A stretch of 64,000 nt of DNA from an uncultured Bacteroidia bacterium (GTDB lineage Bacteria > Bacteroidota > Bacteroidia > J057 > CALLMJ01). Shown one piece after another: positions 1 to 64,000 of the stretch. Every line of letters starts with the position of its first letter. The first letter of the stretch is position 1. The DNA lies in NCBI GenBank assembly GCA_938005475.1, contig CALLNY010000022.1, forward strand, positions 2,437-66,436. The letters are read 5' to 3'. The position numbers and the translations under genes were made by a program. The notes beneath the pieces were generated by a model. That model did not search any database, was not told the DNA's origin, and saw only the letters and a program-made list of their open reading frames with translations.

Positions 1-1
1 G

Positions 2-313
2 GGAATTTATCAGGATTATACCACTTGCTTTTATTCGCAAAAAGGCTACAAACATGGACTCGTCAGACCATTTCCTTGGTATGATTTGAAAGCTGAAAAA
101 ATGACTAATTTATTAAGATTTCCTATTTTTTTTATGGATAGGCACGCTTTAAAACAAGGTCTAGATTTTCAACAAACTATTCAATACATCAATGAACAAA
201 CTCTTCTTATTCAGTCCTATGGGGGAGTTCCGATGATTTTACTCCATAACGAAACCTTCAGCGAAAAAAGAGAATGGAAAAATTTCCATTTTAAACAATA
301 TTTTAAGACTTAA
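2..313 (+). CDS. C-terminal part (5'-truncated by window edge) of a polysaccharide deacetylase-like / DUF7033-type protein
   Basis: Frame is open from nt 2: GIYQDYTTCFYSQKGYKHGLVRPFPWYDLKAEKMTNLLRFPIFFMD...ILLHNE. This resembles the 'D-Y-S-x-G...G-F-R-x-G...PF-x-YDL...P...MD...LxHNE' tail of Bacteroidota deacetylase-like proteins. Confidence 0.55.
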   Translation, partial: GIYQDYTTCFYSQKGYKHGLVRPFPWYDLKAEKMTNLLRFPIFFMDRHALKQGLDFQQTIQYINEQTLLIQSYGGVPMILLHNETFSEKREWKNFHFKQYFKT

Positions 314-494
314 AAACCTGCTTTTCCGTATGACCATCTTCCTTTTTCGTTTTACTAATTCTATATATAAATGTCTCTTAATTTAATTATTTCATAAGTC
401 CATGACAAATCTTGCTATTTTTTGTACCAAAAAGAACCCCAGATATGTTTAATGCGAAAAAAACATAAAATATTAAACCAATCAAAAACCTTAC

Positions 495-1985
<1,491 letters not shown>

Positions 1986-1996
1986 CCTCTTTTTCC

Positions 1997-4045
1997 TTGA
2001 GACGTTTCTTTAGAAAATATTTTTTCCAATTATTACCTTCATTCACCAGTTGGTTAATACTATTCTCTATTGAGTTATACCAAATCGTTTATGATTTAAA
2101 TAGAGGTGAGATTTTATTTCCTATTCCGAACCCCGTCAAGGATTTCTTTCACTTTCTCTTCTTAGTTTTTATCTTTCAAGCTGGAAAAAATATTGTCAAA
2201 AAAGAAGCAAAACCAACCTCACTTGAAATTATTTGGTTAGTGGTGGGTATTGGTGGAACAGGCATAATCATAAACGCTTTAAGCAATTGGATAAGAAATG
2301 TTTACATGGCTAATTATTCTTCTATCTTCTGGTACAACTTAGACAAATACATAGGCATCCTTACTAATGCCTACTTTTTTATTACCCTCACTTTTGTTTA
2401 TAGACAGCTTATACTTTTTCGATCTACTAAAACTAAACAAAATGCTTGGTTTTTATTAGATGTTTTGATTTATCTTGGTTTTTTAGGATTATTTGAAAAA
2501 TATTTTACACTTTATGTAATTTTTATTATCGCTTATTGGGTATTTGCTTTTTGCATCATTATTTATCTTTCAATCCATACGGAATGGGTCGCCTATTTAA
2601 ACTTCAAAGAAAAACTTATGGGCATCTTTTTTATGTCCATAGTGTTAATCATTCAATTAAGTTATCTTTTCTTGATAAATGCAAAATATACTACTGATAA
2701 TAAATTCAATGTACTAGAAAACTTAGATTTAGAAGTTATTTATTTGTTTTGTTTATTATATACATTTTTTTGTATATTAGTTTTGGCTTTTAATTTACCT
2801 ACAAGTTCTTTATACGAATTACGGCAAGTTGAGCGTAATGCATTAAATGAAATTAACAAAGTTATTTTAAAGTCAAAAGCGGATAGCTCCGAAGTTTATA
2901 ATATTTTAATGAATTATGGAATGAGAAGTGCCAAAGGAGATTTCGGTTGGATAATATTCTCTGATAATGAATCTTCTCGAATTATTCAAGCTATTAATTG
3001 TGATGACCATGTAGCTATGGATATCCATCCTATTATCAATAAATATTGGTCTTATCAGGTAGATAAAAAAAATTTTTTTGTTGGAGATACTGCACGACTT
3101 TCACTTCTAAAGAATAAATCCCATTTTATAGGCTCTTTTTTTGCGACGAAAATTTGTACACAAGATAATGAATACGGGGATTTAGTGCTAGGTTGGAAGC
3201 ATAAAAATGTTTTTGAGTTAGAACTTTATTCTTTCCTTTCTATTATCACAGAACAAGCCGCAATAGCCTTAGAAAATAAAGAATTATTTAAAAAGTCTAT
3301 AACATTAGAACGTTATCAAGAACAACTAAAAATAGCCAAGGATTTTCAAGATAGGGTTCTACCCAAAATTCAATCTACTGAATATTTTGATTTACATGCA
3401 GTTAATCAAGAGGCTGACGAGATTGGTGGTGATTATTTAGAGACCTACCAAGATAATGAGTTTTTTCATATTTTTATAGCCGATGTAGCAGGAAAAGGTA
3501 CAACAGCCGCTTTTTATATGGCGGAACTGAAAGGTATGCTTCAAATTCTTTTTCCTTTACAACTTGCTCCAATTGCTTTTATCCAAAAACTTAATACCGC
3601 TGTTTCTAACTGCCTCTCTGCTAATTTATTTATTACAGCCAATTATTTACGAATCCATAAATCCAGTTTGAAATGTCAATTCGTGAGGGCTGGTCATACA
3701 CCTCTCCTGCATTATTCCCAAAAAGATAAATTAGTGTATCAATACCAGCCTAAAGGAATTGGATTAGGTATTTTAAGAAAAGAACTATCCGATAAAAATT
3801 TTGATGTCCAAGAATTACAACTTCAAAAAAATGACTTATTATTGTTATTCACTGATGGTATCATTGAAGCACGAAATCCTAATAACGAAGAACTTGGCAT
3901 GGATATATTAAAAGATTGGTTAGCTTCTTTTAACAACTTATCATCATTAGATATCAATTATTGCATTCTAGAGCAAATGATGGCGTTTACAAACGAAAAA
4001 AAATTTGATGATGATTATACACTCTTCACTTTGAAAGTAAAATAA
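1997..4045 (+). CDS. Membrane-bound GAF + SpoIIE/PP2C Ser/Thr phosphatase (RsbU-like)
   Basis: About 8 hydrophobic N-terminal segments, GAF-like end (EQAAIALEN), PP2C motifs IGGDY, IADVAGKG, RAGH, FTDGIIEA, DDYT. Confidence 0.9.
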   Translation: MRRFFRKYFFQLLPSFTSWLILFSIELYQIVYDLNRGEILFPIPNPVKDFFHFLFLVFIFQAGKNIVKKEAKPTSLEIIWLVVGIGGTGIIINALSNWIRNVYMANYSSIFWYNLDKYIGILTNAYFFITLTFVYRQLILFRSTKTKQNAWFLLDVLIYLGFLGLFEKYFTLYVIFIIAYWVFAFCIIIYLSIHTEWVAYLNFKEKLMGIFFMSIVLIIQLSYLFLINAKYTTDNKFNVLENLDLEVIYLFCLLYTFFCILVLAFNLPTSSLYELRQVERNALNEINKVILKSKADSSEVYNILMNYGMRSAKGDFGWIIFSDNESSRIIQAINCDDHVAMDIHPIINKYWSYQVDKKNFFVGDTARLSLLKNKSHFIGSFFATKICTQDNEYGDLVLGWKHKNVFELELYSFLSIITEQAAIALENKELFKKSITLERYQEQLKIAKDFQDRVLPKIQSTEYFDLHAVNQEADEIGGDYLETYQDNEFFHIFIADVAGKGTTAAFYMAELKGMLQILFPLQLAPIAFIQKLNTAVSNCLSANLFITANYLRIHKSSLKCQFVRAGHTPLLHYSQKDKLVYQYQPKGIGLGILRKELSDKNFDVQELQLQKNDLLLLFTDGIIEARNPNNEELGMDILKDWLASFNNLSSLDINYCILEQMMAFTNEKKFDDDYTLFTLKVK

Positions 4046-4049
4046 TTTT

Positions 4050-4057
4050 TATATTTG
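4050..4057 (+). promoter_or_regulatory. -7 element (TAnnTTTG): internal promoter for the STAS/RsbW pair
   Basis: TATATTTG 17 nt before ATG 4075. Confidence 0.55.
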
Positions 4058-4074
4058 CGTGTACTTACGTACTT

Positions 4075-4413
4075 ATGAAAGTAGAATTATTAGATTCCGA
4101 AAATTTTACCACGGTTTTCTTGATAGGAGAGATTGATGCATATTCTTCCATAAATATTCAACAAACGCTACAAAATCTATTAGATAACGGCAAAAAAAAT
4201 ATTCACATAAATTGTGAACAACTTGAATATATTTCCAGTGCGGGGCTTGGTGCTTTAATGTCCTTTGTAGAAGAAATTGAAAATTCTAATGGAACAATGG
4301 TATTTTCTGGCTTAAAACCTAAAGTTTTTAACGTTTTTCAACTGCTCGGACTAGACCAAATCATGAAAATTGTAGATAATCAAACTGAAGCTATAACTTT
4401 TTTTCAAAACTAA
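4075..4413 (+). CDS. STAS-domain anti-sigma-factor antagonist (RsbV/SpoIIAA family)
   Basis: GEIDA, phospho-acceptor motif YISSAGLG, VFQLLGLD; 112 aa. Confidence 0.93.
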   Translation: MKVELLDSENFTTVFLIGEIDAYSSINIQQTLQNLLDNGKKNIHINCEQLEYISSAGLGALMSFVEEIENSNGTMVFSGLKPKVFNVFQLLGLDQIMKIVDNQTEAITFFQN

Positions 4414-4426
4414 CGTAAAAATAAGT

Positions 4427-4864
4427 ATGAATAATATGGCTAAACTGACTGTCAATTGCGATTTAAAAAATTTAGGGGTGATTCGTGAATTTGTTCAAGA
4501 ACATCTAAATGATATTCCTTTAACCTGTGATATTACCTCTAATCAAATTGTTTTGGCGGTTGATGAAGCTTGTGCTAATTCTATAATCCATGGAAATCAT
4601 TGTGACAAAAGAAAAGAACTCTCCATAGAAATTTATCACGATGATTACAACGATTTACATATCAATCTTTATGACTCCTCACCACCATTTGATATTTTTA
4701 GCTATCAAATGAAAGATATCAAAGAAAAAGTAAAAAACGCAGAAAAAGGGGGTATGGGCATTTGTTTAATTCAAAGAATTATGGATGAAATTACAATCGA
4801 AAAATTCCCTGATTTCTGCGTCTATAAATTTGTCAAGCATTTATCAAACTGCAATAATAAATAA
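4427..4864 (+). CDS. RsbW/SpoIIAB-like anti-sigma Ser kinase (HATPase_c_2)
   Basis: N-box LAVDEACANSIIHG, YD..PFD, GGMGI..I..IMD; adjacent to the STAS gene. Confidence 0.9.
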   Translation: MNNMAKLTVNCDLKNLGVIREFVQEHLNDIPLTCDITSNQIVLAVDEACANSIIHGNHCDKRKELSIEIYHDDYNDLHINLYDSSPPFDIFSYQMKDIKEKVKNAEKGGMGICLIQRIMDEITIEKFPDFCVYKFVKHLSNCNNK

Positions 4865-4885
4865 TTTAATTCATAATAATTTTAC

Positions 4886-4914
4886 AAAAAAAAGCTGCGA
4901 AATTTTTCGCAACC
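4886..4914 (-). terminator. Intrinsic terminator of multi-PAS PP2C gene 1
   Basis: Minus strand GGTTGCGAAAAATTTCGCAGC followed by T8. Confidence 0.75.
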
Positions 4915-5008
4915 TCATTACATATGAAACGATTAAACTTGCTTTGTTAATTGGGTTATATATGATTATAATTCCAATCCAATCATTAAAAAGTCATCTG
5001 TTTGTTCT
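4894..5008. repeat. 115-bp perfect direct repeat, copy 1 (copy 2 at 7587-7701)
   Basis: Base-by-base identical from GCTGCGAAA to CTGTTTGTTCT at offset 2693. Covers the terminator, 3' UTR and last codons. Confidence 0.95.
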
Positions 5009-7515
5009 TGACCGTTGAACCATGTATTTAAAGAAAATTTTATTTCTTTGATAGTTTGAGCTAAACCAGCATCCGCATTACCAGCAATAATGGATTTTAG
5101 ACGAGTTAGACCAAATTTTTTGTTTTCAGGACCACCGAACTGGTCAATTATTCCATCAGACATAAGAAATAATTTTTTGATTTCTTTCTTATTAAATTCC
5201 ATGAAATTAAAGTTAGCTTTTTCAGACTTTAATGGATGATAACCAAGGTAGTTATCAAATTTTAAAATCTCGATAAGGTCATTATTTTTTTGAATGATTA
5301 TAGGTTGAGCAATCGTAGAAAACAAGTAAATTTTATCAGAATTAAACATTGCCAAGCTTATTTCAAAAGCATCTTTAAAACCATATTCCTTTTGAATATT
5401 TAAAATTCCTTCTTGAATTGCTCCTATTTTTTTATTTATTTCAACTTTTGCATACTGATTGCTAATATTATTTAAATATTGTTGAAAATATATAGATAAA
5501 AGAGCGCCAGGAACGCCATGACCTGTACAGTCTGCTACTACAACGCATAAAATTTCATCGTATTGCTTAATCCAATAAAAATCCCCACCAATCTCTTCCT
5601 TGGGTTGAAAATAAACAAATGAATCTTTAAAGTTTGATTTCAATATTTCCTTATTAGGGAGTAAAGCGTTTAGTATTGATTTTGCATACCTTAAACTATC
5701 TTCTAAATCCTTATTCCGTTCTTGGATGAGTTTTTCTTTTTCTTTTTTCTCCGTAATATCCATTTCAATAGCAATATATTTTTCTACTTCTCCCACTTCG
5801 TTTAAAATAGGTGTAATATTCAAACTAATCCAATAGGGTTTACCATCTTTTCTATAATTCAAAATTTCTTCACGAAAAGAAGTTTTTAATTGAAGTTTTT
5901 CGCGTATTCTTTGAACTGTTTGAGGGTCTGTATCTTTACCTTGCAAAATTCTACTGGGAATTTTTCCTTTAACTTCTTCAAAAGTATAACCCGAAATTCT
6001 CGTAAAACCAGGATTTACCCACTCAATCTCTCGGTTTGCATTGGTAATGATGACCGCATTGTCGGTATTTGCGGCAACCATGGACAGAGAGCGTAGTTGA
6101 TTCTGGGCATTGCGAATATTTTCTAAGCTTTTCTCTAATGCTTCTGTTTTGATTTTTAAATCTTCATTGATGGCATTTAATTCTTCTTGTGCCATTCTTA
6201 ATTCTTCTTCGGAAGCTAAAAGTTCCTGATTTTTTTCTTCTAGTTGGATTTGTTGTTCAATTTGCACTGTAATTTCAAAACGCACCCCAATATATTTTAT
6301 TATTACTCCATGATTATCCAAAACAGGAGTAATTGTAGCATTAACCCAATAAAAGCTACCATTTTTCTTTTTATTGCAAATGATACCACGCCAAACTTTG
6401 CCTGAACTGATTGTTGCCCACATCTCTACGAAAATAGAGTCATTTTGTTTTCCAGATTTTAAAATACGATGATTTTTTCCAAGAAGCTCTTCAACTGAGT
6501 ACCCCGAAACACTAGAAAAAGTTTGATTAGCAAAAATAATATTGCCTCTTATATCAGTTTCTGAGACCAGAGCTGCGTTATTTAGCGCGTTGATTTGTCC
6601 TTTCAATTCTATTTGATTAAGAACTAATTTTTCTTGAATAGTTTCCATCTCCTCTATATTCTGCCGAAGCTCTTCTTCTATAGCTAAAAGTTCTTCATTT
6701 TTTTCACGAAGTTGTTGTTCTTGCTGTTTACGTTCTGTTATGTCAATTGCTAATTTAATAACGGATTTAGGTTCTTGGGTAGTGGTATCTTTCACTACTA
6801 TGTAAACCGCTTGTAGCCATATTATTTGCCCATTTTTATGTTTTCTTTGAAATTCACTCTCTGCCTTGCCCTCTTTTAGAAGATTATTCCAAAATGCTTG
6901 GTATGTTTCATCTGTCATTAAATCTCCTACTAAACTGCGATGATTTTTACCAATTAATTCTTCGGTCGTATAACCTAACAAACTAGCAAGCTTTTCATTA
7001 ACTGTCAAAATCCTGCGGTTCAAATCAAATTCAATGAACCCTATACGCGTATTGATAGCTTCATTGTATGCTTTTAGCTGTGAATATTGTTGTTCTAATT
7101 TCTGTTTGTTTATAATATCTTCGGTTTTATCTACACCCAAAATGACAAAATTTGAAATCTGCCCTTTTGAATCTAAAACAGGATTTACATTTAACTCCAT
7201 GTAATAAGGTGTCCCTTCTTTATCATAATTCATAATTTTCTCTCGAAAAGGTTCATTTTTGGTCAGCTTCTCGAGAATATTTCCTAAAGAATGAATATCT
7301 TCATTTTTATTTTGTAAAAAATCCCAAAATTTAGTTCCTTTAATTTCATGAAAACTATATCCTGTAAAATCCGTAAATGCTTGATTAACCCATGAAATCA
7401 AACCATTAGCATCGGTTATGATAATTACATTGTCCGATTTCTCTATAATGTTTGAAATCAAATTTACTTCATCAATTTGATTATTATTGTTAGATGAAAA
7501 AAAGTTTTTGAACAT
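4966..7515 (-). CDS. Cytoplasmic sensor phosphatase: 4 PAS domains, coiled-coil linkers and SpoIIE/PP2C
   Basis: Four PAS/PAC units ending in D(I/K)TE-type motifs, linkers EEELRQNIEE and EEELRMAQEEL, PP2C motifs IGGDFYW, VADCTGHGVPGA, SDGIIDQFGG, DDFL. Start placed at ATG 7515, downstream of TACATTTG (7547-7540). Confidence 0.9.
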   Translation of the reverse strand: MFKNFFSSNNNNQIDEVNLISNIIEKSDNVIIITDANGLISWVNQAFTDFTGYSFHEIKGTKFWDFLQNKNEDIHSLGNILEKLTKNEPFREKIMNYDKEGTPYYMELNVNPVLDSKGQISNFVILGVDKTEDIINKQKLEQQYSQLKAYNEAINTRIGFIEFDLNRRILTVNEKLASLLGYTTEELIGKNHRSLVGDLMTDETYQAFWNNLLKEGKAESEFQRKHKNGQIIWLQAVYIVVKDTTTQEPKSVIKLAIDITERKQQEQQLREKNEELLAIEEELRQNIEEMETIQEKLVLNQIELKGQINALNNAALVSETDIRGNIIFANQTFSSVSGYSVEELLGKNHRILKSGKQNDSIFVEMWATISSGKVWRGIICNKKKNGSFYWVNATITPVLDNHGVIIKYIGVRFEITVQIEQQIQLEEKNQELLASEEELRMAQEELNAINEDLKIKTEALEKSLENIRNAQNQLRSLSMVAANTDNAVIITNANREIEWVNPGFTRISGYTFEEVKGKIPSRILQGKDTDPQTVQRIREKLQLKTSFREEILNYRKDGKPYWISLNITPILNEVGEVEKYIAIEMDITEKKEKEKLIQERNKDLEDSLRYAKSILNALLPNKEILKSNFKDSFVYFQPKEEIGGDFYWIKQYDEILCVVVADCTGHGVPGALLSIYFQQYLNNISNQYAKVEINKKIGAIQEGILNIQKEYGFKDAFEISLAMFNSDKIYLFSTIAQPIIIQKNNDLIEILKFDNYLGYHPLKSEKANFNFMEFNKKEIKKLFLMSDGIIDQFGGPENKKFGLTRLKSIIAGNADAGLAQTIKEIKFSLNTWFNGQEQTDDFLMIGLEL

Positions 7516-7579
7516 AAGATTTTTATAATTTTTATCTTGCAAATGTAACTAATAACTAAAATATATCAAACAGAAAATG

Positions 7580-7607
7580 AAAAAAGGCTGCGAAATTTTT
7601 CGCAACC
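7580..7607 (-). terminator. Intrinsic terminator of multi-PAS PP2C gene 2
   Basis: Same hairpin as 4894-4914, followed by a T-run on the minus strand. Confidence 0.75.
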
Positions 7608-7701
7608 TCATTACATATGAAACGATTAAACTTGCTTTGTTAATTGGGTTATATATGATTATAATTCCAATCCAATCATTAAAAAGTCATCTGTTTGTTC
7701 T
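7587..7701. repeat. 115-bp perfect direct repeat, copy 2
   Basis: Identical to 4894-5008. Confidence 0.95.
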
Positions 7702-9761
7702 AGACCGTTAAACCAAGTATTTAAAGAAAATTTTATTTCTTTAATAGTTTGAGCTAAACTAAAGTCTGTATTGCTAGCAACAATAGATTTTAGGCGAGTT
7801 AGACCAAATTTTTTGTTTTCAGGACCACCGAACTGGTCAATCATACCATCAGACATTAAGAACAATCTTTTGACTTGTTGTTTATCCTTAACAAAAAATT
7901 CAAACGAATTAGTTTCATTGTGAAGGGGGTGATTACCTAAATAATTATCGGACTTTAAAATTTCAATTTGATTAAGGTTATTTTGAAGTAGGATAGGTTG
8001 TGCTGATGTGGTAAAAAGATGAACTTTTTGGTTATCAATCATTGCCATACTCATTTCAAAAGCATCTTGAATACCTTGCTCATTTTGAAGTTTAAGAATA
8101 CCTTCTTGAAGAGCCTTTAATTTTTCGTGTAATGAGACATGAGCATATTTAACTGCAAGCGTATTTAAGTATTGTTGAAAATACATAGATAAAAGAGCGC
8201 CAGGAACGCCATGACCTGTACAATCGGCAGTAACTATATACAACGTGTCATCATGCTTCTGAAACCAATAAAAATCTCCTCCAATTTCTTCTTTGGGTTG
8301 AAAATAAATAAAATAATCTTTGCAATAAGTTTTTATTACATCAGTATCGGGAAGTAAGGCTTTTTGAATAGTTTTGGCATATTTTAAGCTAGCTTCAAGG
8401 TCTTTATTGCGTTCTTGAATGAGTTTTTCTTTTTCTTTCTTTTCCGTAATATCCATTTCAATGGCTATAAATTTATCTACATCTCCTACTTCATTTAATA
8501 TAGGTGTGATGCTTAGGCTTAACCAGTAAGGGCGACCATCTTTGGAATAATTTAAAATCTCTTCTTGAAAAGACGTTTTTAATAAAAGTTTTTCACGTAT
8601 TCTTTGAACTGTTTGAGGGTCTGTATCTTTACCTTGCAAAATTCTACCGGGAATTTTTCCTTTAACTTCTTCTAATGTATAACCCGAAATTCTCGTAAAA
8701 GCAGGGTTCACCCATTCAATTTCTCCATTTGCATTAGTAATAATGACCGCATTGTCGGTATTTGCGGCGACCATAGAAAGTGTACGAAGCTGTTCTTGAG
8801 CATTTTGAATAGTTTTTAAACTATTTTCTAATGCTTCTGCTTTGATTTTTAAATCTTCATTGATGGCATTTAATTCTTCTTGTGCCATTCTTAATTCTTC
8901 TTCAGAAGCTAAAAGCTCTTGATTTTTTTCGTAAATTTCTTTTTCTTGCAGTTTTTTTTCGGTTATCTCAATAGCTAGTTTGATTATCGATTTAGGTTGA
9001 TTAGTTTGAATATCTTTCACTACCATATAAACTGCTTGAAGCCAAATAAGCTGTCCATCTTTACGTATTCTTTGAAATTCACCTTCCGCTTTACCTTCTT
9101 TAAGCAAATTTTCCCAGTCTTGTTTATATTGCTCATCTGTATTCAAGTATCCCACCAGATCTCGGTGATTTTTGCCTATTAGCTCTTCTTTTGAATAACC
9201 TAGTATTTGTGCTAGTTTATCATTCACTAGAATAATTTTATTATCCAGACCAATCTCAAGAAAGCCTAATGTTAAATTGATAGCTTCATTGTAAGCTTTA
9301 AGTTGAGAAAGTTGGCTTTCAATTTGTATTTTGGCTTGCTCTAACTCTTTTTGTCTTTTTACTTCTTCGGTAACATCTAATTCAAAGGCAATAAAGTTAG
9401 TAAGGATGCCTAAATCGTTGAAGACAGGAGTTACATTTAGTTGAATCCAATAAGGGGTACCATCTTTATCGTAATTCAAAATATTTTCTCTAAATGATTC
9501 TTTTCGGGCAATGTGTTCTCGAATACGTTGCACAGTTTTAGGATCCGTATCTTTACCTTGTAGTATATGACCAGGTTTTTTGCCTTTTACTTCTTCTAAC
9601 GTATAGCCCGTTAAATCTGTAAATCCTTGGTTCACCCAAAGTATTAAACCATTTGCATCAGTAATAATTACTGCATTATCGGTTTTTTCAGCGATAATGG
9701 AAAGTAATCTCGTTTCATCTACATCAATACCTGCGATAAGATTTTTTAAAGCTCTCAGCAT
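7659..9761 (-). CDS. Cytoplasmic sensor phosphatase: 3 PAS domains and SpoIIE/PP2C; tandem paralog of 4966-7515
   Basis: Same PP2C motifs (TADCTGHGVPGA, SDGMIDQFGG, TDDFLMIGLEL). PAS1 and PAS3 resemble each other. Lacks the paralog's third PAS. Confidence 0.9.
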   Translation of the reverse strand: MLRALKNLIAGIDVDETRLLSIIAEKTDNAVIITDANGLILWVNQGFTDLTGYTLEEVKGKKPGHILQGKDTDPKTVQRIREHIARKESFRENILNYDKDGTPYWIQLNVTPVFNDLGILTNFIAFELDVTEEVKRQKELEQAKIQIESQLSQLKAYNEAINLTLGFLEIGLDNKIILVNDKLAQILGYSKEELIGKNHRDLVGYLNTDEQYKQDWENLLKEGKAEGEFQRIRKDGQLIWLQAVYMVVKDIQTNQPKSIIKLAIEITEKKLQEKEIYEKNQELLASEEELRMAQEELNAINEDLKIKAEALENSLKTIQNAQEQLRTLSMVAANTDNAVIITNANGEIEWVNPAFTRISGYTLEEVKGKIPGRILQGKDTDPQTVQRIREKLLLKTSFQEEILNYSKDGRPYWLSLSITPILNEVGDVDKFIAIEMDITEKKEKEKLIQERNKDLEASLKYAKTIQKALLPDTDVIKTYCKDYFIYFQPKEEIGGDFYWFQKHDDTLYIVTADCTGHGVPGALLSMYFQQYLNTLAVKYAHVSLHEKLKALQEGILKLQNEQGIQDAFEMSMAMIDNQKVHLFTTSAQPILLQNNLNQIEILKSDNYLGNHPLHNETNSFEFFVKDKQQVKRLFLMSDGMIDQFGGPENKKFGLTRLKSIVASNTDFSLAQTIKEIKFSLNTWFNGLEQTDDFLMIGLEL

Positions 9762-9957
9762 ATTTTTATAATTTAATTTACAAAGTCATAACTATAACAC
9801 TATTAAATAAGTTCAAAAGCATATATGAAAAACTAAATAAATATTTTAATTACTGAAAATCAAGGTATTAAAACAATATTTCTTAAAATACAAACAAATT
9901 TTTTCATAATAGAGTATATTTCGGTAAAATAAAGTATCCCCAAAACGATAAAATAGA

Positions 9958-10707
9958 ATGGATAAGAATGTTCCTTTCAAAGAAAAGTTTGGTAGCAATT
10001 TAGCAGAATTACTATCCGATAAAATTCAAAAAGTTTATACTATTTTTCCGAAACAAATCTATGTGTATACAATTCAAGAGAGTGAACAATGCTTAACTTT
10101 TAGTCAACGGCTTAATTTACATGCGCAGCTATTGAAAAAATTGTTACCAAAAGATTTTCCTACTGCTATCAAGCTCCTATTATCTATTTTGGGGGATGAA
10201 AATCCCAATACGGAGGGTATGTTTTCAATTTATTATTGGATACTACCTATTGGTAAATTTGTAGAATTATATGGATTAGCGCATTGGGATGAGTCTTTAT
10301 TTGCTATTGAAGAAATAACCAAAAGATGCACGGGCGAGTATGCTATCAGACCTTTCATACGAAAGTATCCCCAAAAAACATTAGAACGTATGAAAACTTG
10401 GGCTAAATCTGAAAATTTTCATTTAAGGCGTTTAGCTAGTGAAGGACTACGACCAAAACTTCCCTGGGCTACCTACTTAGATACCTTTATTCATAACCCT
10501 GAACCCGTTTTTGAAATATTAGAATCATTGAAAGAAGATAATGTCCTGTTTGTTAAAAAGTCGGTTGCTAATCATTTGAGAGATTGGCTTAAAGTAAATC
10601 CAAAAGCAACATTACCGCTCCTACAAAAATGGAAATTATCGGATAATCGCCATACTCAATGGATTATCAAAAAAGCTATACGAAACATGGAAATTTGCAA
10701 CGAATAA
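9958..10707 (+). CDS. DNA alkylation repair protein (AlkC/AlkD-like HEAT repeat)
   Basis: T.R.TGEYAIRPFI, W..SEN.HLRRLASEG.RP.LPW, FVKKSVANHL.D. Confidence 0.88.
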   Translation: MDKNVPFKEKFGSNLAELLSDKIQKVYTIFPKQIYVYTIQESEQCLTFSQRLNLHAQLLKKLLPKDFPTAIKLLLSILGDENPNTEGMFSIYYWILPIGKFVELYGLAHWDESLFAIEEITKRCTGEYAIRPFIRKYPQKTLERMKTWAKSENFHLRRLASEGLRPKLPWATYLDTFIHNPEPVFEILESLKEDNVLFVKKSVANHLRDWLKVNPKATLPLLQKWKLSDNRHTQWIIKKAIRNMEICNE

Positions 10708-10872
10708 TAGAGATTTTGAACAGAATTTTCGTTAAGGCTATAACTAATTGTTTTAAATTAATTATATAAGAGATATCGACATTTTGAAACCTATTTACAA
10801 AGGTTTATAGTTTGATTTATCTAAATGTTGAAAATTTATTTTCTGATGTTTAGTCAGGATTATTTTAAGGAT

Positions 10873-10968
10873 TGGTCATTGAGTAGGCGCAGCCGTACCG
10901 AAATGACCATTTTTCGTAGAAAATCGGTTGTTTCGGTATGTTCGCTTCACTCACTACTCAACAACCGA
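10873..10968. repeat. REP-like palindrome doublet (inverted pair, REPIN-like)
   Basis: TGGTCATT-GAGTAGGCGCAGCCGTACCGA-AATGACCA (10873-10909) and an inverted relative at 10924-10968 (reverse complement TCGGTTGTT-GAGTAGTGAGTGAAGCGAACATACCGA-AACAACCGA). Both share TTGAGTAG...TACCGAAA. Confidence 0.7.
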
Positions 10969-11136
10969 ATATATACCTAACGTTTTAAATTAACTTATTA
11001 ATCGCTAACAATTAACTGGTAAACCATTTTTAATGAATTGTTCATAAACTCTAATATTTTAGATTGTAGTATGAATGGTAAACTCTCGTAATGCTCAATA
11101 AGCTTACTATGGTGGATATTGAAAAGCACTGCCTGC

Positions 11137-11219
11137 TCGTTGTGTAATCAACGAAGCGATTATATCAAAACGATTACTTTCTACGACGCACTCTCATTTC
11201 GCTACGCTACTCAATGACC
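11137..11219. repeat. Second, degenerate REP doublet
   Basis: TCGTTGTGTAATCAACGAAGCGATTATATCAAAACGA (11137-11173) plus inverted GGTCATTGAGTAGCGTAGCGAAATGA (minus, 11219-11194). Confidence 0.55.
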
Positions 11220-11292
11220 TATCCTTTGTGATACGATTGTAACGATTACAATCATAGTGAATGTAAAATTTTTTTATCCCATTAAAAATATA

Positions 11293-11316
11293 AAGACTAC
11301 CTCGAAAGGTAGTCTT
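11293..11316 (-). terminator. Hairpin terminator downstream of T9SS cargo gene
   Basis: AAGACTACCT-CGAA-AGGTAGTCTT perfect 10-bp stem. Confidence 0.7.
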
Positions 11317-11338
11317 AACTAAAAGGTTTATTTGTAAT

Positions 11339-12409
11339 TTATTTCTGTATAACAAATTTTCCAGTGGAAATAACCTTAGAATCTTTACCTACGATTTGAT
11401 AGCTATAGATTCCGTTAGATAATCCGTTCAAAGAAATTTCTACTTGATTATTTTTCACAATTGCTTGTACTTCTTGTTTTTGACCTATCATGTTATAGAT
11501 TACCACGGATTGAACATTTGTGGTATTTCCATTGAAATAGATTACGTTAGAAGCAGGATTAGGATAAACTGAAAATACTAAGTTTGATGATTTCGATTTA
11601 GCAGTACCAGGTTTATAAAACTCTCGCGATAAAGCAGAGTCACCTATTGCGTTCATTGTTGCAATTAACACAGGGAAACTATGACCATTAACGTACCATT
11701 CGTAAGTTAAATCTGTGTTAGTGGTAGGGGGCACAAATGCGGAACCTTCCGTCCAAGTGCCAAAGATTTTTAAAAATACGGTATCTTTACTTTCATCTAA
11801 TCTTTTGTATCTTAAAGCGTTCTGCCAGTTTTCGGTATTAACTGTCAAACTACCTGAAGCATCAAAGTTACCAGTACGTTTGATATATCGTTTAAGAGCG
11901 ACCGAATCTATCGAAGGTAGTCCTATAGCGGAACCTGGTAGTCTAACCTCACCCGATGCACTATCGACGAATGAAGTGCCCAATTGAGCAGGAAAAGGCA
12001 TAAAGGTCAAAGGCTGATTATATTTAAATTTGATGGTAGTACCACTGAAGCCAAATGCTCCTGCATCGCCTCCAAAACCTAATTCTTCTGCCGCAGTATT
12101 AGTTACACTAAAATATGCATATAAATCGGTAGCCATTTCTAATGCTAACGTACTTCCAGGATAGTCAGCAACATAGGGCGTTGCACTAGCATCCAAAAAA
12201 TTATACGTCAAAATAGTATCTGAATTTAAACCTCCGTAGTTCCATGTATTACCAGGTCCTGGTGTACCTGGATCAAATTCTACTTTCAAAGTATCAAGGT
12301 TTCTACTAACCGTTGTTCCTGCTGTTGGGAAATTACTTTGTGTAATCACAACTTGTGCAGATAGTTTCCAACTTAATGAAATTAATGACAATACAATAAG
12401 CTTTTTCAT
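11339..12409 (-). CDS. Secreted protein with T9SS type-A C-terminal sorting domain
   Basis: Signal peptide MKKLIVLSLISLSWKLSAQ from ATG 12409, CTD VYPNPAS...GIY...KFVIQK, TATTTTTG promoter at 12439-12432. Confidence 0.85.
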   Translation of the reverse strand: MKKLIVLSLISLSWKLSAQVVITQSNFPTAGTTVSRNLDTLKVEFDPGTPGPGNTWNYGGLNSDTILTYNFLDASATPYVADYPGSTLALEMATDLYAYFSVTNTAAEELGFGGDAGAFGFSGTTIKFKYNQPLTFMPFPAQLGTSFVDSASGEVRLPGSAIGLPSIDSVALKRYIKRTGNFDASGSLTVNTENWQNALRYKRLDESKDTVFLKIFGTWTEGSAFVPPTTNTDLTYEWYVNGHSFPVLIATMNAIGDSALSREFYKPGTAKSKSSNLVFSVYPNPASNVIYFNGNTTNVQSVVIYNMIGQKQEVQAIVKNNQVEISLNGLSNGIYSYQIVGKDSKVISTGKFVIQK

Positions 12410-12467
12410 CTTGATAATAATTATTTTGATGCAAAAATATAATAAGCAATTCAAATAAACAAATATT

Positions 12468-13217
12468 TTAATAAAGTTTTTGATAAACGGTTTTAAGTTT
12501 AGATAATTGAATATTCCAAGTAAAATTTTGTTGTGCAAATTGTTTTGCTTGAAGTCTAATTTTTTCAATTTTGGAGGGATTTTCTAAAGCCCATTGAATA
12601 GTTCGAGCTAGTTCATTCGGTCTATTAGAACGGTATAATAAACTTGTTTTTTGGTGCGTAATCCATTCCCGAACGGAAGGCAAATATCCAAAGCACCGTT
12701 TCCCAAACTTTCTGTAATTTTAAAAGGACAACAGCCTTGCTCACTGTTTCTTGCACAGTCCGTCAGTGGAACAATTAATGCGTAAGCCTTTTGTATGTAT
12801 CTAAATAATTCTTGCTGTTCCAATTCATAGTACCAATCCGTAATTTTTAACTTATCTAGTAATTTCTCGTAAAATTTTAAATTGCGTTTTCGTTGGGAAA
12901 CTACGATTTTTAAACAATATTGTTCAATATCATAAGTTTTTTAAAGTATCTTTATATTGTAAAAGTTTACCAAAAGCTTTTGCTCGCTTCAAATAATTGT
13001 CAAATAAAAATTTAAACCTATAAATTTCTAATTTATCGTCGTATACACTTTCAAAAACGGGTAAAGTAGAATCTGCAAGGGTATACATTGCTAATTTGCT
13101 TCAAAATCAAATAGTATTTGAGAGAAATCGTATATGGGTTGAAGAGCTTTTATGGGCTGTGAAAACCTCAAAAGCGGCATACCAAGCCGTATGTTGTTGT
13201 TTATAGAAAAGTTTCAT
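12468..13217 (-). pseudogene. Degraded GT4 (family 1/RfaB-like) glycosyltransferase
   Basis: Fragments in different frames: MKLFYKQQHTAWYAAFEVF..HKSSSTHI (stop), IVPLTDCARNSEQGCCPFKITESLG.G, and PSVREWITH..TSLLY.SNRPNELARTI...QNFTWNIQ. Stops, frameshifts and a much shorter span than a full GT4. Confidence 0.75.
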
Positions 13218-13263
13218 AGCTACAAAAATCATTGTTTTTTGAATTAGAAAAGAAAAATACTTC

Positions 13264-13271
13264 TATATTTG
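13264..13271 (+). promoter_or_regulatory. -7 element (TAnnTTTG) for frr
   Basis: TATATTTG 17 nt before ATG 13289. Confidence 0.65.
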
Positions 13272-13288
13272 CGAAAATTTTTAAAAAG

Positions 13289-13852
13289 ATGGAAGATAGT
13301 GTAAAAAAAGTATTAAATTCTGCGGAGGAAGGGATGCAAAAAGCGGTAGACCATTTAGAAAATGAACTTTTGAAAATCCGAGCAGGGAAAGCTCATCCTG
13401 CTATATTAGAAACGATTAAAGTAGATTATTATGGGACATTGACAGCTCTTAATTTTGTGGCTAACTTATCTGCTCCGGATTCGAAAACTCTTACAATTCA
13501 GCCTTTTGAAAAAAAAATGATTCCCGTAATAGAAAAAGCCATCGTAGAGTCTAATCTTGGATTTACTCCTCAAAATGATGGCGGGATTATTCGTATAAAT
13601 GTTCCGCCCTTAACCGAAGAAAGACGTAAAGTTCTTGTTAAGCAAGTCAAAGAATTTTGTGAAGAAGGACGCGTTGCAGTTCGTAATATTCGTAGAGAAC
13701 ATAATGAACAACTTAAAAAATTACAAAAAAATGGTGTAGAGCAAGATACTGTAAAAACTGCAGAAGCAGAAGTTCAAAAATTAACTGACAAGTATATCAA
13801 AAAAATAGACGATTTGCTTTATAAGAAAGAAGAGGAGATTATGAAGGTTTAA
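13289..13852 (+). CDS. frr: Ribosome recycling factor
   Basis: IRAGKA.P.IL, VDYYG, LGFTPQNDG, PPLTEERRK, RVAVRNIRR. Confidence 0.97.
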   Translation: MEDSVKKVLNSAEEGMQKAVDHLENELLKIRAGKAHPAILETIKVDYYGTLTALNFVANLSAPDSKTLTIQPFEKKMIPVIEKAIVESNLGFTPQNDGGIIRINVPPLTEERRKVLVKQVKEFCEEGRVAVRNIRREHNEQLKKLQKNGVEQDTVKTAEAEVQKLTDKYIKKIDDLLYKKEEEIMKV

Positions 13853-13869
13853 TTGAGATTTTATTTTTT

Positions 13870-15006
13870 ATGATACCTAGAACCTTATTTACAGAAGAGC
13901 ACGAATTATTTCGTCAGTCAGCAAAGCAATTTTTTGAGCGGGAGGTAGCTCCATATCATGATGCATGGGAGAAGCAGGGGCATGTCCCTAGAGAATTATG
14001 GTTGAAAGCAGGAGAGATGGGCTTTTTATGTGTAACTATGCCACCAGAATATGGCGGAGCTGGTTTAGATTTTAAGTATTCTGTTATTTTGATGGAAGAA
14101 CAAACCAAAGTATATGCGTCTGGTCCTGGTTTTGCTCTCCATACAGATATCGTTGCTCCTTATATTTTACATTATGGTACAGAATTACAAAAGAAAAAAT
14201 ATCTTCCCAAAATGGCAACTGGAGAATGGATTGGTGCTATAGCTATGACCGAACCAGGCACAGGCTCCGACCTACAAGGTATAAAAACGACTGCTATCAA
14301 GCAAGGTGATAAATACATCTTAAATGGAGTGAAAACTTTTATTACTAATGGTTGGCATTCTGATATTGTCATTGTGGTAGCTAAAACAGATCCCAACCAA
14401 GGTGCTGCAGGTATTAGCCTCCTCATCGTTGAAAACGGTATGAAAGGTTTTACCAAAGGAAAAAAACTCCAAAAAATTGGAATGAAAGCGCAAGATACTT
14501 GCGAACTTTTTTTTGATAACGTTGAAGTGCCTGCAGAAAATTTACTCGGCTTTGAAGGGGCTGGTTTCATGTATTTAATGCAAGAACTTCCGCAAGAACG
14601 CTTATTAATCGCTGTAGTAGGAACAGAAGCTATGGCTACCTGCCTAAAAGACACCATTCAGTACACCAAAGAAAGACAAGCTTTTGGTAAGCCTATCTTC
14701 AATTTCCAAAATACTCGCTTTAAACTAGCTGAAATTCATTCCAAAGTGCAAATGGCTAGAGTGTTTACGGATAGATGTATTGATTTATTATGTGAAAAGA
14801 AACTTTCTGTGGATGATGCTGCCGCTTGTAAATTGTTAGTCTCAGATATGCAGTGTACCGTGATAGATGAACTATTGCAACTATATGGTGGCTATGGCTA
14901 CATCTGGGACTACAAAATTGCTCGTGCCTACGCTGATTCCCGTGTTCAAAAAATATATGGCGGAACCAATGAAATCATGAAAGAACTTATTAGCAGAAAT
15001 TTATAA
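13870..15006 (+). CDS. Acyl-CoA dehydrogenase (long-chain-like)
   Basis: AMTEPGTGSDL, NGVKTFITNG, QDTCELFFDNV, ERLLIA, GGYGY, IYGGTNEIMK. Confidence 0.95.
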   Translation: MIPRTLFTEEHELFRQSAKQFFEREVAPYHDAWEKQGHVPRELWLKAGEMGFLCVTMPPEYGGAGLDFKYSVILMEEQTKVYASGPGFALHTDIVAPYILHYGTELQKKKYLPKMATGEWIGAIAMTEPGTGSDLQGIKTTAIKQGDKYILNGVKTFITNGWHSDIVIVVAKTDPNQGAAGISLLIVENGMKGFTKGKKLQKIGMKAQDTCELFFDNVEVPAENLLGFEGAGFMYLMQELPQERLLIAVVGTEAMATCLKDTIQYTKERQAFGKPIFNFQNTRFKLAEIHSKVQMARVFTDRCIDLLCEKKLSVDDAAACKLLVSDMQCTVIDELLQLYGGYGYIWDYKIARAYADSRVQKIYGGTNEIMKELISRNL

Positions 15007-15304
15007 CCCAACGTATTTAGTGCGTTTTGACTCTTTTCATAAGGAGTTATTTATTTAATTTTGCTTATAAATTTTGATATAATAACTAATTCATTTTAAA
15101 TAAGTTACTGCAATATCCCACTGCCTCTTCATGCTCTTTGTGGTAAAAAATTTACCACGATATCGCTAAGAAATTAATATCCAATAAAAAGGTAAAAGAT
15201 AAAATGCTTCATAAATATAAATTCGCATTTAAGCATCTTGCGATTCTTATTGCAACACTGTCGTATAATTTAGATATCTATAAATCAGTTTGTTATCTTG
15301 TTAT

Positions 15305-18301
15305 TCATAAACTTTCATTTGATTCTTCTATGTTATTTTCTTTAAACGCTAGATAATCTTTTTTTATACGTTCCATCAAATTAGAAGGAGCATATTTTAA
15401 TAAATTTTCTACCGCAATTTGAAGTTCTTCTTTAAAAGCATGCTTTCTATGAAATTGGTAATACCTATACCAAAGTTTGTAACTTTTATCATTTTTTACA
15501 AGAGCTTTGGAAAGCAAATCTAATTCTTTTTCTTGAAGGTTTAGTTTTTCATAGATATCAGCCATGAGTACGACTGCATCAGACCAGTATGGATTGTGCG
15601 AAAATATTGCTTGTAAATGATTTTCTGCAGTTTTATAATCTTGTAATACAAAAGCCGTTTTGGCTTTATAATAGCGTATTTTGTCGGATGTAATTGGTAT
15701 ATTTTGAAACTTATCTAATTTTTTTTGATTTTTAGCATAAATATATTCGCAGATAGCGAGAATTTCAGGGTGTGTAGGATAGAAGAATAAAGCAGAATCA
15801 GCCGCTGGTAGCATTCTTTTATCTTCAAAATGAATAAAGCTTTCTAAAATTTGTATCCATGTAGCAGGTTGATTTTTAAATTTTTGTAATTCGTGTAGGA
15901 AGAATTCAGTAGATTTTAATTTATCAGCCATCGTAGCATATTGGGCACCACGCATGGCTTCAGCATAGGTTATTCCTGAAAAATCCCACTCAACCCAATG
16001 GTCTAAATCATAAGCTTTAAAAATCAATGCGATTTCATGGCTAATTTTTTCGGTAAGTTGAGGTAAAATGACTTTCATGAAAACTAAATCATTGAGGGTG
16101 ATATCATGATGCCCCGCAAGTAACTGCATGAATAATGCATTCAAACTATCAACCGAATTTTCAGCTTTTCGAAAAGGTTCTATTGCCATTTCTGGCATAT
16201 AATTGAAATAGTAAAAACTTGCAAGAGAGTGCCATACCTGTTTTTGGTATTCAGGGAAATACTCAGAAATATACCTAGCCATATCTTGCCCCGCAAAAAC
16301 ATTGCCCTGCCATAAATAAGATAACATCTTTAAGTAAACAAAAGGTAAATATTCGTTATCAAATTGTTTTTCAAGCTTTTTAACCATTTCCATTGCTTTT
16401 TGCGGGTCTTCGTATTGAAGTTGTATAATAGCTTGATTATAGTTCAAGGTATACAAACTGTCCTTTAGGTAATAACGCATAGGAACAAGATGAGTATCCA
16501 ATGCCATGGATAGATATAGTAAATTTACCTGGTTATGAACACTTTGCGTTGAATTTGATAGTAAGCGAGCAAAAGATTTTGCCCAATCTTTTTTATCGTT
16601 AATTTTATACAAAATTGCTAAATTAGAATATACCTCCGTGAAATTGGGGTTTAGTTCTAGTGCCTTCTTCCAACAAATGACTGCTGAGTCAAGATTATTA
16701 ATTTTGTAATAGAAATACCCAAGATTATTGTAAATTCTATCTGATAAATTTTTTAAGGAAAGGTAGTAATCAATAGAATTTCTAAAATTAGGTTGATAAA
16801 AGCCGATGTTAAGTTCAGCTGCATCAAAAGGGATTACCGCATAAGATGCTTTGTAGATTTGCAAGACATCCATTCTTAATTCATTATTGTTTATGTTTAT
16901 ACATCCATAATTATAATTTGCTTTAGGATTACCAATAGCCGCAGTGTGTGCCTTTAAATAATGATTAGATGCTTCTTTGCGATTGTCAATAATCAATTGA
17001 TAATCTGCTAATTGATTAAAATAAGAACTCATGAAAAGGTTAACACTTCTCCATTTATGGTATCCTTCCGTAAGTACCAATCCTGCAAGAACCGCCAAAA
17101 ATATTGCTTTGAAAGATAAAGTATTCGGTTGATTTAAAACAAAAAATAAGTTAGTACGAAATTTAAGTAGTCTATGAAAATTAAAATACAAGTATATCAA
17201 AGTTCCTAGGGAAAAAGCGGCAAGGAAATAACTAAAAAAACGTTCAATTTGTAAGACGGTCAAAGGTTCTGCGTTAAATCCTATCCAACCAATAAATCCT
17301 AGGGTCATAATGGCTAATGCTTGATGAAGGATAATGAAAGGCAAATTCCCAGAAAAATTATCTTGGACTTCTGCATAAAATGCTTGTGAACTTAAAAAAG
17401 AAATCGATGCGGAAATCCATAAAATCAAAATTGGGCTTAGCCCTTTGGGTAAATTGAAATGAAAGTATAAATTTAAAGTCCAATATAAACCTATAAGAAA
17501 AAGTAGAATAATTGGAAAGTAAATCCATTCTACATCTTTTCGGTTTTTTGCTTCTTTTGCATTAGTAGCCCATAAGATAATCACAAAAGCTAAATCTTTT
17601 GCTGTCCAAACTAAAAAGAATATACATAAAATTGCAGAGACAGGAAAAGAATAGTAGACAAAATGATAAATTTCTTTTTTTCCTTGAAATATGAAAACAC
17701 CTGCAAAATAAATGAGAAAAAGCAATAAGAAACTGAAAAATTGTTGATACAAAGTAGTAGGATTATCAGCGTTTTTGTAATGATATGCTAATAAAATGAA
17801 GATTAGAATAATACTAAAAGAAGCTAAACGCATGGGGTCTTGTCCTATTAAACAATAACCAGCTTGTGAGAAAATCATTGTAGATCCAAACAAAAAGTAG
17901 ATAGCATAAAAAAGAAAACCTTCTATTTTACTGGAAACTGCCAGCAATAAACTCCACCCAACAGAAAAAAAAACTAAGTAAAAAACTATAGGTATAAGTC
18001 CAACTTGAATTTTATCTGCAACTAATACTTGAAAATTGTAAAAAACAGGTGCGTATAATTCAATTGGAAAACCTTCCTGTGATTTTTTTATACTCACATT
18101 ATCAATAAAATGCTCAGCAAATGAATGATACGGAATAAAAAAATCAAAACTTAAAAAGGTAGGAATGATTGCATAAATTCCCGAAAAAAATAATACAATA
18201 AACGAAATCCAAAAAAGTTTTTTTCCGCTTTTTCCAATTCTGTTCCAAAAGTAAAAAGTACTTAAATATGGAAAACTCTTATAGGTTTTGGAATTTGACA
18301 T
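15305..18301 (-). CDS. Polytopic membrane protein with C-terminal TPR repeats
   Basis: About 12 hydrophobic segments in the N-terminal 420 aa; TPR YNNLG.FY..INNLDSA..CWKKALELNP..TEVYSNLA. Confidence 0.75.
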   Translation of the reverse strand: MSNSKTYKSFPYLSTFYFWNRIGKSGKKLFWISFIVLFFSGIYAIIPTFLSFDFFIPYHSFAEHFIDNVSIKKSQEGFPIELYAPVFYNFQVLVADKIQVGLIPIVFYLVFFSVGWSLLLAVSSKIEGFLFYAIYFLFGSTMIFSQAGYCLIGQDPMRLASFSIILIFILLAYHYKNADNPTTLYQQFFSFLLLFLIYFAGVFIFQGKKEIYHFVYYSFPVSAILCIFFLVWTAKDLAFVIILWATNAKEAKNRKDVEWIYFPIILLFLIGLYWTLNLYFHFNLPKGLSPILILWISASISFLSSQAFYAEVQDNFSGNLPFIILHQALAIMTLGFIGWIGFNAEPLTVLQIERFFSYFLAAFSLGTLIYLYFNFHRLLKFRTNLFFVLNQPNTLSFKAIFLAVLAGLVLTEGYHKWRSVNLFMSSYFNQLADYQLIIDNRKEASNHYLKAHTAAIGNPKANYNYGCININNNELRMDVLQIYKASYAVIPFDAAELNIGFYQPNFRNSIDYYLSLKNLSDRIYNNLGYFYYKINNLDSAVICWKKALELNPNFTEVYSNLAILYKINDKKDWAKSFARLLSNSTQSVHNQVNLLYLSMALDTHLVPMRYYLKDSLYTLNYNQAIIQLQYEDPQKAMEMVKKLEKQFDNEYLPFVYLKMLSYLWQGNVFAGQDMARYISEYFPEYQKQVWHSLASFYYFNYMPEMAIEPFRKAENSVDSLNALFMQLLAGHHDITLNDLVFMKVILPQLTEKISHEIALIFKAYDLDHWVEWDFSGITYAEAMRGAQYATMADKLKSTEFFLHELQKFKNQPATWIQILESFIHFEDKRMLPAADSALFFYPTHPEILAICEYIYAKNQKKLDKFQNIPITSDKIRYYKAKTAFVLQDYKTAENHLQAIFSHNPYWSDAVVLMADIYEKLNLQEKELDLLSKALVKNDKSYKLWYRYYQFHRKHAFKEELQIAVENLLKYAPSNLMERIKKDYLAFKENNIEESNESL

Positions 18302-18378
18302 AAAATTTTTCGCAAAATTATAATTTTTCAGTAACTTATGGCAACCTTTTTGCGTATATTAATTAAACTATAATCAAA

Positions 18379-18708
18379 ATGAGAATGCTAATCTTTATTT
18401 TAATGCTGGCAACAGGATTTAATGCTTATGCACAACCTGTTTTTAAAGTTTCTAGTAAGCATGAAGCAGATGTCAAAGTATTTGCTGCAAATTCAAAATA
18501 TGATGCTGATTTAGTAGTATTTGAAGTCAGTAGTAAATACGAAGCAGATAAAGATGGTTTATGGTTTTTTACTAATTCAAAGTATGATGCAAAAAAGAAA
18601 ATCTTTTTTGTAGACTCTAAATATGAGGCAGATATTATTGTTTATTTTGCTAATTCTAAATATGACGCAGGTTGGAGAAACCAGTCCAAAATTGGTAAAT
18701 GGAAATGA
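18379..18708 (+). CDS. Small secreted repeat protein (DUF6150-like)
   Basis: Signal peptide ending AYAQ; six SK[YH][DE]A repeats. Confidence 0.75.
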   Translation: MRMLIFILMLATGFNAYAQPVFKVSSKHEADVKVFAANSKYDADLVVFEVSSKYEADKDGLWFFTNSKYDAKKKIFFVDSKYEADIIVYFANSKYDAGWRNQSKIGKWK

Positions 18709-18710
18709 AT

Positions 18711-18756
18711 TTCAATAAAAAAAGAGACTTTTTATCAAAGTCTCTTTTTTATTGAA
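18711..18756. terminator. Bidirectional terminator between convergent genes
   Basis: A-run, GAGACTTT-TTATC-AAAGTCTC, T-run. Confidence 0.8.
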
Positions 18757-18768
18757 AAGATTAACTAC

Positions 18769-19158
18769 TTACGAACTTTTAATTATCTTAATAAATCCGT
18801 AAATCCAGCCGGGTAATAAGAATAAAAAGCAAAGTAATAAACATATCCACCATGCTTTATCCCAGTCTGTTATAAGTCCAACCCATAACCAAATAAGACC
18901 TGGCAATAAAATAGCTAAAATAATAGCAAGAGTTTTACTCATTCCTCCTACCATTTTTTTACTAAATGCTTTAAATACTAACTTGTGGTACCATTTAATT
19001 TTAGATTTTCTCAGCTTTTCTACTTTTTCTGTTTTAACAGTTTCAATTTTTGTTTGAACTTCTACACTAGAAACAGCAGGAGTGATACCCGCAAATGCAA
19101 AATGGTTTACAAATACCATCACGAACATTACAACAATTTTACTTACTAAATTTTTCAT
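18769..19158 (-). CDS. YqaE/Pmp3-family small membrane protein with N-terminal signal and Lys-rich region
   Basis: IILAILLP...W.....W....WICLLL..L..LPGWIY Pmp3-like hairpin. Confidence 0.7.
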   Translation of the reverse strand: MKNLVSKIVVMFVMVFVNHFAFAGITPAVSSVEVQTKIETVKTEKVEKLRKSKIKWYHKLVFKAFSKKMVGGMSKTLAIILAILLPGLIWLWVGLITDWDKAWWICLLLCFLFLLPGWIYGFIKIIKSS

Positions 19159-19279
19159 ATGATATTATATGGTTGAATAATTGTCTCAAAATTACAACAG
19201 TTTTTTTAAATCAAAATACAACTTTTAGTTTTTTTTTTGAAACTTTTAGTTTTAATATTACAACATTATTGCAAAAAAT

Positions 19280-19302
19280 AAAAAAGCAGGCATAAGCCTG
19301 CT
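19280..19302 (-). terminator. Intrinsic terminator of 19327-20703
   Basis: AGCAGGC-ATAA-GCCTGCT with a T-run on the minus strand. Confidence 0.7.
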
Positions 19303-19326
19303 ATCCGAGCCTTTACAAAAACATTA

Positions 19327-20703
19327 TTACTCCTTTATTATTTTACCTGTATAGATTTTATTTTCTATTTGTAATTTATAAGTGTAAATTCCATCAGTTA
19401 AATGCCCCAGTTCAATGGTTTGATTTAAAGGAGCTTTTAATACCAATTGCCCCTGCAAATTATACATTTCTATATTGCCTTCTTTTACTCCGTTGATAAA
19501 AAGCTGATTCTTAACAGGATTTGGGTATAATACAGGATTATTTTGTGAATTAGCTTGATTTTTTGATTTTGTGGTAATAGTTCTTGTTGAATAGTAATAA
19601 TCACTTTCTTCGTTTAATACATAATTGATACCATCATGAACGTATTTGTCCTCAGCAATTAGCATAAAATCAAAATAATGAGATTCCATATCTATTAAAT
19701 ATTCTTGAGATAAAATTGATGAATAAAATGTTGTATAAAAACTACTATAAGGTAAAAGTAAATCGTTATTGTTATAATTTTGGTCATAAAAATAAATTAT
19801 TTTGTAGTCTTCTTCCCAAGAATTCGTGTTATCATTCCAATAAAGGACTTCCTCCTCGTCTAATAAACCATTAGCATCATAAGTAAACACGGTTTTGATT
19901 GTATCAACCCAAGAACCTAAAAAGTTATTTACATAGTTTTGTTCTTTTATCATAAGAATTTGCTGATTAAAATTGTAATAATAATCAAAACGATGGCTTT
20001 CTTTATAGGAACTGCTATTGTCATCAAAATCATAATAAGTTAAATAGTCAAGATCTTGATTGGCATTATAATCGTATTCTACCTTGTAAGACTTATCAAA
20101 TTGCATAGTGATAAAATTAAGTTCGTACCATTCTTCAATGGAAATCATATTATTCATGTTGTAAGTAATATCACTATACATTACTTTTAACCAAGAGCCA
20201 GAATACCAAATGTAAAGATTTTCTTCATCAATTAAATTACCAATATAATTGATTTCAAGTTTAATATTTTTATCCCATGAAAAAGTTATATTATCATAAT
20301 CGTAAACTATTATCTCTGCCAATTTGTCATCAATTGTATAAATATATTCTTCTTTTGAAACTTCTTCCCAGTCCCCAATAATGTTTGATTCGTAATAAAT
20401 CATCTCGGTAACAAAACCATCTACATCGTAAATATACTCAATTTTGGTTGTATCTGATACAATACTATCTAATGCGTAGAGAGTAGTTTGCGTTTTATAA
20501 TAATCCTTACGTTGATTTTGTTGATGTTTACCATAAACTAAATTTGGTGCAACTTTTAAATACTTAGCGTATTTTGCCCTATATTTTAAAAATTTTTCAT
20601 AGATGTTCTCCTTTTCAAGATTTTGTGCTTGAAGATTGGAGATTGACATGAATACAACAACACTAAAAATAAAACTAATGATTTTAAACATACTTTTTTT
20701 CAT
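19327..20703 (-). CDS. Acidic Tyr-rich repeat protein with T9SS type-A sorting domain
   Basis: Signal peptide ..LQAQ, about 30-aa Y-x-Y-D...W...K-x-E repeats, CTD LYPNPVKNQL...GKIIKE. Confidence 0.8.
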   Translation of the reverse strand: MKKSMFKIISFIFSVVVFMSISNLQAQNLEKENIYEKFLKYRAKYAKYLKVAPNLVYGKHQQNQRKDYYKTQTTLYALDSIVSDTTKIEYIYDVDGFVTEMIYYESNIIGDWEEVSKEEYIYTIDDKLAEIIVYDYDNITFSWDKNIKLEINYIGNLIDEENLYIWYSGSWLKVMYSDITYNMNNMISIEEWYELNFITMQFDKSYKVEYDYNANQDLDYLTYYDFDDNSSSYKESHRFDYYYNFNQQILMIKEQNYVNNFLGSWVDTIKTVFTYDANGLLDEEEVLYWNDNTNSWEEDYKIIYFYDQNYNNNDLLLPYSSFYTTFYSSILSQEYLIDMESHYFDFMLIAEDKYVHDGINYVLNEESDYYYSTRTITTKSKNQANSQNNPVLYPNPVKNQLFINGVKEGNIEMYNLQGQLVLKAPLNQTIELGHLTDGIYTYKLQIENKIYTGKIIKE

Positions 20704-20850
20704 ATTGATTTAAATTTAATTTCACTACAAAAGTCATTATATTTTGATTAAGTTGAAGCAACTTAAAGTTGTTTTTCACAACTAAGAAATTACAATTAAG
20801 AATAATTTGATTGTAAAGTTGGATAAAAAATCTTTTTTTATTTTTGTAGC

Positions 20851-21879
20851 ATGATGAAATATAAAATTTTAGGAAGCAGTGGCTTGCGGGTATCCGAGAT
20901 TTGTTTAGGTACCATGACCTTTGGTTTAGAATGGGGAACAGGTGCAGATTATCAAGAATCTCGAAATATATTTTTTCATTATCTTGAGAAAGGAGGTAAT
21001 TTTTTTGATACGGCCAATCGTTACACAGAAGGAACTTCAGAAAGATGGCTTGGAGAATTTGTGAAAGAATCGGGGAGAAGGGAAGAACTTGTAATTGCTA
21101 CAAAATATAGTTTATTTACTGAACCTAATAAGTTTAATGATGGTGGTAATCACAGAAAAAATCTTATTCAATCCTTAGAAAAGAGTTTAAAACGCTTGCA
21201 AATGGATTATGTGGATATACTTTATTTACATGCGTGGGATTTTTCGACTCCTGTTGAAGAAGTTATGCGTTCATTGGAGTATTTGGTACAGTCAGGTAAA
21301 ATTTTACATATAGCTTTTTCAGATACGCCTGCTTGGGTAGTAGCTCAAGCGCAAACTATTGCGGAATTCAGAGGTTATTCTAAACTCTGTGCTTTACAAT
21401 TAGAATATTCTTTAATTACTCGCGATATTGAAAGAGAGTATTTTAAGATGTGTGAACAAATGAATCTTCCTATTTTAGCTTGGGCTCCCTTAGCTGGCGG
21501 TGCTTTGACCGGTAAATATCTAAAACCTGATTCTAATGAACCTAAACGCCTAAAACCTGAAAGTAAAAGACTTAATTCTAAAGCTATACAAATAACCCAA
21601 AAAGTAGTAGAAGTAGCCCAAAAGATGAATATAACGCCAGCACAAGTAGCTTTAAGATGGGTTATGCAGAAAAAAAATAATCTCGTTATCCCTATTATCG
21701 GTGCAAGGACTGTTCAACAATTACAACAATCCTTGAAGGTTCTTCATATAGAATTGACTGAAGACGTAACACAAGAACTCGATGAAGTTTCTAAAATAGA
21801 TTTAGGTTTTCCGATTGAATTTTTAGCTTCGGATAATGTAGTTAACTTACTATGGAATGGATTACAATATAAAATGTGA
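20851..21879 (+). CDS. Aldo/keto reductase
   Basis: LGTMTFG, FDTANRY, ATKY, SLKRLQMDYVDILYLH, WAPLAGG.LTGKY, PIIGAR. Confidence 0.95.
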   Translation: MMKYKILGSSGLRVSEICLGTMTFGLEWGTGADYQESRNIFFHYLEKGGNFFDTANRYTEGTSERWLGEFVKESGRREELVIATKYSLFTEPNKFNDGGNHRKNLIQSLEKSLKRLQMDYVDILYLHAWDFSTPVEEVMRSLEYLVQSGKILHIAFSDTPAWVVAQAQTIAEFRGYSKLCALQLEYSLITRDIEREYFKMCEQMNLPILAWAPLAGGALTGKYLKPDSNEPKRLKPESKRLNSKAIQITQKVVEVAQKMNITPAQVALRWVMQKKNNLVIPIIGARTVQQLQQSLKVLHIELTEDVTQELDEVSKIDLGFPIEFLASDNVVNLLWNGLQYKM

Positions 21880-21970
21880 GTAAAACTGTAAAAAAATCTG
21901 GTTTATAAGGTTACCTTTTCTAAAAAACATCATAAATACAACGAGCAAATAAGAGTAAGTAATTTTGAAT

Positions 21971-22010
21971 AGGGAGTGCTACATTTCAAATGAAATATGG
22001 CACTCTTTTT
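21971..22010 (+). terminator. Intrinsic terminator after aldo/keto reductase
   Basis: GGGAGTGCTACATTTC-AAAT-GAAATATGGCACTCTT followed by a T-run. Confidence 0.7.
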
Positions 22011-22198
22011 ATTTTGTCTGATAAAGTGAACAAAATCTTCATATCCACTTTAACTAATGGTTTTAAAATAAATTACACAAAAGATACTATTAGTAACAAA
22101 TATTTACAGTATAAACTACTTTAAATAGACTATTTTAAAGTGAAACTCATTTTTTACCGAAAAAATTTTTTTCTAAAACTGTGACTTCGTACCAAAAC

Positions 22199-22250
22199 GG
22201 GTTCATTGAGTAGCGTTACTTAATGAAATGGCGGCTTCGCTTACTCAGAC
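22199..22250. repeat. Degenerate REP-like remnant
   Basis: TTCATTGAGTAGCGTTACTTAATGAAA and CTTCGCTTACTCAG; same CATTGAGTAGCG core as the 10.9-11.2 kb elements. Confidence 0.5.
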
Positions 22251-22330
22251 TCTTTTCAGAAATCCCTTCTTAACATTAAAATTATAATTTCATCATAAAC
22301 AATTTGTTATGTAATTGTTCTTAAATTTTA

Positions 22331-22717
22331 TTACTTGTAATCAGAAATTTCCCTATTTTCAAGTTTATTTAAACGTTTATATATCTCAAAAATAGAATGT
22401 TCGTGCTGATTAACCTTTTCAATTAAACTTTTTAAATTGATTTTATCATTATGATTTTTTTCTGATTGGTTTTGATTGTCTTTACTAAATTTTACGTCAG
22501 TGATATTTTCTTCTTTTAATAGATTGAAAAAATCACAAGGGTCTATTTCAAGCACTTCCAGCATCTTTAATAATTTAGTAATTCCTACATCCGTTTGTCC
22601 TCTTTCAATTTTCCCATAAGCATTGGTTGAAACATTTAATTGCAATGCCATATATTCTTGGCTAAAGCCTTTTAACAATCTTAATTTTCTTAATAAGTTA
22701 CCTAAATCTGTTTTCAT
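22331..22717 (-). CDS. XRE-family helix-turn-helix transcriptional regulator
   Basis: LRKLRLLKGFSQEYMA.QL.VS.NAYGKIERG.TD, C-terminal coiled coil; start at ATG 22717. Confidence 0.88.
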   Translation of the reverse strand: MKTDLGNLLRKLRLLKGFSQEYMALQLNVSTNAYGKIERGQTDVGITKLLKMLEVLEIDPCDFFNLLKEENITDVKFSKDNQNQSEKNHNDKINLKSLIEKVNQHEHSIFEIYKRLNKLENREISDYK

Positions 22718-22960
22718 GTTTACAATCTGATTTAATTTTATTATTTGTTTTTTAATTAAGACAAAAATAGCTACTTTTTGAATATCTAGTAGCACTAAAT
22801 TGTTATAATTTACAACTTTTAGTTTTTTATTAAAATCTAATTTAGTGTAAGGTACAAAAATTTTAAAAAAAGCAACAAAAGTTTAATGAAAGCTATATAT
22901 GAAAATGCTTAATTGTGTGATTTGTATAATCTTCATATTCTTGCGGTTTGATTAAATTGG

Positions 22961-24340
22961 TTACTTTCCGATACAGAATTTACTAAAAATATTTCCTAAA
23001 ATTTCGTCGTTAGTAATTTCTCCAGTTATTGTTCCGAGATAATAAAGAACCTGACGTAAATCTTGAGCTATGAATTCGGTTGAAATACCGTTTTTCATTC
23101 CCTCCAAAGCTTGATTTAATGCTTGATAACAATTTTCTAATGATTCGTAATGTCTTGCATTAGTGATAATGGTTCCGTCAGTTTGTGTTAGGTTAATGGT
23201 GTATTCAAATAGACAATTTTTAAGAATGTCAATGGTTTGTGGTTTTTTACAACTTATTTTAATAGCACGAGAAGATAATTTTACTAAATTTTGATTAAAT
23301 TCAAAATTAGGGTTTAAATCTAGCTTATTGGCTACAAGAATTAAGTATAAATCCTTTAAAGGAAAGGATTGTAAATCTTCTAAGATTTGAGATTCGGAAG
23401 TATTAGAGCAATCAAATAAATAAATCAAAATACGAGCTTTATGAATTTTTTCGTAAGTTTTTTGTATACCAATTGTTTCAATGGTATCGGAGGTTTTTCG
23501 GATACCAGCAGTATCAATGAACTGAAATAAAATTCCATTAAGATTTAAAGTTTCTTCGATGGTATCACGCGTAGTCCCTGCGATATCGGAGACGATGGCA
23601 CGCTCCTCGTTCAATAAAAGATTTAGTAAAGAAGATTTGCCTGCGTTAGGTTGTCCAGCAATGACGGTGGGAATACCTTGCTTAATGACGTTTCCGTAAC
23701 GAAAAGAGTCTTTTAGTTCCTTTATTTTGTAATAAATTTGTAAAAGAGTATTCAGAAGTTGTTCACGGTCAGCAAATTCAACATCTTCCTCGCTGAAATC
23801 TAGTTCTAGCTCAAGCAGACTTGCTAAATCTAATAATTGAGTACGTAGGGATTTTAGGTCTTTTGAGAATCCCCCTTTTAATTGCTTTAAAGCGAGTTCA
23901 TGAGCTTTTTCGGATTGGGCATGAATCAAATCGGCTATGGCTTCGGCTTGGGTTAAATCTAATTTTCCATTTAAGAAAGCACGTAAGGTGAACTCACCAG
24001 GGTTCGCTAACCTTGCACCATATTGAATACAAGCTTCGATTACTTTCTTTAGAATCAATGGGTTACCATGACACGAAATTTCTATGACATCCTCACCAGT
24101 GTAAGAGTGTGGAGCTTTGAACAGACTTATCACCACTTCATCTAAAACCTTTTGATTTTCATCGTAAATTTTACCAAAGTGTAAGGTATGCGAGGGTAGC
24201 AAATTTAAGTTTTTATGCGGATATAATTTTTGTACGATTTCAAAAGTTTTTTTCCCTGATAAGCGAACGATACCGATGGCAGATACTACTTCTCCTGTTG
24301 CTGTGGCTACGATGGTATCATCTAGATGGAGCATATTCAT
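22961..24340 (-). CDS. mnmE: tRNA modification GTPase MnmE
   Basis: DTIVATAT, PHSYTGED, GEFTLRAFLNGK, GQPNAGKSS, GTTRD, DTAG, NKLD, C-terminal FCIGK. Confidence 0.98.
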   Translation of the reverse strand: MNMLHLDDTIVATATGEVVSAIGIVRLSGKKTFEIVQKLYPHKNLNLLPSHTLHFGKIYDENQKVLDEVVISLFKAPHSYTGEDVIEISCHGNPLILKKVIEACIQYGARLANPGEFTLRAFLNGKLDLTQAEAIADLIHAQSEKAHELALKQLKGGFSKDLKSLRTQLLDLASLLELELDFSEEDVEFADREQLLNTLLQIYYKIKELKDSFRYGNVIKQGIPTVIAGQPNAGKSSLLNLLLNEERAIVSDIAGTTRDTIEETLNLNGILFQFIDTAGIRKTSDTIETIGIQKTYEKIHKARILIYLFDCSNTSESQILEDLQSFPLKDLYLILVANKLDLNPNFEFNQNLVKLSSRAIKISCKKPQTIDILKNCLFEYTINLTQTDGTIITNARHYESLENCYQALNQALEGMKNGISTEFIAQDLRQVLYYLGTITGEITNDEILGNIFSKFCIGK

Positions 24341-26370
24341 TTTATTAGTTTAAGGATTACAAGTTCTGCGACAAGCATCATTAAACAAAATAGTACAAAA
24401 TATTTCCATAAAGGAGTTCCTGATTCAGATTGTTGTATCGATTGTGATAGAATATTAGAATTAGTGTCAAGGACAAGCCCATTTTGATTAAGGAAATCAC
24501 TTTGAGTAGGAGTAAGGTCAGACTCTGATACAGGCAAATTAAATCCGATACAAGCTAAAACGGAGTCACCTAGTAAGAGTTTGTAGTTACCAGGTTCAAG
24601 TTCTAATTTATTGAAATTGAGGCTTAAAATACCGGATTGGGGATATTGTTCGGGTATCCATTCGCGTTGGTCTTTTTGAAGTTTTACTAACTTTTTTGAG
24701 CTTACAGGAATTTTAAAAATATCGCTTTGTCCGATAGGCATTTGTAGAAACCATTTTTGGGCATTAGCTCCCAACCATAAAGCTTTGTAAATCAACGGAG
24801 CAAAAATAGAATTCGTTACAATATTAGACCATTTCAAACTCGGAAACCATGTAAAAGTAAATACTAAACCTGATCCAACTCTACTTTGTACTAATAAAGG
24901 TTCTTGGTTTTTTAATTTTAAAATTGTTTGATATAAACTTTCTTTATTAGGTTGAAAACTAAATAGTTTTAGGAAATCAGGGCTATCAAATTCTGCATTT
25001 TTTTTATTATTAACAAATACATCTCTGAAAAACGGCATTTCTACATCAGGATTTTCTAATAGTATTTTTTCCGTTGTAATTTGTAAACTCTTCCATTCAC
25101 CAATTTTAAGTTGATTATAAAAATTTTGAATATCTTTTAAATTCATTTCTTCATGAGGAAAGAAAAGTAACCCTCCGCCTTGTTTTATCCATTCAGTAAT
25201 TCTATTTGCGTTCCCATTAGAAAGTTCTTTTATTCCTTGTAAAATTAATATTTCATAATTATGAAGCTCTTCATTACTAAGTTCAGAACTACTAATAATT
25301 TTAACTTGAAAATTTGTTACAACGTTTAGCAAGAATTTTTCTAAGTAGGGCGAGATTTCAGAAGATTTCACTAATAAAATAGGGTGTTTTTCTGCTACAA
25401 AATAACAAAAATATCGGGTATTATCAAATTGAATGGGACTGTCTTCAATAGAAATTTTAGCTTGTTGCCAACCGGTTTCTTGTATAGTATAAGTTATGGA
25501 AGTAGTTTTAATTTCGTGAGGTTCTAAGCTCTCCGATGCAATAGATACAATTTTACCGTTGACCTCCGTTTGAATAGATAATTTTGTAATTTTTTCATCG
25601 GATAAATTTTGGATTTTTATATTCAATTGTATGGGTTTTCCTTTTTCAAAAACGGGAGTTTCAGGTTGAATTTCGGTGATAAAAATATTTTTGAATGTTT
25701 GGTTAGATAATGGAACAAAATGGACTTTGTAATCTTCAGACCATTTTTTTTCGGTAATTTCAGAAAGAAAGGTAGATTTTTGAAAATCGGAGATTAGATA
25801 AATAGATCGGTTTGGGCTACTAGCATTTTGAAATAGGAAAGGTAAAATTTCAATAAATTTTTTGTAACTAAAAGAATTTTGGTGGAAATTTATTTCTTGG
25901 ATACGCTCTAATGCTTCATTTTTGCGAATAAATGTGGTATTTAATCTTAATTTACCAGTAGTTTGAATTTGAAATTCATCGGTAGGGTCATAGGATTTTA
26001 TGATTTCTCGGGCTAGGAACTTTGCTTGCTCTAAATACATTCCTTTGGGATTCGAGGCAGACATGCTCAAAGAATTATCAACAAGAATAATTACTGAACG
26101 TTGCCCAGAAATACCTGTTGTAACTTGATGATTTTTGATTACGGGTGATGCGAATGCCAATACAAGCGAGGCTATTGCTAATAATCTTACTATTAGTAAT
26201 AGCCATTGCTTTAATTTGATACGTTGGGTTACTACTTTATCAACCTCTTTGATAAACTGTATATTGCTGAATAGTAGTTTTTTGGGCTTTTGGAAATTAA
26301 ATAAATGAACAAGAATAGGTACTATCAAAAATAGTAAGAACCAAAGTACCCATGGTTGTAAAAAAATCAT
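24337..26370 (-). CDS. BatA-domain / vWA membrane protein
   Basis: N-terminal FLQP..LW.L....VPILVHLF, vWA DNSLSM, C-terminal LWKYF..FCL..LVAE. Confidence 0.85.
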   Translation of the reverse strand: MIFLQPWVLWFLLFLIVPILVHLFNFQKPKKLLFSNIQFIKEVDKVVTQRIKLKQWLLLIVRLLAIASLVLAFASPVIKNHQVTTGISGQRSVIILVDNSLSMSASNPKGMYLEQAKFLAREIIKSYDPTDEFQIQTTGKLRLNTTFIRKNEALERIQEINFHQNSFSYKKFIEILPFLFQNASSPNRSIYLISDFQKSTFLSEITEKKWSEDYKVHFVPLSNQTFKNIFITEIQPETPVFEKGKPIQLNIKIQNLSDEKITKLSIQTEVNGKIVSIASESLEPHEIKTTSITYTIQETGWQQAKISIEDSPIQFDNTRYFCYFVAEKHPILLVKSSEISPYLEKFLLNVVTNFQVKIISSSELSNEELHNYEILILQGIKELSNGNANRITEWIKQGGGLLFFPHEEMNLKDIQNFYNQLKIGEWKSLQITTEKILLENPDVEMPFFRDVFVNNKKNAEFDSPDFLKLFSFQPNKESLYQTILKLKNQEPLLVQSRVGSGLVFTFTWFPSLKWSNIVTNSIFAPLIYKALWLGANAQKWFLQMPIGQSDIFKIPVSSKKLVKLQKDQREWIPEQYPQSGILSLNFNKLELEPGNYKLLLGDSVLACIGFNLPVSESDLTPTQSDFLNQNGLVLDTNSNILSQSIQQSESGTPLWKYFVLFCLMMLVAELVILKLIK

Positions 26371-26432
26371 ACTGCAAAATTACTACAAAAATAAAAAGAA
26401 ATAGTCTTTTGTTGAATGTTCTAAAATACAAC

Positions 26433-26461
26433 AGCCAGGTAACTGCAAGAATTACCTGGCT
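26433..26461 (-). terminator. Hairpin after secDF
   Basis: AGCCAGGTAA-N9-TTACCTGGCT. Confidence 0.6.
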
Positions 26462-26479
26462 TACTTGATAATAAACTTA

Positions 26480-29326
26480 TTAAGATTGAGTTTTTTGAGA
26501 AGTTTGGGAATTTAGTATTAAATCCATGGTAATGGGGCTTGCTACAAATATAGAGGTAATTACCCCTACAAAGAACCCAATAAGCATCGCAAACATAAAC
26601 CCTTTAATGACCTCACCGCCGAATAAAAATAAAATTAGGGCAGACAAAATGGTAGTTAAACTTGTGATTAACGTTCTGCTTAAAGTTTGGTTAATACCTG
26701 CGTTAAAAATTTTTTCGTAATCAAATTTAGACTTGGTATCGTTGATAATTTCGCGGATGCGGTCAAATACGACAACGGAATCATTAATATCATAACCTAC
26801 AACGGTTAGTATTGCGGCTATGAAAGATTGGTCTAATTCTAGGGAGAAAGGTAAGAAATCTAGATAGCTTAATAACGAGAAGAAGCCCATTACAGTAAAA
26901 ACATTAAAGATAAGCGAAGCAATAGCTCCCAATCCGAACTGCCAGCGAGTAAATCGGAGTAAGATGTATAAAAATATGATAATCAAACTGAAAATCACGG
27001 AGTAGTAAGCACCAACTACAATGTCTCTTGCAACAGTAGGACCGACTTTGGTAGATTTTACTATACGGGGATTAGGGGTAGAATTTTCTTTTTTAAGGGT
27101 TTCAATAATAATATTCGCAACTTTTTCGTCTGCATCTTGTTGATTAACAAGATAATTAGTGGTAATCATTATTTGATTTTTAGCTCCAACGGTTTTGATG
27201 ATAGGCATATTATTTTCGAAGGCTTGTGTCAAGCTTCCTCTGACTTTGTCTAACTGTACTTCGGCGTTATCATATTCTACGACGAATTGTCTTCCCCCGA
27301 CAAAATCTACTCCATATTTGAAGCCGAGCGTAAAAATGAAAGCGAGGTATGCCGCCATAAGACCACCAATAACGTAGTAGGTTTTTTTTCTTAATCCAAT
27401 GAAATTATAGTTAGCTTCGGTAAGTTTTTTGTATAATCCTGAGGTACCGAATTGTAATTTCTTTATACCATCTTCATTACGGATTAAGTATTCAATGAGC
27501 ACTCTTGTAACTAAAAGAGCGGCAATTAAAGTAGTTACGATACCAACCATTAAAGTTACAGCGAAACCTTTGATAGGACCTGTCCCAAAATTATAGAGTA
27601 CAAGACCTGTCAAGAAAGTGGTTGCGTTGGAGTCTAAAATAGCAGAAAGGGCTTTCGAGAAACCTTCGGAAACAGAGAATTTAATAGATTTACCTGCGGC
27701 AAGTTCTTCACGTATTCTTTCGTAGATTAAGATGTTGGCATCGACAGCCATCCCCATTGTTAGGACAATACCTGCAATACCAGGTAAAGTGAGTACAACA
27801 TTAAATGCAGAAGAGATACCAAAAATAAAGAACAAGTTAAAAATTAAAGCGATATCAGCTATAATACCTGCTGTTTTGTAGTAGAAAGCCATAAAAATAA
27901 TAACAATGATGAAGCCTGCTATGAAAGACAAAATACCTTGATGGATGGTATCTTGCCCAAGGGATGCACCAACAATTTCTTCACCTTCAATTCTTGCGGG
28001 AGCATCCATCTTTCCTGACGTTAGAATAGTTGCTAAATCTTTAGCTTCTTCTATGGTAAAATTCCCTGAAATTTGAGATTGACCATTCGGAATAACCGAG
28101 TTTACGGTAGGATAAGAATACACAAAACCATCCAGCACTACTGCGATAGATTTGTTAAGGTAATCGGTGGTCATTTTTTTCCATTTTTTTGCACCTTCAA
28201 CGTTCATACTCATAGACACGATAGGCATATTGCGGTTTTGGGGGTCGAAATCTTGTCGTGCATCAACAATAGTGCTTCCATCTAAGGGAGCTTTATTATC
28301 CCTATTAGTTTTGATGGATATCAAAGTAAGGTATTGGGAAGCGGCGGCTTCAGGTTTAGCTGTCCATAAAAAACGAATATCATCAGGCATCACATTTTGT
28401 ACTTCTGGTAATGCCAACATTTTGTTGACTTCTGCGGTATCGGAAATTAAAGCATAGCCTACAATAGGTTCGTTTCCTTTCATCCCCTCAAAATTGGGAA
28501 AAGCTAATTTGGCAAAAAGCGGATTTTCTTTTTTAAATTTTTCGCGTTTCTGCTCATCGGTCAATGCGGAATCTTTTTGTGTAGTATCAACAACTACTCC
28601 GTTGATTTTTCTTACTTCTTCATTTGCTTTTTCAAGGTATTTAAAGGATTCACTAATAGGATAAGTTGGCCAGAACTCTAATTGTGCAGTACCCCTTAAT
28701 AATTTTCTTACTCTGTCTGAATCTTTTACACCAGGTAGTTCAACCAAAATACGGTTAGAACCATACTTTTGTATGGTTGGTGAGGCGACACCGAAACGGT
28801 CTATACGTTTACGTAGGACATCAAAGGTTTGGTCAATAGCTTTATCAGCCTTATCTTTGAGAGCTTTAGCGATTTGGTCATCTGAAGCGTCAAAAGTCAA
28901 GCCTAATCCTTGAGCGAAGTAGGTAGCTAATTTGGCTTGAGGAGCTAATTCCTTAAAACTTTGTATGAATAAATCTACATAATTACTGCTGTTCGTGGAA
29001 GTTAATCCATTCGCTTTTGTAATAGCTTTGTTTACTAAAGTATCTTTGGGGTCGTAAGCATTGGCTCTAATAACCTCATCTATACCTACCTCCAAAGTAA
29101 CAAACATACCTCCTTGCAAATCTAGCCCCAAAGACATAGAATTTTCTCTGTATTTTTTGTAAGCATCGAAGTTCTCTTGGTCTTTGAACCATTCTACTCT
29201 TTGCTCGACGGTCATTTCATTAAGCATACTATCCGTGCTTAAACGCATTATTGTGTAGTACAAATTGTATGCACATATCAGTGCAAAAATCACTAATAAT
29301 GTTAAAACTAATCCTCTATTTCTCAT
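26480..29326 (-). CDS. secDF: Fused protein translocase subunit SecDF
   Basis: LGLDLQGG, RIDRFGV, TLPGIAGIVLT.GMAVDAN.LIYERIREE, GVDFVGG, GY.INDSVVVFDRIRE, TLSRT. Confidence 0.98.
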   Translation of the reverse strand: MRNRGLVLTLLVIFALICAYNLYYTIMRLSTDSMLNEMTVEQRVEWFKDQENFDAYKKYRENSMSLGLDLQGGMFVTLEVGIDEVIRANAYDPKDTLVNKAITKANGLTSTNSSNYVDLFIQSFKELAPQAKLATYFAQGLGLTFDASDDQIAKALKDKADKAIDQTFDVLRKRIDRFGVASPTIQKYGSNRILVELPGVKDSDRVRKLLRGTAQLEFWPTYPISESFKYLEKANEEVRKINGVVVDTTQKDSALTDEQKREKFKKENPLFAKLAFPNFEGMKGNEPIVGYALISDTAEVNKMLALPEVQNVMPDDIRFLWTAKPEAAASQYLTLISIKTNRDNKAPLDGSTIVDARQDFDPQNRNMPIVSMSMNVEGAKKWKKMTTDYLNKSIAVVLDGFVYSYPTVNSVIPNGQSQISGNFTIEEAKDLATILTSGKMDAPARIEGEEIVGASLGQDTIHQGILSFIAGFIIVIIFMAFYYKTAGIIADIALIFNLFFIFGISSAFNVVLTLPGIAGIVLTMGMAVDANILIYERIREELAAGKSIKFSVSEGFSKALSAILDSNATTFLTGLVLYNFGTGPIKGFAVTLMVGIVTTLIAALLVTRVLIEYLIRNEDGIKKLQFGTSGLYKKLTEANYNFIGLRKKTYYVIGGLMAAYLAFIFTLGFKYGVDFVGGRQFVVEYDNAEVQLDKVRGSLTQAFENNMPIIKTVGAKNQIMITTNYLVNQQDADEKVANIIIETLKKENSTPNPRIVKSTKVGPTVARDIVVGAYYSVIFSLIIIFLYILLRFTRWQFGLGAIASLIFNVFTVMGFFSLLSYLDFLPFSLELDQSFIAAILTVVGYDINDSVVVFDRIREIINDTKSKFDYEKIFNAGINQTLSRTLITSLTTILSALILFLFGGEVIKGFMFAMLIGFFVGVITSIFVASPITMDLILNSQTSQKTQS

Positions 29327-29405
29327 GATGTATAATTCTTAAAAATTGATAAATAAAATAATAAAAACTGCTTTATGCAGGTATAAAATATGAAGGCAAT
29401 TAATA

Positions 29406-29732
29406 TTATTGCGCTGAGGGAGGGGCGTTTGCCCAATATTTGTTTAATTTTTTTTCTGAGGGCAGTATAAAACGATAAGTCGCTAACTTAGTTGATATAA
29501 AAATCTTTGATATAAGATTTTTGGTATATTGAAATGGATTTTGGGTAGTTTGCTTTGATACATAAGAGACGGATTGAAGCGAATTTTGGATAGGGGATTG
29601 GGAATAAATGCTAGAATTTTTTTGATATAGTGTTTCGAGTTTTTTGATATAGTTAAGGTAAAACTTCGTTTTGTCTATTTTAGATATAGACATCCAAAGT
29701 ACAGGAATAAGAAGTATTACCTTAAAGTACAT
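29406..29732 (-). CDS. secDF leader ORF (108 aa), candidate translation-arrest peptide
   Basis: ATG at 29732, 8 nt after tRNA-Arg. Hydrophobic N-terminus MYFKVILLIPVLWMSIS; C-terminus KYWANAPPSAQ; stop 79 nt before the secDF ATG. Confidence 0.6.
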   Translation of the reverse strand: MYFKVILLIPVLWMSISKIDKTKFYLNYIKKLETLYQKNSSIYSQSPIQNSLQSVSYVSKQTTQNPFQYTKNLISKIFISTKLATYRFILPSEKKLNKYWANAPPSAQ

Positions 29733-29740
29733 AAAAATAG

Positions 29741-29814
29741 TGCGTTCGGAAGGATTCGAACCCTCAACCTTTTGATCCGTAGTCAAATGCTCTATCCAAT
29801 TGAGCTACGAACGC
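29741..29814 (-). tRNA. tRNA-Arg(ACG), no encoded CCA
   Basis: GCGTTCG-TAGCTCAATTGGATAGAGC-A-TTTGA-CT ACG GA-TCAAA-AGGTT-GAGGG-TTCGAAT-CCTTC-CGAACGC-A; promoter TAATTTTG at 29836-29829. Confidence 0.97.
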
Positions 29815-30023
29815 ATCAAATTGGCTTGCAAAATTAGAAGTATTTTTTTAAACAACAAACTTTTTAAAAAAATTTGGTATAAAATTAAAAATCCTACCTT
29901 TGATAGGCAGGACACAAAGAATTTAATGCTCAGAAATGAATATGTACTATACAAAATTATATTTTTTCTGGATAGATAAAATAATCTTACATGAGCGGTT
30001 AAAAGAAGTGATAGATAGCAACA

Positions 30024-30758
30024 TTATGCTTTTTGTTCGATTTTAATTAACCAATGGTCGAGTATAGATAGCAAAATATAAAACAAAATTGCCATAGCTA
30101 GCCCCATATATTGAAATAAGATTAATAAAATTCCAGAAGCTAAAATAAAAAGAAAACGTAGTTCATTTCCTTTCCAACCAAAATGTTTAACTTTTAAAGA
30201 GAAAAGCGGTAGTTCAACGATAAGTAAAATACTATTTACTATACAGACTATCGGGATAAACCAATTAGACTGAATGACTGTGGCAAAATTCCATAAATTT
30301 TGGAATTGGATTAGAGGTAAAGAACAAATAAAAATTGCGTTAGCAGGAGTAGGTAAACCAATGAAGGAGTCGGATTGTCGTGGATCGATATTAAATTTAG
30401 CAAGACGCAGTGCGGAGAATAAAGGGATTAAAGCAGGAGTAGATTTTAAGAGGGTCTCAAAAAAATTATTGCCATAAAAAGAGAGGAATTGTGGGTGCAT
30501 AAGTCTAAAAAGGATGAGTCCAGGAGCAACGCCAAAAGTAATTAGGTCTGCCATAGAATCTAATTCTTTACCCAAAGCAGTTTGTGCATTTAATTTTCTA
30601 GCAGCGAAGCCATCAGCAAAATCAAAAATTGTAGCAAACAAAATAAAATAAGCGGCGTCAATAATTCCATTAGGTTGAAATGAGGCAAATATCGATAAAC
30701 ACCCCAATATTAAGTTAATAGAAGTCAATAAGTTAGGTATATATTTTTTAATTTCCAT
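30024..30758 (-). CDS. pssA: CDP-diacylglycerol--serine O-phosphatidyltransferase (CDP-alcohol phosphatidyltransferase)
   Basis: PNLLT..NL, DFADGFAAR.L...T.LGKELDS.ADLITFGVAP, LRLAKFN, FIGLPTP. Confidence 0.88.
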   Translation of the reverse strand: MEIKKYIPNLLTSINLILGCLSIFASFQPNGIIDAAYFILFATIFDFADGFAARKLNAQTALGKELDSMADLITFGVAPGLILFRLMHPQFLSFYGNNFFETLLKSTPALIPLFSALRLAKFNIDPRQSDSFIGLPTPANAIFICSLPLIQFQNLWNFATVIQSNWFIPIVCIVNSILLIVELPLFSLKVKHFGWKGNELRFLFILASGILLILFQYMGLAMAILFYILLSILDHWLIKIEQKA

Positions 30759-31332
30759 ATAATAAATTTTTTTCTATATAATCGTAAACGACACTAGGAA
30801 CCATGAACTGACAATGTTTGCCCTCTGCGCGCAATTTACGAAATGTGGTTGCAGAAATTTCTATCATGGGTGCTTCAATTTTTTTTATTCTTTTAGAGTT
30901 GATGGAGGGATTTTTTGAGCCAATTCTTGGATATACATAAATATCGTAGTATTTTAAAATAGCTTCATAGTTTTTCCATTTATGTAAAGTTTCTAAATTA
31001 TCTTCTCCCATCAAAATAGAAAATTCATAATCGGGATATTGATTGTTCAAATGAACTAAAGTATCAATCGTATAAGAGGGTTGAGGCAAGAGAAACTCGA
31101 TGTTAGAAGGTTTTATATGAGAGTGGTTTTGAGTGGCTAATTCTACCATAGTAAAGCGGTCGTAATCGGGTGCAAGTGTTTTTTTTTCTTTGAGGGGATT
31201 TTGAGGGGATACGACTAACCAAACCTGATGAACATCGGTTTGATTTAGCACCGTTTCAGCTATGATTAAATGCCCTACATGGACAGGGTTAAATGAACCA
31301 AAGTAAAGGCATATCTTAAATTTTTGTTGCAT
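30748..31332 (-). CDS. nadD: Nicotinate-nucleotide adenylyltransferase
   Basis: FGSFNPVHVGH, SPQNPLK, PSYTIDTL, MGEDNL..LHKWKN, ISAT. Confidence 0.96.
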   Translation of the reverse strand: MQQKFKICLYFGSFNPVHVGHLIIAETVLNQTDVHQVWLVVSPQNPLKEKKTLAPDYDRFTMVELATQNHSHIKPSNIEFLLPQPSYTIDTLVHLNNQYPDYEFSILMGEDNLETLHKWKNYEAILKYYDIYVYPRIGSKNPSINSKRIKKIEAPMIEISATTFRKLRAEGKHCQFMVPSVVYDYIEKNLLYGN

Positions 31333-31437
31333 GGTAAATAATTTGCAAAAATACGAATTTTTAAATGATGGTCTAAAATATAATCTTAATGGGATTTATA
31401 TTCAGTAATAAAATCTTTGTTTAACTTTTTATAAAAT

Positions 31438-31469
31438 ATGCACGAACAATAACTAAATTATTCGTGCAT
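31438..31469 (-). terminator. Hairpin after DUF3127 gene
   Basis: ATGCACGAA...TTCGTGCAT inverted repeat. Confidence 0.5.
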
Positions 31470-31494
31470 GTACAAAAATTACAATAGATTTTAC

Positions 31495-31896
31495 TCAGAA
31501 TGGCAGATCGTCATTTTCTTCATTTATGTTATAGGTTTGATTTTCTGAGTTAGATGCGGACTCATGGTGAGAGATATTTTGTACGTTATGAGTGCTGGTA
31601 TTGGTAGTTTGGTTATTATCTAGTTTGACGATACGCCAAGCATCAAGAGTATTGAAAAAAATCTCCTGATTTTGCTGGTTAATCCATTTTCTGCCCTTTA
31701 AGTTAAAAGAGACTTCAACTCTATCCCCTAATTTAAAATTGTTTAGGTCATCACATTTTTCTTGGATGGCTTCAAATTTAATAAATTGAGGATAGGATGG
31801 ATTTTCTGAGAACTCTAAAACGAACTCACGTTTTCTGAAAGTAGGGTTTATTTGTTGAGTATCGTAAATACGATAAATTGTTCCTATTATTTGCAT
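31495..31896 (-). CDS. DUF3127 family protein (SSB-like OB fold)
   Basis: FRKREFVL, YPQ.IKFE, V.VSFNLKGR.W, FNTL.AWRI, acidic DDLPF tail. Confidence 0.88.
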   Translation of the reverse strand: MQIIGTIYRIYDTQQINPTFRKREFVLEFSENPSYPQFIKFEAIQEKCDDLNNFKLGDRVEVSFNLKGRKWINQQNQEIFFNTLDAWRIVKLDNNQTTNTSTHNVQNISHHESASNSENQTYNINEENDDLPF

Positions 31897-31910
31897 ATTT
31901 TTAATATTTT

Positions 31911-33914
31911 TTATTCGACGATAGTGATTTCAACTCTACGGTTCCATTGTTTTAATCTAGGGTTGTTATTGTCATAAAGGGGCACAGATTCTCCTTTCCC
32001 TTCAATGGTAATGCGAGAAGGTTCAATACCTTGGTCTATGAGATATTGTTTAACAGCGGAGGCTCTATTTTCGGATAGTTTAAGATTATAAGATTCAGAA
32101 CCGTCTGAGTCTGTATGACCAACAACTTTTATTTTGATAGTGGGAAGCATTTTCATGATATTAATCAAATTATCAAGTTCGGGAATGGATTCAGTTCTGA
32201 GAGTATATTTGTCATAATCAAAGAAATGCCAACTTAATAAAATTTTGTTGCCCATAGGATTTTTTTGTAAAGAAATATGCTTGGGTTGAACATTGATCTC
32301 TTCTCCTGGAAAAACATAAAAATCCTCAAAGTATCTTAAATGACCGGGTGCTTCTACTTCTATTTTATATTTTTTTCCTGAAAAAGCAGGTATAATAAAT
32401 TTTCCTGTTTTAGGATCCGTATTTACTCTTTGAACGACTTCAGATGTTTTAGCATCAATCAATTTAATTTCACCTTTAATAGGAGTTCCACTAACCAATT
32501 CAAAAATATTACCTCTTAAAATCACAGGAGCACCAGTAATTTCTTCTGTTTCATTACTATTTTGATTGTTTGGAGAGGTTAATAGGCCATTTTTATAGGC
32601 AAAATAGATACTATCTTTTTGTCTTTCTAATTCCCGTAAAGCTAACACAGAGTCTTTGAAGGGGGGGTTCCAATCAATCAAATAAATATCCATACCACCA
32701 AATCCACCTGCTCTATTTGAGGAAAAATAACCTATTTGTAGTTCATCGTAAACGGAGTAAAAAATATCGTCTGCGCCAGTGTTCAAAGGATAGGGTAACT
32801 TTTCGGGAAGGCCGGTGTCTAGGTCTCCGAGTTTAATTCTGAAAATATCATAACCACCAATACTTAAATCGGAGCGGGAAGAGAAATATAGGAATTCACC
32901 GATAATGAAAGGAGCATCTTCATCATAGGGAGTATTGATAGCCAATGGTTCTGGGTTAGACCAGCCCCCGCCTTCACGTTGTGCTACGTAAATATCTAAA
33001 CCACCTTTTCCTCCCGGTCTATTGGATGTAAAATAAACCGTTTGAAAATCTTCTGAAAAACAGAAAGAAGTTTCCCAATATTTTGTATTTAAGCCTTTTA
33101 CTGGAGTAGGTTTACTCCATTTATTGCCTATTTTCTTACTAACGCAAATATCACCACCATTGATAGATTTATAGAGATACATTTCATTACCCTCGGGGGA
33201 AACTAAAATAGAAGCTTCATGATTTTTTTTTGATTTTATAGAATGCAATATAGTTTTATGCCATACTCCAGTGTTAGTTTCTAATTCTGCTTCATAAATA
33301 TCTTCATTGATATCATGGTGATAAGCGGCAAATTGATATTGTTTTACACCTTTACGAGGTCTACGAGAAGTAAAACGCATCTGCGTAAAATCTGCGTTAA
33401 AAATAGGGGCATACTCAAAATATCTTGTATTGACAAAAGGACCGATATTATTGATGAGTACTATAGCACTATCTTTTATAGCATCTATACCATTTTTACA
33501 CTGTTGTATAAAGTGGTCCATCAAAGCAATAGAATCTCCACTGGTATTTTCTTTGTAAAGCTCATAATATGGAATGGCTTTCTCAAAATCATTATTCATA
33601 TGATACACTTCGGCAAGGCGTAAGTATATATCTTTAAACATTCCTGGACTCATTGCATTAGAATGCTCAAAAAATAGTTGGGAATTTTTATAATCTTGTA
33701 CTTCTCGATAACATATACCTAATAAATATGCTGGATATGCGTCTGTGGCATTTTTATTTAGGGCTAAATGTAAGTAGGGGATTGATTTATGGAATTCACC
33801 GATTTTCATGAGTTTTTTGGCTTTCTGAATTTCCTTCTTTTGGGCATAGGAATTAGCATGTAAAATAGCAAGAACAATCAATAGTTGTATAAGTATTCGA
33901 GTAATACTTTTCAT
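31911..33914 (-). CDS. TPR + PD40 + OmpA-C (PorE-like) peptidoglycan-binding protein
   Basis: N-terminal TPR, PD40 repeats (YFTSNRPGG.GGLDIY, FSSNRAGG.GGMDIY), OmpA GHTDSDG...YNL.LS..RA..V...NRRVEI. Confidence 0.9.
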   Translation of the reverse strand: MKSITRILIQLLIVLAILHANSYAQKKEIQKAKKLMKIGEFHKSIPYLHLALNKNATDAYPAYLLGICYREVQDYKNSQLFFEHSNAMSPGMFKDIYLRLAEVYHMNNDFEKAIPYYELYKENTSGDSIALMDHFIQQCKNGIDAIKDSAIVLINNIGPFVNTRYFEYAPIFNADFTQMRFTSRRPRKGVKQYQFAAYHHDINEDIYEAELETNTGVWHKTILHSIKSKKNHEASILVSPEGNEMYLYKSINGGDICVSKKIGNKWSKPTPVKGLNTKYWETSFCFSEDFQTVYFTSNRPGGKGGLDIYVAQREGGGWSNPEPLAINTPYDEDAPFIIGEFLYFSSRSDLSIGGYDIFRIKLGDLDTGLPEKLPYPLNTGADDIFYSVYDELQIGYFSSNRAGGFGGMDIYLIDWNPPFKDSVLALRELERQKDSIYFAYKNGLLTSPNNQNSNETEEITGAPVILRGNIFELVSGTPIKGEIKLIDAKTSEVVQRVNTDPKTGKFIIPAFSGKKYKIEVEAPGHLRYFEDFYVFPGEEINVQPKHISLQKNPMGNKILLSWHFFDYDKYTLRTESIPELDNLINIMKMLPTIKIKVVGHTDSDGSESYNLKLSENRASAVKQYLIDQGIEPSRITIEGKGESVPLYDNNNPRLKQWNRRVEITIVE

Positions 33915-33991
33915 GTATTGTTTACTTTAAGATGCAAAGATACTGTTTTTAAGTTTTTAGTAAACGTTTGTTTGTGTTTTTTTTCCACAAA

Positions 33992-34825
33992 TTATAATCC
34001 TTTGCAGTATTTAAATAATTCCCAATTTCTTTTAACCCATATCGGTTCATGAACACGTAATATATTCACTCCTCTTTCTATTAGTTTACTGTGTAAACTT
34101 TCTTGGATTGGAATTAACTCTTGCCATGAACAATGAAAAAATTTAGTTAACATAGATTTACGAGAAATTCCTGCTAGAATGGGAAATCCCAAATGTTGAA
34201 AAACAGTAATATTTTCCAATAGTTGATAATTATGTTGAAGGGTTTTGCCGAAGCCAAAGCCTGGGTCTAAAATTAAGTTATAAAACTCAAAAGCAAAAGC
34301 AGTGGATAGCTTGTTTAAAAAAAAATCATAAATATCCTGGACAACATTATCGTAAGTTGGGTTATTTTGCATGGTTTGGGGAGTACCTTGTGCGTGCATG
34401 AGGATGTAAGTAGCATTATAAGATTTACATAATTGTAGCATTATTTCATATTCTTCTCCCATTACATCATTGACGATGTTTACACCATAATCAAGGGATT
34501 TATGAGCAACTTCTGCGTAGAAAGTGTCTACCGAGATGAGAATATCCTGGGGGCAGTTACGATGTATCCATTGCAAGATAGGTTCTAATCTAGTCCATTC
34601 TTCTGTTGGAGAAAACCTTTGAGCGTTAGGTCTTGTGGATTGCCCACCTATGTCAACGATTTTTGCGCCATATTGTATAAGTTTTTCAAAATGTTTGATT
34701 TGTTCATTTAAATTAGTGTATTTACCACCATCAGAAAAAGAATCTGGGGTTACATTTAAAATTCCCATGATATAAAATTCTGAGAAATCTAACCACTTTC
34801 CGTTGGCGGGGTAAACTTTTTTCAT
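33992..34825 (-). CDS. folP: Dihydropteroate synthase
   Basis: MGILNVTPDSFSDGG, DIGGQSTRP, ISVDTF, DPGFGFGKT, GISRKS, RVHE. Confidence 0.96.
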   Translation of the reverse strand: MKKVYPANGKWLDFSEFYIMGILNVTPDSFSDGGKYTNLNEQIKHFEKLIQYGAKIVDIGGQSTRPNAQRFSPTEEWTRLEPILQWIHRNCPQDILISVDTFYAEVAHKSLDYGVNIVNDVMGEEYEIMLQLCKSYNATYILMHAQGTPQTMQNNPTYDNVVQDIYDFFLNKLSTAFAFEFYNLILDPGFGFGKTLQHNYQLLENITVFQHLGFPILAGISRKSMLTKFFHCSWQELIPIQESLHSKLIERGVNILRVHEPIWVKRNWELFKYCKGL

Positions 34826-34828
34826 TTA

Positions 34829-37135
34829 TTAACGATTTAATTGCATGGGATTTAATCCTTTTTCGTTGTTGGGTTTATAAAGTTGAAACTTATTATAAGT
34901 AATTTCTGGCGGGAAAACATTATTTTGGGTATCAATATCTGCGGTTTCTGCGAAGGGGTCTAGTAGAAATTTTTTAACAGGCTTATCTGTGATGAATAAT
35001 TTGGTAACTTTTTGATTATTTTTTCTCCAAATTTCTGCGGGAATACGTTGGATTTGTTGCGTACCGTCTTCATGAAGAAGCTGTAAGATAATGGGCATGA
35101 CAAGTCCTCCTTTATTTTCAAAAGAAACTAAATAAAAATGTTTTTTTTCTTGTAATTGACTTTTTTCAATTTCGTTGAGTGTATTTAAGAAACGCTGATA
35201 ATTTTTACGTTCATAATCGTATACATTAAGTTCGTCGTAGGTATTATAGAAATCTAATAATTCAGGGAAGTCGTCGGTACGAACCTTTTTAATATCAGAG
35301 GCATCTCGTTGTTTAGCGATAGATTTAGGTTTGCTATCACGAATAGATTTTTGTAGAGGTTTTTCGATATCGGGGTTTTGAGTATCAATTTGTAGCCAAT
35401 GGACGTTGGTTATGGCTATATCAACGGGGTCGGTAGAATAGAACCAGCCTCTCCAGAACCAGTCTAAATCTATTCCTGTGGCGTCTTCCATAGTTCGGAA
35501 GAAATCTGCGGGTTCAGGGTGTTTAAAAGCCCAGCGTTGGGCGTAGGTTTTAAAAGCAAAATCAAAAAGTTCTCTTCCTAGAATAGTTTCCCTTAAAATA
35601 TTCAAAGCGGCGGCTGGTTTAGCATAAGCATTATTTCCGAATTGAGTAATGCTTTCTGAATTAGTCATAATTGGCTCTAAACCACTTTTATCTCCTGACA
35701 TGTAAGCAATTACAGAGGAAGGTTCTCCTCTACGGGTAGGATAATCTCTTTCCCATTCTTTTTCCGCTAAATATTGTACAAAAGTATTTAGACCTTCGTC
35801 CATCCAAGTCCATTGGCGTTCATCGGAAGAGATAATCATCGGAAAGAAATTATGCCCGACTTCGTGAATAATCACAGAAATTAAACTGTATTTTGTAAAT
35901 TTATGATAAGTTCCGTCAGGTTCAGGTCTGGGACCATTAAAACAAATCATAGGATACTCCATTCCGTAGACGGGTCCATTAACAGAGATAGCCACGGGAT
36001 AAGGATAATCAATAGTAAAACGAGAGTAGACTTGCAAGGTATGGGCTACTGCATGCGTAGAATATTTTTCCCATAGAGGGTTCGCTTCTTTGGGATAGAA
36101 AGACATAGCCATAACGGTTTGATTTCCAATTTTTACGCCCATAGCGTCCCAAATAAATTTTCGGGAAGAAGCAAAAGCAAAATCTCTTACATTACGAGCA
36201 ACAAATTTCCAGGTTTTGTTAGTGGTAGCCTTGGGGGCATTTTCATTTTTTATAGCCTCTTCTTGGGTGATAATCAAAACAGGCTTATTGGCTGTTTTAG
36301 CCTTTTCTAGACGTTGTATTTGAGTTGCACTTAAAACTTCGTTAGGATTTTGTAGTACACCCGTTGCGGCAACTACATGGTCTGATGGAACCGTAATGTT
36401 GACGACATAATCCCCGAATTCTAATGCAAATTCACCATTACCAAGGTATTGTTTGTGTTGCCAGCCTCTCACGTCATTGTAAACACACATTCTAGGAAAC
36501 CAATGCGCCATTTCATAAAGATAATTACCATCTTTCTCAAAAAATTCATAGCCCGTCCTGCCACCATGTGTTTTATGGTTGTTAATATTGAAAGACCACT
36601 CCACTTTGAACTTATATGCAGATTTAGGTTCTAATACTTTGGGTAAATCTATACGCATCATCGTTTTGACAACCGTAAATTTTAAAAGATTACCTTTTTC
36701 GTCTGTAACTTTTATATCCTTAATTCCACCATCAAACTCATTTCTTTTCCACTGTTGAAAGCTTTCAAAGGTAACTTTTTCTAATTTATCGGAATGGGTT
36801 TCAGTTGTATAGGTATCCGAATTTTTATCAAAGATGTTTTGGTCTAATTGAAGCCATAGGTAATGCAGTTTATCAGGAGAGTTGTTATAATAAACAATAG
36901 TTTCTTTACCCATGATACGTTGCTTTTGGTCATCTAAGGTTACATCAATGAAATAGTCAGCGCGTTGTTGCCAGTAATCATGCCCTGGGGCTCCCGATGC
37001 CGTTCTATACGTGTTGGGTGTAGGTAACCACTCTTCTAATTGATGAAATTTAGAAGAGTTATACTGCGATAGTAAATACAGAGGAAATATCACAAAAAAT
37101 ATAGTACAGTGTTTTATAGTCTTTTTTGTGAACAT
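34829..37135 (-). CDS. Secreted M1-family zinc aminopeptidase
   Basis: YRTASGAPG..YWQQ.ADY, GMEYPM, HEVGH-x18-E (WMDEG); start at ATG 37135 gives a signal-like N-terminus. Confidence 0.93.
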   Translation of the reverse strand: MFTKKTIKHCTIFFVIFPLYLLSQYNSSKFHQLEEWLPTPNTYRTASGAPGHDYWQQRADYFIDVTLDDQKQRIMGKETIVYYNNSPDKLHYLWLQLDQNIFDKNSDTYTTETHSDKLEKVTFESFQQWKRNEFDGGIKDIKVTDEKGNLLKFTVVKTMMRIDLPKVLEPKSAYKFKVEWSFNINNHKTHGGRTGYEFFEKDGNYLYEMAHWFPRMCVYNDVRGWQHKQYLGNGEFALEFGDYVVNITVPSDHVVAATGVLQNPNEVLSATQIQRLEKAKTANKPVLIITQEEAIKNENAPKATTNKTWKFVARNVRDFAFASSRKFIWDAMGVKIGNQTVMAMSFYPKEANPLWEKYSTHAVAHTLQVYSRFTIDYPYPVAISVNGPVYGMEYPMICFNGPRPEPDGTYHKFTKYSLISVIIHEVGHNFFPMIISSDERQWTWMDEGLNTFVQYLAEKEWERDYPTRRGEPSSVIAYMSGDKSGLEPIMTNSESITQFGNNAYAKPAAALNILRETILGRELFDFAFKTYAQRWAFKHPEPADFFRTMEDATGIDLDWFWRGWFYSTDPVDIAITNVHWLQIDTQNPDIEKPLQKSIRDSKPKSIAKQRDASDIKKVRTDDFPELLDFYNTYDELNVYDYERKNYQRFLNTLNEIEKSQLQEKKHFYLVSFENKGGLVMPIILQLLHEDGTQQIQRIPAEIWRKNNQKVTKLFITDKPVKKFLLDPFAETADIDTQNNVFPPEITYNKFQLYKPNNEKGLNPMQLNR

Positions 37136-37277
37136 AAACACAAAAATAAATGTTTTTTGAATTGAAAAATAATTTTGCTTATAAAAGTAAATAAAAGCGT
37201 TATCTAATATAGTTTTTGAGGCCACACAAAATAATTCTTTTATTGTACATAAATATGTTGTATTTTTGTATTACTTT

Positions 37278-37742
37278 ATGAAGCCTTCTATTGTGATAAA
37301 TGAAAACCCACCCATTGTAAGGTGGAAAGAAAAAATGAGCATTCTTATGGTGACTTTTATTATGGTCGGCGTATGGCTGATATCCATACCCTGGTTAGGT
37401 TATTTTAATGGAAAGATTATTTTTAAAGACCTTTTTGAGATTTTAGGTTCATTAGCTGTTTTTAGTTTAGGTACATTTTTAACTTACTTGGGAATGAGTT
37501 CTTCTTATACTACGGTATATTTGAAAAATCACAATATTGTTGTAGAAAGACAAATCGGTCTTTTGCGATTTTACAAACAATATGATTTATCTGATGGTTA
37601 TTTAGTGTTAGAAGAACAAGAGGATGAAGACGGTATTTTATGGTATCATCTTGTAAAACATAAACCAAACGAAAAATTATACATTTTAAAGAATTTAGAA
37701 GCTCAAAATTATGAAGCACTAAAAAATTTCATAGTATCATGA
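37278..37742 (+). CDS. Hypothetical membrane protein (2 TM), overlaps the hemN start
   Basis: Two hydrophobic helices; ATGA overlap with hemN. Confidence 0.65.
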   Translation: MKPSIVINENPPIVRWKEKMSILMVTFIMVGVWLISIPWLGYFNGKIIFKDLFEILGSLAVFSLGTFLTYLGMSSSYTTVYLKNHNIVVERQIGLLRFYKQYDLSDGYLVLEEQEDEDGILWYHLVKHKPNEKLYILKNLEAQNYEALKNFIVS

Positions 37743-39121
37743 ACACTCATCAAAAGTTTTACGAATTAGTTGATAAATATAATGTTCAAGGACCAAGATA
37801 TACTAGCTATCCTACGGTTCCATACTGGGACGAAAAAAATTTTAGTGTTGATATTTATTTGAATACATTAGAAAAAACTTTTAGCGAATCTAATAATAAA
37901 GAAGGTATTAGTATCTACGTTCATTTACCGTTTTGTGAATCATTATGTACTTTTTGTGGTTGTAACAAGCGTATTACCAAGAATCATGGGGTGGAAGCGC
38001 CTTATATAGAGTTATTAAAAAAGGAATGGGATTTATATTTATTGTATTTTCGTGATAAGCCCAAAATTAAGGAAATCCATTTAGGAGGGGGTACACCGAC
38101 CTTCTTTTCACCTCAAAACCTTGAAAGTCTTATTACTTATTTGTTCGATACCAGTCAATTAAGTGGGCAACCAGAATTAGGTTTTGAAGCCCATCCTAAT
38201 AATACTACTTTGGAACATCTAAAAGTGCTATATGATTTAGGCTTTCGTAGGATAAGCATGGGGGTTCAAGATTATGACCCGATTGTGCAAGAAGCCATTC
38301 ATAGAATACAACCCTTTGAAAATGTAAAACGATTAACCGAATGGAGCCGTAATATTGGGTACACGTCGGTGAGTCATGATTTAGTATTTGGTTTACCCAA
38401 GCAAAAAGTATCTGGAATTATAGACACAGTTCAGAAAACCATTGCCTTAAATCCTGATAGATTGGCTTTTTATAGTTATGCCCATGTACCATGGATAGAA
38501 GGTATAATAGGGCAACGTGGTTTCTCTGATGAAGATATTCCTACAGGCTATGATAAACGAATACTATATGAAACGGGAAGAACTTTATTGGAAGAAGCAG
38601 GATATATAGAAATTGGAATGGACCACTTCGCAAAGCCTCATGATTCACTGTATCAGGCAGTCTTAAATAAAAATTTGCATAGAAATTTTATGGGCTATAC
38701 GATAGGTTTTTCTAAACTCATGGTAGGGCTCGGGGTTTCTTCTATCGGTGATACTTGGTTAGCATTTGGGCAAAATGAAAAAACATTAGAAAAATACGAG
38801 GAAAAAATTAAACAAAATCAACTTCCCATTTTCAGAGGACATATTTTAACGGATATAGACTTGATAATAAGAAAACATATTTTAAATATCATGTGTACTG
38901 GAGAAACCTCCTGGGAAAAAACGGAAACTTACTTCCCTGAAATATCCCAAGTTATAGAACACTTAAACGAAGCCACAAAAGATGGTTTAGTAGAAATAAA
39001 CGATAAACATTTGATTGTAACGCCATTAGGTAAAGCATTTGTTCGTAATATTGCAATGGCTTTTGATTTACACTTACAAAAAAAACAACCCCAAAGCAAA
39101 ATTTTTTCTTTGACCGTTTAA
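37739..39121 (+). CDS. hemN: Oxygen-independent coproporphyrinogen III oxidase
   Basis: GPRYTSYPT, YVHLPFCESLCTFCGCN (radical SAM), GGGTPT, IGMDHFA, RNFMGYT. Confidence 0.96.
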   Translation: MNTHQKFYELVDKYNVQGPRYTSYPTVPYWDEKNFSVDIYLNTLEKTFSESNNKEGISIYVHLPFCESLCTFCGCNKRITKNHGVEAPYIELLKKEWDLYLLYFRDKPKIKEIHLGGGTPTFFSPQNLESLITYLFDTSQLSGQPELGFEAHPNNTTLEHLKVLYDLGFRRISMGVQDYDPIVQEAIHRIQPFENVKRLTEWSRNIGYTSVSHDLVFGLPKQKVSGIIDTVQKTIALNPDRLAFYSYAHVPWIEGIIGQRGFSDEDIPTGYDKRILYETGRTLLEEAGYIEIGMDHFAKPHDSLYQAVLNKNLHRNFMGYTIGFSKLMVGLGVSSIGDTWLAFGQNEKTLEKYEEKIKQNQLPIFRGHILTDIDLIIRKHILNIMCTGETSWEKTETYFPEISQVIEHLNEATKDGLVEINDKHLIVTPLGKAFVRNIAMAFDLHLQKKQPQSKIFSLTV

Positions 39122-39196
39122 ATTTTTTTCCAAAATTTATTAACAACAGTAAAAGTTATTAATATTTGCCATAAATTTGAAAATCCAATTTCCTTT

Positions 39197-40072
39197 ATGA
39201 TAATATTAGGAAAATCTTCACGATTTAATGCCGATTTTGTTAGTCCTTTGTTTGATCCTAAATACTTCTCGGTATATAGGGTGTTACTTTATTTGAATGA
39301 AAAATCATTTTTGGTTTCTATTTTTAATACCAACGGAGAAGTACTGCTGATAAAAACTTTTTTAAACCTCAATCAATATGAAATATCGGATTTCTTGGGT
39401 AAAATTTGTTTTGAAGATGAACTCCTAAAAAATAAGTATGCTTCATGGGAAATTATCGTAAATCCTAAAAAATGGATGATTATCCCCGCAGAGTTCTTAC
39501 CAGACGGTGCAGAAAAAGACTATTTAGAGCAATTATTCAGAATAAATGATAGTGAAGTTTGTTTGCGTAATATGATTAAACCATTAGGCTTAAATATAAT
39601 TTTTGTTTTGGATAGTGAATTAATGAAAAAAGCTCAATACTACTTCCCCAACGTAGATATACGTCATTCAATTGCAAATTCAATTTTACATTACTATAAG
39701 TCTGCTACTTTTCAGCCAACAGGTTTTTTTGCCGCAATTGAATTATATGAAAATTTTCTAAACTATATAGTTTTTAATTTTGGTAACTTATTATTTGCTA
39801 ATCAATTTCAATTTGATACTCCCGATGATTTACTTTACAACATTATTTTAATTAATAATGGACTTTCCATCAATGAAAAAAATTTAGAACTCATTATGAC
39901 CGGTATCAATAGCCAATTCAATGAACTAAAAAGCATCATACAAGAACACTACCCACTTTTCAGAGAAATCCCTAATATCTATCCTCCTCAAATAGCTTTA
40001 GAGCAACAAGGCTTCAAATTATCTCAATACGCACCGTTTATTTTTCATTATCTAGAAAATAATAAAAAGTAA
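39197..40072 (+). CDS. DUF3822 family protein
   Basis: L.FAN.F.F.TPDDLLY.I motif; position upstream of rsmD is typical of Bacteroidota. Confidence 0.7.
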   Translation: MIILGKSSRFNADFVSPLFDPKYFSVYRVLLYLNEKSFLVSIFNTNGEVLLIKTFLNLNQYEISDFLGKICFEDELLKNKYASWEIIVNPKKWMIIPAEFLPDGAEKDYLEQLFRINDSEVCLRNMIKPLGLNIIFVLDSELMKKAQYYFPNVDIRHSIANSILHYYKSATFQPTGFFAAIELYENFLNYIVFNFGNLLFANQFQFDTPDDLLYNIILINNGLSINEKNLELIMTGINSQFNELKSIIQEHYPLFREIPNIYPPQIALEQQGFKLSQYAPFIFHYLENNKK

Positions 40073-40075
40073 TCC

Positions 40076-40603
40076 ATGAAAATCATTGCAGGCAAATTCA
40101 AAGGTAAACTAATCCCTTACGATGAATCTTTACCTGCTCGCCCAACCAAAAACATCGCAAAACAAGCTATTTTTAACTATATTGAAAGTCAGTTTGATTG
40201 GAACAATATCTCATTACTTGATTTGTTTGCAGGAACCGGTAATATCGGTTTGGAAGCACTAAGTAGGGGAGCTAAACAGGTTTATTTTGTTGATAATGCT
40301 AAAAATTGTCAAAAATATATCCTTAAAATCCTTAAAGAATGGCAAATTACAAATGCTCACTTCCTCTTAAAAGATTATTTAAAGTTTATTCAAGAAACCT
40401 CTTTAACTTTTGACATCATCTTTTTAGACCCTCCCTACCAAAAAATACCTTTACATATTATTATACCTAAACTACTAAATTTGCTTAATCCTGAAGGCTT
40501 GGTAATTTTAGAGCATTTATCTTCTGACTCTTTTACTAGTTGGAATGGTTTTCAGGAAAAAAAAGTTTATGGATTATCCGCATTTAGTATCTTTAAAAAT
40601 TAA
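40076..40603 (+). CDS. rsmD: 16S rRNA m2G966 methyltransferase
   Basis: MKIIAGKFKG, RPT, LDLFAGTG.IGLEALSRGA, FLDPPY. Confidence 0.93.
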   Translation: MKIIAGKFKGKLIPYDESLPARPTKNIAKQAIFNYIESQFDWNNISLLDLFAGTGNIGLEALSRGAKQVYFVDNAKNCQKYILKILKEWQITNAHFLLKDYLKFIQETSLTFDIIFLDPPYQKIPLHIIIPKLLNLLNPEGLVILEHLSSDSFTSWNGFQEKKVYGLSAFSIFKN

Positions 40604-40775
40604 ATAGACCAAAGCTTCATAGTTTATTTTGCTTCAAATTACTAATTATTCATTCTCAATATTTTGTCCTATTTTAGATTGTCTAATCTTGGTAATTTTT
40701 TTTGAATTGCTGAAATAAAATTTTTTTAGAAACATCACGATAATGGAATTTTATATAATTTTGTGAGCCAAATTC

Positions 40776-42698
40776 ATGTTTATGAAAAAAATTAGTTTCA
40801 TTTTATGGTTAAGTTTTATTGGAATTCAAAATTTAGAGGCTCAAGTAATATTTTCAGAAAACTTTACATCAGGCATGCCCTCAAATTTTGTGTTAGTAAA
40901 TAATGATGGTAAAACACCTGCTAGTTCAGTAAGTTATGTCAATAACGCATGGGTAGTAAGAGACGAATCATCCTCTAATACGAATAAAGTAGCTGTATCT
41001 ACATCTTGGTACAACCCTGCTGGGACTTCCGATGATTGGATGATTACCCCTCAAATTACAGTAGGAACCAATAATATGCTAAAATGGCGTGCACGAGCAG
41101 TAGATGAAATCTATCCTGATGGTTATCAAGTGCTACTATCCCCCTCTGGCGATACCGCTTTATCTTCTTTTACTGTAACTTTATTTAATACAAACGCAGA
41201 AAATCCTCAATGGACTACTCGTGGTGTATCCCTTGTTCCTTATGCCGGTCAAACGGTGAGAATTGCTTTTCGTAACAATTCTAATGATATGTTCTTGCTA
41301 CAAGTAGATGATATTGAAGTCTCCGTTGCCCCTCAATACGATGCAGGTATTACAGAAATTCGTAATTATCGTTACTATCTGCAAGGTAGTATTGTTATTG
41401 CGGGTACCTTGAAAAATTATGGTTTATCTACGATTAACTCCATTGATGTTCACTGGACTTATGATGGCAATACCGTAAACACTCAAAGCCTAACAGGTTT
41501 AAATGTTGCTTCCTATGGTACTCATAATTTCAGTCATAGTATACCACTGGCGGCTTCTGGTTCTAATAAATATCCTATCCGAATGTGGACTTCCAACATC
41601 AATGGAAATTCAGATACCAATCCTACAAACGATACTTCCGCAGTATTTCCAATCTATTCTGTAAGTGCTAAACCTGCAAAAAAAACTTTGTTAGAAGAAG
41701 CAACTGGTGCATGGTGCCAGTTTTGCCCTGATGGAGCCGTTAAATTCTTGCAAGTGCTCAACACTAACCCTAATGCTATTGGTTACACAGTACATAATTA
41801 CGATGCTATGGCTAATGACCAAACCGACTCCGTAAATGTTTATGCTAGTGGCTTTCCAACAGGTTACATCGATAGATTTAAGTTTTTAAATCAATCTTCA
41901 GTAGATATTTCGCGTACGCAGTGGTCTCTCTTTACTTCAAATCGTAACAATATGGCTGTACCCTTCGGTATTTCTATGACGCATTCCTATGATGCACGGA
42001 CAAGAACAGTAACCGTTCAATTATCAGCGGATAGTAAAATTAACGCCAATGATAGGGACTACCGCTTCGGTATTGTGGTCGTTCAAGATAGTATGTCAGG
42101 AACAGGAACTGGGTGGGACCAGAAAAATTTTTATAATACAGAATCCGGGCATCCTTACTATCAGGCAGGTGATCCTATTATCGGATATCAACATAGACAC
42201 GTAGCTCGATGGTGGCCTTTGGGTGTTTGGGGTGCCAGTGGTTCTATCCCATCAACCGTTACTGATGGTACTACTTATTCCCAAACTTATTCCTTTGTTT
42301 TACCTAATGATTATGACGAAAATAGAATTTCTATCGTAGGATTGGTTCAAGAGTTTACCAATGATTTGAATGAAAGACCTATCCTCAATAGTATTCAACA
42401 AAAATTAGATTTATCTACTTCAAAAAGAACAGCTACTAATGATTTTCATGGTTTACAACTTTATCCTAATCCCGCTTCTAATGTTACAACCTTAGCTTTC
42501 TTTTTACCTCAAAAAGATATTGTAAATATCCAAATCCTTGATATGACAGGTAAATCCGTATACAAAGAATCCATAGAATTCTATCAAGGTACACAAGAAT
42601 GGGATATCAATACTGCTGATTTTGCTAATGGTACTTATCTTGTGAATGTTACTACTTCTAACACTACCTTTAGTATCAAATTAGTAATTAGACGCTAG
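40776..42698 (+). CDS. T9SS cargo: cleaved-adhesin (choice-of-anchor J) domain + Omp28-like CxxC domain
   Basis: Signal peptide, SDDWMITP...YAGQTVRIAFRN..DDI, EEATGAWCQFCPDG, CTD LYPNPAS...KLVIRR; TAATTTTG promoter at 40756-40763. Confidence 0.85.
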   Translation: MFMKKISFILWLSFIGIQNLEAQVIFSENFTSGMPSNFVLVNNDGKTPASSVSYVNNAWVVRDESSSNTNKVAVSTSWYNPAGTSDDWMITPQITVGTNNMLKWRARAVDEIYPDGYQVLLSPSGDTALSSFTVTLFNTNAENPQWTTRGVSLVPYAGQTVRIAFRNNSNDMFLLQVDDIEVSVAPQYDAGITEIRNYRYYLQGSIVIAGTLKNYGLSTINSIDVHWTYDGNTVNTQSLTGLNVASYGTHNFSHSIPLAASGSNKYPIRMWTSNINGNSDTNPTNDTSAVFPIYSVSAKPAKKTLLEEATGAWCQFCPDGAVKFLQVLNTNPNAIGYTVHNYDAMANDQTDSVNVYASGFPTGYIDRFKFLNQSSVDISRTQWSLFTSNRNNMAVPFGISMTHSYDARTRTVTVQLSADSKINANDRDYRFGIVVVQDSMSGTGTGWDQKNFYNTESGHPYYQAGDPIIGYQHRHVARWWPLGVWGASGSIPSTVTDGTTYSQTYSFVLPNDYDENRISIVGLVQEFTNDLNERPILNSIQQKLDLSTSKRTATNDFHGLQLYPNPASNVTTLAFFLPQKDIVNIQILDMTGKSVYKESIEFYQGTQEWDINTADFANGTYLVNVTTSNTTFSIKLVIRR

Positions 42699-42721
42699 TT
42701 TATTTTTTCATATTCTAGTAA

Positions 42722-42751
42722 CCCTCTTCCGTTTGAAGAGGGATTTTTTTT
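42722..42751 (+). terminator. Intrinsic terminator
   Basis: CCCTCTTC-CGTTT-GAAGAGGG followed by a T-run. Confidence 0.8.
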
Positions 42752-42866
42752 GACTGTTTTGCTGTTCATACTCATTATTTGGGACATTTTGTCTATTAAA
42801 GTGGAATTTTTGTCGGTTTCGAATTTTATGCATACTATTTGAAATAAAGAAAACAAAACGTTTATT

Positions 42867-45455
42867 ATGAACTTTAATCATTATACCATTAAAGCTCAGG
42901 AAGTAGTGCAGAAGTCGGGGCAAATTGCTAAACAACATCAACAACAGCAAATTGAACCTGGGCACCTGCTTCTAGCATTACTACAATCCGACGAGCAATT
43001 GATTGTAAATTTACTCAAGAAATGCGAAGTCAATACGAACCGTGTTCTCAGTAAGACTCAAGAACTTGTAGGGAGTTATCCCAAAGTAACAGGAGCTACT
43101 GGTGGGCAATACCTTTCCAATGATGGATACAAAGCCTTAGAAAATGCAGACCAAGTTGCGGGCAAACTCAAAGATGAGTATGTTAGCATGGAGCATATCC
43201 TCTGGGGAATTTTAAAAACTAACGAAAAAGCTTCGCAGATTCTTAAAGATGAAGGTCTTACAGAAAAAAATTTAAATTTAGCGATTGTAGATTTAAGAAA
43301 AGGGGCAAGAGTTACAGACCAAAACGCAGAAGCAAAATATAACGCACTCAAAAAATATAGTTCTAATCTGAACGAATTAGCACGTGAAGGAAAATTAGAC
43401 CCTGTCATAGGAAGAGATGAAGAGATACGTCGTGTCATGCAGATACTCACCCGAAGAACCAAGAACAACCCAATTTTAATTGGAGAGCCCGGGGTCGGTA
43501 AAACTGCAATCGCAGAGGGTATTGCTCATAGAATAGTACAAGGTGACGTTCCTGAAAACTTAAAAGGAAAAACCATCGTCGCGTTAGACATGGGAGCCTT
43601 GGTTGCAGGAGCCAAATTTAGAGGAGAGTTTGAAGAGCGATTGAAAGCGGTAGTCAATGAGGTAGTACAATCAAACGGGGACATCATCATGTTTATTGAT
43701 GAAATTCATACGCTTGTTGGGGCTGGAAAAGCGGAAGGTGCTATGGACGCCGCTAATATCTTAAAACCTGCTCTCGCCCGTGGTGAACTTCATGTGATTG
43801 GTGCTACTACCCTAGATGAGTACCAAAAATACATAGAAAAAGATAAAGCCCTTGAAAGACGCTTTCAGACCGTCTATGTTGATGAACCTGATGTGCAAGA
43901 TGCAATTTCTATTTTGAGAGGACTTAAAGAAAAATATGAAGTCCACCATGGAGTACGAATTACTGACGCCGCCATCGTTGCCGCAGTAGAACTCTCTCAA
44001 CGTTATATCACTGATAGATTTCTACCTGATAAAGCCATTGACTTAATGGACGAAGCCGCCTCTCGCTTAAAATTACAAATTGACTCCCTGCCCGAAGAAG
44101 TAGATGAACTAGAAAGAAAAATACGTACCTTAGAAATTGAGCGTGAAGCCATTAAACGAGAAAATGACGAACAAAAAGTACAAGAACTTACTCAACAAAT
44201 TGCAAATTTAACCGAAGAATACAACGCCCTTAAAGCCCAATGGCAACATGAAAAAGAAGCTATCCAAAAAATACGCACTGCCAAAGAAACCATTGAACAG
44301 TTAAAATTAGAGGCAGAGAAAGCAGAACGTGATGCAGACTGGGGAAAAGTCGCTGAAATTCGTTATGGCAGAATTATCGAGCAAGAGAAAATTCTTAAAC
44401 AAATCAATGAACAACTTTCACAAGGAAAACGCCTACTAAAAGAAGAGGTTGATGCTGATAATATCGCAGAAGTGATAAGTAAATGGACTGGCATCCCCGT
44501 TACGAGAATGTTGGAGTCCGAGCGGGAGAAATTATTGCGATTGGAAGAGGAACTTCACAAACGTGTGGTAGGGCAGGAGGAAGCTATTGAGGCAGTAGCT
44601 AATGCAGTAAGGCGTTCTCGTGCTGGACTTCAAGACCCCAAAAAACCTATTGGTTCATTTATTTTCTTAGGTCCTACGGGTGTAGGAAAAACTGAACTCG
44701 CTAAAGCGCTCGCCGAGTACTTATTCAATGATGAAAATGCTATGGTACGCATTGATATGTCTGAATATCAAGAAAAACATACTGTAAGCAGATTGATAGG
44801 AGCGCCCCCTGGATACGTAGGATATGATGAAGGTGGACAACTCACGGAAGCAGTACGTAGAAGACCTTACTCCGTCATCCTTTTAGATGAAATTGAAAAA
44901 GCTCACCCCGATGTATTTAATATCTTATTACAAGTCCTAGATGATGGTCGTTTAACCGATAACAAAGGTAGAACCGCTAACTTTAAAAATACCATTATCA
45001 TCATGACCTCTAATCTCGGTTCACAACTCATTCAAGACAGATTATCCGATGTTGTTGATAATCAAAGAGATGATATACTATCTCAATTAAAAAGTGAGGT
45101 ATTTGAATTACTCAAAAAAGGATTAAGACCTGAGTTTTTAAACCGTATTGATGAAATTATCGTATTTGCTCCACTAACGAAAAAAGAAATTCAAGAGATA
45201 GTCAAGATTCAGTTGAATACGCTAACTAAACAGCTCAAGGAGTTAGGTGTAGAAATTGAATTTACTTCTTATGCGTTAGAATGGTTATCGGAAGCCGGTT
45301 ATGACACCCAATTTGGTGCTAGACCTTTAAAACGTGTTCTCCAAAAAAATATTATCAACGAACTCTCCAAACAACTTTTATCAGGCAAAATCCATAAGGA
45401 TAGTAAAATTCAGGTGGATGTGTTTGATAACGTTGTAGTATTCAGGAATGTATGA
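42867..45455 (+). CDS. clpB: ATP-dependent chaperone ClpB
   Basis: Two AAA+ modules ([16 protein letters not shown]), long coiled-coil M domain, [15 protein letters not shown]. Confidence 0.98.
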
Positions 45456-45474
45456 AATACTTTCCCGTTTTACT

Positions 45475-45506
45475 ATCGGCTTTGTTTGCATGCAAAGCCG
45501 ATTTTT
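45475..45506 (+). terminator. Intrinsic terminator of clpB
   Basis: ATCGGCTTTG-N8-CAAAGCCGAT followed by TTTT. Confidence 0.8.
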
Positions 45507-45518
45507 ATTTTGTTTTTT

Positions 45519-45815
45519 TCACTCAATAATGACGAAAGCTCCCCAGAACAAGGGGTGTCCGTAACGGGATTTGAGGGTGTTTTGGGAGTTTAAGAAGGCT
45601 TGTCTTGTGTTTTGAGGTTTTATGTAAAATAGTGGGGATTTTATAGATTTGAGGTTTTCTTCGGAAGCTTCATTATTTAAAAATACTTTACAAAAGATTT
45701 GTTGATTTTTAGCAATATTTTGTATTCTGATAACTTCATTCTTAGTAGTTGGTAAAGGATTGACAGTACCAGAGAATTGGTTTAGGAAACGGTGTTGAAG
45801 TAATGAGAATAAAAA
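45519..45815 (-). pseudogene. Remnant of a CHAT (caspase-like) domain gene; not in the ORF track
   Basis: Start-less frame: ...VNPLPTTKNEVIRIQNIA...VFLNNEASEENLKSIKSP|...QNTRQAFLNSQNTLKSRYGHPLFWGAFVIIE*. Matches CHAT 'LPxTxxEV...ASEENLK..SPxILH' and terminal 'HPxxWGAFV' motifs. Confidence 0.75.
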
Positions 45816-45855
45816 ATTTTATTTTGTCTGAAAATAGCGTAAATTTGCGTTTTAA

Positions 45856-47385
45856 ATGAGAAAGCAAACTGTTTTAAAATCTTTAAGTATAATGTTAGGA
45901 AGCGTATCCATACTGTTGTTATGTTCAGTGGGGTACGAGTGGGGTATAATAAAGTATCAATTAGAATTTAAACCGTTTCAATTTATTAGTTTAAATCAAA
46001 TTTTTATTCCTTATGAAATTGAGATGTCTAATTTTCAAGCGCCACGAGATACTCTACCTCCAAAAGAATTAAATGCTAATTGGGTAGATACTTCTAAAAT
46101 ACTTTCGGATACTTATGCTATTGAGTTTAATACTGAAACTCCGCTATTTGTGGAAGGTGAGATATTTCCAGAAGATACTATTGCAAGTGAGTTGTTTCTT
46201 TATAATCCTAAGAGAGGGGATCGAAAGGCTTTAGATGCTTTTTATAAAGAACTAGAAGCATTAGAAATTCTTAAATTAAAAGATTTAAATTTGCGAGTAG
46301 CCCATTACGGAGATTCTCAATTAGAGGGGGGGTTAATAACTCATGATATTCGTCAAATTTTAAGGGAGCATTTTACAGGGGGAGGGACTGGTTTTATTCC
46401 TTTTTATGAACCTTGTTACAACCTGTATGTAACACGTAAACTGATTGGAAATTGGAGAAGATATACTTGTTTTCATGAACGTTACAGCAATAGTTTTTAT
46501 GGTTTCTGTGGAACCGTATATCGTTTTATGCCTGCTAGAAATTCTTCTTTTGAGCCAAATTTGAGTTTACCTCCCCAATCAGCCAAATGCCTGATAGATA
46601 TTTATAATCCTGTAAAATACAATAAATTAAGACTTTTCTGGGGTAAAGCAAAAACACCATGGAATTTTAAAGTCTTTTTAAAAGATAGTCTGATTTTTGA
46701 GGAGAATTTACAAATTTCGGATGGTTTTCATGTTATCGAAGTTCCAATCAAGAACAATCCCAAAAAGTTAGTTTTACAATTTGAGGCTGTTGAAAGTCCA
46801 GATTTATATGGTTTTTCTTTGGATAATGATTATGGCTTATTTGTTGATAATTTAGCACTACGTGGGCATTCAGGAAATGGTTTTCATATTCTCAATACTA
46901 GTTTTTTAAAAACGCAGTATGAAGTTTTAAATCATAAGCTTATAATGCTTCAATTTGGAGGAAATATAATTCCTTACACTAATGTTAAAGATTTTAAATG
47001 GTATGAAGACAATTTGTATAAATTGCTCTTAAAATTTAAGAAAGCGGCTCCGAATGCTTCTATACTTGTGATTAGCAATATGGATATGGGCTTTAAGGGG
47101 GTAAATGGTATACAATCCTATCCCACAGCGCCCAAAGTACGAGATGCTCAAAAAAGAGCCGCATTAAAGGCAGGGGTTGCTTTTTTAGATATCTTTGAAC
47201 TTATGGGAGGTTCTGGTGCTATGGTAGAATGGTACCAAAAGGGGCTCGCTCTTAACGATTTCGCTCATTTAACTCCCAAAGGTCAAAAAAAAATTGCTCA
47301 ATTTATTGTTTCAGCTTTACTCAAGGATTACGAAAATTTTAAACAACATTCTCCACTTTCTAATTTAAATAAATTGTTAAATTAA
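45856..47385 (+). CDS. Membrane-anchored SGNH/GDSL hydrolase (O-acetyltransferase/esterase-like)
   Basis: N-terminal TM, HYGDSQLEG block I, QFGGN block III, DFAHLT block V; TAAATTTG promoter at 45840-45847. Confidence 0.8.
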   Translation: MRKQTVLKSLSIMLGSVSILLLCSVGYEWGIIKYQLEFKPFQFISLNQIFIPYEIEMSNFQAPRDTLPPKELNANWVDTSKILSDTYAIEFNTETPLFVEGEIFPEDTIASELFLYNPKRGDRKALDAFYKELEALEILKLKDLNLRVAHYGDSQLEGGLITHDIRQILREHFTGGGTGFIPFYEPCYNLYVTRKLIGNWRRYTCFHERYSNSFYGFCGTVYRFMPARNSSFEPNLSLPPQSAKCLIDIYNPVKYNKLRLFWGKAKTPWNFKVFLKDSLIFEENLQISDGFHVIEVPIKNNPKKLVLQFEAVESPDLYGFSLDNDYGLFVDNLALRGHSGNGFHILNTSFLKTQYEVLNHKLIMLQFGGNIIPYTNVKDFKWYEDNLYKLLLKFKKAAPNASILVISNMDMGFKGVNGIQSYPTAPKVRDAQKRAALKAGVAFLDIFELMGGSGAMVEWYQKGLALNDFAHLTPKGQKKIAQFIVSALLKDYENFKQHSPLSNLNKLLN

Positions 47386-47391
47386 TATATT

Positions 47392-47832
47392 ATGAACTCA
47401 AATTTTCAAAATAAAATAGCCAAAATGATTAGAGTTGCTGTATCAGAAGTCTTTCAAAAAGATTTTGCAATAGAGTTTTATCCTAATTTAGTTTCTGTTG
47501 GTAACGTTAAGGTTACGCCTGATTTTCAAATTGCAAGAATTTATGTAAGTTGTTTTCCCGAGGATAAATCTGATAATATCATGAAAATCATTAACATTGA
47601 ATACTCTAAAATTAAATATTTAATTCATGCTAAAATTAAAAATAAACTACGAAAAATGCCTGAATTAGAGTTTTATATAGATGATATTTATGCAGAACAA
47701 AAAAAGGTTGATGATTTATTAGATAAAGTAAAGCAAGAGCAAGAGCGTATAAAAAACGACAGAATAGCCCAAGGTCTTGACCCAGAAGCCCCTTTGGATG
47801 AATCTCAATATAAAAATTTAGACGACCTATGA
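47392..47832 (+). CDS. rbfA: Ribosome-binding factor A
   Basis: V.VTPD..IARIYVS, LRKMPEL.FY.DD. Confidence 0.9.
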   Translation: MNSNFQNKIAKMIRVAVSEVFQKDFAIEFYPNLVSVGNVKVTPDFQIARIYVSCFPEDKSDNIMKIINIEYSKIKYLIHAKIKNKLRKMPELEFYIDDIYAEQKKVDDLLDKVKQEQERIKNDRIAQGLDPEAPLDESQYKNLDDL

Positions 47833-48563
47833 AAAATATGATAACCCTATTCTGGAAGGAAACTTCATTATTTTTCAATAGCCTTATAGCTTATCTTACA
47901 ATTATCATCTTTTTAGTGGGAATGGGTTTATTTTTTTGGGTATTTCAAGGTAACGTTTTAGATTCTGGAGAAGCTCAAATGGATGGGCTTTTCGCATTAG
48001 CCCCTTGGTTCTTTTTATTTTTAATTCCTGCTATCACCATGAGAATGTTCTCCGAAGAATTCAAAACAGGAACCATAGAATTGATTTTTACTAAACCATT
48101 CACTGATTGGCAAATTATTTTAGGTAAATATTTTGCAGCGATTGTCTTAGTATTCTTTTCTCTTATTCCTACTTCTTTGTATTACTCGACCTTATATTTT
48201 TACGCTGAACCGTTGGGTAACATAGATACGGGGGCTATTTTAGGTTCTTATTTAGGGCTTTTTGCACTTGGTGCTATCTTCGCCGCTATTGGTATATTTG
48301 CTTCCGCTTTCACTGATAATCAAATCATAGCTTTTATCATAGGAGTATTCTTATGTTTTACTTTTTATATCGGTTTTGATTACCTCGCTGAACTACCTAT
48401 TTTCAGTGCTTTCTCTGATATTATCGCTAAAATTGGTATTAATGACCATTACCGTAGTATCAGCAGAGGGGTTGTAGATACCCGTGATGTCATTTATTAC
48501 TTATCAGCCATTCTCTTTTTTTTATTTAATACTTCTATCATCTTGGAACTTAAAAGAAAATGA
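47829..48563 (+). CDS. gldF: Gliding motility ABC transporter permease GldF
   Basis: KE...FFNSLIAY, APW.FLFLIPAITMR.FSEE.K.GTIEL, HY.SISRGVVDTRD..YY. Confidence 0.92.
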   Translation: MKNMITLFWKETSLFFNSLIAYLTIIIFLVGMGLFFWVFQGNVLDSGEAQMDGLFALAPWFFLFLIPAITMRMFSEEFKTGTIELIFTKPFTDWQIILGKYFAAIVLVFFSLIPTSLYYSTLYFYAEPLGNIDTGAILGSYLGLFALGAIFAAIGIFASAFTDNQIIAFIIGVFLCFTFYIGFDYLAELPIFSAFSDIIAKIGINDHYRSISRGVVDTRDVIYYLSAILFFLFNTSIILELKRK

Positions 48564-50239
48564 AAATTTATCTTATAAAATCTTTCACTCTCTTCATTCT
48601 CCTTTTTTTTATTAACCTTATTGCAGACCAAATCTTTTATCGTTGGGACCTGACCAAAGAGAAAAGAAATAGTATTTCAGACCTTAACAAACAAACTATG
48701 CAAAGCCTTCAAAAAATTGTTACTATTAAAGTATATTTAGAAGGCGATTTTCCTCCAAGTTTGGAGCGTCTATCTAATGCTATTAGGAATACTCTGTACG
48801 AGATGGAAGCTTATGCTGATGGTAATCTACAGTTCACTTTCATTGATCCCAGTGATAACAAAGTTTTACAAAAGCAATTTCAGCAGAAAGGTATTCTGCC
48901 CATCCCGCTCAATATCAAAGATGAGAATATTGAAGCCCGTAAATATATTTACCCTGTTATTGTAGTAAATTATGAAGATAGAGAAGAATGGATTGATATT
49001 TTTAAAAATGCTTACTATCCTAATGGAATGGCAAATTTAGTTAAAGCCGAAACCGATATCGAATATAAATTAGTTTCTGCTATTCGTAGACTAACCGCTG
49101 AGTACCGACCAACTATCGGATTCTTGACAGGGCATAATGAAACCCCACTCAAAAAAATGCCTGAACTTATCAACGAACTCAAAAATTCTTATGATATCTA
49201 TGAAGTCAATGTAAAATATGGCAATGCTATTCCTCCGAGTTTTTTAGGTTTACCTGACACCCTCAAAAAAAAATTTGAAGGTAGAACTGGGCTTGATGTT
49301 TTATTAGTGGTACAACCAGATTCTGCTTTCTCGGAAAGAGAAAAATACGAAATTGACCAGTACCTCATGATGGGGGGGAAAATTCTTTGGATATTAGACC
49401 AAAACCGTGTCATTTTAGATAAACAACAAACTTTGTCACAGCCACGACAGTTACAATTAGACGATTTGTTTTTTAAATATGGTTTCAAAATCAATTATGA
49501 CTTAATTCAGGATTTGAGTTGTGGTAAAATTCATTTACTTGCTGATATTAACAAACAAGGAGGTCAATTTCAATCTTTAAATTGGGTTTTCTATCCTATG
49601 GCTGTACGCTTTAAACAACACCCTGTTACACGTAATTTAGATGCTGTACTTTATCGTTATGCTTCTTCTATTGATACTCTCCCAAGAATAGGTTTAAAAT
49701 ACACCCCATTGATTTTATCATCGCCTTTGAGCCGTTCCTTAACGGGAAATGTTTTGATTGATATCAACGAACATACTAAACCTATCCCCCAAAACATTTT
49801 TTTTAATAAGGGAGATAAAATGCTTGGTTTACTCATTGAAGGTAAATTTCAGTCTTTATTTCAGGGAAGAGAAGCCCCTACAGACCAATTCGCAAAAGAA
49901 AAACCTACCGCTGTTTTTATTCCGCAAAATAAAGTGCCTACTGCTATGATTGTTCTTTCTGATGGACAACTTGCCGAAAAAGATGATCACCCCTATATCC
50001 CTTACATGCCTGTGGATAATAAGTCCCTAATTCAAAATGCAGTGGATTATCTTGTCGGAGATGAAGCTATTACGCTTGTTCGTGCTAAAGAAGTAGAAAT
50101 AAGAAGGCTTTCCAAAAAAGCAGGTAAAGACCATAAATTTTATATCCAAATTTTTAACCTCCTGACCCCAACCGTTCTTATTATTATCTTTGGATTCTTT
50201 CGTTTTTACTGGCGAAAAAAACGTTTTGAACAATTTTAG
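48560..50239 (+). CDS. gldG: Gliding motility ABC transporter auxiliary subunit GldG
   Basis: RWDLT.EKR.S.S, VYLEGDFP, IGFL.GH.E, FSEREKY.IDQYLM.GG; C-terminal TM; follows gldF. Confidence 0.9.
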   Translation: MKIYLIKSFTLFILLFFINLIADQIFYRWDLTKEKRNSISDLNKQTMQSLQKIVTIKVYLEGDFPPSLERLSNAIRNTLYEMEAYADGNLQFTFIDPSDNKVLQKQFQQKGILPIPLNIKDENIEARKYIYPVIVVNYEDREEWIDIFKNAYYPNGMANLVKAETDIEYKLVSAIRRLTAEYRPTIGFLTGHNETPLKKMPELINELKNSYDIYEVNVKYGNAIPPSFLGLPDTLKKKFEGRTGLDVLLVVQPDSAFSEREKYEIDQYLMMGGKILWILDQNRVILDKQQTLSQPRQLQLDDLFFKYGFKINYDLIQDLSCGKIHLLADINKQGGQFQSLNWVFYPMAVRFKQHPVTRNLDAVLYRYASSIDTLPRIGLKYTPLILSSPLSRSLTGNVLIDINEHTKPIPQNIFFNKGDKMLGLLIEGKFQSLFQGREAPTDQFAKEKPTAVFIPQNKVPTAMIVLSDGQLAEKDDHPYIPYMPVDNKSLIQNAVDYLVGDEAITLVRAKEVEIRRLSKKAGKDHKFYIQIFNLLTPTVLIIIFGFFRFYWRKKRFEQF

Positions 50240-50255
50240 TTAATTTTGATTAGAT

Positions 50256-51218
50256 ATGAATAAAAAATCGTATAGTTTCATAGGTTTAGCCATCGGGTTA
50301 ATCATAGCCGTTATCGTTTACTTCTTAATCAAATCTCCTCGCAAATCAACTATTGACCCTGATGAAATTCAATTTGCAGTAAAAGATACTGCTTCCATCC
50401 AAAAAGTCATTTTAACAGGCTACATAGAAGGTAATGTAGTTGGAAAAGTTTACCTAACAAAAAAAAATGAACAGTGGTGGGTCAATGATAAATTCAAAGC
50501 TCAGAATATAACTATTGAAAATTTACTCCAAACAATTTATGCTATACAGATGCAACAACCTTTACATCCTAATGCTATTGAAAATGTCAAAAAACTTATA
50601 AAAAAACGTAATGTGCATGTGATTATACAAAATGGAGATGGTACTACACTTAAAGGTTACTACATTGGACCCGCTACACCTGATACAAAAGGAAATTATG
50701 TAATTTTAGAAGGTGCAGAGAATCCCTACATTGCAGAAATCCCTGGATTTAATGGTTATTTATCAACTCGTTTTTCTGCTAATCCCGAAGCCTGGCGTGA
50801 TTATACCATTTGGAACCTAAAACCTGATGCTTTTCAGTCCTTTGAACTCAAAGATAAAGCCCAAAATACTTTAATACGAGTATTCAAAAATAAAGATACT
50901 TACTTTATTAACAATCAACCTTTTAAGGATTCTGTAATTATCAATAAAATACAAAATACTTATTTACGCTGTACTGCCGCAGGCACTGCTCAATCTAGTT
51001 TCCCTAACGCAAAAGATTCTCTTAGTAAAGTTCCCGCTGATTTCTATCTATTGGTTAATCAGCAAGATTACTTGTTGTGGCGTAATCCCTTTGGTGCATT
51101 TTTTATTGCCCCTGTTCGTCAACAAAATCAATCAACTCGTTTAGAAGGTGAAATTTTATTACTACAAAAGATGACCGTACAAAAATGGTTATTTGATAAA
51201 ATTGAAAAGCCATTGTAA
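50256..51218 (+). CDS. DUF4340-like membrane-anchored protein
   Basis: N-terminal TM, FAV.DTASI, G..TPD..G.Y, PY...IPGF.GYL..RF......WRD; follows gldG. Confidence 0.65.
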   Translation: MNKKSYSFIGLAIGLIIAVIVYFLIKSPRKSTIDPDEIQFAVKDTASIQKVILTGYIEGNVVGKVYLTKKNEQWWVNDKFKAQNITIENLLQTIYAIQMQQPLHPNAIENVKKLIKKRNVHVIIQNGDGTTLKGYYIGPATPDTKGNYVILEGAENPYIAEIPGFNGYLSTRFSANPEAWRDYTIWNLKPDAFQSFELKDKAQNTLIRVFKNKDTYFINNQPFKDSVIINKIQNTYLRCTAAGTAQSSFPNAKDSLSKVPADFYLLVNQQDYLLWRNPFGAFFIAPVRQQNQSTRLEGEILLLQKMTVQKWLFDKIEKPL

Positions 51219-51224
51219 TAAAAA

Positions 51225-52316
51225 TTACAAAGATTTAAACAAATTTTTATAACATTGATATCTTAGCAAATGGTCTAAAATAGTGATAGCAGTCATAGCT
51301 TCTACAATAGGAACGGCTCGTGGCACTACGCAAGGGTCATGTCTACCTTTTCCTTCTAACATGATTTCATTGCCATCATGGTCTATGCTAATTTGTTTTT
51401 TTAATATAGTAGCCACAGGCTTGAAAGCAACTCGAAAATGTATAGGCATACCATTACTTATCCCCCCTTGAATTCCCCCAGAATAATTAGTTTGGGTTTT
51501 TATTTGTTGATTTTCTACGTAGAAAATATCATTATGTTCACTGCCATACATTTCAACTCCACGAAAACCAGAACCATACTCAAAGCCTTTGGATGCATGA
51601 ATAGATAGCATCGCTTTGGCTAAATCCGCAGATAATTTATCAAATACAGGTTCGCCAAGTCCAACGGGAACATTTAAAATTACAGCACTTACTACCCCTC
51701 CTATACTATCTCCTCGTTTTTTAACTAATAAAATTTCTGCTTCCATTAATTCAGCCATTTTCATATCAGGGCATCTAACAGGATTACTTTCTATTAAATG
51801 AAAATCAATCTCTGAATAGCTTTTAGATAATTTAATATTTCCTACTTGTGAAACCCACGCATAAATTTGAATGCCTAATGGAGTTAGGATTTGCTTTGCA
51901 ACAGCTCCTGCTATCACTCTTGCCGCTGTTTCCCTAGCGGAACTTCTTCCTCCACCGCGATAATCGTAATTGCCATATTTCATATGGTAAGTATAATCGG
52001 CATGCGAAGGGCGGTAAGCAGTTTTTAGGTGTTCATAATCTTTGGATTTAGCATCCTGATTTTCTATCCAAAAAGTAAGTGGCGAGCCGGTTGTTTTTCC
52101 TTCAAAATAACCGGATAAAATTTGAAAAACTTCGTTCTCATTTCTTCTTGTAGTTAATTTGGATTGACCGGGTTTTCTTCGTTGTAACTCATACTCAATA
52201 AAATCTAAGTTCAATGAGATATTTGGCGGGCAACCATCTATAACAACTCCAATACCTTTTCCATGGGACTCACCAAAGGTGGTTACTCGGAAGATTTTTC
52301 CAAAGGTATTTCCCAT
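51225..52316 (-). CDS. aroC: Chorismate synthase
   Basis: [45 protein letters not shown]. Confidence 0.98.
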
Positions 52317-53716
52317 TATTTCATAAAAAATTTCAAAAGTTTAAGTTTATTTAAGTAAGGAGCATAACGAATAGGAATATCAAAAAGATTAGTTTTCTTT
52401 AGAATTCCACGAGGGTGTGAGAAAGCTTGGAAAGAGCTTTTACCATGATAGTTGCCTATACCACTATCCCCAACTCCCCCAAAAGGTAAATCTTGTGGAG
52501 CTAAGTGAACTAAGCAATCGTTAATACAACCTCCGCCTGAGTCGGTGTAATTGAGTATTTTGCGTTCATTATAAGTTGAGTTGGTATATAAGTAAAGAGC
52601 TAGAGGCTTGGGTCTTTCGTTTATAAACTGAATAACTTCATCTAAATTTTGGTAGGTTAAAATAGGTAAAATGGGACCAAAAATTTCATCTTGCATGACA
52701 GGACTATGTGGGCTTACATTTTCTAACAAAGTGGGAGCAAAATAAAGTGTTTGGATATTATGTTGACCACCATAGAGTACGGTACCGTCCTTTAAGTAAT
52801 TGGTTAGGCGGATAAAATGTTTTTCATTGATAATTCTGGGGTAATCGGGAGATTGGGCGGGGTCGTTACCATAAGATTTTTTGATATTTTCAATGATTTT
52901 CTGAACAAGGGGTTGCTTGATAGATTCATGAACGAGCAGATAATCAGGGGCTACGCAAGTTTGTCCTGCATTGACGAGTTTTCCCCAAACAATTCTACGA
53001 GCGGCAAATTCTAAATGAGCGGTTTCATCTACGATACAGGGGCTTTTACCACCTAGTTCCAATATAACTGGGGTTAGATGTTTGGCGGCGGCTTGCATCA
53101 CGATTTTCCCTACTTGGGTACTTCCTGTAAAGAAAATCACATCCCATTTTTGTTCTAATAGATGTTGGCTGGTTTCAATGCCGCCTTCAATTAAGGCAAT
53201 GTATTCAGGTTGGAAGTATTGGGTTATTAGTTTTTTAGCTATAGAAGAGGTTGCGGGTGCGAGTTCAGAGGCTTTGAGAACGGCGGTACAACCTGCGGCA
53301 ATAGCCCCAATCAAGGGAGCAAATAATAATTGAAAGGGATAGTTCCAAGGAGCAATAATTAAAGAGTTACCATAGGGTTTAGGGTATATTTTGGATACAG
53401 CCCAGAACTGGGTTAGGGGAGTCCATACTGTTTTAGGTTTCATCCATGATTTTAAATGAATTATCGCATGGTTAAGTTCTTCGTAAGTAAAGCCTACTTC
53501 TGTGGCATAACCTTCAAATTCTGATTTTTTCAAATCCGATTTTAAGGCTTCTAGAATTTCTGTTTCATGGGCTTTTATGACATGTTTGAGTAGTTTTAAT
53601 TGTTGTAAACGGAAGGAATAGTCAATTGTTTTTCCTTGCGAAAAGAATTTTTTTTGATTTTGTAGTATATTTTGAATTTCTGAGAGTGAAGTTTCTTGAA
53701 AGGTTTGAGTGTTCAT
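52316..53716 (-). CDS. Aldehyde dehydrogenase (class 3/YwdH-like)
   Basis: [46 protein letters not shown]. Confidence 0.95.
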
Positions 53717-53774
53717 AACATTTTAGCTGTAAAGATAAATAGAACTTTGTATGAGAGCAAATAATTTTATAAAT

Positions 53775-55580
53775 TTATTGGTTTTTATCACCACGTAAGA
53801 CACGTATTCTTTTACGGGCGTTTACTTTATAGATGGAGCCGGGGTAATCTGTAATGAGTTGTAAATAAAAATCCATAGCTTTTTGAGGGTCTTTTAGGAG
53901 GAAGTCATAGATTTCGGCTTTCAGGAAGAGTGCATCATCACTGTAAACACCTGGGGAGTGATGGTTTAAAATTTGGTCTAAAAAGAATAAAGTTTTATCA
54001 ATGTCGTTTTGGTTGTAAGCGATTTGGCTTTTTTGCCAAATAATATCGTCCTTCAAAGGGTGATTAGGAAATTTTAATTGTAAGGAATCTAATTCGGATA
54101 GAGCGGAGGTGTATTGTTTTTGATAGATGAGTAGTTGTGCTTTGGCGAAACGGCTTAAAGCTTCGGTGGTTGAGTCTAAACCGGTGTTGTCTTGAATGAG
54201 CAAGAACATGTCAATGGCATCATTGGCGATGTCATTGGAGGTATTATCTTTTAAAATTTTAAAGAAAGCTTTAGCCATATCAAAATCTCCCCGATAATAA
54301 AAAAGCATAGCTTGTTTAAATTTGGCGAGAGCTCCGATTTGGGCGTCTTTATTTGTTTTCTCTACTTCGTTATATTTTAGTTCTGCTTTTGCAGTTTCAT
54401 TTTGTAACAAAAAAATATCACCTATCAATAGTTTTACTTTGGATTTTTGGTTTAGAGGTAAGGTAGGTAAATTTTCAATGTTTTCTAGGTCATTGAGAGC
54501 AGTGTTCAGGTCATTTAGGTAAAAAATGCAGAGATTAGCTTTTCGGTAGATGGCATCAAAAGTTTGGGATTGTTTGCCGTAGTTTTGTATAAGCTCATCA
54601 TAATTTTGGATGGCTTTTCTAATTTTTTGTAAATCAATAGGTTTATTTTCAAAAATTAAATGTTCATAATTAATTGCTTTTTCTTGTAATGCTTGTAAGT
54701 AGAATATAGACTTTTGAGGTCTATTTAAGATGTAATCTAAAACTTGGTTAGATTGTTCATATTTTTGGTTATTTTGGAGGGTTTTTGCATATTGAAAAAT
54801 GCGGTTATTACCATCTTGCAGGATTCTATCAATTTGTTTAATTTGTGCAAAGGCTTCATCATAGTTTTCAGATTGGACATAAAAATCAAAAAGGACGTCA
54901 AGGACTAATAAATTATCTTTGTATTTGTTGACGGATTGAAGTAAAGCTTTTTCGATATCATCCGCAGATTTTTCATTGGTTAGAACAGCAATTTTACCTT
55001 TGATGATATCGGGTTGAATATTTTTTTCGCAAAGTAGGGTCATTAGTTCTAGGGTAGCTTGATAGTAGTTTCCTAGGGCGGCGTAATTTTCATAGAGTTC
55101 AGAAGCGAATAAGGAGTTAGATTTGAGGGTTTTTCTTCCTTGTAAATAAAATTTTTCTGACCATTCAAGTTGTCGGTTTTTGAATAAGAAGTTACCAATT
55201 TTAAGGAAATCTTCTTCTTTGTTGAGTTTTTGGAGGAGAGTATTCCAGAGGTTAAGCGCTTCGTTTTCTTTTTTTTCTTGTAGGTAAGCCAAAGCTTTGA
55301 GGGCGATGAAGAGGGGTTCATTAGCAGATTTTTTGATGGTTTTATCTAAAAAAATATGAAGTTCAGGGAATTGATTAAGAGCGGAATAAGTATTGGATAT
55401 TTTGAAGATGAGTCGGGTTTCTTCTTTGTTTTTGAAGAGTTTTAGGTAAATTTGGAGTGCTTTTTCGTATTCACCTTCATTAAAATATTCATCAGCGAGT
55501 TGCTCTTCTGGGGGGATCTGCCCCGGTAAAGTGAGGTATAGAAGCCCAAAAAAGAAGAAACAAAGTAACTTCAAAGGCAT
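53775..55580 (-). CDS. Secreted TPR protein, PorW/SprE-like
   Basis: Signal peptide, many TPRs, C-terminal LK..TS..IANDA...L.I.DN and YPGSIY...ARKR.R.LRGD; PorW identity is inferred from these motifs. Confidence 0.65.
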   Translation of the reverse strand: MPLKLLCFFFFGLLYLTLPGQIPPEEQLADEYFNEGEYEKALQIYLKLFKNKEETRLIFKISNTYSALNQFPELHIFLDKTIKKSANEPLFIALKALAYLQEKKENEALNLWNTLLQKLNKEEDFLKIGNFLFKNRQLEWSEKFYLQGRKTLKSNSLFASELYENYAALGNYYQATLELMTLLCEKNIQPDIIKGKIAVLTNEKSADDIEKALLQSVNKYKDNLLVLDVLFDFYVQSENYDEAFAQIKQIDRILQDGNNRIFQYAKTLQNNQKYEQSNQVLDYILNRPQKSIFYLQALQEKAINYEHLIFENKPIDLQKIRKAIQNYDELIQNYGKQSQTFDAIYRKANLCIFYLNDLNTALNDLENIENLPTLPLNQKSKVKLLIGDIFLLQNETAKAELKYNEVEKTNKDAQIGALAKFKQAMLFYYRGDFDMAKAFFKILKDNTSNDIANDAIDMFLLIQDNTGLDSTTEALSRFAKAQLLIYQKQYTSALSELDSLQLKFPNHPLKDDIIWQKSQIAYNQNDIDKTLFFLDQILNHHSPGVYSDDALFLKAEIYDFLLKDPQKAMDFYLQLITDYPGSIYKVNARKRIRVLRGDKNQ

Positions 55581-55596
55581 AGAGGCACAGTGAATT

Positions 55597-55673
55597 TGGT
55601 GCGTCCGGAAGGATTCGAACCCTCAACCGTTTGATCCGAAGTCAAATGCTCTATCCAATTGAGCTACGGACGC
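55597..55673 (-). tRNA. tRNA-Arg(UCG) with encoded CCA
   Basis: GCGTCCG-TAGCTCAATTGGATAGAGC-A-TTTGA-CT TCG GA-TCAAA-CGGTT-GAGGG-TTCGAAT-CCTTC-CGGACGC-ACCA; promoter TAATTTTG at 55692-55685. Confidence 0.95.
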
Positions 55674-55727
55674 TTTATTTACTGCAAAATTACAAATTTT
55701 TTTGATTAGTTGTAATGAAATGCAATA

Positions 55728-56609
55728 TTATTCTGACCTGCCGTTGATATTAACATTTTTATTGATGCGTTTTACAAGTCCTTGTAGGACGTTTCCGGGT
55801 CCTATTTCAGTAAATTCAGTAGCTCCGTCTTGAATCATATTTTGTATGGATTGTGTCCAGAGGACGGGGCTTGTTAATTGTTCAATTAGATTATATTTAA
55901 TTTCATCGGCATCAATAGAGGGTTTAGCGGTATAATTTTGATAGATGGGGCATGAGGGTCTTTGGAAGAGGGTATTTAAAATACCTTTTTCTAGTTCTTT
56001 TCTTGCGGATTCCATTAAAGGGGAATGAAACGCGCCGTCTACTTCTAATTTTTTTACAATTTTGGCGCCCTTTTCTTTACATAAAGCCATAGCTCTATCT
56101 ACACCTTCAATAGTGCCGGATATCACTAGCTGCCCAGGTGAATTATAATTAGCAGGTACAACGATGGTATCTTGAATAGATTGACATACTTCTTCAACGA
56201 CTGAGTCTTCAATACCAACGATTGCCGCCATAGTAGAAGGATTTTCATTACAAGCTTTCTGCATGGCATTGGCACGAATCTGAACAAGTCTTAAAGCATC
56301 TTCAAATTCTAAACAACCATTCACAACCAAAGCTGAAAATTCTCCTAATGAATGACCAGCTACCATATCTGGTTGTATTTTTAGACATTTTGCTAAAATT
56401 ACCGAATGCAGAAATATAGCAGGTTGAGTGATAGAGGTTTTTTTGAGTTCTTCGGAAGTTCCTTCAAACATAATTTTAGAGATATCAAAGCCTAGAATGT
56501 CATTAGCTTTATGAAAAAGAGCTTTAGCATTGCTGTTGGCTTCAAATAAGCTCTTAGCCATTCCAGGGAATTGTGAACCCTGACCAGGGAAAATATATGC
56601 TGTTTTCAT
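55728..56609 (-). CDS. fabD: Malonyl-CoA:ACP transacylase
   Basis: FPGQGSQ, TQPAIF, GHSLGEF, ANYNSPGQ.VISG, GAFHS, EIGPG. Confidence 0.97.
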   Translation of the reverse strand: MKTAYIFPGQGSQFPGMAKSLFEANSNAKALFHKANDILGFDISKIMFEGTSEELKKTSITQPAIFLHSVILAKCLKIQPDMVAGHSLGEFSALVVNGCLEFEDALRLVQIRANAMQKACNENPSTMAAIVGIEDSVVEEVCQSIQDTIVVPANYNSPGQLVISGTIEGVDRAMALCKEKGAKIVKKLEVDGAFHSPLMESARKELEKGILNTLFQRPSCPIYQNYTAKPSIDADEIKYNLIEQLTSPVLWTQSIQNMIQDGATEFTEIGPGNVLQGLVKRINKNVNINGRSE

Positions 56610-58079
56610 TTATAAATTTGGAGTATTTTTAAATTTTTTACGTAATTCTTCTACATACCTTCTAAACTCTTTATCCGTATCGCAAAGGTCATTTACTGTG
56701 TTAATAGCATGAATGACAGTGGAATGGTCTCTACCTCCGAAGTATAAACCAATAGTTTTTAAGGAAGATTTTGTACATTCTTTTGAGAAATACATGGCTA
56801 TTTGGCGTGCTTGTACGATTTCGCGTTTTCTACTTTTTTCTTTTAAAGTTTCGGGTTTTAATTTAAAATATTCTGCTACGGTAGAAGTAATAGATTCGAT
56901 GGATAGTTCTCGGTGGTTGTTGGTAACAAAGTTTTTAATTACTTTATGGGCTATTTCTAAATCAATTTCTTTTCTATTGAAAGAGCTTTGAGCTAAAATG
57001 CCAATTAAAGAACCTTCTAAATCCCTTACATTGGTCTGAATATGATGCGCTACGTATTCGATAATCTCATCGGGCATCTCCACTCCTTCATGGTACATTT
57101 TACTTTTCAGTATTGCGATACGTGTTTCTTGGTCAGGGACTTGTAAATCTGCGCTTAGTCCCCATTTGAAACGAGAAAGTAATCTTTCTTCAATACCTTT
57201 CATATCTTTTGGGGGAACATCAGAAGTTAATATGAGTTGTTTATCATTTTGGTGTAGATGATTGAAAATTGTGAAGAAAGCTTCTTGGGTCTTTTCTTTT
57301 CCCATGAGTAATTGTATGTCGTCTACAATCAATACATCGATGAGTTGATAAAAATTGATGAATTCGTTGATTTGATTGTTTTTCACAGAGTCCACAAATT
57401 GGCTTAAAAATTTTTCGCATGGTACATAAAGTACCACTTTATTGGGATGTAATTTTTTTACTTCATTACCAATAGCATGAGCTAAATGGGTTTTGCCTAA
57501 CGCTACATTTCCATAAATAAAGAGTGGATTAAAGGAATTTTTTCCAGGTTTCATAGCGATACCAATTCCTGCTGAGCGAGCTAACCGATTACAATCTCCT
57601 TCAATGAAAGTCTCAAATGTATAATTAGGGTTTAATTGCGACTGTATGGTTAGTTTTTGTAATCCAGGAATTATAAACGGATTGATAACATTAGGTTTAC
57701 TACTTTGAGTTGGAACTTGAATAGATGGATTTTGGGTTTTAATTTCACTTTTGGTAGATGGAATTTGAATATTTGAAGCATTTTCATGATTTTCCATTTT
57801 AACAGAGTAGCTCAATTTCGCATCGGGTCCCAGATAAAATTTTATAGCTTTAGAAAGTAAATGAACATATTTTTCCTCCAGAATCTCATAATAAAAATGA
57901 GAGGGTAACTGAAGCGTAAGTTCATTATTTTCTAATTTAATAGCGACAACAGGTTTAAACCATGTTTCATAGGTCTCTTGCTGTACGTTTTCTTTTATCA
58001 TTTCCATACATTTAGACCATACTTCTTGGCAATTCTTTTGCATAGTGTCAGTGTTTTTAATCATACCTTCAACCCTCAT
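56610..58079 (-). CDS. dnaA: Chromosomal replication initiator DnaA (start may be 58064 or 58043)
   Basis: YETWF.P, LNPNYTFETF, NPLFIYG...LGKTHL, DDIQ, RLLSRF.WGL, NVRDLEG, ARQIAMY, FGGRDHSTVIHA. Confidence 0.98.
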   Translation of the reverse strand: MRVEGMIKNTDTMQKNCQEVWSKCMEMIKENVQQETYETWFKPVVAIKLENNELTLQLPSHFYYEILEEKYVHLLSKAIKFYLGPDAKLSYSVKMENHENASNIQIPSTKSEIKTQNPSIQVPTQSSKPNVINPFIIPGLQKLTIQSQLNPNYTFETFIEGDCNRLARSAGIGIAMKPGKNSFNPLFIYGNVALGKTHLAHAIGNEVKKLHPNKVVLYVPCEKFLSQFVDSVKNNQINEFINFYQLIDVLIVDDIQLLMGKEKTQEAFFTIFNHLHQNDKQLILTSDVPPKDMKGIEERLLSRFKWGLSADLQVPDQETRIAILKSKMYHEGVEMPDEIIEYVAHHIQTNVRDLEGSLIGILAQSSFNRKEIDLEIAHKVIKNFVTNNHRELSIESITSTVAEYFKLKPETLKEKSRKREIVQARQIAMYFSKECTKSSLKTIGLYFGGRDHSTVIHAINTVNDLCDTDKEFRRYVEELRKKFKNTPNL

Positions 58080-58212
58080 ATTTTTTTATTTTATCAGTTC
58101 AAAATTGCAGGATTTTTTTTTTGTGTTTACTATTGACTTTTTACAAAATGTTTAAATCATATAGAAAAAATTTCAATTTGCTGATTTACAAAAAGAATAA
58201 ATTCAATTTAGT

Positions 58213-58253
58213 TTATTCACTTATTCACAAAATTAATTTTAAAATGTGGATTA
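58213..58253. promoter_or_regulatory. DnaA-box cluster upstream of dnaA
   Basis: TTATTCACT (58213), TTATTCACA (58221) and TGTGGATTA (58245) in a very AT-rich divergent intergenic region. Confidence 0.6.
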
Positions 58254-58347
58254 TTCGGATGAACAAATCTAACTATTTTTTATTCAAGCACATTATTTTA
58301 TTAATTTGAATATCAATTTTTTGCTTAAACTTGCACTCTTTAATGAT

Positions 58348-59475
58348 ATGACCATAGGAATTGTTTGTTATCCTACTTTTGGGGGGAGTGGTGTTATTGC
58401 TACGGAACTTGGTAAGATTTTAGCCAGCCTTGGGCACTGTGTCCATTTTATAACTTACGATAGACCTGTTCGTTTAGACTTTTTTGTTCAGAATATTTAC
58501 TATCATGAAGTTATGACACCAAACTATCCCTTATTTCAATACCTACCGTATGAATCTGCTTTAATTTCTAAAATAGTAGATGTTGCAATGCATTCTCATT
58601 TAGATTTAGTACATGTTCATTATGCTATACCTCACGCTTCTGCGGCGGTTTTTGCTAAAAAGATTTTGAAATCTTATCAAATCTCATTACCTGTCATTAC
58701 CACTTTACATGGTACTGACATCACTCTTGTGGGAAAAGAAGAAACTTTTAAACCGATTATTAAGTACGCAATCGAGCATTCAGATGGGGTAACCTCTGTT
58801 TCTGAATTTTTAAAAAAAGAAACTTACACATACTTTGAAGTAGATAAATCAATTGAAGTGATTCCGAATTTTGTATCATTAGTACGATTTAGACCGAAGC
58901 CCGAGATTAGAAATACTTATCGTAAACTTATTGCCCCAAACGATGAAAAAATATTGATACACACATCAAATTTCAGGAAGGTTAAAAGGGTTCAAGATGT
59001 AATAGCTGTTTATTTAGAGGTAAAAAAACAAATTCCTTCAAAATTACTATTAGTGGGAGATGGTCCTGAAAGAACCCATTTAGAAAAATATGTGCGTGAG
59101 AACCAACTAACGCAATGGGTAATCTTCATGGGTAAGCAAGAAAAAGTGGAAGATATATTAGCCATTTCGGATATATTTTTGATGCCATCGGAAACGGAGA
59201 GTTTTGGACTAGCCGCCTTAGAGGCAATGGCTTGCGGTTTACCTGTTGTCGCATCTCATGCTGGAGGTTTACCTGAACTAATTGTCAAAGGCTTCAATGG
59301 CTTTATGACTGAGGTAGGAGATACAAATCAAATGTCCAAGTATGTTATAGAAATTTTAAATCCAGAAAAATATGCATACTACTCAGAAAATGCTATCAAA
59401 ACCGCCCAAAAATTTGATGAAAATTTAATCGTTAAATCCTATGAAAAATTTTATTCTCAATATATTAAAAAATGA
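58348..59475 (+). CDS. bshA: N-acetyl-alpha-D-glucosaminyl L-malate synthase (bacillithiol biosynthesis)
   Basis: IGIVCYPTFGGSGVIATELG, HVHYAIPHA, TTLHGTDITLVG, SNFRKVKR, ESFGLAALEAM. Confidence 0.95.
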   Translation: MTIGIVCYPTFGGSGVIATELGKILASLGHCVHFITYDRPVRLDFFVQNIYYHEVMTPNYPLFQYLPYESALISKIVDVAMHSHLDLVHVHYAIPHASAAVFAKKILKSYQISLPVITTLHGTDITLVGKEETFKPIIKYAIEHSDGVTSVSEFLKKETYTYFEVDKSIEVIPNFVSLVRFRPKPEIRNTYRKLIAPNDEKILIHTSNFRKVKRVQDVIAVYLEVKKQIPSKLLLVGDGPERTHLEKYVRENQLTQWVIFMGKQEKVEDILAISDIFLMPSETESFGLAALEAMACGLPVVASHAGGLPELIVKGFNGFMTEVGDTNQMSKYVIEILNPEKYAYYSENAIKTAQKFDENLIVKSYEKFYSQYIKK

Positions 59476-59524
59476 GTTTCCATTACCAAAATTCTATAAT
59501 TTTGTAGTCCTATTTTCATTTGAT

Positions 59525-60046
59525 ATGTTGAAATACTTTCTTTTTCATTTGGTTTTAATAGGGGGTAATTTTTTTAATCATACCTATTCACAAAATTTAT
59601 TATCTCAATATGAGTTGGAGAAAAAACCTGTTTTTACTTCACTTGAAAAGGCTGTTGCAAACAAAAATCAAGTTTATAAGCTTAATTTAAGTAAGCAAAA
59701 ACTGAAAGAGTTTCCCAAAGAGATTCTTTTATTTGAAAATCTTCAAGAACTTAATCTTAGCGATAATCTTATTAAGGAACTACCAAATGAAATCAGCAAT
59801 TTAAAAAATTTACAGGTCCTTAACTTGTCAAAAAATAAAATTAAAAAACTGCCCGTAACGATAGGAGACTTAAAACATTTGCATACCTTTTATTTTAGTA
59901 AAAATCGCTTGGTTTATTTTCCTAATGAAATGCGTGGTCTAGATAATTTAAAATTTATTGATATTTCTAAAAATCAGTTGACTTATGATGAATTAGTTTT
60001 TATTAAAAAAATTGTACCTGATAATTGTGAGGTTTTAACGAAATGA
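59525..60046 (+). CDS. Secreted leucine-rich repeat protein
   Basis: Signal-like N-terminus from ATG 59525; LxxLxLSxNxIxxLPxxIxxL repeats. Confidence 0.85.
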   Translation: MLKYFLFHLVLIGGNFFNHTYSQNLLSQYELEKKPVFTSLEKAVANKNQVYKLNLSKQKLKEFPKEILLFENLQELNLSDNLIKELPNEISNLKNLQVLNLSKNKIKKLPVTIGDLKHLHTFYFSKNRLVYFPNEMRGLDNLKFIDISKNQLTYDELVFIKKIVPDNCEVLTK

Positions 60047-60501
60047 ATATCGTAAATAGCCGTTTTATGAATCAAAAACCTGAGATAATCATAGCTGATA
60101 CTCGAAATCAATTAGATTTAGAGCAAAAATATAAAATTTTAGAAACTTTTGACATTCAAAATCAATATAACCAATTGATTAAAATACAGACTAAGGAATT
60201 TTCTGCTGTGTGCCCGGGAACTGGACTTCCTGATATTGCGGATGTTATTATTGAATATATACCTAATAAAAAGTGCGTTGAGCTTAAATCGTTAAAATAT
60301 TATTTTTTTTCATTTAGGGATGATGCTATTTTTCAGGAGCCTGTTACAGATGTAATCTTTGGGCATTTATTAAAATGTTTAGAACCTCTTTATTTACGCT
60401 TGGAAATCACTTATAATATAAGAGGTGGGTTTTTAACTACCACTAGCGCTGAATACGGAGATAAAAAAGTACATTATCCTAATCATTCAATATTAGTTTA
60501 A
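60043..60501 (+). CDS. queF: NADPH-dependent preQ0 reductase (type I)
   Basis: EFSAVCPGTGLPD, IEYIP.KKCVELKSLKYY, RGG. Confidence 0.88.
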   Translation: MNIVNSRFMNQKPEIIIADTRNQLDLEQKYKILETFDIQNQYNQLIKIQTKEFSAVCPGTGLPDIADVIIEYIPNKKCVELKSLKYYFFSFRDDAIFQEPVTDVIFGHLLKCLEPLYLRLEITYNIRGGFLTTTSAEYGDKKVHYPNHSILV

Positions 60502-61643
60502 TGGAAACTAGCCTAATTATCAATCATTTAGGTGAGAAAAGAAGTAGTTATCAAAACGCAGTTTCTCCTCCAATTTTTCAGACTTCTAACTTTGCTTATC
60601 AAAATGTAGAGGAGATGCGTCTTGCAATCCAGAATGAGTTTGCGTATCCCTTGTACATGCGAGGAAATAATCCAACCGTTGAGATTTTGAGAAGAAAAAT
60701 TGCCGCATTAGAGGGATATGAAGATGCGCTCATCTTTGCTAGTGGAAGTGCCGCTATTGCTGCTGCTGTGAACGCAAATTTACAATATGGTGACCATGTC
60801 GTTTGTGTTCATAATCCTTATTCTTGGACTTTCAAACTTTTTAATCAATATTTAAAAAAATTTGGTATTCAAACTACATTTATAGACCCCACTATTCCTG
60901 ATGCTTATGCTCTTGCAATACAACCTAATACTAAATTATTTTATTTAGAAACGCCTAATTCTTTAACTTTTGAATTAACGGACTTGTCCGATACAGTACA
61001 GCTAGCAAAAAAGTATAATATTATTACTGTTTTAGATAATTCCTACGCTACTCCTTTGTATCAAAAAGCTTCTGATTTTGGAGTTGATATTGTCTGTCAT
61101 TCCGCTACGAAATACTTATCGGGGCATTCTGATGTTGTCGCAGGGGTAGTTTGTGCGAATCATAAAATGATAGAAAAAATTTTCTATTCTGAATTTATGA
61201 ACATAGGAGGAATTATTTCCGCTCATGATGCCGCTCTGATAATAAGGGGTTTGAGAACTCTACCTATTCGCTTGGAAAGAATATCTAAAAGTACTCAAAA
61301 AATCATAGCTTTTTTAGATAAAAATCCTAAAATAACTAAAATTTATTATCCGTTTTATGAAAAAAATCCTCAATATACGTTAGCTAAAAAACAAATGAAA
61401 GGTTGTACAGGCTTATTTAGCATAGAATTAAATACTGATGACCCCAAAGTGATAGAACTATTTTGTAACTCTCTAGAATGCTTTCTGTTAGCATGTTCAT
61501 GGGGAAGTTATGAAAGTTTAGTTTTTCCAGGAATAGCAATAACTCCTCTTCCTTCAAAATGGAAATTGATTAGATTAAGCATTGGACTAGAAGAACCTGA
61601 TATGTTGATAAACGATTTAGAACAAGCACTTAATAAAATTTAA
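60501..61643 (+). CDS. Cys/Met metabolism PLP enzyme (cystathionine beta-lyase / gamma-lyase family)
   Basis: PPIFQTSNF, Y.RG.NPT, LETPNS, DNSYATP, HSATKYLSGHSD, SWG..ESL, RLSIGLE. Confidence 0.92.
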   Translation: METSLIINHLGEKRSSYQNAVSPPIFQTSNFAYQNVEEMRLAIQNEFAYPLYMRGNNPTVEILRRKIAALEGYEDALIFASGSAAIAAAVNANLQYGDHVVCVHNPYSWTFKLFNQYLKKFGIQTTFIDPTIPDAYALAIQPNTKLFYLETPNSLTFELTDLSDTVQLAKKYNIITVLDNSYATPLYQKASDFGVDIVCHSATKYLSGHSDVVAGVVCANHKMIEKIFYSEFMNIGGIISAHDAALIIRGLRTLPIRLERISKSTQKIIAFLDKNPKITKIYYPFYEKNPQYTLAKKQMKGCTGLFSIELNTDDPKVIELFCNSLECFLLACSWGSYESLVFPGIAITPLPSKWKLIRLSIGLEEPDMLINDLEQALNKI

Positions 61644-61656
61644 CTTTTTAATTATT

Positions 61657-62484
61657 ATGGCACTGTTTAATTTTTTTTCGTCAAAGTCTACCGGTAATAC
61701 TTCCACTTTAGGAAGTCAGATAGTTGTTTTTGATTTAGATAGTTTAGAATCAAAAAATGTGAATTGGTCTTTTTTAGAATCATTTGAAAATCCTGAACTG
61801 TGGATTTTTACCTCTAACAAAGAAAGTCAGAAACTAAAAGAACTTGAGGAAAAGTATTTAGCAAAGATTTATAGTTTACCAGAGGATAGTAGGCAATCAC
61901 CTTTTTGGGTTTTGGGAGTTGTGATGTTAGAAATGCAAAGCCTTAAAGAACTTAAAAAGCTAACGTTTGTAGCAACCTTACCCTATTATCAAGCAATTTG
62001 TGATTACCTAAAACAAAGAAATATTCCAGTGGAATTTTTACAGATAGAGGGCACTATCAATAAGTTATCAATAACTACTAAAACCAAACAATCTGTATCT
62101 TCAAAGGTAAATAAATCAGAAGATAAAGAAAAAGCTGAAAAAAAATCAAAGAAATATACTAAAAAATTTAAACTTCCTAAAATAAAGTCTTTGAATCAGG
62201 AAGAATTACAAAAAATATGTGATGCTTTTCAAGAACATTTTGAAATAGAAGGAATCTATGAAAAGAAAGCGCTCGGCGAAATTGTAAAAATTGCTACTGG
62301 AAAAACGGTACAAAAGGTATTTCATACTAGAAACGCTAAATTATATGTAGGCTGTTTATATCATCATGGAATTATTCATAATGAAAATGAAAATGATTTT
62401 AAACTTTTAAAATATCCTACGGTTGATATTTTTCCGAAAGAAGTGAAAGTTTTTAGAAAAAAATATCATAAAAAAAAGGGTTAA
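61657..62484 (+). CDS. Hypothetical protein (possible degenerate NYN/PIN-like domain + LOTUS-like winged helix)
   Basis: 275-aa ORF within an operon; alpha/beta N-domain, Lys-rich linker, helical C-domain. The domain call is tentative. Confidence 0.6.
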   Translation: MALFNFFSSKSTGNTSTLGSQIVVFDLDSLESKNVNWSFLESFENPELWIFTSNKESQKLKELEEKYLAKIYSLPEDSRQSPFWVLGVVMLEMQSLKELKKLTFVATLPYYQAICDYLKQRNIPVEFLQIEGTINKLSITTKTKQSVSSKVNKSEDKEKAEKKSKKYTKKFKLPKIKSLNQEELQKICDAFQEHFEIEGIYEKKALGEIVKIATGKTVQKVFHTRNAKLYVGCLYHHGIIHNENENDFKLLKYPTVDIFPKEVKVFRKKYHKKKG

Positions 62485-62513
62485 TGAAGAAATTTTATTT
62501 AAGTATGTAGAAT

Positions 62514-63497
62514 TTGGTTCTAATTTTTATGGTCATGGAAGTAGTATTAATTGGAGTAGCAATTATTGCTTTTATAGTTTTTATTTATTTTGTTCCAGTT
62601 GGAGTATATATAAATGCATTATCTTCTGGCGTATATGTAGGAATTGGACAATTGATTGGGATGCGTCTGCGTCAAGTACCACCTTCATTGATTGTCAATA
62701 ATTTAATTAAAGCAACCAAAGCAGGTTTGAAATTGTCATTAGCGGAGTTAGAAACTCATTATTTAGCAAAGGGAAATGTAAATGCAGTTGTAAATGCTTT
62801 AATATCAGCAGATAAAGCGAATATTAATCTTACATTTAAGTTAGCGGCGGCAATAGACCTTGCGGGAAGAGATGTTTATACTGCAGTACATGATTCTGTT
62901 AACCCTAAAGTTGTTGACTCACCACCAGTTACAGCTGTTGCCAAAGATGGCATTCAATTAGTAGTGAATAGTCGTGTTACTTTAAAAGCTGATATACATC
63001 GTTTGGTGGGAGGTGCAGGTGTAGAAACCATACTCGCAAGAATTGGAGAAGCCATTGTTTCAACGATAGGCTCATCAGAATCACACAAAAGCGTACTAGA
63101 AAATCCTGACTCTATTTCTAAGCAGGTGTTGTCAAGAGGTTTAGACAGTAATACTGCATATACTTTACTTTCCATTGATATCGCGGATATTGATGTAGGT
63201 GAAAATATTGGTGCTAAGTTATCAGCAGACCAGGCGGAGGCGGATTTACAGGTAGCAAGAGCAAAAGCCGAAGAAAGAAGGGCTATGGCAGTTGCATTAG
63301 AACAAGAATATATCGCTAAAATTCAAGAAATGAAAGCCAAACTAATTGAAGCAGAGGCTCAAATTCCACTCGCTATTGCGGATGCGCTCAGAGCAGGTAA
63401 TATAGGTTATTTTGATTACCTTAAAATGAAAAATATACAAGCGGATACTAAAATGCGTGAATCGTTAATAGATATTCCAAGCAACGAGAATACCTGA
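62514..63497 (+). CDS. floA: Flotillin-like protein FloA (YqfA/UPF0365)
   Basis: [61 protein letters not shown]; start may be ATG 62529 or 62535. Confidence 0.92.
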
Positions 63498-63501
63498 TTA
63501 C

Positions 63502-64000
63502 ATGAATAAGGGGTTATTCTTAGATAGAGATGGTGTTATTAATGAAGAAGTGGGTTACGTTACATCGCTCGATAAATTTTGCTTTAAGCCTGGGATCGTA
63601 GAACTCATTTCAATGGCGAATTGGTTGGATTATAAGGTCATTGTAATAACTAACCAAGGGGGAATCTCTAAAGGATTGTACTCCCATAAACAATTACAAA
63701 TCATTCATGAATTTATGTTAAATCGCTTGATAGTTTTTGATGCAAAAATAGACCAGATATATTATTGTCCCCATCATCCCGACCAGAGCCGTTGTCTATG
63801 TAGAAAGCCTGGCAAACTTCTTTTTGAGAGAGCCATTCATCAATTTAATATAGACCCCAAACTATCCTTTATGCTTGGTGATAAACAACATGATTTAACT
63901 CCAGCCAAATTGTTAGGGATTACTACGGTACTGGTTGGAGTTCAGGACCCTATTTACGCTGCGGATTATTATTTTCCTGAAATCTCTGATGTTTTAAGTA
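63502..64000 (+). CDS. gmhB: D-glycero-D-manno-heptose 1,7-bisphosphate phosphatase / HAD IIIA (3'-truncated by window edge); not in the ORF track
   Basis: MNKGVILDRDGVIN, ITNQGGISKG, YYCPHHP, CLCRKPG, MLGDK..D. Confidence 0.88.
   Translation, partial: MNKGLFLDRDGVINEEVGYVTSLDKFCFKPGIVELISMANWLDYKVIVITNQGGISKGLYSHKQLQIIHEFMLNRLIVFDAKIDQIYYCPHHPDQSRCLCRKPGKLLFERAIHQFNIDPKLSFMLGDKQHDLTPAKLLGITTVLVGVQDPIYAADYYFPEISDVLS

Follow-up and report, generated by a model that had tools for sequence, protein, structure and literature searches.

A conserved leader ORF ahead of secDF in an uncultured Bacteroidia bacterium: a candidate secretion-monitoring peptide with a C-terminal N-A-P-P motif

The window, meaning the whole 64,000-nt stretch of DNA analysed from an uncultured Bacteroidia bacterium, carries a tRNA gene, a short leader ORF and secDF one after another on its minus strand, to which all features described below belong. 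The tRNA-Arg (anticodon ACG; ARAGORN; Rfam tRNA, 70.8 bits) occupies 29740..29814, and its 3' end lies 8 nt ahead of the leader's start codon. The leader ORF (uORF) spans 29406..29732, with its ATG at 29732 and its TAA at 29408-29406, and consists of 108 codons plus the TAA. It is separated by 79 nt (29405-29327) from the ATG of secDF at 29326. The latter gene (26480..29326) encodes a fused SecDF protein of 948 aa, with Pfam matches to SecD_SecF_C, SecDF_P1_head, SecD_1st and Sec_GG (E 6e-70). It is single-copy, in that both PF02355 matches in the genome fall inside one frame, and its best matches among named records are Bacteroidota or Bacteroidia MAGs. No terminator-like site was found from the leader ORF to secDF, the nearest one being the tRNA's own T arm. 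The arrangement agrees in every coordinate with the first-pass annotation, which had placed a 108-codon ORF between the tRNA and secDF and had noted the 79 nt without a strong terminator.

A promoter-like pair of the Bacteroidetes type lies just before the tRNA-Arg at 29829..29859, with TTTG at 29859-29856, a 19-nt gap, and TAATTTTG at 29836-29829; it was recognised by what we take to be the Bacteroidetes promoter consensus. The same pair also precedes the tRNA in G001, a genome of the same genus, and a TANNTTTG scan of the minus strand from 29327 to 29828 gave no further match. The order tRNA-Arg, leader ORF, secDF recurs in G001 and in two further loci, L131 and L132, and in all three the tRNA directly adjoins the leader ORF, as it does in the window. 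The tRNA-Arg probably shares a transcript with the leader ORF and secDF.

The leader peptide (MYFKVILLIPVLWMSISKIDK...LNKYWANAPPSAQ) ends in ...KYWANAPPSAQ. Codons 5-16 (VILLIPVLWMSI; 29685..29720) form a hydrophobic stretch with a mean Kyte-Doolittle value of 2.4 over 12-13 residues, by hydropathy calculation alone, and are kept in the alignment of the window's clade; we regard them as a putative localisation signal or membrane anchor. Beside this segment is a conserved block (codons 17-40, SKIDKTKFYLNYIKKLETLYQKNS; 29613..29684), which is defined by the alignments and by dN/dS, and beyond it a low-complexity variable linker (codons 41-98; 29439..29612). The putative arrest motif, Y-W-A-N-A-P-P, comprises codons 99-105 (29418..29438), and is followed by a tail of S-A-Q plus the TAA (29406..29417) that is variable within the clade. 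The signal-like N-terminus and the low-complexity spacer within the peptide had both been remarked on beforehand, and both descriptions stand.

For the window's peptide, Pfam gave sub-threshold noise only (SFV1_VP5 and SLATT_6, E about 0.01), a word-based protein search had no matches at E up to 0.01, and the ESM Atlas held no usable match. Four relatives are present in a representative protein library; a fifth match there, to a 3401-aa protein aligned in 10 stretches, was attributed to low complexity and set aside. Among 3022 ORFs of 45-220 codons in the genome, 9 passed a loose arrest-like filter, and only the secDF leader looked genuine.

The 413-nt interval between the tRNA and secDF is G-poor on the leader strand (A150 T146 C83 G34), which makes two of the three stop codons rare, and the frame might on this account be a chance ORF in a non-coding leader whose conservation is that of an RNA element. 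Its absence from a collection of 5.8 billion proteins fits such a reading. However, an open frame of at least 110 codons on the leader strand appears in only 0.32% of 5000 mononucleotide shuffles of the interval. The longest open frame on the opposite strand has 36 codons. Rfam matches the tRNA and nothing else above threshold over 29200-30100, and no conserved covarying structure is present. The comparison with relatives also speaks for translation, as follows.

The clade set contains eight sequences (the window, G001, L131, L132 and P0001-P0004), of which P0001 is nearly identical to L131. The motif is N-A-P-P in seven of the eight and H-A-P-P in the other (L132), and a tail of 2-5 residues follows the A-P-P in all of them (SAQ in the window, and IC, CVSII, II, CFSII, IF, FV and FV). 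The A-P-P codons vary synonymously only (GCC CCT CCC / GCT CCA CCC / GCA CCG CCT / GCT CCC CCA). The first 41 codons are under purifying selection (dN/dS 0.10-0.28 between clade members), and codons 41-98 have pN values of 0.49-0.63, about as diverged as synonymous sites, and contain indels. The reading frame is preserved despite indels across four loci. A metagenome locus with a SecDF identity of 51%, L133, has no such leader ORF. The first-pass annotation had suggested collecting ORFs upstream of secDF in related genomes, and had named the lack of an equivalent ORF or motif as evidence against its proposal; what the relatives contain is an ORF in that position whose N-terminus and C-terminal [N/H]APP are conserved and whose middle varies freely. 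Since conservation lies at the amino-acid level, with synonymous change near saturation and the frame kept, we consider a chance ORF extremely improbable, and conclude from these sequence comparisons that the leader ORF is a real gene.

The wider family was examined with an HMM built solely from four clade peptides, which was searched against 645 ORFs. It matches 25 of the 26 X-A-P-stop secDF leader ORFs of the same order (E 6e-8 to 2e-3), as well as two ORFs from loci that are truncated, and leaves the other ∼618 unmatched. These profile matches demonstrate that the window's peptide is homologous to the X-A-P-stop secDF leaders in the other families of its order. The relatives end in RAP (22), LAP (2) or QAP (2), followed directly by the stop codon. 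In a phylum-wide sample, half of the secDF loci (42 of 84) have a leader ORF with a hydrophobic N-terminus that ends in X-[A/G]-P-stop. The distance from the P-site codon to secDF is 96-124 nt in the clade, and the median spacer of the family is 111.5 nt.

The best-conserved part of the family in the order is the block K-I/L-D/N-K-x-x-F-Y-x-x-Y after the hydrophobic segment, and it is this codon 17-40 region that drives the profile matches in 65 of 77 genomes of the order. That the block (extended in the form K-I/L-D/N-K-x-x-F-Y-x-x-Y-F-K), and not the C-terminus, is best conserved would suit a small membrane protein that has its own role, perhaps as an accessory SecDF or SecYEG subunit, in which the block does the work and NAPP is a structural or binding motif; a pure force sensor needs no such block. 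We nevertheless find this account quite unlikely. The peptide belongs to no Pfam family, and its middle is unconstrained and variable in length. It is not YajC (PF02699; no match at E up to 1), a bona fide copy of which (PF02699, E 7.5e-29) is encoded on another contig of the genome. Moreover, a conserved Pro-stop or Pro-Pro at a fairly narrow distance before secDF is the signature of an arrest leader. A role as a membrane protein and one as an arrest leader are mutually compatible.

The reading that we favour on balance, with some confidence, is that the ORF encodes a secretion-monitoring leader (arrest) peptide for secDF, homologous to the X-A-P-stop leaders, in which the stop codon has been exchanged for Pro plus a tail of 2-5 residues. 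With the stop after N-A-P replaced in this way, a stall cannot be at termination. By the precedent of RAPP-type peptides (PMC10951233), the predicted stall would hold Pro104 (CCT, 29423-29421) at the P site, with Pro105 (CCC, 29420-29418) at the A site. In the mechanism that we envisage, one transcript would carry the tRNA-Arg, the leader ORF and secDF from the promoter ahead of the tRNA, and as the leader is translated its hydrophobic N-terminal segment would engage the Sec/YidC machinery. With ...W-A-N-A-P carried by the P-site tRNA and the A site occupied by Pro-tRNA, formation of the peptide bond would be blocked or slowed, by analogy with RAPP, HAPP and QAPP; in the presumed ancestral X-A-P-stop form it would be release at the stop codon that is blocked. 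Active export would pull on the nascent chain and relieve the stall, and poor export would prolong it, so that secDF expression would rise. The leader of this clade would thereby have exchanged a stall at termination for one during elongation.

This proposal overlaps in part with the first-pass annotation, which saw in the ORF a Bacteroidota NAPP-variant monitoring substrate of the kind represented by SecM, VemP, ApdA and ApdP. The conserved ORF and the [N/H]APP of the relatives support the first part, but the four peptides named are not the closest known system. That position is held by the uDF_NAP-stop peptides and the RAPP-like "RQH" motifs (PMC10987492), and the kind is therefore one already described.

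The uDF_NAP-stop peptides are Bacteroidota arrest peptides (Fujiwara et al. 2024, Nat Commun 15:2711; PMC10987492), of which the one tested, from Echinicola vietnamensis, is 125 aa long. According to that paper, their stall places the stop codon in the A site and depends on N(-3) and P(-1). The window's leader resembles them: it is an ORF of similar size (about 100-130 codons), lies immediately ahead of secDF on that gene's strand, and has an N-terminal localisation signal (judged here by hydropathy), a variable middle and a conserved N-A-P near the C-terminus. The X-A-P-stop relatives of the order share the layout of the published family. It differs in that N102-A103-P104 is followed by Pro105-Ser-Ala-Gln and then TAA. 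The Cytophagales-type ...ISPNAP cluster is strict in this respect (30 of 30 database matches end in NAP), and hhalign of the window's leader against it gave a probability of 0.4%, with only the six motif residues aligned and no overall similarity detectable.

The RQH group includes ApdA and ApdP (RAPP), uDF_RQH_Lachnospirales (HAPP) and uA_RQH_Myxococcales (QAPP) (PMC10987492; PMC7897499; PMC10951233; PMC12992588). Like these, the window's peptide has X-A-P-P near its C-terminus, in a signal-bearing leader before secDF or secA, and a short dispensable tail after the motif. Unlike them, it and its relatives have Asn as the first residue of the motif in seven of eight cases, with L132 alone having HAPP, and neither Pfam, which gives no match, nor an inspection of the motifs, which differ, points to homology with ApdA or ApdP. 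The query motifs given by Fujiwara et al. include HAPP and QAPP, and NAPP is absent from them (PMC10987492). "ANAPP" does not occur in the supplement tables of that paper on genomes, secA/yidC uORFs, plasmids and primers; its secA/yidC uORF tables hold six "NAPP" matches (one in file 6 and five in file 7), of which the three inspected are unrelated proteins. Our literature search for NAPP arrest peptides found no paper, and apart from unrelated texts the one for "NAP-stop" yielded just the 2024 paper and its preprint.

SecM (ahead of secA) and VemP (ahead of Vibrio secD2F2) work through the opening of a hairpin that covers the Shine-Dalgarno site. The leader proposed here shares their logic of a secreted monitoring substrate ahead of a translocase gene, but shows no homology to them by Pfam or motif inspection, and has other arrest sequences and no predicted hairpin-opening effect; and where VemP serves a second copy, the window's secDF is the sole, housekeeping one.

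Published work on the two related motifs weighs on both sides of the question of whether NAPP stalls. RAP on the P-site tRNA prevents attack by the A-site Pro-tRNA (PMC10951233), and HAPP and QAPP are validated, stalling arrest motifs (PMC10987492). On the other side, the Arg of RAP in ApcA, ApdA and ApdP could be replaced by none of 19 residues in B. subtilis and E. coli (PMC12992588), which means that Asn fails in these peptides and counts against arrest by NAPP. The tested uDF_NAP-stop peptide lost its arrest when fused directly to lacZ-alpha without the stop (PMC10987492), so that no stall arose there at NAP with a sense codon after it, which likewise counts against the proposal. Both results speak for the rival reading that the peptide is a relic, in which arrest was lost along with the stop after N-A-P; what remains would be just an inert leader, or a small peptide that is secreted or lies in the membrane, and secDF would be expressed constitutively. 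A further point for a relic is that this clade has only a weak form of the second hydrophobic stretch that many relatives in the order possess. A relic does not readily explain why A-P-P is present in all eight clade sequences with synonymous changes only, while the flanks, tail and middle have diverged near saturation, or why a change from stop to Pro that needs at least two base changes has been maintained since; and one member carries HAPP, the validated motif (PMC10987492). We judge it unlikely that the leader is a relic, though this is the alternative that we take most seriously.

The arrest reading must also be set against ordinary pausing at consecutive prolines. If the ribosome pauses at the Pro-Pro in an EF-P-dependent manner, the leader might tie secDF to EF-P activity or Pro-tRNA supply and not be a secretion monitor. 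A-P-P is among the stronger EF-P-dependent pause motifs, and is under-represented in the long ORFs of this genome (38 observed against 70.6 expected); a pause at A-P-P may be relieved by EF-P in vivo, which counts against arrest. Such a pause would not, however, account for the conserved residues beyond Pro-Pro (W at -4 and N/H at -2 from the first Pro) or for the retained N-terminal hydrophobic signal, and the homologues use Pro-stop, without EF-P involvement. We consider this explanation very unlikely. NAPP itself occurs once in the genome against 4.5 expected, a difference that is not significant, and its depletion was discarded as a signal because it is not distinguishable from that of A-P-P in general. 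A frame-blind DNA pattern for N-A-P-P, with 27 matches against 11 in a reversed control, was uninformative.

The spacer between the leader ORF and secDF (29327..29405) is AU-rich, has C over G, and contains a CTGC-N5-GCAG hairpin. This hairpin, CTGC-ATAAA-GCAG at 29380-29368, is the one reported in the first-pass annotation, where the loop was written TTTAT, as on the plus strand. It is present in three of four clade spacers, with no covariation and no clear role, and the spacer as a whole folds little better than shuffled sequence (z = -1.3; 23 of 200 shuffles fold equally well). A separate candidate structure, an inverted repeat of 20 nt within the ORF's 5' part (29653-29672 / 29706-29725), is not conserved in the clade, lacks covariation, and was rejected.

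Bacteroidota largely initiate translation without Shine-Dalgarno pairing, and the first-pass annotation had guessed that coupling might differ from the opening of a Shine-Dalgarno hairpin. The folding predictions agree. When the footprint of the stalled ribosome was forced unpaired at 44 family loci, the predicted accessibility of the secDF start region in the window did not change (0.52 to 0.52), and rose by more than 0.1 in 4 of the 44 loci, compared to none of the 44 for a footprint shifted by 30 nt. The SecM-type model was rejected on these grounds, and by these predictions the coupling to secDF is probably not by a hairpin over the start site. The same result leaves the regulatory link to secDF unexplained, which counts against the arrest proposal.

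With low confidence, we suggest that the stalled ribosome may shield the C-rich, G-poor spacer RNA from Rho or nucleases, in the manner of TnaC. In TnaC, from the tna operon of E. coli, the stalled ribosome hides a rut site from Rho, and the C-rich, G-poor spacer after the present leader ORF recalls such a site; otherwise the systems differ: they are not homologous, sensing of tryptophan is not expected here, any stall would be at a sense codon, and Rho dependence is a guess. In 43 of 44 family loci the spacer has more C than G (median skew +0.28), compared to 25 of 37 secDF leaders in which no uORF was detected, 24 of 43 regions preceding the uORF, and 37% of the 737 generic leaders taken from this genome, although the controls are drawn partly from one genome and the related genomes are not independent. 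The spacer of the window has only about 15 G+C bases, and its own skew (+0.33) is therefore weak evidence.

Taken together as one homologous family with two arrest modes, the leaders would stall at termination through R/Q/L-A-P-stop elsewhere in the order and during elongation through N/H-A-P-P here, with Asn replacing Arg and coupling via the C-rich spacer. We offer this fuller reading tentatively, and regard it as somewhat doubtful as a whole. Nascent chains acting as force sensors are best exemplified by the arrest peptides that precede sec genes. In the papers of 2024-2025, as far as they bear on these motifs, the Pro-stop and RAPP-like motifs are separate classes, the RAPP-like ones are repeatedly convergent, and the Arg is irreplaceable. 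A single homologous family with R-A-P-stop in most lineages and N/H-A-P-P in one provides a natural construct pair, which addresses whether the same P-site geometry is refractory to both release factor and Pro-tRNA, and whether Asn is accepted at the Arg position by Bacteroidota ribosomes. The case also sharpens the question of how a stalled ribosome activates a downstream gene in a phylum that largely does without Shine-Dalgarno pairing. Should NAPP fail to stall, the case would illustrate how such leaders decay. If the two-mode reading is true, X-A-P on the P-site tRNA blocks release-factor hydrolysis and Pro-tRNA attack alike, Asn can replace the "irreplaceable" Arg on Bacteroidota ribosomes, and RAPP-like motifs can descend from Pro-stop motifs and do not only converge. 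The coupling to secDF would then run through the C-rich, G-poor spacer, by shielding from Rho or RNase and not by hairpin opening.

The 108-codon leader ORF opens (ATG at 29732, minus strand) 8 nt after a tRNA-Arg(ACG) (29814..29740, minus) and closes with TAA at 29408-29406. A 79-nt, AU-rich spacer separates it from secDF (29326..26480, minus), which is fused, encodes 948 aa with all SecD/SecF Pfam domains, and is single copy in the window genome. The layout reads as the first-pass annotation described it, including the lack of a strong terminator: no terminator-like hairpin was found between the leader ORF and secDF in the window. The predicted peptide runs MYFKVILLIPVLWMSISKIDK...LNKYWANAPPSAQ. 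On the coding strand the tRNA-secDF interval is poor in G (34 of 413 nt), a composition that makes open frames more likely; an open frame of the leader's length occurs in just 0.32% of 5000 composition-matched shuffles. YajC, a small protein frequently encoded ahead of secDF, has its gene elsewhere in the window genome.

A six-frame search of relatives recovers the leader ORF, again ahead of secDF, from three genomes: a sister species (G001; 113 aa, ending ...AVNAPPIC) and members of two other families of the order (G008, 93 aa, ...IIIRAP-stop; G012, 124 aa, ...PALAP-stop). A profile built from these peptides and that of the window matches 65 of the 77 genomes of the order, and secDF lies downstream in 28 of the 30 loci fetched from the matches. 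Of these 28 leaders, 26 end in RAP (22), LAP (2) or QAP (2) with the stop directly after; the remaining two are those of the window and G001. To avoid circularity, an HMM was built from four peptides of the NAPP/HAPP clade alone and run against all 645 ORFs of at least 50 codons from loci L103-L130 of the order. Of the 26 X-A-P-stop leaders it recovers 25 (E 6e-8 to 2e-3), together with two ORFs from truncated loci; the other ~618 ORFs give no match even at E up to 10. The common part is a hydrophobic segment followed by the block K-I/L-D/N-K-x-x-F-Y-x-x-Y-F-K-x-L/I-E. On this comparative evidence, the leader ORF is a real, conserved gene, and the window copy belongs by descent to the leader family that precedes secDF in its order.

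Within the order, conservation of the family is highest in the ~24 residues after the hydrophobic segment (window 29613-29684, minus, with homologues in L103-L130), which in the large-genome families reads K-I/L-D/N-K-x-S-F-Y-H-H-Y-F-K-V-I-E-E-V-E-x-R-N-S; such a block would be superfluous for a simple force sensor. Many leaders of those families also carry a second hydrophobic stretch ahead of RAP-stop; in the window's clade this stretch is weak.

Metagenome contigs yield two close relatives, L131 (SecDF 91% identical; leader ending ...IWVNAPPCVSII) and L132 (88%; ...IWAHAPPII), in both of which tRNA-Arg(ACG) abuts the leader. Four further clade members come from 1.84 billion representative proteins searched by profile; they end ...WVNAPPCFSII (near-identical to L131), ...DVNAPPIF, ...IWVNAPPFV and ...IWLNAPPFV. 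All eight clade sequences have [N/H]-A-P-P (N in seven, H in one), then 2-5 variable residues, and six have Trp two residues ahead of N/H. Among the four members with DNA, the first 41 codons are, by codon comparison, under purifying selection (dN/dS 0.10-0.28, with 46-91% of synonymous sites changed), and in the leader middle non-synonymous divergence is about as great as synonymous (pN 0.49-0.63). The A-P-P codons are GCC CCT CCC, GCT CCA CCC, GCA CCG CCT and GCT CCC CCA; at all three positions the residue is invariant and the codon unconstrained, a pattern of selection on the peptide rather than on an RNA motif. The conserved C-terminal NAP(P) and variable middle anticipated by the first-pass annotation are thus found, and its interpretation as a ribosome-arrest leader is supported, at the level of sequence, by the comparative test that it had itself proposed. 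Words resembling TATATCAAA recur several times in the middle (29506-29650, minus), among them a 30-nt direct repeat of 70% identity, which suggests that slippage or duplication shapes an unconstrained linker.

Upstream of the tRNA lies a CDP-alcohol phosphatidyltransferase gene (30024-30758, minus; Pfam E 2.4e-18), which likewise neighbours the locus in G001. The Bacteroidetes-type -7 box has the consensus TAnnTTTG, and its sole match within 500 nt upstream of secDF on the minus strand stands before the tRNA, paired with a TTTG 19 nt upstream. The same arrangement precedes the tRNA in G001, and this single promoter motif makes it likely that tRNA, leader and secDF share one transcript. In each of the four clade loci with DNA, 6-8 nt separate the tRNA end from the leader ATG (window 29733-29859, minus; G001 locus L002 1376-1494; L131 306-385; L132 668-749), whereas other families of the order have a different upstream neighbour. 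Processing of the tRNA would leave those 6-8 nt ahead of the AUG, and may in this way generate a nearly leaderless leader mRNA.

To ask how a stalled ribosome could be coupled to secDF, we folded 44 family loci by partition function, once freely and once with a 31-nt ribosome footprint kept unpaired. With the footprint, the secDF start region (-20 to +12) goes from 0.572 to 0.585 in mean unpaired probability, and the shift passes 0.1 in no more than 4 of the 44 loci (0.00 in the window). A SecM-type hairpin is not supported by so small a predicted change and was not adopted, in keeping with the earlier suggestion that coupling may differ from SD-hairpin opening. The small spacer hairpin noted there, CTGC-ATAAA-GCAG (29380-29368, minus), recurs with an invariant stem in L002 (1870-1882; loop TAGCA) and in the L131 spacer (AATTT), and is thus kept in three of four otherwise diverged clade spacers, L132 being without it. 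In 43 of 44 loci the spacer (29327-29405 in the window) contains more C than G (median (C-G)/(C+G) +0.28), at spacer G+C contents from 19% to 72%. The bias is stronger than in the controls, which were of three kinds: leaders of secDF with no uORF detected (25/37 positive; +0.14), the 100 nt before the uORF (24/43; +0.05) and generic 80-nt leaders of the window genome (37% of 737; -0.06). A ribosome stalled at Pro-stop beside such C-rich, G-poor RNA would resemble the arrangement of tnaC and Rho. The spacer may be a rut-like site, and our leading guess, held with low confidence, is that a stalled ribosome would shield it from Rho or nucleases.

The stop after X-A-P is TAG in 23 of 26 order loci (L103-L129) and 23 of 42 in a phylum sample (L021-L100), counts drawn from related genomes that are not independent; among ORFs of at least 200 codons in the same loci, TAG ends 9 of 32 and 25 of 110, respectively. 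TAG is read by RF1 only. In the phylum sample, 42 of 84 secDF loci have an X-[A/G]-P-stop leader (NAP 24, GAP 8, RAP 5, QGP 2, and LAP, QAP and RGP 1 each), two have NAPP plus a tail (window and G001), and 40 have no leader by the filter used; in four of these the DNA upstream was shorter than 240 nt. A profile built on 13 members of the Cytophagales type retrieves 30 proteins, all ending in NAP. The sample agrees with the published uDF_NAP-stop family, 396 leader ORFs before secDF, chiefly from subsets of three Bacteroidota orders, with a localisation signal at the N-terminus and, before the stop codon, a terminal Pro that is usually the last residue of N-A-P (Fujiwara et al. 2024, PMC10987492); the main text of that paper says nothing of which stop codon is used, with neither 'UAG' nor 'release factor' in it. 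Its tested member, 'uSecDF_Echin_vietn' in the plasmid table (from the label, presumably Echinicola vietnamensis), gave ~30-50% peptidyl-tRNA on ribosomes of E. coli and >50% on those of B. subtilis; by toeprinting the A site holds the stop codon, and N(-3) and P(-1) are required; fused directly to lacZ-alpha without the stop, it gave full-length product (PMC10987492).

Other members of the window order's family share this Pro-stop layout, whereas the window leader lacks the defining stop after Pro. It also departs from the RAPP-like RQH motif, strictly read, in its first residue, N: the motifs by which the same paper defines its RQH family include HAPP, QAPP, RGPP, HGPP, RAP-stop and others, with NAPP absent, and stalling is shown for HAPP (uDF_RQH_Lachnospirales) and QAPP (uA_RQH_Myxococcales) (PMC10987492). 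A literature search found no paper on NAPP as an arrest peptide. Arrest at [N/H]-A-P-P in the clade is supported because A-P-P is strictly conserved, because the N/H exchange sits where H and Q are validated, and because NAP-stop peptides need N at the same position. Serious points stand against it: in ApdA, ApdP and ApcA no residue can replace Arg, so that Asn does not work there (Fujiwara et al. 2025, PMC12992588), and NAP followed by a sense codon gave no stall in the sole construct tested. R-A-P on the P-site tRNA stops attack by A-site Pro-tRNA (Morici et al. 2024, PMC10951233). On balance we lean towards stalling with Pro104 in the P site and Pro105 in the A site, and a little less firmly towards secretion-dependent control of secDF. 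By parsimony we infer that Pro-Pro probably derives from Pro-stop, because the other families of the order with a leader and the other sampled orders use Pro-stop. A leader of this kind is already published; what is new here is the clade's N-A-P-P in place of X-A-P-stop, through which the clade joins two published motif classes inside one homologous family.
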